Assembly (NCBI GenBank): GCA_050486505.1
Contig: JBJHDK010000001.1
Coordinates: 1 to 64,000 of the forward strand
From: Fibrobacteria bacterium
GTDB taxonomy: Bacteria; Fibrobacterota; Fibrobacteria; UBA11236
Length of the DNA: 64,000 nucleotides
Reading direction: 5' to 3'
A program made the translations under genes and the position numbers. Below, one piece after another: positions 1-64,000 of the stretch. Each line of letters begins with the position of its first letter. Positions within the stretch are counted from its first letter, which is position 1. The notes beneath the pieces were generated by a model. It did no database searches and had not been told where the DNA came from. It worked only from the letters and a program-made list of their open reading frames with translations.

Positions 1-692
1 TCCTGATGGAGAGCGTCTTTCACGATGCGGCCGTCGCGCACCGTGATCTGTCGTCCCGCGAAGCGGGCGATGTCGGGTTCGTGCGTGACCAGCAGGATGG
101 TGATTCCCCGCGCGTTGAGGTCCTGGAAGACTTGCATGATCTCAAGGCTCGTGCGCGTGTCGAGGTTTCCGGTGGGTTCGTCGGCGAGGATGAGGACCGG
201 ATCGTTGACCATGGAGCGCGCGATGGCGACGCGCTGCTGTTGACCTCCCGATAGCTGGTTGGGGTAGTGGTGGGCCCGGTTCGCCAGCCCCACCTTGTCG
301 AGGGCCGCGAGCGCCCGGTCGCGCGCCTCATCGGGGGACACTTCGCGACGGTAGAGCAGTGGAAGTTCCACATTCTCGAGGGCGGTGGTGCGTGCGAGCA
401 GGTTGAAGGACTGAAAGACGAAGCCGAGCTTGCGGTTGCGCACCGCGGACAGCGCATCGGCGTCGAGATCCTGCACGGGGCCGCCGTCGAGGAAATACTC
501 GCCGGACGTGGGGACATCGAGGCAGCCGAGAATGTTCATCAGGGTGGATTTCCCGGATCCGCTCGGGCCGCCCACGGCCACGAATTCTCCGCGATGGATG
601 TCGAGGTCGGCGCCGCGCAGGGCCTTCACCTCGACCTCGCCGAGCGTGTACGACTTGACCAGGTCGCGTACCGAGAGAATCGTGGCCGTCAT
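1..692 (-). CDS. ABC transporter ATP-binding protein, MacB/LolD family (partial, runs off left edge)
   Basis: Manual translation MTATILSVRDLVKSYTLGEVEVKALRG...GGPSGSGKSTLMNILGCLD (Walker A), LSGGQQQRVAIARA, ILADEPTGNLD; TGATG coupling to upstream MacA-like gene; absent from the ORF track because no stop lies in the window. Confidence 0.92.
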   Translation of the reverse strand, partial: MTATILSVRDLVKSYTLGEVEVKALRGADLDIHRGEFVAVGGPSGSGKSTLMNILGCLDVPTSGEYFLDGGPVQDLDADALSAVRNRKLGFVFQSFNLLARTTALENVELPLLYRREVSPDEARDRALAALDKVGLANRAHHYPNQLSGGQQQRVAIARSMVNDPVLILADEPTGNLDTRTSLEIMQVFQDLNARGITILLVTHEPDIARFAGRQITVRDGRIVKDALHQ

Positions 693-1861
693 CAGAAACG
701 CCGTCTTCCCTGTTGCATTCCGAATGGTGCGCCGCCCTGCCGGGCCGAACCCGCTGCCGTCATGCCCACGACGACTGCGTCGCCCGCGTTCAGCGGACCC
801 TCGACAGCGGTGCGGATCCCGTCGGAAACCCCGGCGCGCACAGGGATGCGGCGAAGCGTGCCGTTCTCGAGCACGTGCACGGCCGCCTCGCGCGCACCCG
901 GCGGCGGCCCGAAAGACGGGCCTCTCCGCGCGGCCGGGGCCTCTCCCGGAGGCGCGAAGTACAGGGCCGCCGCGGGCACGCGCAGAGCGTCCTCTTCGCG
1001 TGCGACGGTGATGGCGAGGTTCGCCGTCATGCCGGGCATGAGGCGCAGGTCGGGGTTGCGCACACGCAGGATCACGTCGTAGGTCACCACATTCTGCGTC
1101 ACGATGGGTTGCAGCCGCACTTGTTCGACCACTCCCGTGAACACGGTGTCGGGGTACGCGTCCACGGTGAAACTGGCGGTCTGGCCGTCGCGCACGCGAC
1201 CGATGTCGGCCTCGTCGACGGCGGCCTGCACGCGCATCTCGCGCAGGTCCTCGGCGATGATGAAGAGTGTGGGGGCGCTCAGGCTGGCCGCCACCGTCTG
1301 TCCGGGATCGACGTCGCGCGAGAGGACGATGCCGTCGACGGGCGACCGGATGATGGCGTAACGCAGGTTGATCTCCGCGCGCTCCACCTGCGCACGCGCG
1401 GAACTGGTGTTCGCCTCGGCGACGCTGGCTGAGGCTTCGGCCTGTTCCAGTTCCGCGCGGGAGATCAGCTCGCGCGCAAAGAGGCTGCGCGCGCGTTCAC
1501 GCTCGGCGTTGGCTTGTCGTTGCAGTGCCGTGACGCGCTGCAGCCCAGAGCGCGCGTCCTGGAGCGCGGCGTAGAGCAAGGTCGTGTCGAGGCGGGCGAT
1601 GACCTGGTTCCTGTGCACGGTGGAGTTGAAGTCCGCATAAAGGCTGGCGATGACGCCGCTCACCTGGGTGCCGACTTCCACCGTGGTGACGGCTTGCAGC
1701 GAACCGGTCGCGGTGACCGTGGCTTCCACCGATCCACGGGTCACTTCGCCGGTGCGCCATGTCGGCCCGGCATCTCCCGGCCTGAACAAGAACCATGCGA
1801 GCAGCGCCGCAGCCAGGAACAGGCCGGTGGTGATCCAAAGCGACATCGGCTTGCGTTTCAT
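692..1861 (-). CDS. Efflux RND/MacA-family periplasmic adaptor subunit
   Basis: N-terminal TM, VEVGTQVSG, IRSPVDGIVLSR, VDEADIG, LMPGMTA motifs. Confidence 0.93.
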   Translation of the reverse strand: MKRKPMSLWITTGLFLAAALLAWFLFRPGDAGPTWRTGEVTRGSVEATVTATGSLQAVTTVEVGTQVSGVIASLYADFNSTVHRNQVIARLDTTLLYAALQDARSGLQRVTALQRQANAERERARSLFARELISRAELEQAEASASVAEANTSSARAQVERAEINLRYAIIRSPVDGIVLSRDVDPGQTVAASLSAPTLFIIAEDLREMRVQAAVDEADIGRVRDGQTASFTVDAYPDTVFTGVVEQVRLQPIVTQNVVTYDVILRVRNPDLRLMPGMTANLAITVAREEDALRVPAAALYFAPPGEAPAARRGPSFGPPPGAREAAVHVLENGTLRRIPVRAGVSDGIRTAVEGPLNAGDAVVVGMTAAGSARQGGAPFGMQQGRRRF

Positions 1862-3141
1862 TCCACGGTCTCCTGACTGTGCGGCACGGGGGCCGCGAGA
1901 ACTCCGGCCAGGCGCTTCAGCGCAAGCTCGGATTGCTTGGCGGACCGGCGCGCGGAAGCGAGCCGGCTGTGGGCATCGAGGAGGCGGCGCTGGGCGTCGC
2001 GGAACTCGAGCGGGGAAGAGGCTCCCACCTGGAAGCGCTCCCGCGCGGCCTCGGCCTGGAGGATGGCGACTTCGAGGTTGCGTTCCTCCAGACCGATCTG
2101 GCGGAGCCCGCTCAGGTAGCGGGCCTCCGCCTCGGCGAAGTCGGCGAGCACTTCGTATTCCCGTTGTCGCAGCACGGTTTCCTGCTGCCGCAGCTGGATG
2201 CGTGCCCCGCCCGTCGCCTGCCGCGCGCGCAGTCCGTCGAAGAGTGGAACGGAGACGCCTACGCTGTACTGGATCCGGTCGGTTCCGGTGACGGGGCTGG
2301 CGTTGAGCGCGTCTGGGGCGGTACTGTATGAGACTCCGCCCTGCACGGCGGGAAGTCGCAGCCCGCGTGCCTCATTCAGGGAGAGCTCCGAAGCGATCCG
2401 CTGGGTGCGCGCTTCCAGCAGAACCGGATTGCGTTCAGGGATTCCGGCGCGCAGGGATTCGACCGGAAGCCCGCTTTCCACGGGGATGGAGTCCGGGACA
2501 TCGAAGAGGATTTCCGCGGATCGGCCCATCTGGAGGTTGAGCCGGATCATGGCTTCGCGCAAGGCGATTTCACCGTTCATGAGCGCGGAAGAATCGGCGT
2601 TGAGGTCCGCGAGTGATTGCAGCTGTTCCAATCGGGACCCCGCTCCGACTTCGTGGCGGGCCTGGGAGAGGCGGGCACGCTCCGCCGAAACTTCGAGCAT
2701 TTCCCGGATCGCCTCGAGCTGACGTTTTTGCAGGACGATGCCGTAGTAGGAGCCGAGGATTTCTTCGATGGCAGCTTCCACGGCAATGCGCTCGCGCAGG
2801 GCGGCTGCGTTTTCCTGCGCCTGCAGGCGGCGGTAGGCAAACCAGGACTGGAAGCCGTTGAAGATCTGGAGGTTGACGCCCGCTCCGATCGTGGTGCGCG
2901 GGTCGGTGTCCCCGTCGAATTCTCCGGAATGGCTCGCCGAGGCGGAGGCGGTGGGCAAAAACGGTCCGACTCCGGTTTGTCTGTTGAGTGTGGCGAGGTC
3001 GGCTTGGTCACGTGCGAGACTGAGTGAGAAGTTGTTCTTCAGTCCGATGCGCACTGCCTCCTCAGGAGAGAGCAGGGGAAGATCCGCCATTGCGAGCCCG
3101 GCGGCAGAAAGCATCAGGGCTGAAAGGAGCGAAGAGCGCAT
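1858..3141 (-). CDS. TolC-family outer membrane efflux protein
   Basis: Signal peptide MRSSLLSAL..., two OEP-like halves, SVPLFDG, RFQVGASSPLEFRDAQ; start chosen at the signal peptide (ORF open to 3213). Confidence 0.88.
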   Translation of the reverse strand: MRSSLLSALMLSAAGLAMADLPLLSPEEAVRIGLKNNFSLSLARDQADLATLNRQTGVGPFLPTASASASHSGEFDGDTDPRTTIGAGVNLQIFNGFQSWFAYRRLQAQENAAALRERIAVEAAIEEILGSYYGIVLQKRQLEAIREMLEVSAERARLSQARHEVGAGSRLEQLQSLADLNADSSALMNGEIALREAMIRLNLQMGRSAEILFDVPDSIPVESGLPVESLRAGIPERNPVLLEARTQRIASELSLNEARGLRLPAVQGGVSYSTAPDALNASPVTGTDRIQYSVGVSVPLFDGLRARQATGGARIQLRQQETVLRQREYEVLADFAEAEARYLSGLRQIGLEERNLEVAILQAEAARERFQVGASSPLEFRDAQRRLLDAHSRLASARRSAKQSELALKRLAGVLAAPVPHSQETVE

Positions 3142-3263
3142 GCCGGGCTTTCGGTTCCGCCCCGGGGACGGAGCGGCAGCAAACGTGGGGAGTGGAGGAC
3201 CAAAAGTATCCAAGAGAGGGAGGGTTCCGGCGGGAAAATGTGCCGGAACCCACGTTGGAACGC

Positions 3264-3857
3264 TTAATACCCGCTTTGTCCGCGCCCTTCCCTGCGCTCG
3301 CTCCGTTCTTGCGAGTCACCGTCACGCTTCTTCTCCGAGCGTTCCTTCATCTTCGCCCGCCGCTCTTCCATTTTGTCGGCAAGCTTCGTGCGCTGTTCGG
3401 GAGTCAGCACGGCATGAAGTTCCGCGAATGTTTGCACGTGTGCAACGTGATGGGCGCGCGCACGTTCCGAGCCTTCCGCGAGGGCGCGGTTCAGGGCCGC
3501 CGTATCGACGGTGGCGGCGCGCATCTGGGCGACGAATGCCTCATGGACGGGAAGCATCGAGCGGTGTCCGTACCCGTGGCGCTTGCCTTCGCCGTCTTTC
3601 TTCTCTTTCTTCTTCGCGTCGTCCTTCTTGTACCCGGCGTGGGCCTCGGCGCGCTTCGCGAAGATTTCCTTCACGGAGGCGGCTTGCTCGGCCGTGAGTT
3701 CAAGCTCCTTGGTCAACCGCTCGACCATGCGTTCCGTGTGTTTCCCGGACTTTTTGTCGGCATGGGCCTCACCGCCTCCGTGGCTGCCTGCGACGGCGAG
3801 GGAGGCGGTGAGGAGGAAAACGGCCGCGGGGGCGGCGAGGCGAAGTGTCGTGATCAT
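3264..3857 (-). CDS. Spy/CpxP-family periplasmic chaperone
   Basis: Signal peptide; LELTAEQ and VLTPEQR motifs; charged helical composition. Confidence 0.8.
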   Translation of the reverse strand: MITTLRLAAPAAVFLLTASLAVAGSHGGGEAHADKKSGKHTERMVERLTKELELTAEQAASVKEIFAKRAEAHAGYKKDDAKKKEKKDGEGKRHGYGHRSMLPVHEAFVAQMRAATVDTAALNRALAEGSERARAHHVAHVQTFAELHAVLTPEQRTKLADKMEERRAKMKERSEKKRDGDSQERSERREGRGQSGY

Positions 3858-4005
3858 GGCGTATCCTTTCGACGGATGTTGTGTTCCGGGCGGGGAAGAT
3901 ACACGTGGGGTCTTGCGGGAGACTGACAAGGCCGTAACGGATGGTAACGAAGCGAGGCGGAGTCGGGTGCCGGGCGACGGGAGATTCCGGAGTGCCCCAA
4001 AGCAA

Positions 4006-4031
4006 AGGGGCGACCCCGAAGGATCGCCCCT
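4006..4031 (-). terminator. Hairpin downstream of tRNA-Leu (probable terminator, REP-like sequence)
   Basis: AGGGGCGA..TCGCCCCT stem followed by TTTGCTTT on the minus strand. Confidence 0.6.
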
Positions 4032-4041
4032 GTCAAAACCT

Positions 4042-4128
4042 TGGTGCCCGAGGGCAGACTTGAACTGCCATGACCTTGCGGCCACTAGAACCTGAATCTA
4101 GCGTGTCTACCAATTTCACCACCCGGGC
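4042..4128 (-). tRNA. tRNA-Leu(CAG)
   Basis: GCCCGGGTGGTGAAATTGGTAGACACG; anticodon arm CTAGA-TTCAGGT-TCTAG; long variable arm; GTTCAAGTC; CCA end. Confidence 0.96.
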
Positions 4129-4194
4129 ACGAGTGGAGCGGCAAAGGTCGAAAAACGGGGGGGTGGTGTCAATAGGACATGGGGAGGGAAATTG

Positions 4195-4268
4195 CGGGCG
4201 ACCCACCGGGTCGCCCGTACATTTCTTCGATGACGCTCGGATGTAGGGGCGATTCGGCGAGTCGCCCG
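4195..4268. repeat. Pair of GTAG/GTAC-type REP-like palindromes
   Basis: GGGCGACCCACCGGGTCGCCCGTACA and TGTAGGGGCGATTCGGCGAGTCGCCC; same GGGCGA..TCGCCC core as 46160-46400. Confidence 0.6.
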
Positions 4269-4301
4269 AAGGATCCTTCGTTCTGCAGCGAAGCCGAGAC
4301 C

Positions 4302-4700
4302 TCAGAGCCTGCCGAGAAGCCCCCCCACCCGCTCCCTGATCTCGTCCCGCACGCCGCGGAATTCCTCCGGCTCCATGTTCCGGGGGTCGGGCAGGGCCCA
4401 ATCCTCGTGGATGCGCCCCTCGACGAACGGGCAGGCATCGCCGCAGCCCATGGTCACCACCGCGTCGTATCCCGTGTGCGGCACCTCGTCGAGCGACTTG
4501 GAGTCGTGCGTGGTGAGGTCGTAGCCGAGTTCCTTCATGGCCGCGATGGCCTTGGGGTTGACCACGCCCGAGGGGCGCGACCCGGCGCTGTACGCCTCCA
4601 CCGCGTCGCCGCCCAGGATGCGTGCGAAGGCCTGTGCCATCTGGCTGCGGTTGCTGTTCTCGACGCAGACGAAGAGGAGTTTCTTTTTGGGGGTGTTCAT
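4302..4700 (-). CDS. arsC: Arsenate reductase, thioredoxin-dependent LMW-PTP family
   Basis: [12 protein letters not shown]-loop, [16 protein letters not shown]; operon with acr3 and arsR. Confidence 0.9.
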
Positions 4701-5842
4701 GGATTCTGCTCCGTGGAAGGGGTTTCTGCGGGAAAAAACTTGCGGCGGAACCAGAGCGAAACGTGCACCAGCCCGATGAGGGCAGGGACTTCGACCAGCG
4801 GGCCGACCACGGCCGCCAGCGCCACGCCCGAGTCGATGCCGAACACGCCGATGGCCACGGCGATGGCGAGCTCGAAGTTGTTGCCAGCGGCGGTGAACGA
4901 CAAGGTCGCCGTGCGCGGATAGTCGGCGCCGAAGCGGCGGCCCATCCAGAAGCTGACGAAGAACATGATCACGAAATACAGCGCCAGCGGCACGGCGATG
5001 CGAAAGACGTCGAGAGGAATCTGGATGATGGTTTCACCCTTGAAGGTGAACATCACGAGGATGGTGAACAACAGGGCGATCAGGGTGATCGGCGCCACGC
5101 GCGGGATGAAGCGTTTCTCGTACCATTCGCGTCCCCTTGCGCGCATGAGCCACATCCGTCCCAATGCGCCTGCCGCGAAGGGGAGGCCGAGGTAGAGCAT
5201 CACGTTCGCGAAAATCTCGCCCACCCCCACATCCACGGCCGTGCCCTGAAGGCCGAGCAGGGGCGGGAGGAAGGCCGCGAAGAACCAGGCGTAGAGTCCG
5301 AAAAAGAGCACCTGAAACACGCTGTTCAGGGCCACCAGTCCCGCCGCGTATTCCCCGCTGCCGCGCGCGAGCTGGTTCCAGACCAGTACCATGGCGATGC
5401 AGCGCGCGATGCCGACCAGGATCAGCCCCGTCATGTATTCAGGCTTGTCGTGCAGGAAGATCACCGCCAGGGCGAACATGACCACGGGCCCGATGATCCA
5501 GTTCTGCACCAGCGAAAGCCCCAGGATGCGTCGGTCCGCGAAGACCTTCCCCATCTCCTCGTAGCGCACGCGCGCCAACGGGGGGTACATCATCAGGATC
5601 AACCCGATGGCGATGGGGATGCTGGTCGTCCCCACGCTGGTCCGGGACACGGCCTCGCTCGCGGCGGAGGGAAAGAAATGCCCGATGGCGACACCCCCCG
5701 CCATGGCGAGGAAGATCCAGAGGGTGAGGTGGCGATCGAGGAAGGACAGGCGGCCGGGAGGCTCTTCTCCCGGCGCGCAGGGGGTGCCTCCGGAATGTTC
5801 CGGCGGATTTTTTACCGGTTGCAGCAGGAACCCCCGCAGCAA
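4697..5842 (-). CDS. acr3: Arsenite efflux transporter, Acr3 family (start uncertain)
   Basis: [50 protein letters not shown]. Confidence 0.95.
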
Positions 5843-5913
5843 TCATCCGGCCCGGATCCGGGACAGCACACTTTCGCCGCGAGGTTGCGGAACCATGATT
5901 TGATCGTGTTCAT
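5812..5913 (-). CDS. Small Cys-rich peptide (33 aa, three CC pairs), putative metalloid-binding
   Basis: [43 protein letters not shown] upstream of the ATG; lies between arsR and acr3. Confidence 0.6.
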
Positions 5914-5946
5914 TGCGTTCTCCTTCATTGGGGTGGATCTCATGCG

Positions 5947-6279
5947 TCAGCAGCAGGCTGCCGCGTCTTTCTGGATTCCTGCGGCGAGGGTTGCCAGCGC
6001 TCCCGCCGCGGCGGCGAACGCCTTCGCATCGATGCAGTAGCAGGTACGCGGCCCCTCGATTTCTCCCTGGATCAGTCCGACGTCCTTCAGTGCCTTGAGG
6101 TGCTGGGATACGGTGGATTGGGACAAGGGAAGGTCGTGGACGATTTCGCCGCAGATGCAGGTCCCGCGCTTCGCCAGCAAGCGAAGGATGGCGATGCGGG
6201 CAGGATGGCCCAAGGCCTTGGCCACGTCGGCCAAGCGTTGGTCCGCGGCGGGGAATTCGGTGTCTTTGCGTAGGGCCAT
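5947..6279 (-). CDS. arsR: ArsR/SmtB-family repressor
   Basis: KALGHPARIAIL, CICGEIV, LSQSTVSQHLKALK, C-terminal CC. Confidence 0.93.
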   Translation of the reverse strand: MALRKDTEFPAADQRLADVAKALGHPARIAILRLLAKRGTCICGEIVHDLPLSQSTVSQHLKALKDVGLIQGEIEGPRTCYCIDAKAFAAAAGALATLAAGIQKDAAACC

Positions 6280-6302
6280 GGGAAACCTGCTTCGAAACGT
6301 AT

Positions 6303-6336
6303 ATCGTAAATATACGATTAAAGGGGCGGAAGTCAA
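6303..6336 (-). promoter_or_regulatory. Putative ars promoter with ArsR operator
   Basis: Minus strand TTGACT-16-TATATT; inverted repeat ATCGTA-AATA-TACGAT (6303-6318) overlaps the -10. Confidence 0.6.
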
Positions 6337-6348
6337 TGGGGAGGGGGG

Positions 6349-6466
6349 GACAGTGCACAGTGAACAGTGGACAGTGGACAATGGGCAGTAGGTAATGGGA
6401 AGCGGGAGATTGGAAGAGGGCAGTACAACAATACAGCAGTACAGCAATAGAACAATGCAACAATGG
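6349..6466. repeat. Short tandem heptamer/octamer array (ACAGTGG / ACAATGCA type)
   Basis: acagtgc-acagtga-acagtgg-acagtgg-acaatgg; shares the exact 22-mer gcaatagaacaatgcaacaatg with the array near 44077. Confidence 0.8.
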
Positions 6467-6643
6467 CGTGATGGGGCGATGGGGGGATGCGACGTAAGGA
6501 GAGTCTGTTGGGGGACTGTGGTACAGGAACAAACAGGACGCGGCAATCGGGTGGGGAGGGGTTTGAAACGGAACGGCAACTCTCGGCCGGTAGATTCGTC
6601 GGGCACCAAGAACCGAAGAGAAAATGCAAGGGAAGGTCCCGTC

Positions 6644-7189
6644 ATGAACCCGGTCCCCAAACGCAGAAGCGCCTCAGGCGCGCACCCCCGTCCCAATTTC
6701 CCTGCCTTTCATGAGGAAGGTTTTGCCCTCACGCTGGAGGAAGCGGGTGATCCTGCGGAATCATTTTCTGCATTGCGCGCGCACTCGAACTCCGGGAAGC
6801 CCTTGCCGCTTTGGCGCCTCGCCTGTCGCACCGATTCCGGGGTACTGGCCGGGGGGCTTGCGCTGGCGTTTCCCGAGCGTGACGATACGCCCTCGCCGCG
6901 TCATCTGCCGCACCCGGTGCTGGGGGAATGGATCAGCGCCTTGCGCTACACCGGGCATGGTTGGGTGGAAACCGGTTCACCCGTCGTGATGGCGGGATAC
7001 TCCGAGGAGCGGGTCACCGGAGCGCTATGGACGGGATTGCAGCGCATCTTGAGGCGCAACGGGATCCATTTTCTTGTCGGGGTGGCGCCGTCAGGATCGA
7101 TGGCGCTGGAGATCGCGGTGCAGCGTGGTGCGCGATTGCTTGAGGTGCATGCCGACGCTCCCTCGCGGCATTTTCTCTACGTGGAGTAG
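6644..7189 (+). CDS. Hypothetical protein, degenerate GNAT/OlsB-like N-acyltransferase fold
   Basis: WVETGSPVVMAGY...LWTGLQRILRRNGIHFLVG resembles the ELGRSFV..Y..LW.GI..YL...YLFG motif. Confidence 0.45.
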   Translation: MNPVPKRRSASGAHPRPNFPAFHEEGFALTLEEAGDPAESFSALRAHSNSGKPLPLWRLACRTDSGVLAGGLALAFPERDDTPSPRHLPHPVLGEWISALRYTGHGWVETGSPVVMAGYSEERVTGALWTGLQRILRRNGIHFLVGVAPSGSMALEIAVQRGARLLEVHADAPSRHFLYVE

Positions 7190-7213
7190 GGGGCCGCGCA
7201 CGCGGGGCGCATG

Positions 7214-7245
7214 GTGTAGGGGCAAATAATCATTTGCCCCTACAC
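7214..7245. repeat. Perfect GTAG-type palindrome (REP-like) upstream of thyA
   Basis: GTGTAGGGGCAAAT-AATC-ATTTGCCCCTACAC, 14-bp arms. Confidence 0.75.
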
Positions 7246-7265
7246 GTATCTACATTGGGCCGACC

Positions 7266-8084
7266 ATGCGCCCCTACCTCGACCAGCTGCGTGAGATCCT
7301 CGAAAAAGGCGAAAAAAAGGAAGACCGGACCGGCACGGGGACGATCTCTCTGTTCGGGATGCAGGCGAAGTACGACCTGCGCGACGGGTTCCCCCTGGTC
7401 ACGACCAAGAAGGTGCTGTTCAACGCCGTCGTACGCGAACTTCTGTGGTTCATCAACGGGCGTACCAACATCCACGACGACGACCTGACGAAGCACACCC
7501 CCATCTGGGACGCGTGGGCCGACGAGAACGGTGAACTGGGTCCGATCTATGGCTACCAGTGGCGTTCGTGGCCGCGCTACGAGGAAGACCCGGCGTCAGG
7601 GTTGTACCGCAAGACGCATGTCGACCAGTTGCGCGAGGTGATTAGCCAGATCAAGAACAACCCCGATTCGCGCCGCCTCATCGTCTCCGCCTGGAACGTC
7701 TCCGACATCCCGCGCATGAAGCTGCCGCCCTGCCACGCGTTCTTCCAGTTCTATGTCGTGAACGGGCGGCTCGACCTGCAGCTCTACCAACGCTCCGCCG
7801 ACATGGCGCTGGGCGTCCCCTTCAACATCGCTTCGTATGCACTGTTGCTGCAAATGGTGGCGCAGGAATGCGGCCTCACGCCCGGCATCTTCACTCACAC
7901 GCTCGGTGATGCGCACATCTACCTCAATCATGTGGACGGCATCCGCGAGCAGCTCACGCGTGACCCGAAGCAGCTTCCCACGGTCAGGATCGTGAACAAG
8001 TCGCTGTTTGATCTCACCTTCGAGGACATCGAACTGGTCGGGTATCAGCACCACCCGTTCATCAAGTTCCCGGTGGCGGTGTGA
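7266..8084 (+). CDS. thyA: Thymidylate synthase
   Basis: [53 protein letters not shown]. Confidence 0.98.
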
Positions 8085-8087
8085 TGG

Positions 8088-8118
8088 GAGTTACGAGTTA
8101 CGAGTTACGAGTTACGAA
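8088..8118 (+). repeat. Heptamer tandem array (TTACGAG)x4
   Basis: gagttacgagttacgagttacgagttacgaa. Confidence 0.85.
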
Positions 8119-8139
8119 TGAAAAGCCCGGGCGGTGCTT

Positions 8140-8820
8140 ATGATGACCGAAGGTGGAAAGGTCGGAGAGCGTGGGTTTTCCGTCATTGTGGCGATGGATC
8201 GCAAGCGGGGGATCGGGAAGGGCGGAGCGTTGCCCTGGAAGCTTTCCGGCGACATGCGGTTCTTCAAGGAACTGACGACATGTCCCGACAGCGAGGCGGT
8301 GGAGAAGAGGTGGGGGTTGGCATCCGGTGACGCTTCGTCGAGGGATTCCGGTACGGTGCACCACTGGGATGAGGTGCGCGAGATGCTCAAGTTCGCGCAT
8401 CCGCTCCCGACTGCAGAGATTCTGAACGTCGTGATCATGGGGCGAAAGACGTGGGACAGCTTGCCCGAGTCATACAAGCCGCTTCCGGGGCGCACCAATG
8501 TCGTGCTGACCGGAAACCCCGCAGGACACGCGATGCTCAAGTCGAAGCAGGTCCATGTGCACGGGGGACTGCGCTTGGCGTTATCCGGAGTTTCGTCGTC
8601 GGACGGGGATGCGCCTCGTCATGTGATCGGAGGTGCGCAGGTGTACGCCGTCGCGCTCGCTGACCCCGCCTGCGCCCACCTCTACATCACCGAGATCGAC
8701 GCGGAGTTTCCGTGCGACACCTTCTTCCCCGAGACTCCGGATTTCCGCCCCGTCGTCGCGTCTCCGTGGATCGAGGAGCACGGGATCCGCTACCGCTTCC
8801 GTCGGTACGACCGGGTCTAG
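8140..8820 (+). CDS. folA: Dihydrofolate reductase with internal insertion
   Basis: GIGKGGALPWKLSGDMRFFKELTT, NVVIMGRKTWDSLP, PLPGRTNVVLT, VIGGAQVY, CDTFFP; follows thyA. Confidence 0.93.
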   Translation: MMTEGGKVGERGFSVIVAMDRKRGIGKGGALPWKLSGDMRFFKELTTCPDSEAVEKRWGLASGDASSRDSGTVHHWDEVREMLKFAHPLPTAEILNVVIMGRKTWDSLPESYKPLPGRTNVVLTGNPAGHAMLKSKQVHVHGGLRLALSGVSSSDGDAPRHVIGGAQVYAVALADPACAHLYITEIDAEFPCDTFFPETPDFRPVVASPWIEEHGIRYRFRRYDRV

Positions 8821-8871
8821 ACCCAAGGTCTGCGCATCGGCGGGGAGCCCCCTCCGACATTTTCCGCTTCC

Positions 8872-8902
8872 ATTCGTAATTCGTAATTCTCAATTCGTAA
8901 TT
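8872..8902 (-). repeat. Heptamer tandem array (TTCGTAA/TTCTCAA), inverted relative to 8088 array
   Basis: attcgtaattcgtaattctcaattcgtaatt. Confidence 0.85.
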
Positions 8903-8910
8903 TTGCGCCT

Positions 8911-10308
8911 GTGCCGCTCCAACGCCCCCAAACCCAGCTTTTGTACCCGGAGTTCCAGCAGGCGCTGGAGATCGGTGATGCGGAGGCGCTGGAGGCGTTG
9001 CGCGAGCAGTTGACCGACGAAGATCTCGCGGAACTGATCGACGAACTCGACCGGGACGCGCGCGCGGCGTTTCTCGCAAAGGTGCCCGCGGACAAGGCGG
9101 TCGAAATCTTCCAGCACCTCGACCTGAACGTGCAGCGCGAGACGCTGGAGGTGCTTTCTTCCTCGCGCGTGGCGGGGCTTCTCAACGAGATGGACGCCGA
9201 CGATCGCACGGCCCTGCTCGAGTCGCTGCCGATCCAGAAGACGAAGCATTTGCTCAGCTTCCTGCGGCCGCGCGAGAGGGCCCAGGCGCAGAAGCTCCTG
9301 GAGTTCCCCGAGGACAGCGTCGGCCGCCTCATGACCCCCGACTTTCTCGCCATCCGCAAGGAATGGACGGTGGGGCGTTCGCTCGACTACATCCGCTACA
9401 ACGGCGAGGACAAGGAAACGCTCAACGACATCTACGTCGTGGATCGCGACGGGCGCCTGCTCGACGACATCCCCATCCGCGAGTTCCTCCTGTCGCCGCC
9501 CGAGCGTCCCATCGCCGAGGTCATGGACGGCTACTACACGTCGCTGCGCGCGCTCGACCCGCAGGAGGAGGCCATCCCGGCCTTCAAGAAGTACAGCGCG
9601 CGCACGGCCTTGCCCGTCGTCGACGAGGACGGTCTGTTGCTCGGCATTGTGACCATCGACGACATCCTCCACCTCGAGGAGCGCGAGACCACCGAGGACA
9701 TCCAGCGCGCCGCCGCGGCCGCGCCCTTCGACGAATCCTACCTCGAGATTTCGTATCACAAGCTGCTGCGCAAGCGCGGCGTCTGGCTGATCGTGCTCTT
9801 CCTCGGCCAGATGCTCACCGCCTCGGCCATGGGCACCTACGAGGCCGAAATCGAATCGCTGGTCGTGCTCGCATTGTTCATCCCCCTGATCATCAGCAGC
9901 GGCGGCAACTCGGGCTCGCAGGCCGCAACCCTCGTCATCCGCGCGCTGGCGCTCGGAGAGGTCGCCTTCAAGGACGTGTGGAGGGTGCTGCGGCGTGAAC
10001 TGATGGTCGGCCTCGGTCTCGGGGCGATTTTGGGGGTGCTCGGATTGTTGCGCGTCGTGCTTTGGGGCACGATGTTCGAGTCCTACGGGGACCACTTTTT
10101 CCTGCTTGGCCTGGCCGTCGGCCTGGCCGTGATCTGCGTGGTGGCGTGGGGAAACATCATCGGATCCATGCTGCCGCTTTTCCTGCGTCGCTTCGGGCTC
10201 GATCCTGCGACGTCGTCCGCTCCCTTCGTCGCAACCTTCATCGACGTGACCGGGATCATCATCTACTTCAACATCGCCATGCTGGTGATGAGCGGGCGGG
10301 TGTTTTGA
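8911..10308 (+). CDS. mgtE: Magnesium transporter MgtE
   Basis: N domain, CBS pair (GRLMTPDF, LPVVD..GIVTIDD), SSGGNSGSQAATL, DPATSSAPFVATFIDVTG. Confidence 0.97.
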   Translation: MPLQRPQTQLLYPEFQQALEIGDAEALEALREQLTDEDLAELIDELDRDARAAFLAKVPADKAVEIFQHLDLNVQRETLEVLSSSRVAGLLNEMDADDRTALLESLPIQKTKHLLSFLRPRERAQAQKLLEFPEDSVGRLMTPDFLAIRKEWTVGRSLDYIRYNGEDKETLNDIYVVDRDGRLLDDIPIREFLLSPPERPIAEVMDGYYTSLRALDPQEEAIPAFKKYSARTALPVVDEDGLLLGIVTIDDILHLEERETTEDIQRAAAAAPFDESYLEISYHKLLRKRGVWLIVLFLGQMLTASAMGTYEAEIESLVVLALFIPLIISSGGNSGSQAATLVIRALALGEVAFKDVWRVLRRELMVGLGLGAILGVLGLLRVVLWGTMFESYGDHFFLLGLAVGLAVICVVAWGNIIGSMLPLFLRRFGLDPATSSAPFVATFIDVTGIIIYFNIAMLVMSGRVF

Positions 10309-10324
10309 CCCGGTCGGCGTCGCC

Positions 10325-10882
10325 ATGTCTTCGACCAACGACACCCTTTCGAATCTCCTGAACCATCTGTTTCCCGGCGCGCGCATCCTCGACATCGGTT
10401 GCGGCACGGGGCGTCATGCCATCGAATTGGCGGGACGGGGGTTCTCCGTGTGGGCCGTCGATATGGACGGGGACGCGGTGGAGACCGCCCGGGAACTTTC
10501 CGAAACGCAGGCGACCCTTCCCTCCTTCGCCGTCGCGCGAGGGGAGGCCCTGCCGTTCCGCGATGGCGCGTTCGATGCGGTGTCGTGCCTCGATGTGCTG
10601 CACTGGGCTCCTGATCAGGCGGTGTTCGACGCACTGTGGAGCGAGGTCTTGCGCGTGCTGGGAGCGGGGGGGCTCCTCGTTGCCCGGCTGCGGTGTCGCG
10701 ACGCCTTCCCCGACGCACTGTCCGTGGGAGGAGGACGCTTCCGTCTCGCTTCGGGGGCCGAATGGTTCCTGCCTTCCCGCGAAGACTTGCTTGCGCGGCT
10801 GAAGCGGTCGGGAGCGGATCCGGTCGGGTCGCCGGAGGCGGATTCGGAAGGGCGGGCTCTCGTCGTGGCGCGTCTCCACTGA
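10325..10882 (+). CDS. Class I SAM-dependent methyltransferase
   Basis: ILDIGCGTGRH, LPFRDGAFDAV, RVLGAGG. Confidence 0.88.
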   Translation: MSSTNDTLSNLLNHLFPGARILDIGCGTGRHAIELAGRGFSVWAVDMDGDAVETARELSETQATLPSFAVARGEALPFRDGAFDAVSCLDVLHWAPDQAVFDALWSEVLRVLGAGGLLVARLRCRDAFPDALSVGGGRFRLASGAEWFLPSREDLLARLKRSGADPVGSPEADSEGRALVVARLH

Positions 10883-10918
10883 CGTGCCGGGGATCGCGTC
10901 CATTCCCGTGAAGCAACA

Positions 10919-10945
10919 GAAAAGCCCCCGCTTGCGGCGGAGGCT
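10919..10945 (-). terminator. Rho-independent terminator between convergent genes
   Basis: AGCCCCCGC..GCGGAGGCT stem; TTTTCTG follows on the minus strand. Confidence 0.55.
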
Positions 10946-10968
10946 GTCCTGCATCCGTGCCCTGAGGG

Positions 10969-12084
10969 TCAGATTCCGATCATCACCCCGAGGCTCGCCG
11001 TCGGGTACTTGGCGAAGCTGTAGTCGGCGTTGATGTTGAGCACCATCAGGCGGATGCCCAGGCCCACGGTGGTGCGGAAGCTGTTCTCGCCATCGATGGT
11101 GAAGTCGACAGGAAGCTCCTCGGATGCGCCCGTCAAGGGGTCGGTGTAGGAGTAGGTGTATTCGAAATCGAGCGAGGAGGACTCATACATGAGCCCGCCG
11201 TAGGGTGTCAGGTTCAGGAAACGCCAGCCGAACTGCTTGCTGACATTGAGCCCGTAGGCGTTGGAGCGGGCCTCGAACAGATCCCCAACCTTCAGGCTTT
11301 GGGTGAAGTAGCCGATGCTGAGGTCGACCGGTAGCTTGGTGCCGAGCCAGACCGACGGGTTGTGTTGGATGCCGAAGCCGAAAAACTCCACGTCGCCGAT
11401 TTCATCGGTCGTTGAAACCGTGGGCATCCAACGCAAGGTCAGGTTGGTGCCGTACACGGTGCCCAAGGTGATCTGCGGTGCAAAGAGGGGGAGTGCGGGG
11501 AGATCGCGGAGGATGCCGTTGACGCCGGCAAGTTCGATGGTGTCGCCGGGGACCTCGACGGCGAAGGTGGTGTCTCCCGAACCGCCTGGGGCGTTGTTCG
11601 GCACGGTGACGTTCATGGTCGAAGGGGCCAGGAACACCTTCATGTTGTCGGAGGATCCGATCACCGTGGGGCCGGCGAAGCGGACGTTGTTGTCGTTGCG
11701 AGAGAGAGCTGCGGCGACCGAGTCGCGGATCATTTCGCCTTGGCCGTAGGTGCCGCTGGTATCGATTTGATTGGCGATATCCCGGGAGAACGTCGAGTCG
11801 AAGCGGAAGGTGCCGTTCACATCGATGGTCTTGGAGCCGCCGCTGAGCAAGGCGCCCATGAACACGGCTCCTCCTTCGAAGTGAATGCCGAACTTCGTGG
11901 CTTTGGGGGCCTTGTTGTACCAGCCGGCATTCATGTTGGCGCCGAAGGCAGAGGTGATGGGCTTGACGTACTCCTGCGCGGCGGTGCCGGTCAGCTGCGA
12001 AATGGTTTCAGCGAGATCTTGCGCCTTGGGCACCGAAACGGCGAGCGTCGCGAAGGCAAGGCTGCAGGTGAGAATTCGTTTCAT
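10969..12084 (-). CDS. Exported outer-membrane protein (DUF6588-like)
   Basis: AAGGAG RBS; signal peptide MKRILTCSLAFA; FGANMNAGWY, LRWMP, FGFGIQH; beta-strand-rich C-terminus. Confidence 0.75.
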   Translation of the reverse strand: MKRILTCSLAFATLAVSVPKAQDLAETISQLTGTAAQEYVKPITSAFGANMNAGWYNKAPKATKFGIHFEGGAVFMGALLSGGSKTIDVNGTFRFDSTFSRDIANQIDTSGTYGQGEMIRDSVAAALSRNDNNVRFAGPTVIGSSDNMKVFLAPSTMNVTVPNNAPGGSGDTTFAVEVPGDTIELAGVNGILRDLPALPLFAPQITLGTVYGTNLTLRWMPTVSTTDEIGDVEFFGFGIQHNPSVWLGTKLPVDLSIGYFTQSLKVGDLFEARSNAYGLNVSKQFGWRFLNLTPYGGLMYESSSLDFEYTYSYTDPLTGASEELPVDFTIDGENSFRTTVGLGIRLMVLNINADYSFAKYPTASLGVMIGI

Positions 12085-12219
12085 GAACAACTCCTTGGGA
12101 TGTGGAATCTTTCCGGTCGCGTCGCGAAGATGATCACGGCGGAGCCGTCTCCTGCTGGAACGGGTCAAGCATAGCGTAATGTTACGTGGTGTCACAAGCC
12201 CGGATTCCAGGTTTTTTTG

Positions 12220-14667
12220 TCAATATGGCGCGCCGAAGGCGAGCCGCATCGATCCGTAGGCACCCCAGCCGTCCCCGCCGGGACTCCATCCCATGCGGAA
12301 GGTGAACTGGTACAGGTTGCGTCCCTCGTGGGCGCGGTACCGCAAGGCCCCCCCCATGCGCTGAACATGTTCCGGCCCGAGAGGCCAATCTTCGCGCCAC
12401 ATGCTCGGCCCCGCATAGAATCCGTAGCCCAGCGCTCCCAAGGCCTCGAATCGCGAGAAAAACATCGCGTTGTCCTTGCGAAAGGCGTTTTTCACCATTT
12501 CACTGAGCACTCCCTTGCCGGAAATTTCCTCACGACTGATGAAGTCGGTGGAGTCGCCGATGAGCGCGAACAGCATGGAACTATCCGTGCCCGCCATCAC
12601 TTGCTGGATGTGGCCGGTGACTTCCATCTCGATCCAGGAAAAGGGCGAATTGGGGAAGTGCCATTCTCCGTTGATCCGGCTGTAGAGGCCCCCTGAAACG
12701 ACCCTTGGCGCCGGAGAACGAAAGACCAGGCCCAGGTCGGCCCACAGGGTGCGGCCCTGCTCTTCCGCTTTCCTTCCCATCAGGTTGCCGCCGAAGAACA
12801 CGAACGGGGGGCCTTTGTAGAACCAGTACGAGTAGGGGATGGTCCCGTAGGTGAAATTGGGAGAGTAGAGGCCGATGCGACCGGTTCCGAAGTCGGCCGT
12901 TGCCGTCCACGCGGTGTATTCGCCGTGAACCCGGGTTTCGAGCATCCAGTGCGCTCCGGTCGGCTCCGGATCGGCAAGGAACGTCACCCATTGCTCCGTG
13001 CTCTTGCCACCGGCGTCGAAGGCCATGATGCGGGCGGGATAGATTCCCGGATGGTCGGGCTCGAAGGACAGGCGCGTTCCATCCCAGTGCAGGGGGCTTT
13101 CTTCGGGGAGGTCGAGGCGGAACGTGACGGGTTCTCCCTCGGGGTCCAGTGCGATGGGGCGATAACGTCGGGGGTTCCCTCCGACCACGGTCTTCCACTC
13201 GGCAAGTTCCGAAACGAACTCCGGTGGCAAGTCTTCCTTGACGGGGATTTCGACGCTCTGTGTCAGGGAGATCCCCTGGGCTTCGAAGCGAAACTCGAGA
13301 GGGTGGGATCCGTGGGCCATGGGACGGATCCGCAAGGTGTCCCCGACGAGCCGCGTGCTGTCGGGGCCGGTGATGTTGAGCAGTTGGATGCCCTGCCCCT
13401 TCCAGGCCGCGACCAAGGTTCCCATGCGCCACACATACGCCCGGCCCTGCATCAAGGTATCCCAGGGAAGCTCGATGCGAACCTCCTCGGAAAGCAGCGC
13501 GTGTTCGCGGGCCACCACTTGCAGGGTGTAGCCGAAGCTTTGGCGCGCCCCCAGCGGGTCGGTGACGGACAGTGCGAAGGATTGCCGGGTGCCCGCCTGA
13601 TCCGGCGCGGGCGTCCACCGCAGCAGGAGGCTGTCGGGGTTGAAGGTCATTCCCCGGGCCAGCGAATCGGCTTCCACGCGCAGCATGTGCCCTGGGTGAT
13701 CCGGGTCTGCGGGGACGGGACGAAAGACCCATTCGCGTTCCGCAACCACGGAAGGGGGAGGATCTCCCGCGATGACGGGGGGCTGGTTGGAGCGGAAGCG
13801 CAACACGAAGTGGAGGGTATCCTTCACGCCCGCGCGGTTGCGCACCTCGGCGATGAGCGGCCAGCGCCCGGCGGCCTGCGGGCGGCCGCTCAACGTGTGG
13901 GTGGCCGCGTTCCAGGTGACCCCCGGCGGCATGAGGTCCCCGTAGAGCCGGTACTGCAGGGTATCGGAGGGCTCGGTGGGATCCACGGCCCACACCTGGA
14001 ACGAGAACGGCTGGTTCAGAAAATGGGAGACGGTGTCCGGGGGGACGGAGATGAAGCGCGGCTGCCCGGAAGGAGCCACGGGACGCACGTCGAAAAAGCG
14101 CAACTGGTCGAGCAGTTCGGGCGGGGCGAGCATCGTCAGGTTGCCGTCGCGGAAGACGAAGGTGAGCTGGCTGGCGGCGGGCGAACCCCCGAAGTTTTCC
14201 TCGAGGACGCGCAGCATTTGCGCGCCGAGTTCGAACGCCTTGCGCTGGCGGCCGTTCACGAGCTTCGAGCGCTCGTCCCAGGACGCGTAGCTGGCCCGGC
14301 CCTGCACGCGCACCACCGGTGCCGCGCGCAGGTTCTCGAGCGCTCCCTCCGCCTGCAGCGTCGCCCAGACGTCGCCGTCGATGAGCACGGCCTTGTCGGC
14401 GAAGCGGATGATATCGTTCTGCCCCAGCCCGGTGTTCAGGTCGTGGACGAGAAAAACCGGTTGCCCGCGGGCCTTGAAGCGGCCGGCAAGGCGCTCCCCG
14501 ATGCGCGTGTCGCCCAAGGTGACGATGCCGTAATGGTTGAGCGCCTCCTCGCCGTTGCGCGCATGCGCGGCGTCTGTCGCGAAAAGAGCGGCCAAGCACA
14601 GGGCGAGCGGGGTTCGCATGGCCGCAAGGAAGGCAACGAACCCCCTGGCGGAGGCGTGGACAGGCAT
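12220..14667 (-). CDS. Large exported protein with Ig-like (He_PIG/cadherin-like) repeats and aromatic beta-rich C-terminal region
   Basis: Signal peptide; repeats such as PPGVTWNAATHTLSGRP..AG, NQPPVI..PADPD, GMTFNP..LRWTP, ALDPEGEPVTF; TGATG coupling (alternative start 14619). Confidence 0.75.
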   Translation of the reverse strand: MPVHASARGFVAFLAAMRTPLALCLAALFATDAAHARNGEEALNHYGIVTLGDTRIGERLAGRFKARGQPVFLVHDLNTGLGQNDIIRFADKAVLIDGDVWATLQAEGALENLRAAPVVRVQGRASYASWDERSKLVNGRQRKAFELGAQMLRVLEENFGGSPAASQLTFVFRDGNLTMLAPPELLDQLRFFDVRPVAPSGQPRFISVPPDTVSHFLNQPFSFQVWAVDPTEPSDTLQYRLYGDLMPPGVTWNAATHTLSGRPQAAGRWPLIAEVRNRAGVKDTLHFVLRFRSNQPPVIAGDPPPSVVAEREWVFRPVPADPDHPGHMLRVEADSLARGMTFNPDSLLLRWTPAPDQAGTRQSFALSVTDPLGARQSFGYTLQVVAREHALLSEEVRIELPWDTLMQGRAYVWRMGTLVAAWKGQGIQLLNITGPDSTRLVGDTLRIRPMAHGSHPLEFRFEAQGISLTQSVEIPVKEDLPPEFVSELAEWKTVVGGNPRRYRPIALDPEGEPVTFRLDLPEESPLHWDGTRLSFEPDHPGIYPARIMAFDAGGKSTEQWVTFLADPEPTGAHWMLETRVHGEYTAWTATADFGTGRIGLYSPNFTYGTIPYSYWFYKGPPFVFFGGNLMGRKAEEQGRTLWADLGLVFRSPAPRVVSGGLYSRINGEWHFPNSPFSWIEMEVTGHIQQVMAGTDSSMLFALIGDSTDFISREEISGKGVLSEMVKNAFRKDNAMFFSRFEALGALGYGFYAGPSMWREDWPLGPEHVQRMGGALRYRAHEGRNLYQFTFRMGWSPGGDGWGAYGSMRLAFGAPY

Positions 14668-15212
14668 CAGTACCCTCGCTCCCTCTTCGTCCATGCCCGG
14701 AACTCGCGTTCCAGTTCGACGGAGGTCGGGTGCGCGCCGTAGTCCACCGTGTCGCCGCCCACGAACCACTCGTTTTCGCGCTCGCTCCACAGTAGCGTGC
14801 CCCTTCGGAAGGTGCGCACGGCACCGGCCTGCTGCACGCGCAAGGCGACGAAATTTCCTCCCGCGGGGGTGTGGCGGACAACGATCAGGTTGTCGCCGTC
14901 GTGAGCGGCCGCCTCGATCCAGACGCGGTCGTCGGCTTGCGTCAGGGTGGCGCGCACGTCGCGCAATCCGAATGCCACCCGGTAGGGGAGCACCTCCTCG
15001 TTTTCGTCGGCGTTGTCCAGGACGTGAGCCGCCTGGCGTTTCCAGTACTGGTCGACGGCGGCGCTCTCGGTCTTGATCCTGTCGAGGCTGACGACGGGAA
15101 CGAGAAAGACCACGCGCAGCAGCAGCAGCACGGTGATGACCGTGAGCACCTCCTCGAAGGAGATGCCGTCGCCCATTGCGGCGAAGCCGCTGCGTGCGCG
15201 CCTTCGACGCAT
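14667..15212 (-). CDS. Single-TM ExbD/MotB-like protein
   Basis: MRRRRAR..SFEEVLTVITVLLLLRVVFLVP followed by a soluble domain; coupled to the MotA/ExbB-like gene. Confidence 0.6.
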   Translation of the reverse strand: MRRRRARSGFAAMGDGISFEEVLTVITVLLLLRVVFLVPVVSLDRIKTESAAVDQYWKRQAAHVLDNADENEEVLPYRVAFGLRDVRATLTQADDRVWIEAAAHDGDNLIVVRHTPAGGNFVALRVQQAGAVRTFRRGTLLWSERENEWFVGGDTVDYGAHPTSVELEREFRAWTKRERGY

Positions 15213-16336
15213 CAGGCCCCCCCGCGGGGCGGCTTGCCGGAGCCGGTGGCGTCGCCGTCACCGCCCTCCTCGGTCGGGGGTTTCTCAAGTCGGGCGCGGA
15301 ACATGCGTTCGTAGTCGGAAAGCTCCGCCATGTGCCGGTTCACCAGCGACTGGACGCGGTCGACCTGGTCGAGTTGCGACGAGGCGATGCGCATGGCTTC
15401 CGCGATGTCGCCCAGCTGTTTTTGCGGAGGCGCGACGTTCCCCGCGAATCCGCCGCTGCCGCTTCCACCGCCGTATCCGTCGCCGTACCCGTAGCCACCC
15501 CCGCCTCCACCCCCGTGCATCGCGGGAGACCGGCGCGAGATGGCGGGCTGCAGCGTGAGCGCGTTCCAGTCGTTGACGTGCGAGTGAACCAGTTCGAAAT
15601 CGAGCAGGGTGCGCTCGATCATCTGCAGCGTCAGAAACTCCACGAGCACCGAGATGCCCATCGCAACGAGGGTGCTGAGGATGGCGTACTGGTCGGCATC
15701 GATCACGAGGGCGATGTCCTGCACGAAGCGCAGCTCGCCATCGGCTTCGGAGAGGCCGAGCACGGCGCGTTTCATGGGCGGGAAGGTCAGGATGATGCCG
15801 ATGAGCGTTCCCAGGAAGCCGAGCTTCAGCGTGGTGCGGTTGATCAGCATGTGCAGCGAAAGCATGCGGTTGTCTTCCACCGCCTGTTGCTCCAGCGCGT
15901 TCTCGAGCAGGGTCTGGTGCCCCTCCCGCACCCCGCGCCGGGCCAGGTCGAGCCAGCGCAGCATCAGGTCGCGGAGGGGCCCGGCAGGCACCTGTTTCAG
16001 GGCCTCGCCCAACGCTTCGGGGTCGGGGTCATCGCCCGCGGCGGCCAGGGTCGCGAGCGTTGCGTCGGCACTGGCCAGCACGGGACGCATGCGCGCGAAT
16101 TGCACAAGGGCCGTGATTTGCCCGGCGGCGAACACGAGGAAGATCAGGCCCAGGAAGAGGCTCAGGAAGGCGTTCTGGAAAAGCAGGATGTTGGCGACGA
16201 GCATTGCCCCGCCCACGACCAGCATGACCGGCACGGGCAGGATGATGCCGAGGAGCATCTTGGTGCGGATGCGCCTGAGCGCGCGCCGCGCGTTCTCGAC
16301 CGGGGGGGAAAGCAGGGAAGGGGAGGTTTTGCTCAT
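15212..16336 (-). CDS. MotA/TolQ/ExbB proton-channel family protein
   Basis: KLGFLGTLIGII and AILSTLVAMGIS helices; two N-terminal TMs; Gly-rich C-terminal tail. Confidence 0.8.
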   Translation of the reverse strand: MSKTSPSLLSPPVENARRALRRIRTKMLLGIILPVPVMLVVGGAMLVANILLFQNAFLSLFLGLIFLVFAAGQITALVQFARMRPVLASADATLATLAAAGDDPDPEALGEALKQVPAGPLRDLMLRWLDLARRGVREGHQTLLENALEQQAVEDNRMLSLHMLINRTTLKLGFLGTLIGIILTFPPMKRAVLGLSEADGELRFVQDIALVIDADQYAILSTLVAMGISVLVEFLTLQMIERTLLDFELVHSHVNDWNALTLQPAISRRSPAMHGGGGGGGYGYGDGYGGGSGSGGFAGNVAPPQKQLGDIAEAMRIASSQLDQVDRVQSLVNRHMAELSDYERMFRARLEKPPTEEGGDGDATGSGKPPRGGA

Positions 16337-17637
16337 CGGAATGTTTCTCCGGGGCGCAGGAACGGGCTGTCCAGCCTGAGACTGGCGCCCGCGCCGAGGT
16401 GGAAGGTCTGCGGATCGCGGTACGCCGCATCAAGACGGAGGAAGAAAAAACGCATGGAGGTGTGGCCGAGCCACGGGCCGAACCCCAGGCGCAGGGGGAG
16501 AAGGTCGAGCCGCAGCCGGGTGTGCGCCGTGCCGCGCGTGGCCACGAAACCGAACCCCCACTCTCCGAAGGGGGCCGACAGTCCATCGAAGAACAGCTCA
16601 TGAATGGGAGCGCGATAGACGTCGCGGTCGAAGTGTGCGGAATAATGGATGGCCCCCATTTTGACGTGGATGGCGTGGGCGACGTTTCCCCTCTCGGGCT
16701 GGCGGTCCCCGCCTTCGCGCCAGTTGCGCATGACCACGCCGTCGCGGTACTCGACGGTATCGGAAACAAGGGGATCTCCCGCGATTTCGCGCCCCAGCTT
16801 GTAGCTGCCGGCGCCCGCCTCGTGGTCGAGCCAGTAGTAGCGCGCATAGGGACGGCCGGCCTGGGAAATTTCCCACTTCACGCCGGGGACTCCCAAGGCG
16901 ATGTGCCACCAATAGTGGCGCTTGTCCCAGCCGTTCCAGCCGGTTGCGGTGTCGAAGGGGTTGTAGAGGTTCCGGTGCAGGCCGCCGCCGTGCCGGCTCA
17001 TGTGCCCGCCGCCTTCGAGATGCAGCCAGGGTTCCGGATGCATCGTCAGCACAGCGCTGCGGTGGTAGTCCACGGCAGCGCTGGCATTCTTGAAGACCGA
17101 CGTGGCGATGCGCGTTTCCAGATCGAGGCCCGTCTTCCACTGGAACGGTTCGAGCGGGGCGTTCGGGTTCCAGAAGTTGCGCCATAACCGGGCGCCGATG
17201 CTGCGCGTCATGGTGCCCGATCCCGAGGCCGCGCCCCGGCGGATCCTGATCCCCAGTTCCGTGAGGTCTGCCCCATGCAGGTTGCCGACCTGGGTGCCCT
17301 CGCGGAGCAAAATCATGTTGCGCTGCCCGTCCCCGTACATCAGCAACTGGTAGCGGCCGACCTCCGGCTCGCCTTCGAGCCCGGCCAGCATCCAAAGCTC
17401 CTGCGTGACCTCGGGGTCGTCGATCTCGTAGAGTTCGAATCCGGATTGGGCGGGCAGGCCGGGCACGGAATCATCCGGGGAGGGAACCGGGGGGGGCTCG
17501 CGAAGGAAATCCTCCGTCAGGGATCCGTTTCCCGTCGCCATGTCGTTCAGGGGGGCGGCTGGGGTTTCTTCGCCCCACACCCCGGGAACAGATGCGACGC
17601 AGCAAAGCAGCATCGTCGCGGCAGGCAACAGACGCAT
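16333..17637 (-). CDS. Hypothetical exported protein, possibly outer-membrane (start uncertain; ORF open to 17721)
   Basis: Signal-like MRLLPAATMLLCCVAS; W/Y/G-rich amphipathic strands; ATGA overlap with downstream gene. Confidence 0.65.
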   Translation of the reverse strand: MRLLPAATMLLCCVASVPGVWGEETPAAPLNDMATGNGSLTEDFLREPPPVPSPDDSVPGLPAQSGFELYEIDDPEVTQELWMLAGLEGEPEVGRYQLLMYGDGQRNMILLREGTQVGNLHGADLTELGIRIRRGAASGSGTMTRSIGARLWRNFWNPNAPLEPFQWKTGLDLETRIATSVFKNASAAVDYHRSAVLTMHPEPWLHLEGGGHMSRHGGGLHRNLYNPFDTATGWNGWDKRHYWWHIALGVPGVKWEISQAGRPYARYYWLDHEAGAGSYKLGREIAGDPLVSDTVEYRDGVVMRNWREGGDRQPERGNVAHAIHVKMGAIHYSAHFDRDVYRAPIHELFFDGLSAPFGEWGFGFVATRGTAHTRLRLDLLPLRLGFGPWLGHTSMRFFFLRLDAAYRDPQTFHLGAGASLRLDSPFLRPGETFR

Positions 17638-17874
17638 GCGTTGCAAGGCGCGCGGGGCGTCCTGATGGGAAAAAATCACTGTTCTGCCGGTTTCTTGTGC
17701 GTTCATCCCACGCCCGTTCACATGCCCGGAAGGTGGTGAAGACGGAACGCGAAAAAGTTCGCCTAATATACGGCCAACACGTTGATTTTACTGGATGAAT
17801 CTCCGGCTCTTGCCCTGAAACGGTGTTTTTCGGCTTTGCTACCATTGCCCCCGTTGCCAGAAAAAGGAGTGAAA

Positions 17875-18864
17875 ATGACCCAAGGTCCCGTGACCGTGGG
17901 GGCGGGTGCCGCCCTGATGGACTTGCTGTTGGAAGAGAAGGATGAATATCTCGGGCGCCTGGGCGCAGAAAAGGGGGGAATGACCCTCGTTGAAGCACCC
18001 GCGATCCAGAACGCCCTCAAAAATGCGACAGGCAGCATCAAGTCGGCCCCCGGCGGATCGGCCTCGAATACGTTGGTTGGCCTCGGTAATCTCGGTGCCC
18101 GCGCCCGCATGATCGGACGCGTCGGGAAGGACGAACTCGGGCAACAGTTTCGCGCGGGCCTGCGCAATGCCGGTGTCGAGGAGCGGCTGCGCGAGGCGGA
18201 TGACGCATCCACCGGGCACGTTCTCTCCGTCGTGACGCCCGATGCCCAGCGCACCATGTTCACCTATTTGGGGGCTTCTTCGGGCCTGGGGCCGCAAGAT
18301 CTCGATGACTCGGATTTCTCGGACGCCAACATGCTCCACCTCGAGGGGTACCTGTTGTTCAATCGTCCCTTGGTCGATCGTTTGCTGGAACTCGCGCGCA
18401 AGCATCACGCCAAGATCGCTCTCGATCTCGGATCCTTTCAGGTCGTGCAGGCCATGCGTGAATATCTCGACGAGCTGTTCGCGAAGGGCCACATCGACGT
18501 GTTGCTGGCCAACGAGGACGAGGCGCGTGCGTACACGGGGCTTGGCGAGTCGGAGTCGCTCGCGCAATTCGCCGACAAGGTCGAAACCGCTGTCGTCAAG
18601 CGCGGAAAGCACGGCGCCCTGATCGCCCGTGATGGCCATAACCTCGACATCCTTGCCCACCCCGTGAAGGCGGTCGATACCACCGGCGCGGGCGACCTGT
18701 GGGCTTCGGGCTTCCTGTACGGCCTCAATCATGGCCTCTCGCTCGAGAGTTCCGCCAGCCTCGGGGCGAAAATCGGTTCCGAGGTGGTGCAGGTTCTTGG
18801 CGCCGTCATTCCTCCCGAAGGCTGGGGCAGGGTGAGGGAGTACAGGGAGAAGATGGGGAAGTGA
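17875..18864 (+). CDS. PfkB-family carbohydrate/adenosine kinase
   Basis: PGGSASNT, QRTMFTYLGA, LEGYL, ANEDEA, DTTGAGD; AAGGAG RBS. Confidence 0.92.
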   Translation: MTQGPVTVGAGAALMDLLLEEKDEYLGRLGAEKGGMTLVEAPAIQNALKNATGSIKSAPGGSASNTLVGLGNLGARARMIGRVGKDELGQQFRAGLRNAGVEERLREADDASTGHVLSVVTPDAQRTMFTYLGASSGLGPQDLDDSDFSDANMLHLEGYLLFNRPLVDRLLELARKHHAKIALDLGSFQVVQAMREYLDELFAKGHIDVLLANEDEARAYTGLGESESLAQFADKVETAVVKRGKHGALIARDGHNLDILAHPVKAVDTTGAGDLWASGFLYGLNHGLSLESSASLGAKIGSEVVQVLGAVIPPEGWGRVREYREKMGK

Positions 18865-18960
18865 GCAGTGAACAGTGAGCAGTGAGCAGTGAGCAGTACG
18901 GCAATAGGAAAGAGTGAGGTTACGTCGGAGCGTTCCGCTCTATTGTTGTACTGCTGCCCC
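18861..18960. repeat. Heptamer array (GTGAGCA) plus inverted octamer-type arm
   Basis: gtgagcagtgaacagtgagcagtgagcagtgagcagtacggcaatag ... ctattgttgtactgctgc. Confidence 0.7.
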
Positions 18961-18961
18961 G

Positions 18962-19945
18962 CTAATCATCCCCCTTCGCCGCCGCCTTGCGCAGCCGGTC
19001 GTTGACCGCGAGGCCCAGTCCCTCATCGGGAAGCAGCGCGGCACGAATCACGCGCAGGCCCGCCGTGTCAAGCCGATGCAGGGCCGCGAAGAGATTCGTC
19101 GCCGCCTCGCGCGCGTCTCCGGCGGGTGAAAGGTTCTCCGCGCGGGCAAACCCTTCGGGCATTCCGCTGCCGAACCACACCAGTCCCTCACCGCGGCGGT
19201 CTTCGGGGGTCATGGTCATGGTTTCCTCCAGCAGGCGCAGCGGCGTGCGCGGGGCATAGTGCCAGGGAAGCGCCCCGGGGGAAACCTGCGGCGCGTCGGC
19301 AGCGGATTCCGCGGGACGACCGGGGCGCTTCCCCAGAACCTTTGCGAGCGCCTCCACCGGGACCCCTCCGGCGCGCAACAGGACGGGTTCCCCCCCTTCC
19401 CATCCCACCACGGTTGATTCCACACCCACAGCGCAGGGACCGCCGTCGAGCACGCAATCGATTCCTTCCGCGAAGGCGCGCGCCACGTGTTCCGCGCGCG
19501 TGGGGCTGAGAGCGCCGAAGGGATTGGCGCTGGGTGCGGCGAGGGGAATGTCGGCTTCGCGCAGCAAGGCCTGCGCGAGTGGGTGCGCAGGCACGCGCAC
19601 GGCGACCGACGGCAATCCCGACGTCGCGAGATCGGGAACATTCGGGGCCTTGGGAAGTACGAGCGTCAGGGGGCCGGGCCAGAAGTCGCGCATGAGGAGC
19701 ACGGCGTCGGGAGGAACCGTTTCCCAGAGCGCGCGGGCCCGCGTTTCGTCGGCGACGTGGAGGATCAACGGGTCGAAAAAAGGGCGGCGCTTCACCTCGA
19801 AAATGCGGGCCAGCGCGATCGGGTCGAGGGCGTGCCCGGCCAGTCCGTACACGGTTTCGGTGGGCATGCCGACCAAGCGGCCTTGTCGCAGTGCATCCGC
19901 GGCGCGGCGCAGGGCTTCGTGAGTCGGTTCGAGCACGGGAATCAT
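18962..19945 (-). CDS. tsaC: L-threonylcarbamoyladenylate synthase (YrdC + Sua5 domains)
   Basis: PTETVYGL, KRRPFFDPLILH, FWPGPLT, APSANPFG, ESTVV, SPG..HYAP. Confidence 0.95.
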   Translation of the reverse strand: MIPVLEPTHEALRRAADALRQGRLVGMPTETVYGLAGHALDPIALARIFEVKRRPFFDPLILHVADETRARALWETVPPDAVLLMRDFWPGPLTLVLPKAPNVPDLATSGLPSVAVRVPAHPLAQALLREADIPLAAPSANPFGALSPTRAEHVARAFAEGIDCVLDGGPCAVGVESTVVGWEGGEPVLLRAGGVPVEALAKVLGKRPGRPAESAADAPQVSPGALPWHYAPRTPLRLLEETMTMTPEDRRGEGLVWFGSGMPEGFARAENLSPAGDAREAATNLFAALHRLDTAGLRVIRAALLPDEGLGLAVNDRLRKAAAKGDD

Positions 19946-19988
19946 GGCCGTGGAAAGGTAGCAGGGCGGGCCCGCGGCCGGTACAGCG

Positions 19989-22900
19989 TCAGGCGCGCAG
20001 GGCCGCGTCGAGCTTTGCGGCGAGTTCTTCGTGGGTGAAGGGCTTCCGAACACGGATCCGGTCGGGTCCGAGGGAGCCGTCCGGAGTTTCGGAACCCGTC
20101 ATGAACAGGCACCTCGCGCGCGGGCGTGCCGCCAGGAAGCGTTCCGCCAGCGTTTCGCCGCTCATGTCGGGCCACTCGGCTTCGGTCATGAGCAGGCCGA
20201 TTTCGATCGGGTTGTGGCGCGCCACCAGCAGGGCCTCCGCGGGCGATCGCGCGACCAGCAGGGGAAACCCCAGTTCGCGCAGGATCGCCGATGCCGCTTC
20301 GAGGTGCGCGGGATTGTTTTCGACCAGGAGGACCGTCGGATTCTGGCCGGAAGCCGTCCGGGAGGTCGCTTCGTGCTCCTTCCGCTCGGGACGGTAACGC
20401 GGCAACCGGATGCGGAAGGTCGCCCCTTTTCCGGGAGCACTTTCGACTTCGATATGCCCGCCGCTTTGTTTGACGATGCCGTGGACGGTGGGAAGACCCA
20501 GGCCCGTCCCCTGTCCGAATGGCTTGGTGGTGAAGAAGGGCTCGAAAAGGCGCTCCATGGTTTCGGGCGTCATGCCCTCACCGTTGTCGCGAATGGTCAG
20601 AACGACATAGTCGCCTGTCGCGAGGCCTGGCGGCGGCGAATGCTGCGCGTCGAGAGTCTCGTTGCGTGTGGTGATGGACACTGCGCCCTGTTTCGAGGAC
20701 CCGATGGCATCGCGTGCGTTGATGCAGATGTTGACGAGAACCTGGTCGGCCTGCACGGGGTCGATGCGCACGGGCCAGAGCGCCGCGTCCGTTTCGACAT
20801 GCAGTGCGATCCCTTCGCCGACGAGCCCGCGCAGCATGCCCGCCATGTCGCGGATCTGGGCGTCGAGTTGCACCACTTGCGGCTGCGCGGCCTGGCGGCG
20901 GGCGTATGTCAGCAACTGGCGCGTCAGGGCAGCGGCCCGGCCGGCGGCGTCGTGGATTTCCCTGAGGCTGGCGTGAAGTGCGCTGCCGGCCTCGGTTTTG
21001 CGCATCGCGATCTCCGACCGCACCGAAATCACGGTCAGCATGTTGTTGAAGTCGTGCGCCACGCCGCCGGCCAATTGGCCGATGGCCTCCATTTTCTGCA
21101 TCTGCCGAAGGGCCGCCTCTTGCACCACCTTGTCCGTGATGTCGAGAATGAACCCTTCCAGGTGGCCGGGAGCGTCGTTTTTTCCCGCGATGAGATGGCC
21201 GCGTTCCCAAACCGTTTTGACCTTGCCGTCCCGGGCGATGATGCGGTATTCCATTTCATAGGGAACCATGGCCGCGACAGCGTGATGCGTGGCTTCGTGG
21301 ACATGCGCCCGGTCCTCGGGATGGACGAGTTCGCCGTAGGTGATCACACCCTCCTTGCCGAATTCCGCGGGAGAGTAGCCGGTCAGTTCGGTGACGCTTT
21401 CCGAGACGTAGAGCATCGTCCAGTTCTCGTCGAGCCGGCACCGGTACGCGGTTCCGGGAAGATTGTCGATCAGTGTGGAAAGGCGCCGCTCGCTTTCGTG
21501 CAACGCATCCTGCGCGGCCCTGATGTCGGTGACGTCGCGCATGGTGCCCACGATCCGCTCCACTTCGCCCTTCTCGTTGAGGATCGAGGTGGAACGATCG
21601 AGCACCCAGCGGACGCTTCCGTCGGGATGCAGGACCCGGAACTCGGTCTCGGTGGGAACCCCGGCCATTTCATTCCAGTGGGCTGCCATGGCCTTGTCAC
21701 GGTCGTCGGGATGAATCGACTCGACGTACGACATCGGATTGGCATAGAGGTGCTCCAGCGGCATGCCCCAGATGCGTTCGTACCCCTTGCCCGCGAAGAG
21801 GATCTGGTTTTCGACCGGATCGTAGTTGTAGAAGATGTCCTGCACGTTCTCGGCCATCTCGCGGAAGCGCTCCTCGCTGCGGCGTAGCTCTTCTTCGGCA
21901 CGTTTTTTCCCGGAGATGTCCTCGACAAGGGCGAGGATCCCGATGGATTCGTTGTCACCTCCCTTGAGGGGTGCGGCGGAAAGACGCATGTCGAAAAGCG
22001 TTCCGTCCCTGCGTCGGCGCGTCAGCTCGATGCCCGTAAGCGTTACCCCCCGAAGTACCCGGTCGCGCAGGGCGATGAACTCCTCGCGTTTGTCGTCGGG
22101 AATGAACGGGAGGTTTCTTCCGACGATTTCAGCTGCCGTCCACCCGAAGATTGCGGTCGCCGAGTCGTTCCACGACTGCACGCATCCCTCGGGGTCGAGG
22201 GTGATCACGCCGAGGGGAAGGCAGTCCACCACGGCGCGCCGGAACTCCTCGTCCTTGCGCCGCGCATACTGCGTGATGATCAACGACACCAGGTTGGAAA
22301 CGGAGACGGCGAAACTTTTCTCGGCAGGAGTCCATTTCCTCGGGCTTCCGGTTTGTTCGAAACAAAGCACGCCCTCGAGCGCGCCTGCGTTGAGAATGGG
22401 GGTGTCGAGCATCGACGTGATGCCCAACGGCTTCAGGTAAGACTCGGCGAATTCACGGGTGCGGGCGTCGGTCAGAGCGTCGTTTGCATCGATCACCCGG
22501 CTTTTCTCGAGCGCGAGGAAGTATGAGGGGTACGTCGTGGCTTTCAGCACGTGTCCCGCCGAATGTCGCCTTGGCCCGCGTTCAAAGAGGTCGCGGCTGA
22601 CGATGGTGGTCCGACCCTCGTCGTAGTGCCAGATGCTCACGCGTTCCACGCCGAGCGTGTCGGCGACGGTCTCCGTGATCTTTCGCATCTCGCCTTCCTG
22701 ATCGGGGGATTGCAACAGCCTCCGTGTCAACAGCGTCAGGGTTTCATGTTGTTGCGCATAGTCGCGGTTTCCTTCCTGCAGCGCTTCGTTGGCCTCCCGT
22801 TGCGCGTTCATCTCCTTTCGGATGCGCCAAAGCGCCCCACGGACGAGCAGGTACACAAGAACCGATGTCGCGGCGACGAAGAGCAGGCCCTTGAGCGTCT

Positions 22901-23027
22901 GGATGGAGAGCGGCAGGGCCCAGTTTCCGGCAAGGTCGCCCGCGAGCCAGTCGGACACGATGATCCACAAGGAGCCTGTGGCTGCGTACACGAGCGTGAC
23001 GCGGAGCGGGCTGGTAAAGAATTTCAC
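19989..23027 (-). CDS. Hybrid sensor histidine kinase (2 TM, GAF, 3 PAS, HisKA, HATPase, degenerate REC)
   Basis: LAGGVAHDFNN, NARDA, DNGEGM, FEPFFTTK..GTGLGL; GAF SMLDTPI. Confidence 0.95.
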   Translation of the reverse strand: MKFFTSPLRVTLVYAATGSLWIIVSDWLAGDLAGNWALPLSIQTLKGLLFVAATSVLVYLLVRGALWRIRKEMNAQREANEALQEGNRDYAQQHETLTLLTRRLLQSPDQEGEMRKITETVADTLGVERVSIWHYDEGRTTIVSRDLFERGPRRHSAGHVLKATTYPSYFLALEKSRVIDANDALTDARTREFAESYLKPLGITSMLDTPILNAGALEGVLCFEQTGSPRKWTPAEKSFAVSVSNLVSLIITQYARRKDEEFRRAVVDCLPLGVITLDPEGCVQSWNDSATAIFGWTAAEIVGRNLPFIPDDKREEFIALRDRVLRGVTLTGIELTRRRRDGTLFDMRLSAAPLKGGDNESIGILALVEDISGKKRAEEELRRSEERFREMAENVQDIFYNYDPVENQILFAGKGYERIWGMPLEHLYANPMSYVESIHPDDRDKAMAAHWNEMAGVPTETEFRVLHPDGSVRWVLDRSTSILNEKGEVERIVGTMRDVTDIRAAQDALHESERRLSTLIDNLPGTAYRCRLDENWTMLYVSESVTELTGYSPAEFGKEGVITYGELVHPEDRAHVHEATHHAVAAMVPYEMEYRIIARDGKVKTVWERGHLIAGKNDAPGHLEGFILDITDKVVQEAALRQMQKMEAIGQLAGGVAHDFNNMLTVISVRSEIAMRKTEAGSALHASLREIHDAAGRAAALTRQLLTYARRQAAQPQVVQLDAQIRDMAGMLRGLVGEGIALHVETDAALWPVRIDPVQADQVLVNICINARDAIGSSKQGAVSITTRNETLDAQHSPPPGLATGDYVVLTIRDNGEGMTPETMERLFEPFFTTKPFGQGTGLGLPTVHGIVKQSGGHIEVESAPGKGATFRIRLPRYRPERKEHEATSRTASGQNPTVLLVENNPAHLEAASAILRELGFPLLVARSPAEALLVARHNPIEIGLLMTEAEWPDMSGETLAERFLAARPRARCLFMTGSETPDGSLGPDRIRVRKPFTHEELAAKLDAALRA

Positions 23028-23048
23028 GATGCGAGCGGCGGTGCCGGG

Positions 23049-24470
23049 CTAGTTCGGTGAAGCGGGACCGGGGGTGCCCTCAACGTGCTCCCCTCCGGAA
23101 GGGGCTTCCCCGGAGTCCCCCCGTTTGCGGGCCTCGATCTCGTTCAGCTTGCGGTAGATGGTGCGCACGCCGATGCCGAGTTCCTCCGCGCTCTTCGCGC
23201 GATCGCCGTGGTTGCGCTTCAGCACCTGCTGGATGACCTGCAACTCGATGTCCTCGAGCTTCGTCCCGGGGCGAAACTGCAGGCGCGGGGCCGAATCGTC
23301 GCCACCGCAGATTTCCGGCGGCAAAACCTTCGGCGTGATTTCCGGTCCGGTGGTGAGGATCACCGCGCGCTCGATGGCGTTCTCAAGTTCGCGGATATTT
23401 CCGGGCCACGAATAGCCCTCCAGCAATTGCAGGGCCTCGGGGCTGAGGGCCAGGGGTTGCTTCCGGTTTTTTTTGCAGTACTTCGCGATGAAGTACGAGA
23501 CGTACATCGTGAGGTCTTCCATGCGGTCGCGCAGCGGGGGAAGCAGCAGGGGAATGACATTCAGGCGATAGAACAGGTCTTCACGGAATTGTCCCGAGGC
23601 GACCATCTTGCGCAGGTCGCGGTTGGTGGCCGCAATGACGCGGACATCGACCTTTTCGGGGGATCCGCCCACCGGCGTGACCTCGCCCTCCTGGAGCACG
23701 CGCAGCATCTTGGCCTGCAGTGCGAGGGGAAGCTCGCCGATTTCGTCGAGGAAGATCGTCCCGGAGTGGGCTTCCTGGAAGCGCCCGCGTTTGTCCTGGT
23801 AGGCGCCCGTGAAGGCGCCGCGCTTGTGCCCGAAGAGTTCCGACTCGATCAGGTTTTCGGGAATGGCGGCGCAGTTCACCGTCACCAGCGGCTTGTCGGC
23901 GCGCTTCGAGTAGGCGGCGATGTAGTGCGCCAGCACTTCCTTTCCGGTGCCGGATTCCCCGAGAATGAGAATGGTGGCCTCGCTGCCGGCCGCCAGGGAC
24001 GAAGATTCCAGCAGTTCGCGGAAGGCGGGGCTTTTGCCATCGGTGAAGGCGGGGATTCGCGCCTTTTGAAGCGATTTTTTCAGCTTGAAGTTTTCGGTGA
24101 GCAGGCTGGTCTTTTCGAAAGCGCGGCGCACCACGGCCTCGATCACGGGCATGTTGAAGGGTTTCGAGATGAAGTCGTAAGCTCCGTAGCGCATCGCGGA
24201 AACCGCATCCTCGACCGATCCGTATCCGGTGATGAGAATGACCTGGATGTCGGGGTTGATGGCTTTGATCCTTTGAAGCACTTCGAGGCCGTCGAGGCCG
24301 GGCATTTTCAGGTCGGTGATGACGACTTCGGGAAGCTGTTTGCGGACGATGTCAATGGCCGCGTGGGGGTCGCTGCACTTGATGGGCGCGTAGTCGAGTT
24401 CCTCCAACAGGGCGGCCAGGGATTCGAGGACGCTGGTATCGTCGTCAAGGATCAGGAGTTCTTTTTTCAT
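23049..24470 (-). CDS. Sigma-54-dependent response regulator (NtrC family)
   Basis: REC (ILDDD, TDLKMP), [40 protein letters not shown], Fis HTH. Confidence 0.97.
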
Positions 24471-24665
24471 GCAATCGTTGGATTCGGGAGGTCGTGATGT
24501 GGCCGAATGATAACAGCCGGGCCCCCTGTTTCAATCCGGGACACAAGATTTTATGTGTCCGTCGTCATTATGCATGGTAAGTTAACCCGAGGATTTTCCT
24601 TTTGCTTGATCTTTCGCGCCCGATCGACCCGCTCCTTCCAGAAGGTTGCAATCCACGGACACCTT

Positions 24666-27074
24666 ATGCATTTCACGCTTGATTTTTCCGAAATCGGAAT
24701 GGATCGCCTCCCCGAAGTCGGGGGCAAAAACGCTTCCCTTGGGGAAATGTTCAATCGACTGCGCGACGACGGCATCGCGGTGCCCGACGGCTTCGCGGTG
24801 ACTGCGGCGGCGTATCGGCTCTTCCTGCAGGAGAACGGGGTCGTCCCCCGCCTCGAATCCCTTCTGGCCACTCTCGACCTCGCGGAGTTCTCGAACCTCG
24901 AGGCGGTGGCGCGCGAGGCGCGCGAGCTCGTCACCGGCGGCGAAATGCCCGCGGCCATCGTCGCGGCGGTGAAGGAGGCGCATGCCTCGCTCATGGGGCG
25001 CTGCCCTCCCGGAACCACCCTGGCCGTGCGGAGCAGCGCCACCGCCGAGGACCTGCCCGGCGCGAGCTTCGCCGGCCAGATGGAGACCTTTCTCAACATC
25101 GCCGGCGACGACGCGCTGCTTGCCGCTTGCCACAGGTGCTTCGCGTCCCTCTTCACGGCCCGGGCGATCAAGTACCGGGTCGACAACGGGTTCGATCACA
25201 TGCAGGTGGCGGTGTCCGTCTGCGTGCAGCGGATGGTACGCAGCGACCTTGCCTCTTCCGGTGTCGGGTTCACCATCGACCCCGACACGGGAAACTCCAA
25301 TGTCGTGTTACTGACCGGGGCGTTCGGACTCGGCGAAAACGTGGTGCAGGGCGCGGTCGGCCCCGACCAGTTCACCGTGTTCAAGCACGGGCTGCGCGAG
25401 GGGCTCGACCCCGTCATCGCGCGCCAGGTCGGGCCGAAGGAAAAGACGATGGTCTATGCGGCCGCCGATGCGCCGGGCGGGGAAACCACGCTGAACGTCG
25501 ATACACCCGCCGAAAAGCGGAAGGCCCTTACGCTATCCGATGCGGAGGTCCTGCAACTGGCCCGGTGGTGCGTCCGCATCGAGGAACACTACGGGCAGCC
25601 GATGGACATCGAGTGGGCGAAGGACGGGCAGACCGGGGAGCTTTTCATCGTGCAGGCGCGCCCCGAAACCGTGCATGCGGGTCCGCGCGCGGGGGCCTCG
25701 CGCAAGTCCTACGCCATCGGGGAGCGCGGCGAGGTCCTGGCCCGGGGCACGGCCGTCGGCAACGCCATCGCCTCCGGGCGCGCGCGGCGCATCGATTCGC
25801 CCGCCGATTCGGGGCGGCTGCAACACGGTGAGGTGCTGGTCACCGGCATCACCAATCCCGACTGGGACCCGATCATGAAAAAGGCCGCGGCCATCGTCAC
25901 CGACAAGGGCGGTCGCACCAGCCATGCCGCCATCGTGGCGCGCGAGCTCGGCCTCACCGCCCTGGTCGGCACGGGCACCGGTACCTCGTCCATTCCCGAT
26001 GGCGCCGAGGTCACGGTTTCGTGCGCCGAGGGCGACACGGGGTACGTGTATGCGGGCAAGGTTCCTTTCACCGTCACGGAGCACGGCCCCGGAGACTGGC
26101 CCCGGCCTCGGACCCCGGCCATGCTCATCCTCGGGGAACCCGATGCGGCGTTCCGCATGGCCGCGCTTCCCTGCGACGGCGTCGGGTTGATGCGCCTCGA
26201 GTTCGTCATCAACAATGCGATTCGCGTCCACCCCGTGGCCCTGGCGAAGTGGGATGAAGTGAAGGAAGGCCCGGCCAAGGAGGAAATCCGGACCCTGACG
26301 GAGGGATGGGACGACAAGCCCGCGTACTTCGTGGACAAACTCGCCGAGGCGGTGGGAACCATCGCGGCGGCCTTCTGGCCGCGCGAGGTGATCGTCCGCA
26401 TGAGCGACTTCAAGTCGAACGAGTACGCGGGCCTGCTGGGCGGCTCCCAGTTCGAGCCGGACGAAGAAAACCCCATGCTCGGCTTTCGCGGCGCCTCGCG
26501 CTACTACCACCCCCTCTATCGCGACGGCTTCCGCCTCGAGTGCCTGGCCATGCGCAAGGTGCGCGATGTCATGGGGCTGACCAACGTGAAGCTGATGATC
26601 CCCTTCTGCCGCACGGTCGAGGAGGCGGAAAAGGTGGAGGCCGAAATGGTCGCCAACGGGCTGCGTCGGGGCGAGAACGGCCTCGAGCTTTACGTGATGG
26701 TCGAGATCCCCAGCAACGTCCTGTTGCTGGAGGAGTTCGCGAAGCACTTCGACGGGTTCTCCATCGGCTCCAACGACCTTACCCAGCTCACGCTCGGGCT
26801 CGATCGCGACTCCGAGCTTGTCAGTCCTTTGTTCAGCGAGAAAAATCCCGCCGTGCAGGAGTTGATCGCGCGCGCAGTGGGTTCCGCGCGCAAGGCCGGG
26901 CGGCGCATCGGGCTGTGCGGGCAAGCGCCCAGCGATCATCCCGATTTCGCGCAATTCCTGGTCGCGCAGGGCATCAGCAGCATTTCGTTCACACCCGACG
27001 CGCTGCACCAGGGCATGAAGAACATGGCGCAGGCGGAAGCCGTGTTCCGGAAACACGAAGGGAGCGAAGCATGA
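24666..27074 (+). CDS. ppsA: Phosphoenolpyruvate synthase
   Basis: VGGKNASLGEM, AVRSSATAEDLP, DIEWAKDG, GGRTSHAAIVARE, FSIGSNDLTQL. Confidence 0.97.
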   Translation: MHFTLDFSEIGMDRLPEVGGKNASLGEMFNRLRDDGIAVPDGFAVTAAAYRLFLQENGVVPRLESLLATLDLAEFSNLEAVAREARELVTGGEMPAAIVAAVKEAHASLMGRCPPGTTLAVRSSATAEDLPGASFAGQMETFLNIAGDDALLAACHRCFASLFTARAIKYRVDNGFDHMQVAVSVCVQRMVRSDLASSGVGFTIDPDTGNSNVVLLTGAFGLGENVVQGAVGPDQFTVFKHGLREGLDPVIARQVGPKEKTMVYAAADAPGGETTLNVDTPAEKRKALTLSDAEVLQLARWCVRIEEHYGQPMDIEWAKDGQTGELFIVQARPETVHAGPRAGASRKSYAIGERGEVLARGTAVGNAIASGRARRIDSPADSGRLQHGEVLVTGITNPDWDPIMKKAAAIVTDKGGRTSHAAIVARELGLTALVGTGTGTSSIPDGAEVTVSCAEGDTGYVYAGKVPFTVTEHGPGDWPRPRTPAMLILGEPDAAFRMAALPCDGVGLMRLEFVINNAIRVHPVALAKWDEVKEGPAKEEIRTLTEGWDDKPAYFVDKLAEAVGTIAAAFWPREVIVRMSDFKSNEYAGLLGGSQFEPDEENPMLGFRGASRYYHPLYRDGFRLECLAMRKVRDVMGLTNVKLMIPFCRTVEEAEKVEAEMVANGLRRGENGLELYVMVEIPSNVLLLEEFAKHFDGFSIGSNDLTQLTLGLDRDSELVSPLFSEKNPAVQELIARAVGSARKAGRRIGLCGQAPSDHPDFAQFLVAQGISSISFTPDALHQGMKNMAQAEAVFRKHEGSEA

Positions 27075-27847
27075 CGGCATCGAACGGCAACAACGAATTC
27101 GCGGGCAAGGTCGCGCTGGTCACCGGCGCGGCTTCGGGAATCGGGCGGGCCACGGCCCTGGCTTTTTCCGCCGCAGGCGCGAGTGTGCTCGTCTCGGATG
27201 TGCAGGAGGAAGCCGGGGAGCAAACCGTCGGGCTCATCCGCGCAGCGGGCGGTCGTGCGAAATTCGTGCGCTGCGACGTCTCGCACGAGGACGAGGTCGA
27301 GGCGATGGTCGAGCGATGCATCGAGTCATTCGGGCGCCTCGACTTCGCCTGCAACAACGCGGGGATCGAGGGGGCCTCCTCCGCCGTCACCGATCTTTCG
27401 GGGGAGGAGTGGAACCGCATCCTCGCCGTGAACCTGACGGGAACCTGGTACTGCATGCGGCACGAGTTGCCGGTGATGCTGCGGCAGGGGGGCGGGTCGG
27501 TCGTCAACGTCGCGTCCATCGCCGGTGTCGTGGGCTTTCCCAACGCATCGGCATACGTGGCGAGCAAGCACGGGGTGGTCGGGTTGACGCGGTCCGCCGC
27601 GCTTGAATACGCGCGGCAGGGGATCCGGATCAATGTCGTGTGCCCCGGGGTGATCGAAACCCCCATGATCACACGTGCGACCGGGGGCGATGCCACTGCG
27701 GCCGCACAGTTCGCCCAAGGCGCCCCGGCGGGGCGGATGGGACAACCGGAGGAGATCGCCTCCGCCGTGCTATGGCTGTGCTCCGCCGGGGCGGGATACA
27801 CCATCGGGCACCCCCTCGTCGTCGATGGCGGCTGGACCGTGCAGTAG
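27071..27847 (+). CDS. Short-chain dehydrogenase/reductase
   Basis: TGAASGIG, NNAG, YVASKHG, VDGG; ATG overlaps the ppsA stop. Confidence 0.95.
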   Translation: MTASNGNNEFAGKVALVTGAASGIGRATALAFSAAGASVLVSDVQEEAGEQTVGLIRAAGGRAKFVRCDVSHEDEVEAMVERCIESFGRLDFACNNAGIEGASSAVTDLSGEEWNRILAVNLTGTWYCMRHELPVMLRQGGGSVVNVASIAGVVGFPNASAYVASKHGVVGLTRSAALEYARQGIRINVVCPGVIETPMITRATGGDATAAAQFAQGAPAGRMGQPEEIASAVLWLCSAGAGYTIGHPLVVDGGWTVQ

Positions 27848-27888
27848 CGTTATTTTCCCCGCGTTTTCTTCGATTTTTCCTGGCAGTC

Positions 27889-28004
27889 GACTGCCGGAAT
27901 GACCTTGAAGGCTGCCGTTTCGGCAGTCTTTATTCGTTGATTCCAGTAAAAAAGTCGAAAATTCTCTCAAAAATCGATCATAATGATGTGGCACGCGCCT
28001 CGCA
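27889..28004 (+). promoter_or_regulatory. Putative sigma-54 (-24/-12) promoter with upstream palindromic enhancer
   Basis: TGGCACGCGCCTCGCA (GG-N10-GC) at 27989-28004; palindrome CTGCCG-TTT-CGGCAG upstream and an AT-rich spacer. Confidence 0.55.
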
Positions 28005-28055
28005 TTCCTCCCCTGCAGGTGGGATGTCCCACCACCAAGACCCGGGGGTGGAGCC

Positions 28056-29321
28056 ATGCGTGCCGCGATCAATACAACAGCAGCGAAGGGACGCGGGAAG
28101 GCCATCACCGCGATGTTGGGGTTGGGAACCGCTGTGCTCATGGTCGCGGGATGCAACCTCTCCCATGAAATCTCTCCTGTCGGCCCCGACACCCGTGAGT
28201 TGATTGCAGGACCCGCCAGCCCTGGCGGCATGATGGATCTCCGGACCCAAAACAGGGCTGTGTCGGTTCAGAACCGGCACGGAGCGAATCTCTTCTCGGT
28301 GCGCGGGGTGGTTGGGACGGGCGTGAGCCAGGATGAAGCCGGAAACCCCGTGATCATGGTCTACACCGAGGAGCCGGGGGTTCAGGGGATTCCCGAAGCC
28401 TTGGAAGGACTGCCGGTCCGCACGGAAGTGATCGGCAAGATCATCTCCCTCGACGGCAATGCCAACGGCAAAAGCCCGGGCAAGGGGCAGGGGAACAACA
28501 ACGCCGGCGGCGTCGGCATCGGGAACAATCCGGGCGCCGTCACGGATCGTGCGACTCAGCGTTTTCCCAATGATGGAGTATCCCCCGACGCTTGCGCCGA
28601 CATCGACCGCACGGCCCGCTTTTCCCGCGCGGTTCCCGTCGGGGTTTCGGCCGGCATCTCGGGGTTTAGCGGCGGCACTTACGGGGCACGCGTGAAGGAC
28701 GCGGCCGGCAACCTCTACATGCTCAGCAACAACCACGTGTTCGCGGGGCGCAACAGCGCGCCCATCGGACGGGAGGCCGTGCAGCCGCGTCCCCAGGACG
28801 GCGGGCGGGCGCCGACCGATGCCGTGGGGCAGTTGGCCGACTTCGAACCGCTGCGTTTCTGCAACCTCGGGGGAGAGTACGGGGACGACGCCTCCAGCTG
28901 CCCGGTGAACGTGATCGACGCGGCCATCGTGTCCACGACCGAGGAGTTGGCGGGGCGCTCGACGCCGTGCGAAGGATACGGAACCCCGAAGGCAGCCGCG
29001 GTGGAGCCGCGGGTCGGGATGCAGGTGATGAAGTACGGGCGCACGACGGGGCTGACCACGGGTCGCATCCGCGCGGTCAACGTCACGGTGCACGTCAACT
29101 TCGGATCGCTCGGAAACGGTGCGTACCGGATCGGGATTTTCTCGGGCCAGATCCAGATCTCCCAGGAAGGTTTCTCGAGCAGCGGTGATTCGGGTTCGCT
29201 GCTGGTCACGCAGGACGGCAATCCCGTGGGCCTGATCTTCGCCGGGAGTAGCACGGCGTCCTTCGCGAATCCGATCTTCCCCGTGCTCGAACGTTTCGGC
29301 GTCACGGTCGACGGGGAATAA
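28056..29321 (+). CDS. Lipoprotein with trypsin-like (S1) serine protease domain
   Basis: Lipobox LMVAG-C; triad motifs LSNNHV, IDAAI, SGDSGS; KYGRTTGLTTG. Confidence 0.85.
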   Translation: MRAAINTTAAKGRGKAITAMLGLGTAVLMVAGCNLSHEISPVGPDTRELIAGPASPGGMMDLRTQNRAVSVQNRHGANLFSVRGVVGTGVSQDEAGNPVIMVYTEEPGVQGIPEALEGLPVRTEVIGKIISLDGNANGKSPGKGQGNNNAGGVGIGNNPGAVTDRATQRFPNDGVSPDACADIDRTARFSRAVPVGVSAGISGFSGGTYGARVKDAAGNLYMLSNNHVFAGRNSAPIGREAVQPRPQDGGRAPTDAVGQLADFEPLRFCNLGGEYGDDASSCPVNVIDAAIVSTTEELAGRSTPCEGYGTPKAAAVEPRVGMQVMKYGRTTGLTTGRIRAVNVTVHVNFGSLGNGAYRIGIFSGQIQISQEGFSSSGDSGSLLVTQDGNPVGLIFAGSSTASFANPIFPVLERFGVTVDGE

Positions 29322-29543
29322 CCTCCGTCGCCCCTTGCGGAGGGACCGTCCGGGAAGGAGTCCCCCCGTGACCTCCCTCCAGCGCCTCCTCTAACTCATT
29401 GATATATCGCGAGATTCCGGGGGGGTACATTCTTGCCTCCCTTTTTTGCGGGCTGGACTTAATTTTCCCCGGAACCGGCGCTTTGCCGGAACGGGCCGCC
29501 TGCATGGAACCACGGTCCCGCCCACGGTTTTGCAAGGAATTCG

Positions 29544-32500
29544 ATGTACCTCTCCAAGTTGCGCATTTCCGGGTTCAAATCCTTCGCCAACCGCGTGGAG
29601 GTCAACTTTCCCAGCGAGGGCATCACCTCGGTGGTGGGGCCCAACGGCTGCGGCAAGTCCAACATCATCGACGCCATCCGCTGGGTACTGGGCGAGCAGC
29701 GCGCCCGCGCGCTGCGTTCCTCCAAGATGGAGGATGTGATCTTCTCGGGCACGGCCGAGCGCTCCGCGCAGAACATGGCTGAGGTCAGCCTGCTCATCCA
29801 CAACGACAGCGGCGTGCTGCCCTCCGACTACACCCAGGTGATGATTACCCGCCGCGCCTACCGCAGCGGCGAGAGCGAGTACCTGATCAATAACCAGCCC
29901 TGCCGCCTCAAGGACATCCATAACCTGTTCTACGACACGGGCATGGGCGCGGCCTCATACAGCCTCATCGAGGCGAAGATGATCGACAGCATCCTCTCCG
30001 AAAAGGCGGACGAGAGGCGCACCATGTTCGAGGAGGCCTCGGGCATTTCGAAGTACAAGCAGCAGCGCAAGGAAACCCTGCGCCAGCTCGAGCGCACCGC
30101 GCAGGATCTCGCCCGCGTCGAGGACGGTCTCCGCCACGTGCAGCAGAACGTCAACATGTTCGAGCGCCAGGCGAAAAAGGCCGAGAAGTGGCGAGCCCTG
30201 CGCGACGAGGCGCGCGCGCTGGAACTGAGCTACCAGCACGACTCGTTCATGAGGATTTCCGGGGAACTTGAAGCCCTGCAAACAGGGCTTGCGAAGGACG
30301 AGGGGCACTCGGCCGAACTCGACGCCCGCCGCGCCGCCGAGGAGGCCGCGCTGGAGGAAGAGAAGCTTTCGCTGTTCGCGGAAGAACAGCAGGTCGCGGA
30401 ACTCAGCCGCAAGGCGGCGGGAACCCAGGCCGAGGCGATCCGCCTCGAGGGGGAGTCCGACCGCGCCCGTGACCGCGGCGAGCATTTGCAGGAATCGCTG
30501 CAGCGCCTGCGCACCGAAGACGAGCAGTCGCGCACCCGGCTTGCGGAGATGGCCGGCCAACGCGCGGAGGCCCTGCGTGAATCCGCCGAGGCGGAAGCCT
30601 TCCTCGCCGGTGCTGCGGAGCAAAGCGGGCTCGCCCGCGAGACCGCCGATGCTGCCGCCGCGAAGGTGCAGGAGGCGCGCGCCGAAGCCAACGCCCTGGG
30701 CGAAGAGCGCATGGCCGTGCTTGAGGAGCTTTCCGGAATGAAGCAGCGCCTGGGTGCGGCCGAAGGCGAGTTGCAGCACCTGACCGGCAGCGAAGATGAA
30801 TGGGCGGGGGAGCGCGACGCGCGCACCGAAGGGCTCGTCGAGCAGCGCCGCTTGCGCGACGAAGCCGCGGCCGCACTGGCCGCGGCCGAATCGGAGACGC
30901 ATGTCGCCGCGGAGGAATCGGAGAGGGTGGCCGCGGGGCTTGAAGAGGCCTCGCGCGCGCTTGAAGCCGCTCGTGGCCGGGCGCAGGAACTCGGCCGCGA
31001 GTTGGCGGTGCTCGAATCCCGCCGCGAACTTCTCGCCGGGCTCGAGGCGGCGGGCGAAGGCATGGATGCAGGGGTCAAGCACCTGCTTCACGATGCCCGG
31101 GATCGCATGCAAGGCCTGCTCATCGACGTGCTTGAGGTTCCCGAGGATCTCTCGACTGCCGTGGAGCGCGCGCTCGGAAAGTCGTTGCAAGTCGTGCTCG
31201 TCAAGGACAGGGGGATGGGGGTCGAGCTGTTGTCTGCCCTGCGTGACGGTCGCAAGGGGGAGGCCGTGTTCGGGCTTCCCGGTTTTGGGGGCAGGTCCGC
31301 GGCTCGCCCCGACCTTTCAGGGCGTCCCGGTTTCCGCGGGTGGTTGTCCGACCGGGTCAAAGGCCCCGCCGAGTGGGCAGGGGTGCTCGACTGGGCACTC
31401 GGCCGTCATGCCTTGGTCGATTCGCTCGACGCGGCATTCGCGCTTGCCGAGTCAGTTCCCGGTGATAACCTCTGGTTTTGGACTCCCGACGGCTCGGCCG
31501 TGCATTCCGCGGGTGCTCTCTTCGGCGGTGCGACGGGCGATGCCAACGCCGCCGAGGCGGACAAGGCCGGGCTGCTGCAGCGCAAAGCGCAGCTTCAGGA
31601 AATCGTTGTGCGGGTGGAGGGGCTTCGCGCGGAATCCGCTGCTGCGGGAGCGGAAACCGAAACGCTGCAGCAACGACGCACGGCGCTGCAGGCGGAAGCC
31701 GAGGACCTCCGCCTGTGTGCCCGCGATGCCGAGCGGCGCGTCCACGAGGCGCGTGCGAAGGTGCAACTCAGCGAGAGCCGGGCCGAGAACCTCGACCGCG
31801 AGGTGGTCCAGTACCGCCTCAAGCTTGAGTCGCTGGGTGACCGCAAACGCCAGTTGCAGGAGTCCGTGGAGCGCCTCCGCGCCGAGTGGACGCAAGCCGA
31901 CGAGGAGCGTCTTGCGCTCGAGTCGCGCTACCAAAGGGCCCTTGAGGGCGTGCAGGATCTCGAGGCTGAACACCGTCGCCTCGACCAGGAGTGGCGGGCC
32001 GTCGATCAGGAACGTGCCGAGCGCGAAGCACGCCTCAAGGCGGCGCGCGCGCGCCTCGAGTACCTCGACACGGCCGAAGCCGAGCTGAAGGCGGCGTTGG
32101 AGCGCTCTGCCGCGCAGGCGGAAGACTGGGAGTCGCAGATTCGCATGCTGCGCGAGAAGGCCGCAAGCCTTGGAGACGACATGGGCGGATTGCACGAACG
32201 CCTCGCCGCCGAGGAGCGGGAGCGCGACGCGGTGAAGTCGGTGTACGATTCCAAGGTCGCGCGCCTCGAGGAACGGCGCACCCTGCTCCGCCGTCTCCAG
32301 GACGACTTGCGCGAAGTCACCGACGCGGCGCACAAGCGCTCGCTGCGCATGGAGCAGGCGCGCGCCGCCCTGCAAAACATCCGCGAGCGCATGTTCGAGG
32401 CGCACGAGGTCGACTTCGGCGCGGACGAGGTGTCCTTCGAGCGAGTCGAGTACGACGCCGACGCGGCACCGCAGCAAATCGCCGAGCTCAAGGAAAAGCT

Positions 32501-33122
32501 GCGGGGATTGGGCAACATCAACACCGGCGCCCTCGAGGACTACGAGACGGAGAAGGCGCGCCTCGAGGAGGTGCAGAAACAGTTCGACGACCTCGACCGC
32601 GCCCGGCAGGGGCTCGACCGCGCCATCAAGAAACTCGACAAGGCCGCGCGCGAGCAGTTCCTCGCCACCTTCGCGATCGTCCAGAAAAACTTCCAGGAAG
32701 TGTTCTCGTCCCTTTTCGAAGGGGGCGAGGCCCAGCTTCATCTCGAGGAGAACGTGGATCCCCTCGACGCGAAGATCGAGATCAACGCGCGTCCCACCGG
32801 GAAGAAGATGCGGGGGGTCTCCCTGCTTTCCGGCGGTGAGCGGGCTCTCACTGCCATCTCGCTGCTCTTTGCGCTCTACCTCGTGCGTCCGTCGCCTTAC
32901 TGCATCATGGACGAGGTCGACGGTCCGCTCGACGACGCCAACATCGGGCGCTTCGTCAACCTGCTGCGGCGCTTCAGCCACCAGACGCAGTTCATCGTGG
33001 TGACGCACAACAAGCGCACCATGGCGGCCTCCGACATGCTCTACGGCGTGACGCAGGAGATCAAGGGCATCTCCAAGATGGTCGCGGTGCAGCTCGACGA
33101 AGCGGCAAGAATCGCGGCTTGA
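29544..33122 (+). CDS. smc: Chromosome segregation protein SMC
   Basis: GFKSF, GPNGCGKSN, coiled coils, hinge, LLSGGE, IMDEVD, VTHNK. Confidence 0.98.
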   Translation: MYLSKLRISGFKSFANRVEVNFPSEGITSVVGPNGCGKSNIIDAIRWVLGEQRARALRSSKMEDVIFSGTAERSAQNMAEVSLLIHNDSGVLPSDYTQVMITRRAYRSGESEYLINNQPCRLKDIHNLFYDTGMGAASYSLIEAKMIDSILSEKADERRTMFEEASGISKYKQQRKETLRQLERTAQDLARVEDGLRHVQQNVNMFERQAKKAEKWRALRDEARALELSYQHDSFMRISGELEALQTGLAKDEGHSAELDARRAAEEAALEEEKLSLFAEEQQVAELSRKAAGTQAEAIRLEGESDRARDRGEHLQESLQRLRTEDEQSRTRLAEMAGQRAEALRESAEAEAFLAGAAEQSGLARETADAAAAKVQEARAEANALGEERMAVLEELSGMKQRLGAAEGELQHLTGSEDEWAGERDARTEGLVEQRRLRDEAAAALAAAESETHVAAEESERVAAGLEEASRALEAARGRAQELGRELAVLESRRELLAGLEAAGEGMDAGVKHLLHDARDRMQGLLIDVLEVPEDLSTAVERALGKSLQVVLVKDRGMGVELLSALRDGRKGEAVFGLPGFGGRSAARPDLSGRPGFRGWLSDRVKGPAEWAGVLDWALGRHALVDSLDAAFALAESVPGDNLWFWTPDGSAVHSAGALFGGATGDANAAEADKAGLLQRKAQLQEIVVRVEGLRAESAAAGAETETLQQRRTALQAEAEDLRLCARDAERRVHEARAKVQLSESRAENLDREVVQYRLKLESLGDRKRQLQESVERLRAEWTQADEERLALESRYQRALEGVQDLEAEHRRLDQEWRAVDQERAEREARLKAARARLEYLDTAEAELKAALERSAAQAEDWESQIRMLREKAASLGDDMGGLHERLAAEERERDAVKSVYDSKVARLEERRTLLRRLQDDLREVTDAAHKRSLRMEQARAALQNIRERMFEAHEVDFGADEVSFERVEYDADAAPQQIAELKEKLRGLGNINTGALEDYETEKARLEEVQKQFDDLDRARQGLDRAIKKLDKAAREQFLATFAIVQKNFQEVFSSLFEGGEAQLHLEENVDPLDAKIEINARPTGKKMRGVSLLSGGERALTAISLLFALYLVRPSPYCIMDEVDGPLDDANIGRFVNLLRRFSHQTQFIVVTHNKRTMAASDMLYGVTQEIKGISKMVAVQLDEAARIAA

Positions 33123-33314
33123 TTTCCGTTACGGGCAACGCGTCATCGCGGTGCAAGGTTCCCGCGTTATCATCGCGACGCAGTTTTATTCGCTTTGGCG
33201 AACGACGACCTTTTTCTCTCTTTTAACGTTTGTGCTGGGTCAGGATCCGGATAAGTCCACCTGAAAAGTCCTTGCACAGCGCTTCAGTCGTATTCTGAAG
33301 CTTTCCGGAGACGC

Positions 33315-34700
33315 GTGACAGTCATCGACGCGCCAGCGGCGCCGGCAACCGGCGCGTTATCATTTCGTTCCCTCCGGTACGGGGCATCGTACTGCCTCGC
33401 CTTGCTGCTGCGCCCCCACCCGGAAGACCGGAAGCGGGGCCTGCTTCTCGAGGAGGAAGCGCGCGCGGAACGCCTCACCAACCTGATCCGCATCGTCTAC
33501 CTGGCGGCGTGGCTGCTGGTCACAGCCTGGATTGCCCGGACCAACGTGCCCGTCGCCAACCTGATCAATCTGGCGGGTGGAGGCGCATGGATGGCATGTG
33601 CGCTTGCATATCACCTCTGGTTGCTGCGTCGACCTTACCATCCTTCGTTCAAGTATGTGGCCACGATCTTCGACATCGCCGCCGTCACGACGATGATTGT
33701 CGCATACGCATTGATGGGCGGCGGCGCTTTCGCGCTGAAGATGCCCATCAATCTCAACTACTTCTGTTGTCTCGGACTGGTCGCGCTTCGCTTGCATCGG
33801 CGCCTCGCGATTTATGCCGGGACGCTCACGGTGGGAGCGTATCTCGTGGCCTGGTTCGTGATCGCGCGCACGGTCGGATTGACGTACGGTGACGGGGTCG
33901 CGCATGCCGCCACCGACAGCGTGAACGCGAAATATCTGGCCTTCAACACGATTTACCTCGCTGTCTTCGGCTTGCTGGTCTACGCGGCCGCCGTAAACGT
34001 GCGCCGCATGCTGGATTTGCGTGCCGCCGAGGCGCGTCGCGCCCTGCGGGCCCGGGAGCGTGCCGTCATGGCGGCCGGGGTCGCGCACGAAATCCGCAAT
34101 CCGCTGGCGGGGATTCATGGCGCCGCGCGGCTGCTTCGCGACGCAGACGGCGCAGATTCCCGGCTTGCCGCCATGATTCTCGAGGACTCCGAGCGCCTCA
34201 ACGGTGTCGTGGAGGGGTTCCTGCGTTTCTCCAGGCCTTTTCCTCTGCGTCCTCGTGTGACGGACGTCGCGGCGCTCGTCCGTGATTTTTGCCGGAGCGA
34301 GAGCATGCTGTTTCCGGACGTCCCGCTGGCATGTCGGCCCGGAGAGCGGAGCCTTCCCGTCCGGACCGATCCCGAGGCGGTACGCCAGATTCTGTCGAAC
34401 CTCGTGCGCAATGCAAGGAAGGTGCAACCATCCGGTCGCGCGTTGCGTCTGAGTATGGAGGCGGAGCGCGGAATCGTGCTTGTCCACGTTGAGGACGAGG
34501 GGCCCGGGATTGCTCCAAACCGCATGGAAGATCTTTTCGAGCCGTTCCGCACGGGGACGACCGACGGAACAGGGGTGGGGTTGGCGCTTTCGCGCAAGAT
34601 CGCCCGGGAACTGGGCGGGGACCTGACGTATGTTCCCCTGCATCCGGGCAGCCGCTTCACATTGCGGCTGCAGGATCATGACGGAAGGGACGTTCCCTGA
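33315..34700 (+). CDS. Membrane-bound sensor histidine kinase
   Basis: Multi-TM N-terminus; AHEIRNPL, NLVRNA, DEGPGI, GTGVGL. Confidence 0.9.
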   Translation: MTVIDAPAAPATGALSFRSLRYGASYCLALLLRPHPEDRKRGLLLEEEARAERLTNLIRIVYLAAWLLVTAWIARTNVPVANLINLAGGGAWMACALAYHLWLLRRPYHPSFKYVATIFDIAAVTTMIVAYALMGGGAFALKMPINLNYFCCLGLVALRLHRRLAIYAGTLTVGAYLVAWFVIARTVGLTYGDGVAHAATDSVNAKYLAFNTIYLAVFGLLVYAAAVNVRRMLDLRAAEARRALRARERAVMAAGVAHEIRNPLAGIHGAARLLRDADGADSRLAAMILEDSERLNGVVEGFLRFSRPFPLRPRVTDVAALVRDFCRSESMLFPDVPLACRPGERSLPVRTDPEAVRQILSNLVRNARKVQPSGRALRLSMEAERGIVLVHVEDEGPGIAPNRMEDLFEPFRTGTTDGTGVGLALSRKIARELGGDLTYVPLHPGSRFTLRLQDHDGRDVP

Positions 34701-36037
34701 TGCGCATGCCGATATCCGCATCTTCGCCTGCGACCGTGCTTGTGGTCGACGATGAGGCGCATGTCCGTGAGGTCACCGCCATGGCCCTGAAGCACTCGGG
34801 ACACAGTGTCGTTTCCGCTGCGGGCGCGGAGCAGGCAATGGAGATCCTGCGTGAGGAAAACATTGATGTGATCATCAGTGATGTGCGCATGCCGGGCCTC
34901 GACGGCATCGAGTTCCTTCGACGCGTGCGCGAAGAACAACCTGGGATCCGCTTCGTCGTCATGACGGCGCACGGAACCCTCGATGTCGCCGTGCGCGCGC
35001 TGCGGCACGGCGCGGATGATTTCCTCACGAAGCCGTTCGATCACGATGCCCTGCGCGACATCGTGCGGCGATTGTTGCGGGAAGTCCCCCGGCGACCCGC
35101 CCCCGTTCGCCCCGGCGGAGCCCCTGCCGAAGCTCCGCTGGGGGAGAGCCCCCCATTCGTCTCCTGCCTCGACATCGTGCGCAAGGCAGCCCGCACCGAC
35201 GCCACCGTGCTCATCACCGGCGAAACCGGCTCGGGCAAAGAGGTGATCGCCCGGCACCTGCACGCCCTGTCGCCTCGCGCCGCCGGGCCTTTCATTGCGG
35301 TCAACTGCGGCGCCATTCCCGAGAACCTGATCGAGGCCGAGCTCTTCGGTTACGTGCGGGGGGCCTTCTCCGGCGCCATTTCGGATCGGCCGGGCAAGCT
35401 CGCCCTCGCCGACGGCGGCACGCTCTTCCTCGACGAGGTCGGCGAAATGCCACCGGCCATGCAGGTCAAGCTCCTGCGCGTGCTGCAGGAACGCGTGCTC
35501 GAACCCGTCGGGGGGATCATGAGCATGCGCGCCGATTTTCGCCTCGTGGCCGCGACGCATCGTGACCTGCGCGCCGAGGTCGCCTCCGGGCGTTTCCGCG
35601 AGGATCTCTGGTTCCGTCTGCACGTCATCCCGGTGGCCGTGCCTCCCCTGCGCGATCGCGGCGACGATGTGCTGCTGCTTGCCCGTCGCTTCCTTGCCGG
35701 GTGGAATGCCCACTACGGGACGGTGCATGCCCTTTCACCCGGCGATGCCGAGCTTCTGCGCACGTACGCGTGGCCGGGCAACGTGCGCGAGCTGGCCAAT
35801 TCAGTCGAGCGTGCGGTGGTACTGGCCGGGGATGCCGGTCTGGCGTGGGATCTCGGTGGGGGCGGGGGGCCGGATGCGGTCGACCCTTCCGTTCGGGGAT
35901 GTCGCCGCGCCGCGGAACGGGAGGCCATCGTGGCGGCGCTCGAGTCCTGTCGCTGGAACAAGACCCGCGCGGCGGAGGTGCTGGGCATCTCGCGCCGCAG
36001 CCTGCTTTACAAGGTGAAGGAGTACGGGATCAGTTAA
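34700..36037 (+). CDS. Sigma-54-dependent response regulator
   Basis: [36 protein letters not shown]. Confidence 0.95.
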
Positions 36038-36180
36038 GAATTGAGAATTAAGAATTGAGAATGATGGGGGTGTCCCGATAACGGAGGTCGGTGATTTACG
36101 CGCACAACACCCGTAGACGCTTCACGCAAATACAGTCCTTGCGTTCAATTCTTAATTCTCAATTCCCAATTCGTAATTAA
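36034..36180. repeat. Mini-element: inverted heptamer arms (TTAAGAA/TTGAGAA) around an ~80-bp core
   Basis: Left arm ttaagaattgagaattaagaattgagaa; right arm ttcaattcttaattctcaattcccaattcgtaa; core homologous to that at 63133-63290. Confidence 0.75.
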
Positions 36181-36191
36181 CGAAGCCGCTC

Positions 36192-36950
36192 CTACGAAGC
36201 TTCTTGCTCGTGCAACGCCGGCACGTCGTCCTCGCGCCAGACGAGCAGGCTGCCGCAGCTTTCGCAGGTGAGCAGCTGGCGGCGCTTCGAGACCTCGATC
36301 ACCCGCTGCGCCGTCTGGTTGCGGCTGCATACGTCGCAGGCGCGGTGGACGTGGTTCACCGCCGCGATGATGTTCGGTGTGCCGCGCCTCTCGCGCATGC
36401 GGTCATAAAACGACAGGGTCTTCTTGCTGATTTTCGAGCGCGGCTCCTCGCCCTTGCGGGCTTCCCCGGCGATGCGGTCCTCGATGCCGTTGAGCTCGGT
36501 GGTGAGCGTGTCGAGTTCGGGACCGACCTCCTCGCGCACCTTCGCGAGGGAAGCTTCAGCCTCCTCGACGTCCTTGCCGAGGTTCTCGAGAACCTGCTGA
36601 AAATGCAGCACCTGGGCTTGGGCCGTATCGATGCTTTTCTTGTGCGCGGCGATCTCGAGATGCACGGCATCGTACTCGCGGTTCGTGCTGATGTTGGTGA
36701 GCCGCTTCTCGCTTTCCTCCAGCGCAGCCGTTTCGGTGGCCACCGCTTCCTGGTTCGATCGGATCAACCCTTCGGTGCGGGTGATCTCATCGCGCAAGGC
36801 CTGCACGGCCGTCTCCTCGTCGGAGATTCGCTGCTGCAGGGCCTCGATGCGCTGGGGGAGATCCCTGCGCGTCTGCTGGAGCTCAAAGACCTTCTTGTCC
36901 ACTGCGGAGAGGCTCAGAAGGTTTTGCAAATCTTCTTCGATTGTAACCAT
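36192..36950 (-). CDS. Coiled-coil C4-type zinc-ribbon protein (DUF164/CT398-like)
   Basis: Long coiled coil, NREYDA, CDVC...CESC. Confidence 0.88.
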   Translation of the reverse strand: MVTIEEDLQNLLSLSAVDKKVFELQQTRRDLPQRIEALQQRISDEETAVQALRDEITRTEGLIRSNQEAVATETAALEESEKRLTNISTNREYDAVHLEIAAHKKSIDTAQAQVLHFQQVLENLGKDVEEAEASLAKVREEVGPELDTLTTELNGIEDRIAGEARKGEEPRSKISKKTLSFYDRMRERRGTPNIIAAVNHVHRACDVCSRNQTAQRVIEVSKRRQLLTCESCGSLLVWREDDVPALHEQEAS

Positions 36951-37110
36951 TGCGATACCCGGGGGTTCGGCACCCCGAGGCCGGCCATGGTGCTCCCTGG
37001 AGGGGGGCGGCGTGGTGTCCGGATTCAGGTTGCCATGAAAAAAAACGTCCCGTACCCCGAAAATCGGGGCCGGAACCGGACGCCCAAACTAACTAGAACG
37101 GCAAGGGATT

Positions 37111-37689
37111 TCAACGCGCCGGAGAATCGGCCCTGCGGTTGTACCGCGTGGCGGCCAAATCCCACCCCTGCCGGAACCCTGTCCGCAAAAGATCGGGGAA
37201 ATCGGAGAGAAGGGGGGCGAGAGCGGCCTGTTCGTCCCCGTTGAGCCGTGAAAGCACGAACCCCGAGAGGTCGCGTCCCGGCGGGCAGAGCCCGACCCCG
37301 ACGCGAATCCGGGGGAACCCCTCGCCGATGCGCGCGATGATGTCGCGCAGGCCGTTGTGGCCTCCGTGGCCGCCCGACGGGCGGATGCGCACCGACCCGA
37401 GCGGCAGGGTGACGTCGTCAGTCACTACCGCCACCTCGGATGGGGGGATTTTGTGGAAGGTCATCAGGGCCTGCACCGCCTCGCCGCTGAGGTTCATGTA
37501 GGTCTGCGGCTTGGCGATCCAGAGGGTTTCATTGCCGAGGGTGGCCCTGCAAACCAGGGCCTTTCCCTTCTCCCTCCATGCGTCGGCTCCCAAGGCACGA
37601 GCGGCGGCGTCCGCCAAGGCGAAGCCGACGTTGTGCCGCGTGGAGTCGTACTTGGGACCGGGGTTTCCCAGCCCCGCGAGGAGGGGCAT
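37111..37689 (-). CDS. pth: Peptidyl-tRNA hydrolase
   Basis: GLGNPG, TRHNVGF, KPQTYMNLSG, GGHNGL. Confidence 0.97.
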   Translation of the reverse strand: MPLLAGLGNPGPKYDSTRHNVGFALADAAARALGADAWREKGKALVCRATLGNETLWIAKPQTYMNLSGEAVQALMTFHKIPPSEVAVVTDDVTLPLGSVRIRPSGGHGGHNGLRDIIARIGEGFPRIRVGVGLCPPGRDLSGFVLSRLNGDEQAALAPLLSDFPDLLRTGFRQGWDLAATRYNRRADSPAR

Positions 37690-37696
37690 GGCGCGC

Positions 37697-38317
37697 TTAC
37701 TTCTTTGCGGCCTCGGCCTTTTCGCCGCCCTTGGCATCCTTGGCGTCCTTGCCTTCTTCGGCCTTGGCGCCGCGCACCTGGCTGATGCCGAAGAGAGCGG
37801 TTTTTGGGGGGGTGATGAAGGTTCCCTTGTCGAACTTCAGGTCCGCGACGTAGAAGGTCTTTCCTGCTTCCATGTCGGAGATGTCGATGGTGAAGTTCTC
37901 GGGAATGTCGGCCAGCTTCGCGCGCAGCCTGACGAACTTCTTGGCCACCTTGAACACGCCACCCTGGTTCTTGACGCCCGTGGCGATGCCGACCGTGGAA
38001 ACGGGGACGACGGCCACCACCGGGCGGGATTCGTCCACGCGCAGGAAGTCGACATGCAGGTAGGTGCCCTTGATCGGATCGCGGTCGACCTGCTTGAGCA
38101 GAACGCGCTGCGCCTCGCCCTCAAGGTCGAGTGCGATGATGACGTTGCGGTGTGCGAGCATGGGACGCAGATCACGGGCCGACACCTCGAGGGTCTGGGG
38201 CTCGCCCTTCAGGCCGTACACGACACCGGGCACCTTGCCTTCGCGGCGGAGGGAGTTGAGAAGGCCCTTGGAGCCCTGGGGGCGCTTGCGTGCGCTGAGT
38301 GAAAATTCCTGAGACAT
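37697..38317 (-). CDS. rplY: 50S ribosomal protein L25/Ctc
   Basis: LRREGKVPGVVYG, HVDF, GVKNQGG. Confidence 0.95.
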   Translation of the reverse strand: MSQEFSLSARKRPQGSKGLLNSLRREGKVPGVVYGLKGEPQTLEVSARDLRPMLAHRNVIIALDLEGEAQRVLLKQVDRDPIKGTYLHVDFLRVDESRPVVAVVPVSTVGIATGVKNQGGVFKVAKKFVRLRAKLADIPENFTIDISDMEAGKTFYVADLKFDKGTFITPPKTALFGISQVRGAKAEEGKDAKDAKGGEKAEAAKK

Positions 38318-38414
38318 GATCCGTTCCTCGCGCGGTACAACATGCCGGCGCATGCCTTCCCGTAAAAATTGGTGTGTGGCCCCGGAAAAATCCCGCAGGC
38401 CGCCGGAAGTCGGA

Positions 38415-38489
38415 TGGTTGGGGCGGCAGGATTCGAACCTACGAATGACGGATCCAAAAACCGTTGTCTTACCACTTGACGACGCCCCA
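38415..38489 (-). tRNA. tRNA-Gln(TTG)
   Basis: TGGGGCGTCGTCAAGTGGTAAGAC, anticodon loop TTTTGGA, GGTTCGAATCC, CCA; usual position after ispE. Confidence 0.95.
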
Positions 38490-38510
38490 ACGGCACCGAG
38501 GGGGCCAAAC

Positions 38511-39401
38511 TTAGAAAAACCCGGCCTTGTCCCAAAAGGTCGTGCGCACCGAGAAACGGCATGACGGGGCCACTGCCTGCAGCGCCTCGTCCGCGCGCAC
38601 GGAACCTTCGAACAGCGCGAAGACGCTGGCGCCGCTGCCGCTCAAGAGCACCCTGACCGGATCGAAGTCCCGCAGGGCGCTGTGCACGTCCCGGATTTCA
38701 CGGAAACGCGCCAGCACGGGCTCCTCGAAATCGTTGTGCAGGCTCTTGAAAAACGCCGGATCCTGGGCCTTTTCGGCATATTCGTCCCGAAACCGTGGCC
38801 AGCGCGGCGGCGTTGCGCGCGGGGTGCCGGGGGCATACCCCAGTTCGCGGTAGGCCCAGGGCGTTTCGACATGGCAGCGGGGCGTGGCCACCACCACATG
38901 GAAGGGATGGGGGGCCGGCGCGGGCGCGAGCCGCTCTCCCCGCCCTTCGGCGAAGGCGGTCGGAGTCGAGAGAAAGAACGGCACGTCCGATCCCAGTTCC
39001 GCTCCCATCGCCCGCAGCTCTTCGGCGGGGGTTCCGAGTTGCCACACCGCGTCGGCCAGGCGCAGTGCGGCGGCGGCGTCGGAGCTTCCTCCCCCGAGTC
39101 CGCCGCCGGCGGGCAGCCGCTTGCGCAGGGCGAAGCGGATGCCCGCCCCCGCCGGAAGGCGGGCCGCGCTGCGCTCCTTGAGCAGCATGGCCGCGCGCAC
39201 GACGAGGTTGTCCGCGAGGGTTTCCGTGAGGCCTTCCGCGCCCTCGAGCGCGATGGAATCCCACGGCTCCGCCGACAGCGAGTCCCCGACCTCGAGCGCC
39301 TGGAACAAGGTCCCCAGGTCGTGGAAGCCGTCAGGGCGACGCCCCTGAACTTCAAGGAAGAGATTGATCTTGGCAGGGCAGGGAAGCGATAGCGGAGGCA
39401 T
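38511..39401 (-). CDS. ispE: 4-diphosphocytidyl-2-C-methyl-D-erythritol kinase
   Basis: PAKINLFL, GGLGGGSSDAAA, LGSDVPFF, LSGSGAS. Confidence 0.97.
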   Translation of the reverse strand: MPPLSLPCPAKINLFLEVQGRRPDGFHDLGTLFQALEVGDSLSAEPWDSIALEGAEGLTETLADNLVVRAAMLLKERSAARLPAGAGIRFALRKRLPAGGGLGGGSSDAAAALRLADAVWQLGTPAEELRAMGAELGSDVPFFLSTPTAFAEGRGERLAPAPAPHPFHVVVATPRCHVETPWAYRELGYAPGTPRATPPRWPRFRDEYAEKAQDPAFFKSLHNDFEEPVLARFREIRDVHSALRDFDPVRVLLSGSGASVFALFEGSVRADEALQAVAPSCRFSVRTTFWDKAGFF

Positions 39402-39410
39402 GGCGAAGGA

Positions 39411-39580
39411 AGTTATGAATTATGAGTTATGAGTTATGAGTTGGGGGCTGGTGGTTGCAAAATCCGGATTTCATGACTGTTACCGGTGCTGTCCTGAATC
39501 ATGATATCCCAATCAGGACGCGACCCGGTTCCCCCAGACTCATAACTCATCACTCATGACTCATAACTCGTTTCTTAATT
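39411..39580. repeat. Inverted heptamer arms (TTATGAG / CTCATAA) around an ~95-bp core
   Basis: agttatgaattatgagttatgagttatgag ... actcataactcatcactcatgactcataactc. Confidence 0.75.
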
Positions 39581-39587
39581 TTCTCCG

Positions 39588-40517
39588 ATGTCCGACTCTT
39601 CGAAACACCTCCTCAATCTCGTCGACCAGCCCACGGCTCTCGTGCGGCGACTGGTCGATGATGCCGTGCGTCTGCGCGCGGAATTCCGGGCGAACGGCCC
39701 GACCGATGCCCTGAAGGGCCGCACCGCCGCCTTGTTTTTCGAGAAGCCCAGCCTGCGCACCCGCGTCACCTTCGAGGTGGCGATGATCCAGACGGGGGGC
39801 GCGGCCATCGTGCTTGATCCGTCTTCGGTGTCGCTGGGCAAGCGCGAGACCGTGCATGACGCGGCCAAGAACCTGTCGCGCTGGGTCGACTGCATCGTCG
39901 CGCGTACGTTCACGCAGCGATTGGTCGACGAACTGGCGCACCACGCTTCGGTTCCCGTGATCAACGCGTTGACCGACGAGGAACACCCGTGTCAGGCGCT
40001 CGCCTTCGGCGAGATGCTGCACGAGCGGCGCGGGTCCCTCGAGGGCGCGCGCGTGGCCTTTGTGGGCGACGGCAACAACGTGGCGAACAGCCTCGCCGCG
40101 CTGGCGGGGCATTGCGGAATGCATTTCACGCTCGCCTGTCCCGAAAGCTTCGAGCAGCCCGCGCCGTTCATCGAAAAGGTGGAAGCGCTGTGCCGCACGA
40201 CCGGCGGCAGTTACCGTCAGGTGCGCGACCCGCGCGAGGCCGTGAGCGACGCCGACATCATCTACACCGACGTGTGGGTGAGCATGGGTGAAGAGGAGCA
40301 TGGCGCGGAGAAGGCGCTGCTTTTCAAGGATTACCAGGTGAACATGGAGCTGCTGACCGCGGCGCCGGAGCATTGCGTGGTGACCCACTGTCTTCCGGCG
40401 CATCCGGGAGAAGAGATCACGCAGGAGGTGATGGATTCACCGCGCTACGTCGCATTCGACGAGGCCGAAAACCGGCTGCACGCCCAAAAGGCCGTGCTCC
40501 TGCACCTGCTGTCCTGA
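39588..40517 (+). CDS. argF: Ornithine carbamoyltransferase
   Basis: FEKPSLRT, HPCQ, GDGNNV, DVWVSMG, HCLPAH, EAENRLH. Confidence 0.94.
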   Translation: MSDSSKHLLNLVDQPTALVRRLVDDAVRLRAEFRANGPTDALKGRTAALFFEKPSLRTRVTFEVAMIQTGGAAIVLDPSSVSLGKRETVHDAAKNLSRWVDCIVARTFTQRLVDELAHHASVPVINALTDEEHPCQALAFGEMLHERRGSLEGARVAFVGDGNNVANSLAALAGHCGMHFTLACPESFEQPAPFIEKVEALCRTTGGSYRQVRDPREAVSDADIIYTDVWVSMGEEEHGAEKALLFKDYQVNMELLTAAPEHCVVTHCLPAHPGEEITQEVMDSPRYVAFDEAENRLHAQKAVLLHLLS

Positions 40518-40545
40518 GCGCGGGCACACCGCCGGATCTGCACTG

Positions 40546-41127
40546 ATGCCTCGTCCCAAGCTTCACACCGACGCAGCAGTGCTCGCAGCAGCGCTGGCGG
40601 TGCTTTTACGCAAGGGACCATCCAGCTTTACTCTATCCGACGTCGCGACCGAGATCGGCATGTCACGCGCCGCGCTCATCCAGCGCTTCGGTGACAAGGC
40701 CAGACTGCATTATCTGGTGAGGGAGAGCATGACACGCGAAGTGCACGCGTACTTCGATGGTCTCGATCCCGCGCGCTTCGGCAAGGGCCTCGCACCCCTT
40801 TGGGACATGCTCCGGGACTTGATCTCAGGCATGGGTTCGGGAGAGGATACCCCCGGCTACCTGCTTCTTAACTGGGCGGATATTCAGGATCCCGGCCTTT
40901 TGCTCCTCGCGCGCGAGAGTGATGAACGCGTTCGCCATGAAATCGAAATCCGGCTGCCCGCGAAACCGCATCCTCCGTCGGAAACCGCGTCCCTCGTTCA
41001 AGCCGTGATCCAGGGTGCGTGCATGCAGTGGTTGGTCAGCCGCGAGGGGACGTTGGTTCGTTTCATGACCGACCAAACCCGGCGGGTCTTGCAGGCGCTT
41101 TACCCCGAACACAGCTTCAAACCATAG
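40546..41127 (+). CDS. mphR: TetR-family repressor, MphR(A)-like (macrolide-responsive family)
   Basis: MPRPKL..D..VL.AA..VL..GP..FTLS.VA.E.G.SRAALIQRF, Y LL.W...Q.P.L, VIQGACMQW, ..PEH all match MphR(A) as recalled. Confidence 0.8.
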   Translation: MPRPKLHTDAAVLAAALAVLLRKGPSSFTLSDVATEIGMSRAALIQRFGDKARLHYLVRESMTREVHAYFDGLDPARFGKGLAPLWDMLRDLISGMGSGEDTPGYLLLNWADIQDPGLLLLARESDERVRHEIEIRLPAKPHPPSETASLVQAVIQGACMQWLVSREGTLVRFMTDQTRRVLQALYPEHSFKP

Positions 41128-41164
41128 TCCCAAAGAACCGCGAAAAGCGCGGATTCCCCCTGAC

Positions 41165-41194
41165 TTCATATATAACCGACGAGAAGGTTATATT
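41165..41194 (+). promoter_or_regulatory. Promoter overlapped by a palindromic MphR-type operator
   Basis: ATATAACC-GACGAGAA-GGTTATAT (41170-41193); TTCATA-18-TATATT promoter; resembles the recalled mph(A) operator ATATAACCGACGTGACTGTTACAT. Confidence 0.75.
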
Positions 41195-42289
41195 ATGGCC
41201 ATGGAATGGGTCGTCTCCAGACAGAACGAAACAACTTCGCCGGTTAACGTCGAGAGAGGGCATGGGGGGCACACTCCAAGGCCTCTCCTGCCAGGGTTCG
41301 TGCCGGAAGAATTCGATGCCTTGCCGCAAGGTGTGCCAATCGTTGATTACTCCGACCTTTTCGGGACGGCGGAAGGGACTCCCTGGCTGAGACAGTGGGC
41401 CTCGGAGCGAGGGGTGGATCTCAGGGGATTGAGACCAATCAAGGTCGAGCGAGGGCCGCGCACCTGCAAGCATTTGTTCGCGCTGCGCGACGGGTACGCG
41501 GTCGAAAGCGTGTTGATCCGCCGTCGCGACGGGGAGACCGCCTGCATCTCATCCCAGGCGGGCTGCGGGTTCGGCTGCCGGTTTTGCGCTTCGGGTCGGG
41601 CAGGCCTCAAGAGAAACCTGCTGTCGGGGGAGATCGTCGAGCAGGTCGTGCGCTTGGGGCGCGGAGTCAACCGGATCGTGTTCATGGGAATCGGCGAACC
41701 TCTCGCCAATTACACGCAAGTCATTCGCGCCATCCACGTGCTTCGGGATCGCCGGGGCATGAATTTCCCGACGACGGGAATCACGATCTCGACGATCGGC
41801 ATTCCGTCCGCGCTCAAAAGATTGCGGGAGGAGCATCTCGGGATCAACCTGACGGTTTCATTGCATGCAACGACCCAGCAGGTCCGTGACTGGCTGATTC
41901 CCGGGGCTCGCGGTCACGCGCTCAGCGAGGTCGTTGCGCGCGCGTTGTCGTGGGGCGAGAGGCACGGACGCACCGTGACCTTCGCATACCTGCTTCTCCC
42001 CGGGATCAACGACTCGCCGCAAGATTCCGCGAGATTGGCGGGCATGCTTCGCGGTCGACCCGCCAGGGTGAACCTGATGCGCTGGAATTCCGTGGAAGGC
42101 GCAGGATTCGCGCGGATCGGAGACTCGGGATTACGACGGTTCAGGGGACAACTGGAACGCGCTTCGGTCCCCGCGACGGTGCGTGACACACAGGGACTCG
42201 ACGCATCGTCGGCGTGCGGCCAACTGTGGCTGCGCGACGCACGGGGAAGACCTTTTCCCGCACGCCGCGACCCCGCCCGGGACCGATAG
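41195..42289 (+). CDS. RlmN/Cfr-family radical SAM rRNA methyltransferase, Cfr-like
   Basis: ESV, CISSQAGCGFGCRFC, FMGIGEP, STIGI, NLTVSLH, AYLLLPGINDS, VNLMRWN, SACGQL. Confidence 0.88.
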   Translation: MAMEWVVSRQNETTSPVNVERGHGGHTPRPLLPGFVPEEFDALPQGVPIVDYSDLFGTAEGTPWLRQWASERGVDLRGLRPIKVERGPRTCKHLFALRDGYAVESVLIRRRDGETACISSQAGCGFGCRFCASGRAGLKRNLLSGEIVEQVVRLGRGVNRIVFMGIGEPLANYTQVIRAIHVLRDRRGMNFPTTGITISTIGIPSALKRLREEHLGINLTVSLHATTQQVRDWLIPGARGHALSEVVARALSWGERHGRTVTFAYLLLPGINDSPQDSARLAGMLRGRPARVNLMRWNSVEGAGFARIGDSGLRRFRGQLERASVPATVRDTQGLDASSACGQLWLRDARGRPFPARRDPARDR

Positions 42290-42301
42290 GGGGACGCGCC
42301 C

Positions 42302-42961
42302 CTACCAGGCGTCGTCGTCGCCGGCTTCGGCCTTGGCCGCCGCAGCTTTCGCCTCGAGCTCCTGCACGGCCTCGTTGTACTTCGTGTTGCAGGGGGTTCT
42401 TCCCGCGAAATGCTCCAGGATGGGCGCGAGCTTTTCTTCGGAGAAGGTCAGCTTCATCTGCTTCGTGATTTTCCCCTTGTATCCCCACTCCTGCATCAAC
42501 GCTTCGCTCAGTTCGAAGCAGTCGTCGAGGGCGTAGAAGTTCATCTCCGAGGACTGAAAGGCGTAGCAGACGTCCATTTCCATGCACTCGGGAGGGGACT
42601 GGGTCTCGTCTTCCATCCACTTGTGCACGTGGCGACGGCGGACCTCAAGCGACTTCTCGAGCTTCATGTATCCGGTGACGAAGAACCGGCCGCGAAACTC
42701 TTCGCGCAACCCCTGATAGCGGGTGCCGAAGAGGAAATAGCGGCGGCGGGCCTTGAACGCAGAAGCACGCGTGCGCGCTTCAATGCACTGGATCACGCCA
42801 TAGGTGCCGGTTTCGTAGTTGGGTTCGAGCACGGGATTGCCCGCTGCGTCGTAGGGTTCGCGCACGGGAAGGTCATGGTCACGCGACGACGAGGTGTGAA
42901 TGAGAACGCCCTCGGCCTTGCCGCGGTAGTCTTGCCATCCGGTCTGGGTCATGATTGCCAT
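42302..42961 (-). CDS. Hypothetical protein
   Basis: 219-aa ORF with host-like codon usage; GAAAGGA RBS; EPNYETGTYG motif. Confidence 0.75.
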   Translation of the reverse strand: MAIMTQTGWQDYRGKAEGVLIHTSSSRDHDLPVREPYDAAGNPVLEPNYETGTYGVIQCIEARTRASAFKARRRYFLFGTRYQGLREEFRGRFFVTGYMKLEKSLEVRRRHVHKWMEDETQSPPECMEMDVCYAFQSSEMNFYALDDCFELSEALMQEWGYKGKITKQMKLTFSEEKLAPILEHFAGRTPCNTKYNEAVQELEAKAAAAKAEAGDDDAW

Positions 42962-43175
42962 GTGTCGTTCCTTTCGGCGATGCCGTGAGGGGCGCGTGCG
43001 CCGCGCCGGAAACGTGTTCCGGTCGAAGGCAACGCGCATGTGTCGGGGGTCAGGACAGGAGGATTCGCACCGGAATCCCCGTGTCAAACGGGGAAGACAT
43101 GAACAAAAAGGCGCGAGTCATGGTGAATTTTCCGGTTTTTTCCTGTGGTGTCTCACCAATATACACCAAGCGTCA

Positions 43176-44006
43176 TTAAAACTCTACGCGTTCCGCAACG
43201 ACGGGCCGCCCCAGAAATCCGGATGCCAAACGGGTGAAGCCTTCCGTCCTGTCGGTCGTGAAAAAGCGTTCCGTCCCCCCGCGGGTGAGAGTCGAGGCGA
43301 TTTCAGGATGGCGGGCCAGATAGTTTTCGAGGGAGGGGGCCACGATGTCGGCCTGCACCAGGATCCGGGTGCTCTCCGGGACCACGCGCCTGATGGCGGG
43401 GTAAAGCAGGGGGTAATGGGTACATGCCAATAACAGGGCATCGACGGGAGCGGATCCCCCCGCTTGCTCCTGCGTCATCGCCCAGTACTTGCGGACGAAG
43501 TGGTCGAGGCCGGGGCCGTCAAGCTCGCCCGCTTCGACGAGAGGAACCAGCAGGGGGCAGGCGACCTGCGTCAGGCGGATGTCGGGCGCGAGCTTGGCGA
43601 GCTCGAGCGCGTAGCTGTTGGAGCGCACCGTACCCTGCGTGGCCCACAGGGCGACATGCGCGTCGGGGGCCTGGTGCGGCGATTCCGCCAGCGCTTCCGC
43701 CGAGGGACGGATGATGCCGAGCACGCGCCGGTCGGGCCAGCGTGCGGGCAACACCCGCTGCTGGATGGTGCGCAGGGCTTCCGCGGAGGCCGTGTTGCAG
43801 GCCATGACGACCAGCTTGCAGCCTTGTGAAAACAAATGCTCGACGCCTTCGGTGGCGAAGCGCAGCACGGTCTCGAAAGAGCGGTTTCCGTAGGGGGTTC
43901 GGGCCGTGTCGCCCAGATAGAGCGCGTCGTAGTGCGGCATGCGCTCGCGCACCTTGCGGTACACCGTCAGCCCGCCGAGTCCGGAGTCGAAAAAGCCGAG
44001 AAGCAT
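43176..44006 (-). CDS. murI: Glutamate racemase
   Basis: FDSGLGGLTV, PYG, ACNTAS, LACTHYP. Confidence 0.96.
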   Translation of the reverse strand: MLLGFFDSGLGGLTVYRKVRERMPHYDALYLGDTARTPYGNRSFETVLRFATEGVEHLFSQGCKLVVMACNTASAEALRTIQQRVLPARWPDRRVLGIIRPSAEALAESPHQAPDAHVALWATQGTVRSNSYALELAKLAPDIRLTQVACPLLVPLVEAGELDGPGLDHFVRKYWAMTQEQAGGSAPVDALLLACTHYPLLYPAIRRVVPESTRILVQADIVAPSLENYLARHPEIASTLTRGGTERFFTTDRTEGFTRLASGFLGRPVVAERVEF

Positions 44007-44026
44007 GGGAGAGAGGTAGTAACGCA

Positions 44027-44255
44027 ATAGTGGACAGTGAACAGTGAACAGTGAACAGTGTACAGTGTACAGTGGGCAATAGAACAATGCAACAATGCAA
44101 CAATGGGCAATGAAGCGGGTGTGTCGGGAGTCTGTGGACGGGTGGGTCTGTTGTCAGGACTGGTGTTCCGCCTCCACATTGTCCACTGTCCACTGTACAC
44201 TGTTCACTTTCCTCCCCCGTCCCCCATTGTCCACTGTCTACTGTCCACTGTCCAT
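44027..44255. repeat. Inverted heptamer/octamer arms (ACAGTGA / TCCACTG) around an ~65-bp core
   Basis: ggacagtgaacagtgaacagtgaacagtgtacagtgtacagtgg ... cattgtccactgtccactgtacactgttcact. Confidence 0.8.
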
Positions 44256-44328
44256 TTTTCCTCCCTCCCTTGCCCCATCCCGAAGGATTAGTTATCCTTG
44301 ATGCCCAATTTTTACGAGGGAGCGCGCA

Positions 44329-44706
44329 TTGCCTACCCATAAGTCTGCAGCAAAACGCATCAAAACCGCCGAAAAGGCCCGTTTGGTTAACCGCGCCGTC
44401 CGTTCGGCCCTGCGCACGAGCCTGAAAAAGGTGCGTGGCGCCGCCACCGCCGAGGATGCATCCAAGGAGTTGCCGAACCTTTTCTCCATGCTCGACAAGG
44501 CCGCCCGCCGCGGTCAGGGTGGGGTGACGAAGAATGCGGCCTCGAACTACAAGCGCAAGGCCCAGCACGCGGTTGCCGTGATCGCTGCTGGCGGTTCGGC
44601 GCTTCCCCCGATCGCCAAGGCCAAGACCGCCAAGGCGTCGAAGGCGAAGGCTGCCAAGGCGAAAGCCGCCAAGGCTGCCAAGGCCGCCGGCTCTTCCAAC
44701 TCTTGA
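44329..44706 (+). CDS. rpsT: 30S ribosomal protein S20 with Lys/Ala-rich C-terminal extension
   Basis: PTHKSAAKRIKT..NRAVRSALRT..LDKAA..KNAAS; TTG start after GAGGGAG. Confidence 0.92.
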   Translation: MPTHKSAAKRIKTAEKARLVNRAVRSALRTSLKKVRGAATAEDASKELPNLFSMLDKAARRGQGGVTKNAASNYKRKAQHAVAVIAAGGSALPPIAKAKTAKASKAKAAKAKAAKAAKAAGSSNS

Positions 44707-44727
44707 TCCGGAAGCGTTCCGGTTCAC

Positions 44728-44757
44728 AAAGGCCGCCCCAGACGGGCGGCTTTTTTT
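44728..44757 (+). terminator. Rho-independent terminator after rpsT
   Basis: GCCGCCC-CAGAC-GGGCGGC followed by TTTTTTT. Confidence 0.85.
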
Positions 44758-44802
44758 GTTTGCTGCGCGATTAGTTTTTCCCGCAACGACGAGAGGATTG
44801 CA

Positions 44803-45972
44803 ATGAGTGAGTCTTCGCTGCTTGGCGTGTACGGCCCCCGGGATCTGACCTTGGTGCGGGGCGAGGGAACCCATGTCTGGGACGACAAGGGCAACCGCTA
44901 TCTCGACTGCGTGTCGGGGGTGGCGGTCAACGCGCTGGGCCACGGAAACCCCGCCGTGCTTGATGCCATTCGCGGCCAGCTCGGCCTGTTCCTGCACGCG
45001 AGCAACCTGTACGTGCTTCCCGCGCAACGCGACCTGGCCGGCCGCCTCGCCGCGCTCACGGGTTTCGACGCCGTGTTCTTTTCGAACAGCGGGACCGAGG
45101 CCAACGAAGGCGCCTTCAAGTTCGCACGGCGGCACTTCATTGCCGGCGGGTACCCGGACAAGGTCGAGATCATCAGTTTCACGGGCTCCTTCCACGGCCG
45201 GACTTATGCCGCCATGGCCGCCACGGGGCAAGACAAAATTCGCGAAGGTTTCGGGCCCGTGCCGGGTGGATTCAAGATCTTGCCCGCGAATGATGTGGAA
45301 GCCTTGCGCGCTGCGGCGGGCCAGAACACGGCGGCGGTGATTTTCGAGCCCGTGCAGGCCGAGGGCGGCGTGGTCAACATGAGCGATGCCATGGCCGAAG
45401 CGTTGCGCGACTTGCAAAAGGCGGGCGTGCTTTTGATTGCCGACGAAATCCAGACGGGCTTGTGGCGCACGGGCACGTTGCTCGGCAGCGACGCTGTTTG
45501 TATCCGGCCCGACATCGTGACATTGGCGAAGCCCTTGGGAGCGGGCCTCCCGCTGGGTGCGGTGCTGCTGCGCGGCGCGGTGTCGAAGTCTCTCAAGGCC
45601 GGCGACCATGGCTCGACCTTCGGGGGCAATCCCGTGGCTTGCGCCGCGGGCCTGGCCGTGCTCGACGCCCTGGCCGACCCGGCCTTCCAGGCGGACTATC
45701 AGGAGCGGATCGCGTTGTTGCGTGGCGAGCTGGAGAAACTGTTGGCGCGGAAGATGGAAAAGGGGGTTCCGGTGGGGCCGCTGCGCGGGCGCGGCTTCCT
45801 GATCGGGACGCGTTGGGGAGGCGATCTGGCCGCGTTGCAGAAGCGCTTGCGGGACGAAGGAGTGCTGGCCCATCGCGCCGGTGCCGACGTACTGCGCCTG
45901 CTTCCGCCGCTCACGTTCTCGCGCGACGACATCGCCGAGTTGATGGAGGCGCTGGAGAAGGCGCTGGTGTGA
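44803..45972 (+). CDS. argD: Acetylornithine aminotransferase (class III PLP)
   Basis: NSGTEANE, FHGRT, EPVQAEGG, DEIQTG, LAKPLG, HGSTFGGNP. Confidence 0.92.
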   Translation: MSESSLLGVYGPRDLTLVRGEGTHVWDDKGNRYLDCVSGVAVNALGHGNPAVLDAIRGQLGLFLHASNLYVLPAQRDLAGRLAALTGFDAVFFSNSGTEANEGAFKFARRHFIAGGYPDKVEIISFTGSFHGRTYAAMAATGQDKIREGFGPVPGGFKILPANDVEALRAAAGQNTAAVIFEPVQAEGGVVNMSDAMAEALRDLQKAGVLLIADEIQTGLWRTGTLLGSDAVCIRPDIVTLAKPLGAGLPLGAVLLRGAVSKSLKAGDHGSTFGGNPVACAAGLAVLDALADPAFQADYQERIALLRGELEKLLARKMEKGVPVGPLRGRGFLIGTRWGGDLAALQKRLRDEGVLAHRAGADVLRLLPPLTFSRDDIAELMEALEKALV

Positions 45973-45977
45973 CGGGG

Positions 45978-46010
45978 AGTTATGAGTTATGAGTCGTGAG
46001 TGATGAGGTG
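45978..46010 (+). repeat. Heptamer array (TTATGAG type)
   Basis: gagttatgagttatgagtcgtgagtgatgagg. Confidence 0.65.
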
Positions 46011-46101
46011 AGCGCAGGAATGGTGCCTGCATGAATTGTTCGTGCACCAATCAATCGAATGTCACAGATCTCCGTGATCGACGCGCCGGATATGGCGGTG
46101 A

Positions 46102-46410
46102 TGTAGTCAGGGCGAGGCATGCCTCGCCTTTACACGTCCGCGTGGATCCTGACGGTGTCGAGCGGGCGACTCAGCCCCCGCCTTTCCCGTGCCTGCACAG
46201 CGCGCGGGGGCAGGCCCCCGCCTTTCCCGTGTCGGCATAGCGCGGGGGCAGGCGAGTCGCCCCTACACGTCTGCGGAGTCCTGACGGTGTCTGGCGGGCG
46301 ACTCAGCCCCCGCCTTTCCCGTGTCGGCATAGCGCGGGGGCAGGCCCCCGCCTTTCCCGTGTCGGCATAGCGCGGGGGCAGGCGAGTCGCCCCTACACGT
46401 CTGCGGAGTC
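46102..46410. repeat. Tandem REP-like cluster with nested 38-bp hairpin units
   Basis: Two ~130-bp units GGGCGACTC[(GCCCCCGCCTTTCCCGTGTCGGCATAGCGCGGGGGCAG)x2]GCGAGTCGCCCCTACAC, plus the palindrome GGCGAGGCATGCCTCGCC. Confidence 0.85.
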
Positions 46411-48195
46411 TCTCTTGAGCTGGGCGACCACCTTCGGGTCGATCTGGATGTGCAGTTCCTTGAGCTGGCGTTCGGCCACTTCGGAGGGGGCGCTCATCAT
46501 CAGGTCCTGCGCGCGTTGGTTCATGGGGAAGGCGATCACCTCGCGGATGTTTTCCTCCTGCGCCAGCAGCATCACCATGCGGTCGACGCCCGGGGCGATG
46601 CCGCCGTGCGGGGGCGCGCCGAGCCTGAAGGCGTTGATCATGCCGCCGAACTTCTCCTCCACCACCTCGGGACCGTAGCCCGCGATCTCGAAGGCCTTGA
46701 CCATGATCTCTGGATCGTGGTTCCGGATCGCGCCCGAGGAGAGTTCGATGCCGTTGCAGACGATGTCGTATTGCCAGGCGAGGATGTCGAGGGGATCCTT
46801 CGTGGTCAGCGCCTCCATGCCGCCTTGCGGCATGGAGAAGGGGTTGTGGGAGAACTCGACCTTGCGGTTCTCTTCGTCGAACTCGAACATGGGGAAGTCC
46901 ACGATCCAGCAGAAGCGATAGACGTCCTTCTCGACGAGGTCGAGGTCGCGGCCGAGCTTCACGCGGATCTGCCCCGCGAGCTTCGCCGCCACGTCGGGCT
47001 TGTCGCACACGAAGAACACCGCGTCGCCGGGCTCCGCACCGCAGCGGGCGCGCAACTCTTCCATCTGTTCGGCCGACAGGAACTTCGCGATGGGGCCCTT
47101 GACCCCTTCCGCGTTCCACACGAGGTAGGCGAGTCCCTTGGACCCGATCGACTGCGCGTAATCGACGAGCTTGTCGAAGAACGAGCGCGGCTGCGAAGAG
47201 ATCCCCTTCACGGGGATGGCCCGCACCGCGGCGCCCCCCTTGACCGCGTTGGCGAACGCCTGGAAGCCGCTCGCTGCGAAGATGTCTCCCGTTTCGCGGA
47301 TCTCGATGGGGATGCGCAGGTCGGGCTTGTCGGTGCCGTATTTGAGCATCGCCTCGCGGTAGGGGATGCGCGTGAAGGGCGCACCGTCGACGCGCCACTT
47401 CGAGAACTCGGTGAAGGTGCCGTGGATGACCTGCTCCACCGCGGCGAAGACGTCGTCCTGCGTCACGAAGCTCATCTCGATGTCGAGCTGGTAGAACTCG
47501 CCGGGCGAACGGTCGGCGCGCGCGTCCTCGTCGCGGAAGCAGGGGGCGATCTGGAAGTAGCGGTCGAAGCCTGCGACCATGAGCAATTGCTTGAACTGCT
47601 GCGGCGCCTGCGGGAGGGCGTAGAACTTTCCGGGGTGCAGGCGGCTGGGCACGAGGAAGTCGCGCGCGCCCTCGGGCGAACTCGAGGTGAGGATGGGGGT
47701 CTGGAACTCCATGAAGCCGAGGTCGGTCATGCGGCGGCGCAGCGAGGAGATGATTTGTGCGCGCAGCATGACGTTGGCGTGCAGCTTTTCGCGGCGCAGG
47801 TCGAGGAAGCGGTACTTGAGGCGCATGTCCTCGGGGCCGCCGTCCTTGTCGTCCACCAGGAAGGGGAGCGGCGCGGCCGCGGACTGGACTTCGAGGGCGT
47901 CCACCACGATTTCGATCTCGCCGGTGGGCATGTTGGGATTGATCGTTCCCGCCTCGCGGGCGACCACGCGTCCGGTGACGGTGATGACGCTTTCGTACTT
48001 GAGGCGCGTGGCCGCGTCGAAGAAGTCGCGCTCCGGGTTGAACACCACCTGGGTCACGCCGTAGTGGTCGCGCAGGTCGATGAAGAGGAAGTGACCGTGG
48101 TCGCGGCGGCGGAAGACCCAGCCCGAGAGGCGGACGGTTTGACCGGTGTGTTCCTTGCGGAGGGCGCCGCAGGTATGGGAGCGATAGGCGTGCAT
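46393..48195 (-). CDS. aspS: Aspartate--tRNA ligase
   Basis: [43 protein letters not shown]. Confidence 0.98.
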
Positions 48196-48340
48196 GCTGA
48201 AATTCCGTGGATTTCGGGAAGACGGGGAAATTTAGTTGAAATCGGGGGGACAGTGGAACAAGGCGGACGTAGAGAGCGGGGGGCAGTGCGCGGTGTGCAG
48301 CATTCCTACTACCTCCCACCTCCCATCTTATTATTGACCC

Positions 48341-49669
48341 ATGCACGTCCTCGAAATCCTGGGCTGGGAGAGCTTGCTCATCCTTTCCCTGATCCTGGTC
48401 AACGGATTGTTCTCCCTGGCTGAAATTTCCCTGATCTCGAGCCGGCGAACGCGCTTGCAGCACCTGTCCGAATCGGGCGACGGCAGCGCGGCCCGCGCGC
48501 TCGATCTGCTCGCCAGGCCGGGCAAATTCCTGGCGACGGTGATCATCGGCGTCAACATCACGGCCATGCTCGTGGGTGCGTACGGGGGCGTCGCCGTGGC
48601 CGCCCGCCTCGAGGAGGAAGTGCGGGGGGTGGCATGGTTGGCGGATCATGCGCAGGGGTTCTCCCTGGCCGTGGTCATCGCCCTGCTGACCTATGTGCAG
48701 ATCATCTTCGGGGAACTTGTCCCCAAAACGCTCGCCTTGAGGCATCCCGAAACATTCGCCCGCCTGGTCTCGCGTCCGATGGACCTGCTCAGCCGCCTCG
48801 CGGCGCCCCTGGTGTTGTTGTTGAACGCGACTTCCGAAGGGCTTTTGCGTCTCTTCGGCTCTCGCCCGTCCCCGGAGGCGGCGACCGTGACCGGAGAGGA
48901 AATCGCCCTCATGCTCGCGCAGGGGGCGCGCGAGGGAGTTTTCCACAGCAGCCAGCACGAGATGATGGAGAGCGTGATCGAAATGGGTGAGCGGCGCATC
49001 ACGGCGCTGATGACGCCCAAACCCGACATCGAGTGGCTTGATAGCACCGCCGACCTGGCGGAAATGAGGTCCCTGCTCGCGGCGCATCCCTATTCGCGGT
49101 TTCCGGTGTGCCGCGGCAGCTTCGACAACATCCTCGGGGTCGTGCACGCCAAGGATCTGCTCGCCCGGTTTTTGGGCGGGCGTCCCCTTGACCTGGAGGC
49201 GATGGCCAGGCCGGTGCCGGTGATCCCCGATTCGGTGAACGTGCTCAAGGCGCTCGAGGCCTTCCGCGTTTCGGGCGAGACCATGGCCTTCGTCTCGGAC
49301 GAGTACGGGAGCGTGCTGGGCCTGGTCACTCTGGACGACGTGCTGCGGAACATCCTCGGCAGCACGGTGGCGAACCATGCCTCCGACGGAACGGACCCCG
49401 ATGCCGTGTTGCATTCGGACGGATCCTGGTTGGTCGAAGGCACCAAGCCGCTCGACGAGATTGAGGAATTGATCGGCGACCAGGACGCCTTTTCGCGCGA
49501 GGACGAGGAGAATTACCAGACCTTGGGAGGGTACGTCATGGGTCGGCTCGACCGCATTCCATCGGAGGGCGATGTCTTCGACAGCGGGGGGTGGCGCTAC
49601 GAGGTCGCGGCCATGGAGGGGAACAGGGTGGAGAAAGTCGTGATCCGGAGAACCGGAAACAATGGGTGA
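48341..49669 (+). CDS. Hemolysin-family (CNNM/DUF21-CBS-CorC) membrane protein
   Basis: NGLFSLAEISL, GELVPK, YSRFPV, DEYG, TLGG. Confidence 0.93.
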   Translation: MHVLEILGWESLLILSLILVNGLFSLAEISLISSRRTRLQHLSESGDGSAARALDLLARPGKFLATVIIGVNITAMLVGAYGGVAVAARLEEEVRGVAWLADHAQGFSLAVVIALLTYVQIIFGELVPKTLALRHPETFARLVSRPMDLLSRLAAPLVLLLNATSEGLLRLFGSRPSPEAATVTGEEIALMLAQGAREGVFHSSQHEMMESVIEMGERRITALMTPKPDIEWLDSTADLAEMRSLLAAHPYSRFPVCRGSFDNILGVVHAKDLLARFLGGRPLDLEAMARPVPVIPDSVNVLKALEAFRVSGETMAFVSDEYGSVLGLVTLDDVLRNILGSTVANHASDGTDPDAVLHSDGSWLVEGTKPLDEIEELIGDQDAFSREDEENYQTLGGYVMGRLDRIPSEGDVFDSGGWRYEVAAMEGNRVEKVVIRRTGNNG

Positions 49670-49724
49670 AGGGTGACTTCGTCGTCGCTTGTTCGCCCGC
49701 GGCGGCCCCACGCGCCTCAGTGCC

Positions 49725-49763
49725 CGATTCCCGATTCCCGATTCATAATTCCCAATTCATAAC
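49725..49763. repeat. Heptamer array (TTCCCGA/TTCATAA)
   Basis: gattcccgattcccgattcataattcccaattcataact. Confidence 0.7.
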
Positions 49764-49771
49764 TTTCCCCC

Positions 49772-50128
49772 ATGCCCTCGCCCCGGTCCTTTCTCACAGC
49801 ATTCATCGTCTGGCTCGGCGGGCTCGTCGTCCTCTTTTTGGTCATCGATTTCCTCGTCATGCCCTGGGCGGCCGGCAAGTTCCGGCCCACGGTGGAGGTT
49901 CCCGCAGTGACGGGGATGGATCCCGCGCTGGCCGAAGACCGTCTGCGCGAGCTCGGGTTGCGGTTCGCGCATGAACGCTCCGCGGATGAGCACAGCATCT
50001 TGGTGCCGCGCGGGCTCGTTCTCACGCAAACGCCCGCCGCCGGCGCGCAGGTCAAGGCGGGCCGCCGCGTCTGGGTGGGCCTGAGTCTGGGACGCGAACC
50101 GTACGTCGTTCCCGACGGCGGCTCATGA
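49772..50128 (+). CDS. PASTA domain membrane protein
   Basis: N-terminal TM; VEVPAVTGM..A..L..LGL..VLTQTPAAG..VK..V.LSLG. Confidence 0.85.
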   Translation: MPSPRSFLTAFIVWLGGLVVLFLVIDFLVMPWAAGKFRPTVEVPAVTGMDPALAEDRLRELGLRFAHERSADEHSILVPRGLVLTQTPAAGAQVKAGRRVWVGLSLGREPYVVPDGGS

Positions 50129-51897
50129 TGCGCCCCGGCGCGCGTGCGCTGCTCGTCGCGGCCCTTGCCTTCGGTGGCGCCGCGCACCCCGCGTCAGGGG
50201 AGGAAACAGGGCGCGGCGCGGCCCGCGCGCTGTTCCTGGAAGCCCGGCAGCTGGAGCGGGCCGGCGACCATGCCGCCGCCCTGGAGCGCTACCGCGCGGC
50301 CTTCCATGAAGACCCCGTCAGTCGCGATCTCTGCTTCGTGCTCACCGAGCGGTTGAAGGATGCCGGAGACCTCGAGGAGGCGCTGGAAACGGGCGCGGCC
50401 TGCCTCGGCCTGCCGGGGGACACCCTGTACACCGACCATCGCCTGCTGGGCGAAATCGCCCTGCGTGCCGATGACCTCGCGGTTGCGCTGCACCACTACC
50501 GTGCGGCCTACGCCCTCAACCCGGGTGACGGCGACGTGCTCTTCATGCTCGCGGGCCTGCTCGAAGAAACCGGGGAGCAGGATTCCATCTATCTCGAGGT
50601 CCTCGAGGCGCTGCTGCCCAGGCTGAACTATTCCCCGCGGCTGATGGATCGCGCCCTGCGAGCCTACGCCCTCGCGGGGCGGGTGGGCGAGCTGGTTCCC
50701 TTGCTGCAAGCGGCCTGGGAGCAGGAGCGCCACCCGCACCACGGTCGCGTGCTCGCGGCCTGGTACGACGCCGAGGGTCTTCCGCTGTCGGTTCTGGGCG
50801 TCGCCCGCGAGCTGGCGGCGATCGATCCGTCGCCCGAGCACGACTGGTTGCTCGCGCGAGCTTATCACGCCTGCGACCGCCCCGACTCCGCGCTGGTGTT
50901 GTTCGAACGGTTGGCGAAGGCGCACCCGGACAACTCCGAAATCGTGCATTCGCTGGCGCGGGTCCTCTTCGAGCGCGGGCGCTACCGCGAGGCGCGCACG
51001 GCGGTGCTCCCCCTGTTGCGACGCGACGACTTCGATCGCGCCCGCGTGGCGTTCCTCGCGGGGGCCATCGACATCGAACTCGGGCGGCGCGGAGGAGAAG
51101 ACCTGATCCGCGAGGCGGCGGAACTCGAGCCCGATGTGCCGGGCTACAGGAGCTGGCTTGCGTATGCCGAATACGTCAGGGGCGGGCGCGGTGCGCGCGC
51201 GCGCGCCGAGGAGCACCTCGCGCCCGGTTCGGGCGCCGGTCTCGACGAAGAGGGAGCCCTGTGGTTCGAGGCGATGGCGCGGGGCATGCTGGCGCGGGAC
51301 CTCGTTCCCGCCGAGCCGTGGGAGCGCCCGCGGCGCTTCACCGATGCCGCCGAAGCCCGCCGCCACCGTCGCGTCGCCGTCGAGCGCCTCGAAGCGCTCC
51401 TCGACCGCGTGGAGGATCCGCGTACCGTGTTGTTCGAGTTGGGCGCGCATCTCGAGCGGCTCGGTGAGCGCGAACGCTCGCTCGCCGTGCTGCGCCGTCT
51501 CGTGGAACTCGATCCTGACCACACCCTCGGCCTGAATTACCTCGGTTATACCCTCATCGAGCCCGACGCCCCCCCGGCCGAGGATCTCGCCGAAGCCGGG
51601 CCGCTCATCCGCCGCGCGCTCGAACTCGACCCCGAGAGCGGGGCCTATCGCGATTCCTGGGGCTGGTGGCACTATCGCAACGGCAACCTTGATTCGGCGC
51701 GGGTATGGCTCGAGCGCGCCCTCGAAAGCATGCCGCACGATGCCGAAGTGCTCGCCCACCTGGCAGAAGTCGCCCTGGCGCAGGGCGACATCACCGCCGC
51801 TTGCGGTGCGTGGCACGCCTTGCGGAGCATCGATCCGCGCAGGGATCCGATGCCGGAGTGCCCCGAAGCACCGGCGCAACGCGGGCGGCGGCGGTGA
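50125..51897 (+). CDS. Tetratricopeptide repeat protein (exported)
   Basis: Signal peptide; TPR units; LNYLGYTL..RALELDP..YRDSWGW. Confidence 0.88.
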   Translation: MMRPGARALLVAALAFGGAAHPASGEETGRGAARALFLEARQLERAGDHAAALERYRAAFHEDPVSRDLCFVLTERLKDAGDLEEALETGAACLGLPGDTLYTDHRLLGEIALRADDLAVALHHYRAAYALNPGDGDVLFMLAGLLEETGEQDSIYLEVLEALLPRLNYSPRLMDRALRAYALAGRVGELVPLLQAAWEQERHPHHGRVLAAWYDAEGLPLSVLGVARELAAIDPSPEHDWLLARAYHACDRPDSALVLFERLAKAHPDNSEIVHSLARVLFERGRYREARTAVLPLLRRDDFDRARVAFLAGAIDIELGRRGGEDLIREAAELEPDVPGYRSWLAYAEYVRGGRGARARAEEHLAPGSGAGLDEEGALWFEAMARGMLARDLVPAEPWERPRRFTDAAEARRHRRVAVERLEALLDRVEDPRTVLFELGAHLERLGERERSLAVLRRLVELDPDHTLGLNYLGYTLIEPDAPPAEDLAEAGPLIRRALELDPESGAYRDSWGWWHYRNGNLDSARVWLERALESMPHDAEVLAHLAEVALAQGDITAACGAWHALRSIDPRRDPMPECPEAPAQRGRRR

Positions 51898-52634
51898 AGC
51901 CCGCCATGTCGCCACGCGGCCGGACCGGTGCGCTTCTCGTCCCGTGCATGATGGCCTTGTTCGCCGCCTGCGCTCCGCCCCTGCAAGACCCCTGGGGGCG
52001 CGACCTCGGGCGCGGAACTGACCCGGGGGATCCCCCCGCACTCCCCGAACGCATCGAAGCCGACCTCGAACTCATTCCCCGCGAGCGCGGCTCCGCCCCC
52101 TTCAACGCGCGGCTCTACGCCGAGCCGGGTCGGCGCTATCGCATCGACTTCATCGCCTTCACGGGATCGATCATCGCGAGCTGGGGATGGGAGGGGGGGG
52201 ACTGGATCCTCGTCAGGCACGACACGCGCACGGTGCGGCGCGGCAGGGGAGACGCGCTCGAGCTCGATGGCGTGCGGGCGCGGCTGCCCGACGTGCACGC
52301 GGTTCTGGGGTTTCTGTGGGGCCGCCCGCTGCCCGGGGTTCCGGGCGCGGACCCGCCGCACCTCGAAGGCGGCCTCCTGCACTGGACGCATGGGGGCGAG
52401 CCTTGGGACGCGCGCATCGACGCGTCCACCGGGCTGGTGCGGCGGGTGCGCTCGCCGGGGCTCGCGTTGCGCTACGCGCGCCACCGCGCCCGCGGTCCGC
52501 TGGTGATCGCGGAGGAAGCCGAACTCTTTCTCGACGGCGAATCGGCCCTGCTGCTGCGGGTCGATGCCTGGACCGCCGCTCCCGCGTGGGGGAGGGATCC
52601 GTTCGGGGTGAGGGTGCCGGGGAGTTATGAGTGA
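51894..52634 (+). CDS. Lipoprotein, LolA/LolB-like fold (inferred)
   Basis: Lipobox LFAA-C; YRIDF, LWGRPLPG; follows the TPR gene with a GTGA overlap. Confidence 0.6.
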   Translation: MKPAMSPRGRTGALLVPCMMALFAACAPPLQDPWGRDLGRGTDPGDPPALPERIEADLELIPRERGSAPFNARLYAEPGRRYRIDFIAFTGSIIASWGWEGGDWILVRHDTRTVRRGRGDALELDGVRARLPDVHAVLGFLWGRPLPGVPGADPPHLEGGLLHWTHGGEPWDARIDASTGLVRRVRSPGLALRYARHRARGPLVIAEEAELFLDGESALLLRVDAWTAAPAWGRDPFGVRVPGSYE

Positions 52635-52668
52635 GGAGTGGAGAGTTACGAGTTACGAGTGAGGAGTG
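52623..52668 (+). repeat. Heptamer array (TTACGAG/TGAGGAG)
   Basis: agttatgagtgaggagtggagagttacgagttacgagtgaggagt. Confidence 0.65.
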
Positions 52669-52725
52669 CTGCCGTCTCCGTCACCATTGTCTTTTCTCTC
52701 CCTGCGATCTAACTTTCCGCGCCTC

Positions 52726-52802
52726 GGTGGACGTAGCTCAGTTGGTAGAGCAATGGATTGTGGTTCCATTGGCCGGGGGTTCAAGTCCCCTCGTTCACCC
52801 CA
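52726..52802 (+). tRNA. tRNA-His(GTG)
   Basis: G-1 then GTGGACGTAGCTCAGTTGGTAGAGC; ATGGA-TTGTGGT-TCCAT; GGTTCAAGTCC; C-CCA. Confidence 0.96.
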
Positions 52803-52845
52803 CCCATTCACGCGTGTAACCTTCCGGCAACGTCCGGAGGGGACG

Positions 52846-52876
52846 AACCCCTGGAGACTTCTCCGGGGGTTTTTTC
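52846..52876 (+). terminator. Terminator after tRNA-His
   Basis: AACCCCTGGAG-ACTT-CTCCGGGGGTT-TTTT. Confidence 0.75.
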
Positions 52877-53298
52877 ATGGAATTCGGCCCCTTGATCACC
52901 CCGTAGCCTGTTATCGTATCCTGCGAAAAAACGGGGTCATTTTGCCGTGACACGATTGCAAACTTTTTATGTGGAGGGAGAACGATGGCAGATGACGACT
53001 TTCGTGGAGCCAATGGAAGTGCCTTTTTTGTGTCAATTATGCTGAAATTGCCAAAGTGGCGTACCTTCCGCAACTGTTATCAAGGGCAAGGCAGCCATCT
53101 CCAAAGCCGACAAAGTGTTATCACCATCATCGGCACCGTCGTTTTCCTTCCCGTGTGTTTTGGGGGCGAGCTATATTTGAGTCCAGAATCGCGGAAAATC
53201 ATGGATTCAAAACAAATTCGAAACACTTCTATGACATCCACGACACCCTTCGCCATTTTGACGAACATCGCCGGGCCGGCTGACGCGGCGGTGTCGGC

Positions 53299-54564
53299 AT
53301 GATCGCGATCGCCCTGATCACCCTCACGGCAGCGCTGGTCTCGATGTTCGTCCTGGGCCTGCTGGCGCGTTCCCCGCTCGCCCGTTATTTCGCCGACCGC
53401 CCCGATCATCGCAAGGTTCACCAGACGGTCATTCCACGCCTCGGAGGCGTGGGCATCGCGGCGGCCTTCGTGTTCTTCCTTGCAGGCGCCACCATCCTGC
53501 AGCTCTGGAGTCCCGAGCCCCGGTTTTTCGGGGTCTTTTTGTTTACCGCCATCTTCCTCTTGGTCGCGGGGGGGCTCGACGATGCCTACAACCTCGGGTA
53601 CAAACTGAAGTTCATGCTCCAGTTCGTGCTGGCCACGGTGGTGGTGATCGTTTTCCGCGTGCATCTGGAGCAGGTCTCCTTTCTGGGCTACCTCATGCCG
53701 GTGGGCGACATGGGACTGGTGGTCTCCATCTTCTGGATGGTGGCGGTGATGAACGCCGTCAACATCATCGACGGCATCGACGGGCTGGCGGGCGGAGTCT
53801 CGCTCCTGGGCGTCATCGGCGTCGCCGCGCTCGCCTACATGGCGGGGGCGAACGAAATCGTTTGGGTCTGCCTCGCGCTCGCGGGCGCGACTTTGGGCTT
53901 CCTTCGCTACAACATGGATCGTCGCCGCAAGATCTTCCTGGGTGACACCGGCTCCCAGTTCCTGGGCGCCTCGCTCGGTCTGCTGACATTGCAGATCCAT
54001 GCCCTGCCGACGGTGAACCACAGCATCCTCATTCCCCTGTTGCTGGTGGGATACCCGGCGCTCGACACCTCCGTCGCCATGGCGCGGCGCTTTTTGCGCT
54101 CGCGCAGTCCCGATCTCGGCGGGCGGGTCGCAAGCATGTTCAAGGCGGACAACGGACACATCCATCACCGCCTGGTGTATTCGGGGCTCTCGCACGTGCA
54201 GGCGACCTCGCTGCTGATGCTGCTGACATCGGGCTTCGTGGCCACGGCGGTGATCGCGCCCCAGGTCAGCTGGATGTGGGAAGCCGGCATCGTGGCCTAC
54301 TTCGCGCTGGCGCTGCTCTTCATGCTGCATCGCCTGGGATTCATGCCGCAAGGGACCGTGCGCCGCCTCGTCACCTTCGTGCTCGGCGGCGAACTTCCGG
54401 ACGTGAAGTCGGAGCGTCATGCGGCGCTGCGTTACGTTCCCGTCCACGCAAACCGTGTCGTGCTGCCGGAGGCGGATGCCGTCATCTCCGGAGCGGTGGC
54501 CGACCCGTCTGCGCGGGCTACGCGCACTGACACCCGTCCCGCGATCGAGACGCGGGATTTCTGA
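53299..54564 (+). CDS. WecA/MraY-family undecaprenyl-phosphate GlcNAc-1-P transferase
   Basis: RKVH..PRLGG, GGLDD, NIIDGIDGL, IFLGDTGS, HIHHRL. Confidence 0.93.
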   Translation: MIAIALITLTAALVSMFVLGLLARSPLARYFADRPDHRKVHQTVIPRLGGVGIAAAFVFFLAGATILQLWSPEPRFFGVFLFTAIFLLVAGGLDDAYNLGYKLKFMLQFVLATVVVIVFRVHLEQVSFLGYLMPVGDMGLVVSIFWMVAVMNAVNIIDGIDGLAGGVSLLGVIGVAALAYMAGANEIVWVCLALAGATLGFLRYNMDRRRKIFLGDTGSQFLGASLGLLTLQIHALPTVNHSILIPLLLVGYPALDTSVAMARRFLRSRSPDLGGRVASMFKADNGHIHHRLVYSGLSHVQATSLLMLLTSGFVATAVIAPQVSWMWEAGIVAYFALALLFMLHRLGFMPQGTVRRLVTFVLGGELPDVKSERHAALRYVPVHANRVVLPEADAVISGAVADPSARATRTDTRPAIETRDF

Positions 54565-54567
54565 CGC

Positions 54568-55038
54568 GTGCCGGCTGCCAGAAAGCACCGCGCCCTCATT
54601 GTGGGGCGGACGGCGCTGGGCCGGGAACTGCGCGAAATCCTCAACGGCTACGGGTATTTCGTCGAATACGGCGGCACGCGTCAGGAGGGCCTGCGCCTCT
54701 TCCGCGCCCATCGTCATGCGCTGGTGATTCTCGGCGTCGATACGATCACGGGCTTTCCCGAACGCCTTTTCCGCTTCTTTCACTTGATCCATGACAAGGC
54801 CATCGTGCTGGTCGCCTGCGACCGGCAAAGCGATGCGATGGCGGCGCGCTACGTCGTGTGGGGTGCCGACGACGTGCTGCGCCTGCCCATCCAGCGCGAG
54901 AGCCTCAACCTGATGCTCACCCGTGCCTCCACCTACCACCGCGACATGGTGCGCGACACCTTCCGCCGCCAGTTGCTCTGGTTCGGGGCGGCCATGCTGC
55001 CCCTGTGGGCCATGCTGGCGTATCTTGCCCTGCGTTGA
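54568..55038 (+). CDS. Degenerate receiver-like domain protein with C-terminal TM
   Basis: REC-like pattern (ALIV.., GADDVLRLPI) lacking the acidic pocket; hydrophobic C-terminus. Confidence 0.55.
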   Translation: MPAARKHRALIVGRTALGRELREILNGYGYFVEYGGTRQEGLRLFRAHRHALVILGVDTITGFPERLFRFFHLIHDKAIVLVACDRQSDAMAARYVVWGADDVLRLPIQRESLNLMLTRASTYHRDMVRDTFRRQLLWFGAAMLPLWAMLAYLALR

Positions 55039-55197
55039 ACATTTCTCCCGGTAACCCGTGATTTTCCCTTTCCCGGATGCGGTTGCAGGGGGCGACTATT
55101 CTAAATTGCCTGCCTTCCGTGCGGTGCGGCAGTGTGCCTGCCTCCCGGGAGCGGATTCGCACCAGCGACGGGTGCCCGGCCAAAAAGGAGTTCTTGC

Positions 55198-58100
55198 GTG
55201 AATCGATTGTTGCTCGCCGCCTGCGCCCTCTTGATTGCAGCTCCCTTCTCACCGGAGGCCCAGGTCACTCCTGCTCCCGAACAGATCGAGCGTGCCCTTG
55301 ACGCGATCCAGTCGGGCGAATTGCAATTGACGCCTGATCTCATCGACCGTGCGCGGCAGGAGTACCCCGAACTGCGGGACGTCCCTGATTCCGAAATCCG
55401 CAGCCGTGCAGAAGAATTGCGGCAGAACACGCCCGAAGATGCGGCCGGGCGTCGGCAACAGGCCGAAGATTTGGCCGGGGAGCTCGAAGACTTTACCGAT
55501 GAAATGGAAGAGTTCCCCGCCGAAAACGGCGAAGAGGTTGCCGAAAACGGTGAGGCGAACGAAGAGCTGACCCGGCAAGAGGGGGAGACGGAGAGCGAGT
55601 TTCTTTCACGTCGTGAGAGCGACGTGCGCGGGCAAGGTGTGGGGCCGGGTGGGCGTTTCCCGTTCGGCAGCCGCCGCTTCGGGGCCGACTTTTTCAACAA
55701 TGCCCAGTTGGGGGAAGGGCTCGGGCCCAACGCCCCCACCTTGCCCGAGTATGTGCTCTCGGCGGGTGACCAGATCGAGCTGTACATCTGGGGCCGCGAG
55801 AGCCGCAGCCTCACCGTGACCCTCGACAAGGACGGAATGTTCAAGTTCCTCCCGCTCGAGCCCTTCCGCGTGGCGGGCATGACCTTCCTCGAGGCGCAGG
55901 AGCTCATCACCAACGAGATCGAAAAAATTGCCGGCCTGCGTGTCTCCGTGGGCCTCGGCCGCGTGCAGAGCATCCGCGTCATGGTCGTCGGCGAGGCCAC
56001 GCGCCCCGGCTCGTACGTGCTCCCCGGCGGCATCACCGTCACCGGTGCCCTGTTCCGCAGCGGCGGCGTGTCGTCGATCGGCAGCATGCGCAACATCGAA
56101 GTGCGGCGCGGCAACGAGATCGCGGTGCGCTTCGACCTCTACGACATTCTGCTCAAGGGCGATGTGAGCGGCGACATCCAGTTGTTGCCGGGCGACGTGA
56201 TCTTCGTGCCCATCGCAAAGAAGCAGGTCGCTGTGCAGGGCACTGTCAAGCGTCCCGCGATTTACGAAGTTCCGAACAACTTTCGTGCCCTTGATGCCGT
56301 GGAACTGGCAGGAGGCTTGGCCTCCACCGCCCACAAGGGGCGTATCCGCCTCGACCGCATCGAGGGGAACAAGCGCAAGGTCGTACTTGATGTCGACATG
56401 GAGAAAGTCACCCCGCGCACCAATGCGGTTCTCGAAGACGGGGACATTCTCTTCGTGGATCGCGTCCTCGATCGTCTCGAGCAGGTGGTGTACCTCACCG
56501 GGAACGTCAACCGCCCCGGTCGCTATCAGTACACTCCCGGGATGACGGTGCGCGACCTGATCAAGTCGCGCGATGACCTTCGCCCCGAGACCTTCTTTGA
56601 GTATGGCCACATCCGTCGCCCGTCCCCGGAAGATGACCGTCCCACCTTGCTGAACTTTTCCTTGCGCGATGTCCTTGATGGCAGCGCCCGAGTCCAGTTG
56701 CAGCCGCGTGACGAAGTCGTGATCTACAACCGCTACCAGGTGCTGGAGCGCCCCTCGGTCCGTATCACCGGTTCGGTCCGTAACGGCGGCGAGTTCCTGT
56801 ACAAGGAGGGGATGCAGATCTCCGACCTTGTGATCCTCGCGGGCGGCCTCACCGACGCCTACCTGCCCGAGACCCATCTGCGTCGTGCAGTGTATGACGC
56901 CGAGAGGGATACGACCTTCGTGCGCCTGATTCGCATCAACCTCAGGGAAGTTCTCGAGAATCCGAAGTCCGAAGCCAATCTGCGCGTCAATCCGTTTGAT
57001 TCTTACACGATTTTCTCCCGTTCGCAGTTCGAACCCTCCAACCCCGTCAGCATTGCCGGCCCGGTGCGCCGCACGGGAACGTTCTCGCTGGCCGACTCGA
57101 TGCGCATCACCGACCTGATCGTTCAGGCGGGCGGTTTGGCGGAGGCAGCGCACACGCTTGAAGCCCACTTGCGCAGGCGGGTTTACGACACCGAGCGCGA
57201 CACCACATATACCGAACTGACGCGCGTGAACCTTCGCCGTGCACTTGAGACCCCCGGCGGAGAGCACGATCTGGTGTTGCGCCCCCACGATGCCCTTCGT
57301 GTTTTCAGCCGCAGATTGTTCGAACCAAGCCGTAGTGTCGCCATCACGGGGGCGGTTGCCAATCCCGGGCGTTATTCGATGGTGGAACAAATGCGCGTGA
57401 GCGACCTGATCGTGTTGGCGGGCGGCTTGCGCGACGCGCACCTGCTCGAAGCGCACCTCACGCGCAGGGTCCCGGTTCCCGAGCGCGACAGCTCCTATCT
57501 GACCTTGGTCCGCGTGAACCTCAAGGAAGCCATCGAGGATCCCGAAAGCTGGGAGAACATCACCTTGCGCCCCTTCGACTCGCTCCGCGTGCTGCCGCGC
57601 AGCCAGTTCCAGTTCGGGCGCTCGGTAACGATTCGCGGTTCGGTGCGCAGCCCCGGCGACTACAAGCTGGTGGAGGAGATGGATATTCCCGCCCTCATCA
57701 ACATCGCGGGGGGGCTCACCAAGAGCAGCTTCAAGCTCGAGATCGAGGTGGTGCGTCGCAACATCGTTGCTGACAGCGTCATGACACGCACCTTGAAGCG
57801 TCTGCGGCTTGTCGATATTCTCGAGGGCAAAGAAGGCTTCGCCCTGCAAGACGGCGACGGCATTTACATCCGCGACATCGTGCAATACCGCGAGCGCACC
57901 ACGGTCACGTTGCAGGGCGAGTTCAACTTCCCGGGCGTGTACGAGTTCGTGCCGGGAGAGACCATCAGCAGCGTGATCAAGCGCGCGGGCGGGTTCACCC
58001 CCGAGGCCTATGTGCGCGGCACGGTGTTCCTGCGCCAGAGCGTGCGCGACCAGCAGTTGCGTCACGCCGAGGAGGTGGGGCGCCGCGTCGAATCCCAGTT

Positions 58101-58647
58101 GCAGGCCGCCCTGCTGCAGGCCACCCGCGATGCCGACCGTACCCTCATTTCGGCCGCCATCCAGCGAAATTCCTTCATCGTGTCCGAAATCGCCCAAGCC
58201 CCGCACCTGGGCCGAGTGATCGTGCGCGTCGACAAGGACCTCAGGTTCGCCGGCAGCGACTGGGACATCCCGCTTGAGGAAGGCGACGTGATCCAGGTGG
58301 GGCCGCGCGTGAGCACGGTCTCCATCCTCGGCGAGGTGTACTCGCCCACCACCGTGATCCACACCCGTTCCACCAACACGGTGGGCAAGAGCCTCAACCG
58401 CGCGGGCGGGGTGAACAACTACGGTGACTACAAGAACACCTATTACGTCGACCCCGACGGAACCATCTCCACCCCGCGCACCACTGCCTGGTTCATGAGC
58501 TTCCGCGCCAAGCGGGTGCACCCCGGCGGCAGCGTGATCGTGCCGCTCAAGCCCCCGCCCAAGGACTACCTCGAGGCCTGGGTGCGCGGTACGCAGGTGC
58601 TCTACCAGCTGGCCATTACCGTGGGCGTGGCGAGGAACCTCTTTTGA
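55198..58647 (+). CDS. Polysaccharide export protein with multiple SLBB domains (KpsD/OtnA-like)
   Basis: AAGGAG RBS + GTG; EYVLSAGD, repeated G.V..PG.Y...DLI.LAGG units. Confidence 0.92.
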   Translation: MNRLLLAACALLIAAPFSPEAQVTPAPEQIERALDAIQSGELQLTPDLIDRARQEYPELRDVPDSEIRSRAEELRQNTPEDAAGRRQQAEDLAGELEDFTDEMEEFPAENGEEVAENGEANEELTRQEGETESEFLSRRESDVRGQGVGPGGRFPFGSRRFGADFFNNAQLGEGLGPNAPTLPEYVLSAGDQIELYIWGRESRSLTVTLDKDGMFKFLPLEPFRVAGMTFLEAQELITNEIEKIAGLRVSVGLGRVQSIRVMVVGEATRPGSYVLPGGITVTGALFRSGGVSSIGSMRNIEVRRGNEIAVRFDLYDILLKGDVSGDIQLLPGDVIFVPIAKKQVAVQGTVKRPAIYEVPNNFRALDAVELAGGLASTAHKGRIRLDRIEGNKRKVVLDVDMEKVTPRTNAVLEDGDILFVDRVLDRLEQVVYLTGNVNRPGRYQYTPGMTVRDLIKSRDDLRPETFFEYGHIRRPSPEDDRPTLLNFSLRDVLDGSARVQLQPRDEVVIYNRYQVLERPSVRITGSVRNGGEFLYKEGMQISDLVILAGGLTDAYLPETHLRRAVYDAERDTTFVRLIRINLREVLENPKSEANLRVNPFDSYTIFSRSQFEPSNPVSIAGPVRRTGTFSLADSMRITDLIVQAGGLAEAAHTLEAHLRRRVYDTERDTTYTELTRVNLRRALETPGGEHDLVLRPHDALRVFSRRLFEPSRSVAITGAVANPGRYSMVEQMRVSDLIVLAGGLRDAHLLEAHLTRRVPVPERDSSYLTLVRVNLKEAIEDPESWENITLRPFDSLRVLPRSQFQFGRSVTIRGSVRSPGDYKLVEEMDIPALINIAGGLTKSSFKLEIEVVRRNIVADSVMTRTLKRLRLVDILEGKEGFALQDGDGIYIRDIVQYRERTTVTLQGEFNFPGVYEFVPGETISSVIKRAGGFTPEAYVRGTVFLRQSVRDQQLRHAEEVGRRVESQLQAALLQATRDADRTLISAAIQRNSFIVSEIAQAPHLGRVIVRVDKDLRFAGSDWDIPLEEGDVIQVGPRVSTVSILGEVYSPTTVIHTRSTNTVGKSLNRAGGVNNYGDYKNTYYVDPDGTISTPRTTAWFMSFRAKRVHPGGSVIVPLKPPPKDYLEAWVRGTQVLYQLAITVGVARNLF

Positions 58648-59594
58648 GCGCCCCCGCCCCGCACTCCGATTCGCGACCCGACTCCCGTCCCGAGTCGCGG
58701 CCCGCCGGAGACGTCCTGGAAGGCGCCGCCGGGCCCGAAGATTTCGACGTCGTCAAGTGGTTGCTGCTCCTGTGGGCGCGGCGCAAATGGATTCTGGCTT
58801 CGGCCATGCTGTGCGGATTGCTGGGAACAATCGTGGCTTACCACACCGAGCCTGTCTATCGTGCCGACACCATTTTGACGCCGCGCGCAGAATCGGGGTC
58901 GGCGCGCGTGCTGTCGCAGTTGGGCGGCCTCGGCCGGATCATGGCGACCTCGATCGAGGCGGGCAACACTCCCTTGGATCGTCTCGAGTTGATTGCCACC
59001 AGTCGCAGCCTCGCCCTTTCGATCATCGAGAACGAGCCGGAGTATTTGCAAGTCCTTTTCCCCCATCTCTGGGACGAAGAGCGGGGTGAATGGCGGAGCG
59101 GCCGGGAGCCCAACAGGTTCTCCGCAGCCATGATGTTGCGGGGACGTTTCCTGACCGTGACGACGGATCGTCGCAAGAACGTGATGAACCTTCACATCGA
59201 GGCTCCCGATCCCGAGCTGGCCTTTCGCCTCGTGAACAGCTACATCAACGGGATGAACGTGTACATTCGCGAGAGCGTGCGCCGCTCGGCCGCGCAAAGT
59301 CGGGAGTATCTCGAGTCCGAACTCGGGGTGAACCACGATCCCCGCATCCGCAACCAGATCATCCAGCTCATCGCCAACGAGATTGAAAAAGCGGCTCTCG
59401 TGGCGGCCCAGTCCTTCGATGTCGTCGAGGCGGTCTGGATGCCGCGCGCCCCGATCAAGCCCCAAAAGAAGCGCATTATCCAGATCGCGATTCTCGCCGG
59501 TTTTCTGCTCGGCCCCCTGGGGGTTATCGCGTTCGAGAAGGGAAGGGACATTCAAGCCTACCTTCGCTCCCGTATCCGAAAGCTGGAGGGGTGA
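58644..59594 (+). CDS. Wzz-family chain-length determinant
   Basis: Two TMs; LWARRKWI, PVYRA, PRAPIKPQKKRI. Confidence 0.85.
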   Translation: MSAPAPHSDSRPDSRPESRPAGDVLEGAAGPEDFDVVKWLLLLWARRKWILASAMLCGLLGTIVAYHTEPVYRADTILTPRAESGSARVLSQLGGLGRIMATSIEAGNTPLDRLELIATSRSLALSIIENEPEYLQVLFPHLWDEERGEWRSGREPNRFSAAMMLRGRFLTVTTDRRKNVMNLHIEAPDPELAFRLVNSYINGMNVYIRESVRRSAAQSREYLESELGVNHDPRIRNQIIQLIANEIEKAALVAAQSFDVVEAVWMPRAPIKPQKKRIIQIAILAGFLLGPLGVIAFEKGRDIQAYLRSRIRKLEG

Positions 59595-59664
59595 TCTGGG
59601 CCCCGGTCGTTCAATGATGCATTCGGGGGTGGCTTCCGGTTCCGCCCTAGCCGGGATCTGAGCG

Positions 59665-61638
59665 ATGTGCGGTATCGCCGGCTTTCTGGGTTCCCCTGAA
59701 CCGCACTCCGGAGCTTTTCACCACAGCGTGACCCGCATGGCCAACGCCCTGCGGCACCGCGGTCCCGACGCCGATGGCGTCTGGACCGATGCCGGTAACG
59801 GGGTGGGGCTGGGCCACCGCCGCCTCTCCATCGTCGAACTGTCTCCCGAAGGTTCCCAGCCCATGGTCTCAGCCGACGAGCGCCACGTACTCGTCTTTAA
59901 CGGCGAGATCTACAACCATGACATCATCCGCAAAGAACTGCAAGATGGGGGTACGACCTTCCGCGGGCACTCCGACACCCGGGTACTCGTGGAGGCCATC
60001 GCCCGCTGGGGGGTGGAGGGCGCGCTCTCCCGTTGCACCGGTATGTTCGCCTTCGCCGTGTGGGACCGTTACGAGCGGGTGCTGGCCCTGGCCCGTGACC
60101 GCATGGGAGAGAAACCCCTGTACTACGGATGGTTGGGAGATACGTTTCTTTTCGGCTCCGAACTCAAGGCATTGCGGGCTCACCCCGTGTGGAAAGAGCG
60201 AGGGGGTGGCGTCGATCGCAACGCGCTCGCGGCATATCTGCGCCACAACTACATCCCCGCACCGCTGAGCATTTACAACGACATTCGCAAACTGGAACCG
60301 GGCGCGCTGCTGAGTGTGCGGGCCGATCGCCCCGGCGTCGTGGAACAAAAAGAATACTGGAGCCTCGCTGCCGTCGCGCTGGAGGGCGTAGCGAACCCCT
60401 TTCGCGGCGACGCGGGTGAAGCCGCCGACGCGTTCGGCCGGCTCCTGGAGGCCTCCATCGCTCGCCAGATGGTGGCCGATGTCCCCCTGGGCGCCTTTCT
60501 CTCGGGCGGGGTCGATTCCTCCGCGGTGGCGGCGCTCATGGTCAAGGCGCAGGCACAAGGTTCGCGCTCCGTGCGCACCTTCACCATCGGGTTTCATGAG
60601 AAGAGCGTGAACGAGTCGGAGTTCGCCAGGACTGTGGCCTCGCATCTCGGCACGGACCACACGGAAATGTTCGTGAGCGGCGCCGATGCGCTTGCCACGG
60701 TTCCGCGCCTGCCGGAGATTTACGACGAACCCTTCGGCGACAGCTCCGCCATTCCCACCGTGCTGCTCTCCGCGCTCACCCGCCGCCACGTCACCGTGGC
60801 GCTCTCGGGCGACGGGGCCGACGAATTGCTGGCGGGGTATACGCGCTACGAACAGGGGGAGCGGATCCGGCGCGTGCATGCCGCCTTGCCCGCAGCTGCG
60901 CGTCAGGGCCTCGGGGGCTTGGCGACGGCGGTAGCCGCGACGCTCTCCCGCATTCCCGCAGGTTTCGAGGAACGTCTTCCCGCGCGCCTGCGCAGCCTGA
61001 ACGTGCCCACCCGTCTGCGCACCTTGCGCGACTTGCTCGCCTGCAAGACGGATGAAGCCCTGTATTCTCACCTGATTTCGCTATGGCGACACCCCAATGA
61101 GATCGCATTGGGGGTCGAGCGGGCGGCTGTGCCGGCGGGAGGGACGACCGGTCGCGAACATGCCGGGGAATTTTTGCGCTCCATGCAGCTCCACGACCAG
61201 CTCATCTATCTCCCCGATGACATCATGGTCAAGGTGGATCGCGCTTCGATGGCTGCAAGTCTCGAAACGCGCGCCCCCCTGCTTGACCACGCACTCGTCG
61301 AGTTTGCATGGACCTTGCCTCCCGCCCTGTTGCGTACCGAAGCGGGGCTTTCGAAGGGGCCCCTGCGCAACGTGCTGTACCGGCACGTGCCCCCCCGTCT
61401 CATCGAGCGCCCCAAGAAGGGATTCGGCGTTCCCTTGGCGAGCTGGCTGCGCGGTCCGCTGCGTGATTGGGCAGAAGCCTTGCTTTCGGAAAACCGGCTG
61501 CGCCACGAGGGCTTTCTCGACCCCGTGCGCGTGCGGGCGGGATGGAAAAAGTTCCTTGCCGGCGCCTGGCACGGCGAGAACTACCTCTGGAATTTGCTCA
61601 TGTTTCAGGCATGGCTCGAACGCGAGAACGGGGGATGA
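59665..61638 (+). CDS. asnB: Asparagine synthase (glutamine-hydrolysing)-like amidotransferase
   Basis: MCGIAG, HRGPD, FNGEIYN, FLSGGVDSS, SGDGADE, KVDRASM. Confidence 0.95.
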   Translation: MCGIAGFLGSPEPHSGAFHHSVTRMANALRHRGPDADGVWTDAGNGVGLGHRRLSIVELSPEGSQPMVSADERHVLVFNGEIYNHDIIRKELQDGGTTFRGHSDTRVLVEAIARWGVEGALSRCTGMFAFAVWDRYERVLALARDRMGEKPLYYGWLGDTFLFGSELKALRAHPVWKERGGGVDRNALAAYLRHNYIPAPLSIYNDIRKLEPGALLSVRADRPGVVEQKEYWSLAAVALEGVANPFRGDAGEAADAFGRLLEASIARQMVADVPLGAFLSGGVDSSAVAALMVKAQAQGSRSVRTFTIGFHEKSVNESEFARTVASHLGTDHTEMFVSGADALATVPRLPEIYDEPFGDSSAIPTVLLSALTRRHVTVALSGDGADELLAGYTRYEQGERIRRVHAALPAAARQGLGGLATAVAATLSRIPAGFEERLPARLRSLNVPTRLRTLRDLLACKTDEALYSHLISLWRHPNEIALGVERAAVPAGGTTGREHAGEFLRSMQLHDQLIYLPDDIMVKVDRASMAASLETRAPLLDHALVEFAWTLPPALLRTEAGLSKGPLRNVLYRHVPPRLIERPKKGFGVPLASWLRGPLRDWAEALLSENRLRHEGFLDPVRVRAGWKKFLAGAWHGENYLWNLLMFQAWLERENGG

Positions 61639-63146
61639 GTTCCCGGCGCGAGTCCTTTCTCGGGGCCCTGGTCTCGTCCACCCTGTGGCGGGTGCTCGAC
61701 CGCTTCACGGGCCTGCTCAAACACATCCTGATCGCGGCACTCATCGGTCTCACCGGGCAGCTCGACGCCTTTTACATGGCGCTGGCCATTCTCGGGGTGC
61801 TGGTGTTCGCCTGGGCCGAGGTGGCCGACGTGATCGCCGTGCCGCGCATGGCGGAGTGGTCGGTGCGCGGGGACGTGGAGCCGCTGCAGCGCGCGGCGGC
61901 GGGCCTGTTCTCCCTGAGCCTCGGCCTGGGTGCGGCCATGGCCCTGCTGTGGTGGGTGGCCGTGCCCTGGATCGCGTTGCTGGCCCCGGGGTTCTCGCCC
62001 GAGCAGCGCGTCTTGCTCGAGTCGGCCCTCGCCTGGTTCACCCCCGTGGTACTGCTGTACCCCGCCTACCGCCAGCTGGGAGGGATGCTGCGCGCCGTGC
62101 GCCGCTTCTCCCTGTTCTACAAGGGCGAACTGCTGATCTCGGTGACCGTGCTGGCCTGCATCTTCTTCTTCGGCGGCTCGCCCACCGTGCTGTTCTGGTC
62201 GTATGCCGCGGGGATCGGGGCCGGGTTCCTCTACCTGCTGGCCCATGCGGCCTTTGCCTTCCGCCTTTTGGCCGGTCCCCGGAGAGCCCTGGAAGCCGTG
62301 CGCGGCCTGCTCGGGCAGGCTCCCATGCTGATTCTTCTCAACGCGGTGACGGGGGCCACCGTGCTCATCGACCGCGTGTTCGTGTCCTTCCTTCCCGAGG
62401 GGAGCATGGGGGCCCTGGCGTATGCATTGATCGCCACCGGGCTGGCCGCCTCGCTGCTGCGCCCCGGCACCTCCTTCGTCACCGTCTTCGCCGAAGCGCA
62501 GGGCGACCCCGACCGGCAGGGACGGCTGTTCGACGACACGCTCATCCTGATGATCGTGACGGGCATTCCCGTTTCCGCGGCGCTGCTGGCCTTCGCCGAC
62601 CCCCTGCTGGCGCTGGCCGCGGGATGGGGCGTGCTGCGCGCCCAGGACGTCGGCCCGTTGATCCTGGCGACTCTCGGCATGGGTGCGGGTGCGATGCCGC
62701 TGCTCTTGCTCTATGTGCTCGACCAGGTCTTTCTCGTCAAGAAGCGTCTGGGAACCCTGTTGCTGCGGACCACGGTGGGGTTGTTGCTGAACGCCATCCT
62801 CAATGCGCTGGTGGTGTTCGTGCTGGGGTGGGGCGTATGGGGCATCGGCGCGGCCACGGCGGTGAGTTATTGGACCATGGCCCTGCTTGCGCTGGGACGT
62901 GTGCCGGGATTGGGGGTTCGCTTCGATGCGCGCGGCGCGATCGTGCAACTAGTGAAGACCGTATTGGTCTCCGGCGCCATTGCCGTTGCGGGACGCATGC
63001 TCGTCGATGCCCTGCCGCACACGGCGTGGATCCTTCCGGTGCTGGCAGGCTATGTCGTGCTGGTTGCGACGGGCTTGATGCTTGCCGGAGGGCGAGGGGG
63101 GGAGTTGGCGAAAGCGGCGGTGGGGAGACTGGGAATTAAGAATTGA
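61635..63146 (+). CDS. MurJ/MviN-like lipid-linked oligosaccharide flippase
   Basis: Multi-TM; LDAFYMA, LAPGFS, IDRVFVSFL..GSMGALAYA. Confidence 0.82.
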   Translation: MSSRRESFLGALVSSTLWRVLDRFTGLLKHILIAALIGLTGQLDAFYMALAILGVLVFAWAEVADVIAVPRMAEWSVRGDVEPLQRAAAGLFSLSLGLGAAMALLWWVAVPWIALLAPGFSPEQRVLLESALAWFTPVVLLYPAYRQLGGMLRAVRRFSLFYKGELLISVTVLACIFFFGGSPTVLFWSYAAGIGAGFLYLLAHAAFAFRLLAGPRRALEAVRGLLGQAPMLILLNAVTGATVLIDRVFVSFLPEGSMGALAYALIATGLAASLLRPGTSFVTVFAEAQGDPDRQGRLFDDTLILMIVTGIPVSAALLAFADPLLALAAGWGVLRAQDVGPLILATLGMGAGAMPLLLLYVLDQVFLVKKRLGTLLLRTTVGLLLNAILNALVVFVLGWGVWGIGAATAVSYWTMALLALGRVPGLGVRFDARGAIVQLVKTVLVSGAIAVAGRMLVDALPHTAWILPVLAGYVVLVATGLMLAGGRGGELAKAAVGRLGIKN

Positions 63147-63290
63147 GAATTAAGAATTAAGAATTGGGAATTGGGAGAGAGACGTGATAAAACACGAAGA
63201 TCGGCGATGCGTTCACAATGTTCATGGACACTTCACTCAAGCACAACACCTGTGTTCAATTCCTAATTCTTAATTCGTAATTCTCAACTC
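63133..63290. repeat. Mini-element: inverted heptamer arms around an ~80-bp core (homolog of 36034-36180)
   Basis: gaattaagaattgagaattaagaattaagaattgggaattggga ... ttcaattcctaattcttaattcgtaattctcaa. Confidence 0.75.
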
Positions 63291-63316
63291 CACTCCACCC
63301 CACACGAGGCCCTCCC

Positions 63317-64000
63317 ATGAAATCCCCCATCTCCTTCTCTTTCGGCAAGAACTGGAAGAACCTCAATCGCGTGCTGACGCAAGAGGACATCGACAAGGCC
63401 CGCGCGGATCTGGTTTACTGGGTCGGTGAAGAAAACATCCGCGGCAAGGAGGTGCTCGACATTGGCTCGGGGTCGGGGATCCATTCGCTGGGAATGTTGC
63501 GGGTGGGAGCGTCCCGCATCACCTCGTTCGACTACGATCCGCACAGCGTGGAGGCGACCCGGCAGCATTGGGAAGATGCAGGAAGGCCGGAGCGTTGGAC
63601 GGTCATGCACGGTTCGGTACTTGATGACACTTTTCTGGCGACACTTCCGCAATTCGACCTGGTCTATTCCTGGGGCGTATTGCACCACACCGGGGACATG
63701 TGGCGGGCCATTCGCAATGCGCTGGGCAAAGTGAAACCGGGTGGGCTGTTTTACATCACCCTCTACAACGACAGAAACTATGCCGGTTCGCTGGCCCTCA
63801 AGCAACGCTACAATGCGGCGTCGAATCTCGGCAAGCGCCTGATGGAGGCGAAGTGGATCGCCAAGCTCATGGCACGGCGCCTGCTCAACGGAAAAAACCC
63901 CTTCGCCTGGAACGAGAAGAAAGTGCGTGGCATGAATGCGTACCACGACATCGTGGACTGGCTGGGCGGGCTTCCCTACGAGATTGCCAACGAAGACGAG
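63317..64000 (+). CDS. Class I SAM-dependent methyltransferase (partial, runs off right edge)
   Basis: Manual translation MKSPISFSFGKNW...VLDIGSGSGIHS...FDLVYSWGVLHHTG...DWLGGLPYE; absent from the ORF track. Confidence 0.88.
   Translation, partial: MKSPISFSFGKNWKNLNRVLTQEDIDKARADLVYWVGEENIRGKEVLDIGSGSGIHSLGMLRVGASRITSFDYDPHSVEATRQHWEDAGRPERWTVMHGSVLDDTFLATLPQFDLVYSWGVLHHTGDMWRAIRNALGKVKPGGLFYITLYNDRNYAGSLALKQRYNAASNLGKRLMEAKWIAKLMARRLLNGKNPFAWNEKKVRGMNAYHDIVDWLGGLPYEIANEDE

Follow-up and report, generated by a model that had tools for sequence, protein, structure and literature searches.

In the 64,000-nucleotide stretch of DNA analysed here (the window; Fibrobacteria bacterium, contig JBJHDK010000001.1, positions 1 to 64,000), an MphR-type operator was located over the promoter of a gene whose product falls in the MrmA clade of radical SAM RNA methyltransferases, downstream of a gene for an MphR-family TetR protein. 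The TetR protein is likely to repress the methyltransferase gene and a macrolide is likely to lift that repression, and the predicted methylation of 23S rRNA would protect the cell from erythromycin-type drugs (probability of about 0.62). The locus is best read as a macrolide-inducible target-modification module, of a kind not found in the literature searched. Its features are the following:

39588 to 40517, + strand: argF, the left flank of the insertion site, ending 28 nt before the TetR gene.
40546 to 41127, + strand: MphR-family TetR repressor of 193 aa, with the recognition helix SRAALIQRF of MphR(A) and Ser/Asp at the positions of R122/N123.
41165 to 41170, + strand: degenerate −35 hexamer TTCATA, with an 18-nt spacer; a weak candidate, as the relatives mostly have TTGWWT with a spacer of 17.
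41170 to 41193, no strand: MphR-type operator, a dyad of 22-24 bp with its core at 41171-41192; the left half is the mph(A) half-site.
41181 to 41187, + strand: Shine-Dalgarno (SD)-like GAGAAGG within the operator, 7 nt before the ATG at 41195; putative function.
41189 to 41194, + strand: TATATT as the −10 hexamer, placed in the mph(A) register; the right operator arm overlaps it.
41195 or 41201 to 42289, + strand: class A radical SAM RNA methyltransferase of the MrmA clade, catalytic residues intact.
41201 to 41203, + strand: in-frame ATG 6 nt past the −10, the likely leaderless start.
42302 to 42964, − strand: conserved hypothetical gene without a Pfam or NCBIfam match, bounding the insertion site on the right.

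The window was scanned for inverted repeats, and ATATAACC-GACGAGAA-GGTTATAT, with 8 nt between the arms, was found at 41170-41193, in the 67-nt gap that separates the TetR gene from the radical SAM gene. The operator is unique in the window even when 2 mismatches are allowed, none of 100 shuffles yielded one, and TAACC-N8-GGTTA occurs a single time in the 2.4 Mb genome, at this site. Since perfect 8-bp repeats are frequent genome-wide (1981 matches, 43 with AT-rich arms) and one arose in 42 of the 5000 shuffled versions of the intergenic stretch, the palindrome by itself is only modest evidence. The strong part of the evidence, beyond the bare palindrome, is the match to the real mph(A) operator. 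The mph(A) promoter on plasmid NZ_CP133287.1 reads TTGAAT-ATAACCGACGTGACTGT-TACATT; positions 41170-41194 are identical to it at 21 of 25 bases, with both −10 hexamers in register, and the 12-mer common to the two has an expectation of 3e-6 per 76-nt stretch. In the sequence-only reading the mph(A) promoter had been quoted and the operator placed identically relative to the −10; the sequence quoted there proved correct, with an exact shared 12-mer, and TATATT does align with TACATT.

A matrix was built from the sites of 34 relatives and gave the family site as a 22-bp dyad of consensus TATAACCGACGCGTCGGTTATA. The left half-site in the window equals this consensus and the right half-site deviates at three inner positions. 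The perfect dyad with a neutral 8-nt spacer that had been proposed was therefore replaced by a 22-bp dyad with a drifted right half, while its match to the mph(A) operator stood. The window operator scored 33.5 bits (training range 22.2-39.3), and a matrix scan of the genome returned no other site above 11.6 bits, which makes the enzyme gene the only predicted target in the genome. In the same way, no second operator was detected before the window tetR gene (best score −10.7 bits). The inner halves of the sites were compared for covariation, and 99 of 170 pairs were symmetric against 101.9 after shuffling of the halves, so that a compensatory signal is absent. By sequence and linkage, the palindrome is an MphR-type operator.

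The TTCATA-18-TATATT promoter of the sequence-only reading was recovered by a consensus scan (9 of 12 positions; 2 matches against 0.8 expected), and its −10 lies in the family position. The −35 is degenerate by comparison with the relatives, in which TTG is present at 22-25 of 27 per column; these TTG columns, like the inner C/G columns, are not circular, whereas the fully conserved ATAAC/GTTAT columns were selected for and are. The ATG at 41201 lies 6 nt after the −10, as had been claimed, and of 29 distinct promoters 17 have a start codon exactly 6 nt past the −10; in 7 of these 17, the window among them, it is in frame. Five Devosia-type copies have no other start ahead of the conserved N-terminus, which speaks for a leaderless mRNA. 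The proposal of a leaderless transcript is thus plausible; weighed against it are the same-genus copy G277, which has no start codon at the 6-nt position, and the second in-frame start, ATG 41195, with GAGAAGG 7 nt on its 5' side, in the drifted right half-site. ATG 41195 would be a rival start if the transcript reads through from argF-tetR. In 10 mobile-type copies (L002-L004, L006, L007, L011-L013, L031 and L098) the start 6 nt past the −10 is out of frame and opens an ORF of 36-48 codons that overlaps the enzyme start 43-44 nt downstream; this ORF is possibly a second, translational layer of control.

Loci related to the window were collected with the enzyme as query (80 genome loci, plus one plasmid locus); 89 were examined overall. 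A TetR gene lies upstream in 28 of the 81, and all 28 have ATAAC-N10-GTTAT, with at most 1 mismatch, before the enzyme gene. Over the 89 loci the operator was present in 33 of 33 TetR-positive loci (3 of them circular, having been found through the operator pattern) and in 1 of 50 TetR-negative ones, the other 6 having too little upstream DNA. The 33 contain 27 distinct promoter 40-mers. The 28 of 28 do not amount to 28 independent events, because they belong to one clade with many near-identical mobile copies, and the cases that cross contexts are stronger evidence than the tallies. In G277 both operator arms are exact and the spacer and flanks differ, and the Pelagibacterium copy equals the mph(A) site over 24 consecutive bases. 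A blind metagenome scan for the operator gave 117 matches (37 with short flanks), of which 15 adjoin genes of MphR systems: 8 mph(A)-type, 3 esterase-like alpha/beta hydrolases, 3 window-type enzymes and 1 TetR fragment only. The other 102 have no related gene nearby; contigs of run X1 may be where the window comes from and do not count as independent of it. The operator thus tracks the TetR gene across loci and outscores every other site in the genome, in agreement with the earlier claim that its target is the adjacent methyltransferase gene. An MphR-like TetR gene and the same operator were also seen before EstT/EstX-like hydrolases (L099:2504-3465, L135:2222-3175 and L146:2503-3456); for 2 of these 3 that were scanned, the best NCBIfam families were macrolide esterases, below cut-off. 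Judged by sequence, the esterase-like hydrolases behind an MphR-type operator would form a further MphR-controlled module.

When the TetR protein was compared with the PDB, MphR(A) and one variant were the only relatives (E 1.4e-31 to 3FRQ). It is 39.7% identical to plasmid MphR(A), with homology over the full length, and its recognition helix SRAALIQRF, identical to that of MphR(A), recurs in 115 of 120 homologues; the conservation of the operator site follows from that of the helix. The assignment to MphR made in the sequence-only reading is upheld by these results. The accessible part of PMC13500785 reports that a macrolide releases MphR(A) from its operator. By analogy, a TetR dimer bound at the window operator would occlude the promoter of the methyltransferase gene, and a macrolide would free it and turn transcription on. 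Several relatives (L023, L024, L026, L047, L164, L011 and L018) carry a further operator 5' of the TetR gene, which suggests autoregulation there; in L011 it precedes a DUF4440 ORF. The repressor gene is broken at its 5' end by IS1247 in L002 (3552-5555), and in L008 (2474-3883) the 5' end is interrupted by an insertion with a transposase-like ORF.

The TetR or enzyme gene is carried by only 2 of the 296 genomes of Fibrobacterota. The empty site is seen in five congeners, where argF and the downstream hypothetical gene face each other directly, and the module occupies one chromosomal site in two congeners, with a TetR 75% identical to that of G277 (L091), as are the flanking genes; the single site and this divergence suggest long residence. 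The enzyme shares only 63-65% identity with its G277 counterpart, a value no higher than for the copies from alphaproteobacteria, and the enzyme gene may have changed faster or been replaced. In other hosts, a Nitrospira MAG and several alphaproteobacterial genera, ten loci carry the module at 99.5-100% identity to one another; one of the ten has the enzyme half only. In 12 loci the module lies between an RlxS-like relaxase gene and a LysR gene; floR is close by in 9, and at least one locus has tet(G). The relaxase-bearing carrier is presumably a Tn4371-type element. On a Rhodobacter plasmid, resistance predictors called floR and tet(G) and missed the MrmA-clade gene. No match to a mobile copy of the module was obtained by megablast in E. 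coli complete genomes. The hypothetical gene at 42302-42964 faces argF in 11 of 12 genomes of the genus and has a weak atlas likeness to Nmad2/Nmad3-bearing clusters (11-26% of members). An exact 12-nt direct repeat, GACTCATAACTC, with copies 21 nt apart, is present at 39537-39569, just 5' of argF.

All class A features are present in the enzyme (C117, C124, C128, C131, C341, E104, M164 and E168, covering the CX3CX2C motif, the catalytic cysteine pair, E105 and MGxGE). Its predicted model has a pLDDT of 87 and its best structural matches are RlmN-family chains (TM 0.72-0.78). MrmA is an RlmN-type enzyme on C. difficile transposons; when it was expressed in E. coli, the erythromycin MIC rose 512-fold and that of streptogramin B by a modest amount, while the values for tylosin, clindamycin, tiamulin, linezolid and chloramphenicol did not change; the target base was not mapped in the accessible text (PMC11983580). 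As MrmA reference, the L088 ORF that matches exactly both cloning primers given in the available part of that report was used. Identity of the window enzyme to this reference is 46% overall and reaches 51% in the core; to RlmN it is 35-38%, and to Cfr 36%. When 33 selected sequences were placed in a maximum-likelihood tree over 259 core columns, the window branch (93) and the MrmA branch (100) joined at UFBoot 94, apart from Cfr, and a FastTree analysis of 83 sequences agrees with this grouping. There are 17 signature columns common to the window enzyme and the MrmA clade and nearly absent outside it. In window numbering they include two arginines of the base-binding pocket, R110 and R160, as well as the RNA-binding segment 184-195, which is rewritten; these changes would fit a different target nucleotide. 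By these sequence comparisons, the window enzyme belongs to the MrmA clade rather than to Cfr. Since its branch is sister to the MrmA branch, not nested within it, its function may have diverged from that of MrmA.

Most of the other MrmA-branch loci scanned lack resistance genes in their neighbourhood, which counts against the resistance reading: among 49 neighbours scanned, the only resistance-type matches were one SMR protein, at an MphR-linked locus, and one hexapeptide-repeat protein. On a Paraclostridium plasmid (L085:121-3972; NZ_CP094938.1) a mef(A)-like MFS gene, hflX and an MrmA-clade gene annotated rlmN are followed by tetB(P). The Firmicute MrmA-type genes L089:2650-3825 and L088:2791-3975 lie directly 3' of a short cysteine-rich KTR-domain ORF, and no MphR operator was found before them by an upstream pattern scan.

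A housekeeping RlmN was rejected for the window gene: its TIGR00048 score is 246.9 against a cut-off of 290, it occurs in 2 of 296 genomes of the phylum, and the genome has its own conventional RlmN on C14. A third RlmN-family gene (G000:C48:2960-4070), 34% identical to E. coli RlmN, lies on a long branch outside Cfr and MrmA. Relatives of the window enzyme are annotated rlmN in databases.

Once induced, the enzyme would methylate a 23S rRNA adenine in the macrolide site of the exit tunnel and so protect the ribosome. The methylated position may be C2 of A2058, which is a guess; C2 chemistry is preferred because T115, V162 and T332 give the pocket an RlmN-like (C2) character. The available part of PMC8121947 describes the N2 of a guanine at 2058 as modelled in a mild clash with the desosamine sugar. 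By our own reasoning, a C2 methyl group would leave N6 free and could explain why clindamycin is spared. Taken jointly, a wider proposal is possible and is put forward tentatively: the MrmA clade may be a third A-methylating radical SAM class, its product m2A2058 mimicking the 2-amino group of A2058G with N6 free; MphR would have been recruited to make it macrolide-inducible, and the pair would form a two-gene, unrecognised resistance unit, annotated rlmN, on floR-bearing integrative elements across Gram-negative phyla.

The strongest alternative, which we rate as rather unlikely, takes operator and repressor as real and supposes that erythromycin has ceased to act as inducer in this lineage (a different macrolide, some other molecule or nothing having taken its place), or that the methylation is unrelated to resistance. 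According to the accessible part of 10.64898/2026.10.16.759199, R122 and N123 line the erythromycin pocket of MphR(A). These residues are kept in 90 of the 100 closest homologues and are Ser/Asp in the window TetR; the same Ser/Asp is common to the 3-4 closest TetRs, G277 included, and is therefore lineage-specific and no assembly error. The pocket positions K21, F99, S106 and H147 are likewise unlike MphR(A), across the whole subfamily. A lost response to erythromycin would also agree with the long residence at one site and with the drift of the right half-site and the −35. It is opposed by the retention of V66 and V126, both named as MphR pocket residues in the available part of PMC7589898, and by the operator arms and recognition helix, which are exact in both congeners. 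The PDB variant 6U18, which we take to be a still-inducible, clarithromycin-selective MphR, also deviates at position 122, where it has Thr.

The sequence-only reading had called the regulated gene Cfr-like, and a Cfr-type methyltransferase, acting at C8 of A2503 and conferring PhLOPSA resistance, would share the superfamily and the occurrence of mobile copies near the phenicol exporter gene floR (9 loci). This is very improbable. The Cfr NCBIfam models gave 184-186 bits against cut-offs of 468-550, and Cfr and Cfr(C) form a separate clade with support of 100. The accessible part of 10.1101/2025.09.18.677109 states that Cfr resistance needs each of Y97, W101, S103, S151, Q329 and F330, and that Cfr left erythromycin susceptibility unaltered; in the window enzyme the six positions are R, a gap, T, R, T and Q, so that none is kept. 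The label was dropped, and with an MrmA-clade enzyme in place of Cfr the expected phenotype shifts from PhLOPSA to erythromycin-type resistance, which would suit a macrolide sensor much better.

There is equally little to be said for an enzyme that acts on the macrolide itself or on tRNA in place of 23S rRNA: other targets of MphR operators (Mph and Est-like) act on the drug, the RNA-binding arginine pair R206/R207 of RlmN and Cfr is T/G in the window enzyme, and the target of MrmA is unmapped in the accessible part of PMC11983580, but the window enzyme retains the two catalytic cysteines along with the architecture of a class A RNA methylase, and the resistance reported there for MrmA covers erythromycin and streptogramin B, which are chemically unrelated and have a ribosomal site in common. 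A chance AT-rich repeat arising from promoter composition, for which the genome-wide and shuffled repeats counted above could be cited, is ruled out by the conservation of the operator alongside TetR and by its match to the mph(A) site, together with the 33.5-bit matrix score.

An MphR-controlled MrmA-clade methyltransferase gene is accordingly preferred as the reading of the locus. A link between MphR and RlmN was not found in the literature searched, with subscription journals largely outside that search; the literature found for mrmA with macrolide, methyltransferase and 23S rRNA concerns C. difficile only, and RlmN with floR gave nothing relevant among the matches listed. MphR(A) is known as the switch of a drug-inactivating kinase, and here the same operator and repressor family stand over a predicted ribosome modifier. 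The linkage to MphR offers independent evidence, from regulation, for a macrolide-related role of a wide clade annotated rlmN, and the range of MrmA, with reports so far from C. difficile, would widen to environmental bacteria that are Gram-negative. The gene is likely an overlooked macrolide-resistance gene, with near-identical relatives beside other resistance genes in many bacteria. The unmapped target base of MrmA becomes directly testable, and natural variants of the MphR pocket and operator are supplied for biosensor work.

Compared with Cfr, the window enzyme has the same radical SAM fold, catalytic cysteines, and accessory and mobile occurrence, and differs in failing the Cfr cut-offs, in lacking all six resistance determinants and in its separate clade. 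RlmN provides the closest solved folds, and T115, V162 and T332 are of RlmN type; the differences are a score below the TIGR00048 cut-off, R110 and R160 at the base pocket, the lack of R206/R207 and a patchy distribution. With the mph(A)-mrx(A)-mphR(A) operon the locus shares the operator sequence, its place over the −35/−10 spacer, the full-length homology of the repressor and the recognition helix. There, however, the repressor gene stands at the end of the operon, the targets are a drug kinase and a transporter, and the repressor pocket has R122/N123; here it precedes its target, the gene of a predicted ribosome methyltransferase, and the pocket has Ser/Asp. A further close system is MrmA of the C. 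difficile elements Tn6110 and Tn7806, as described in the accessible part of PMC11983580: the clade, the short N-terminal domain and the status as an accessory to a housekeeping RlmN are the same. At the positions of Cfr Q329/F330 the window enzyme has T332/Q333 where MrmA has S/H, and the window branch occurs in Gram-negative and actinobacterial hosts and here carries the MphR operator that the MrmA loci lack.
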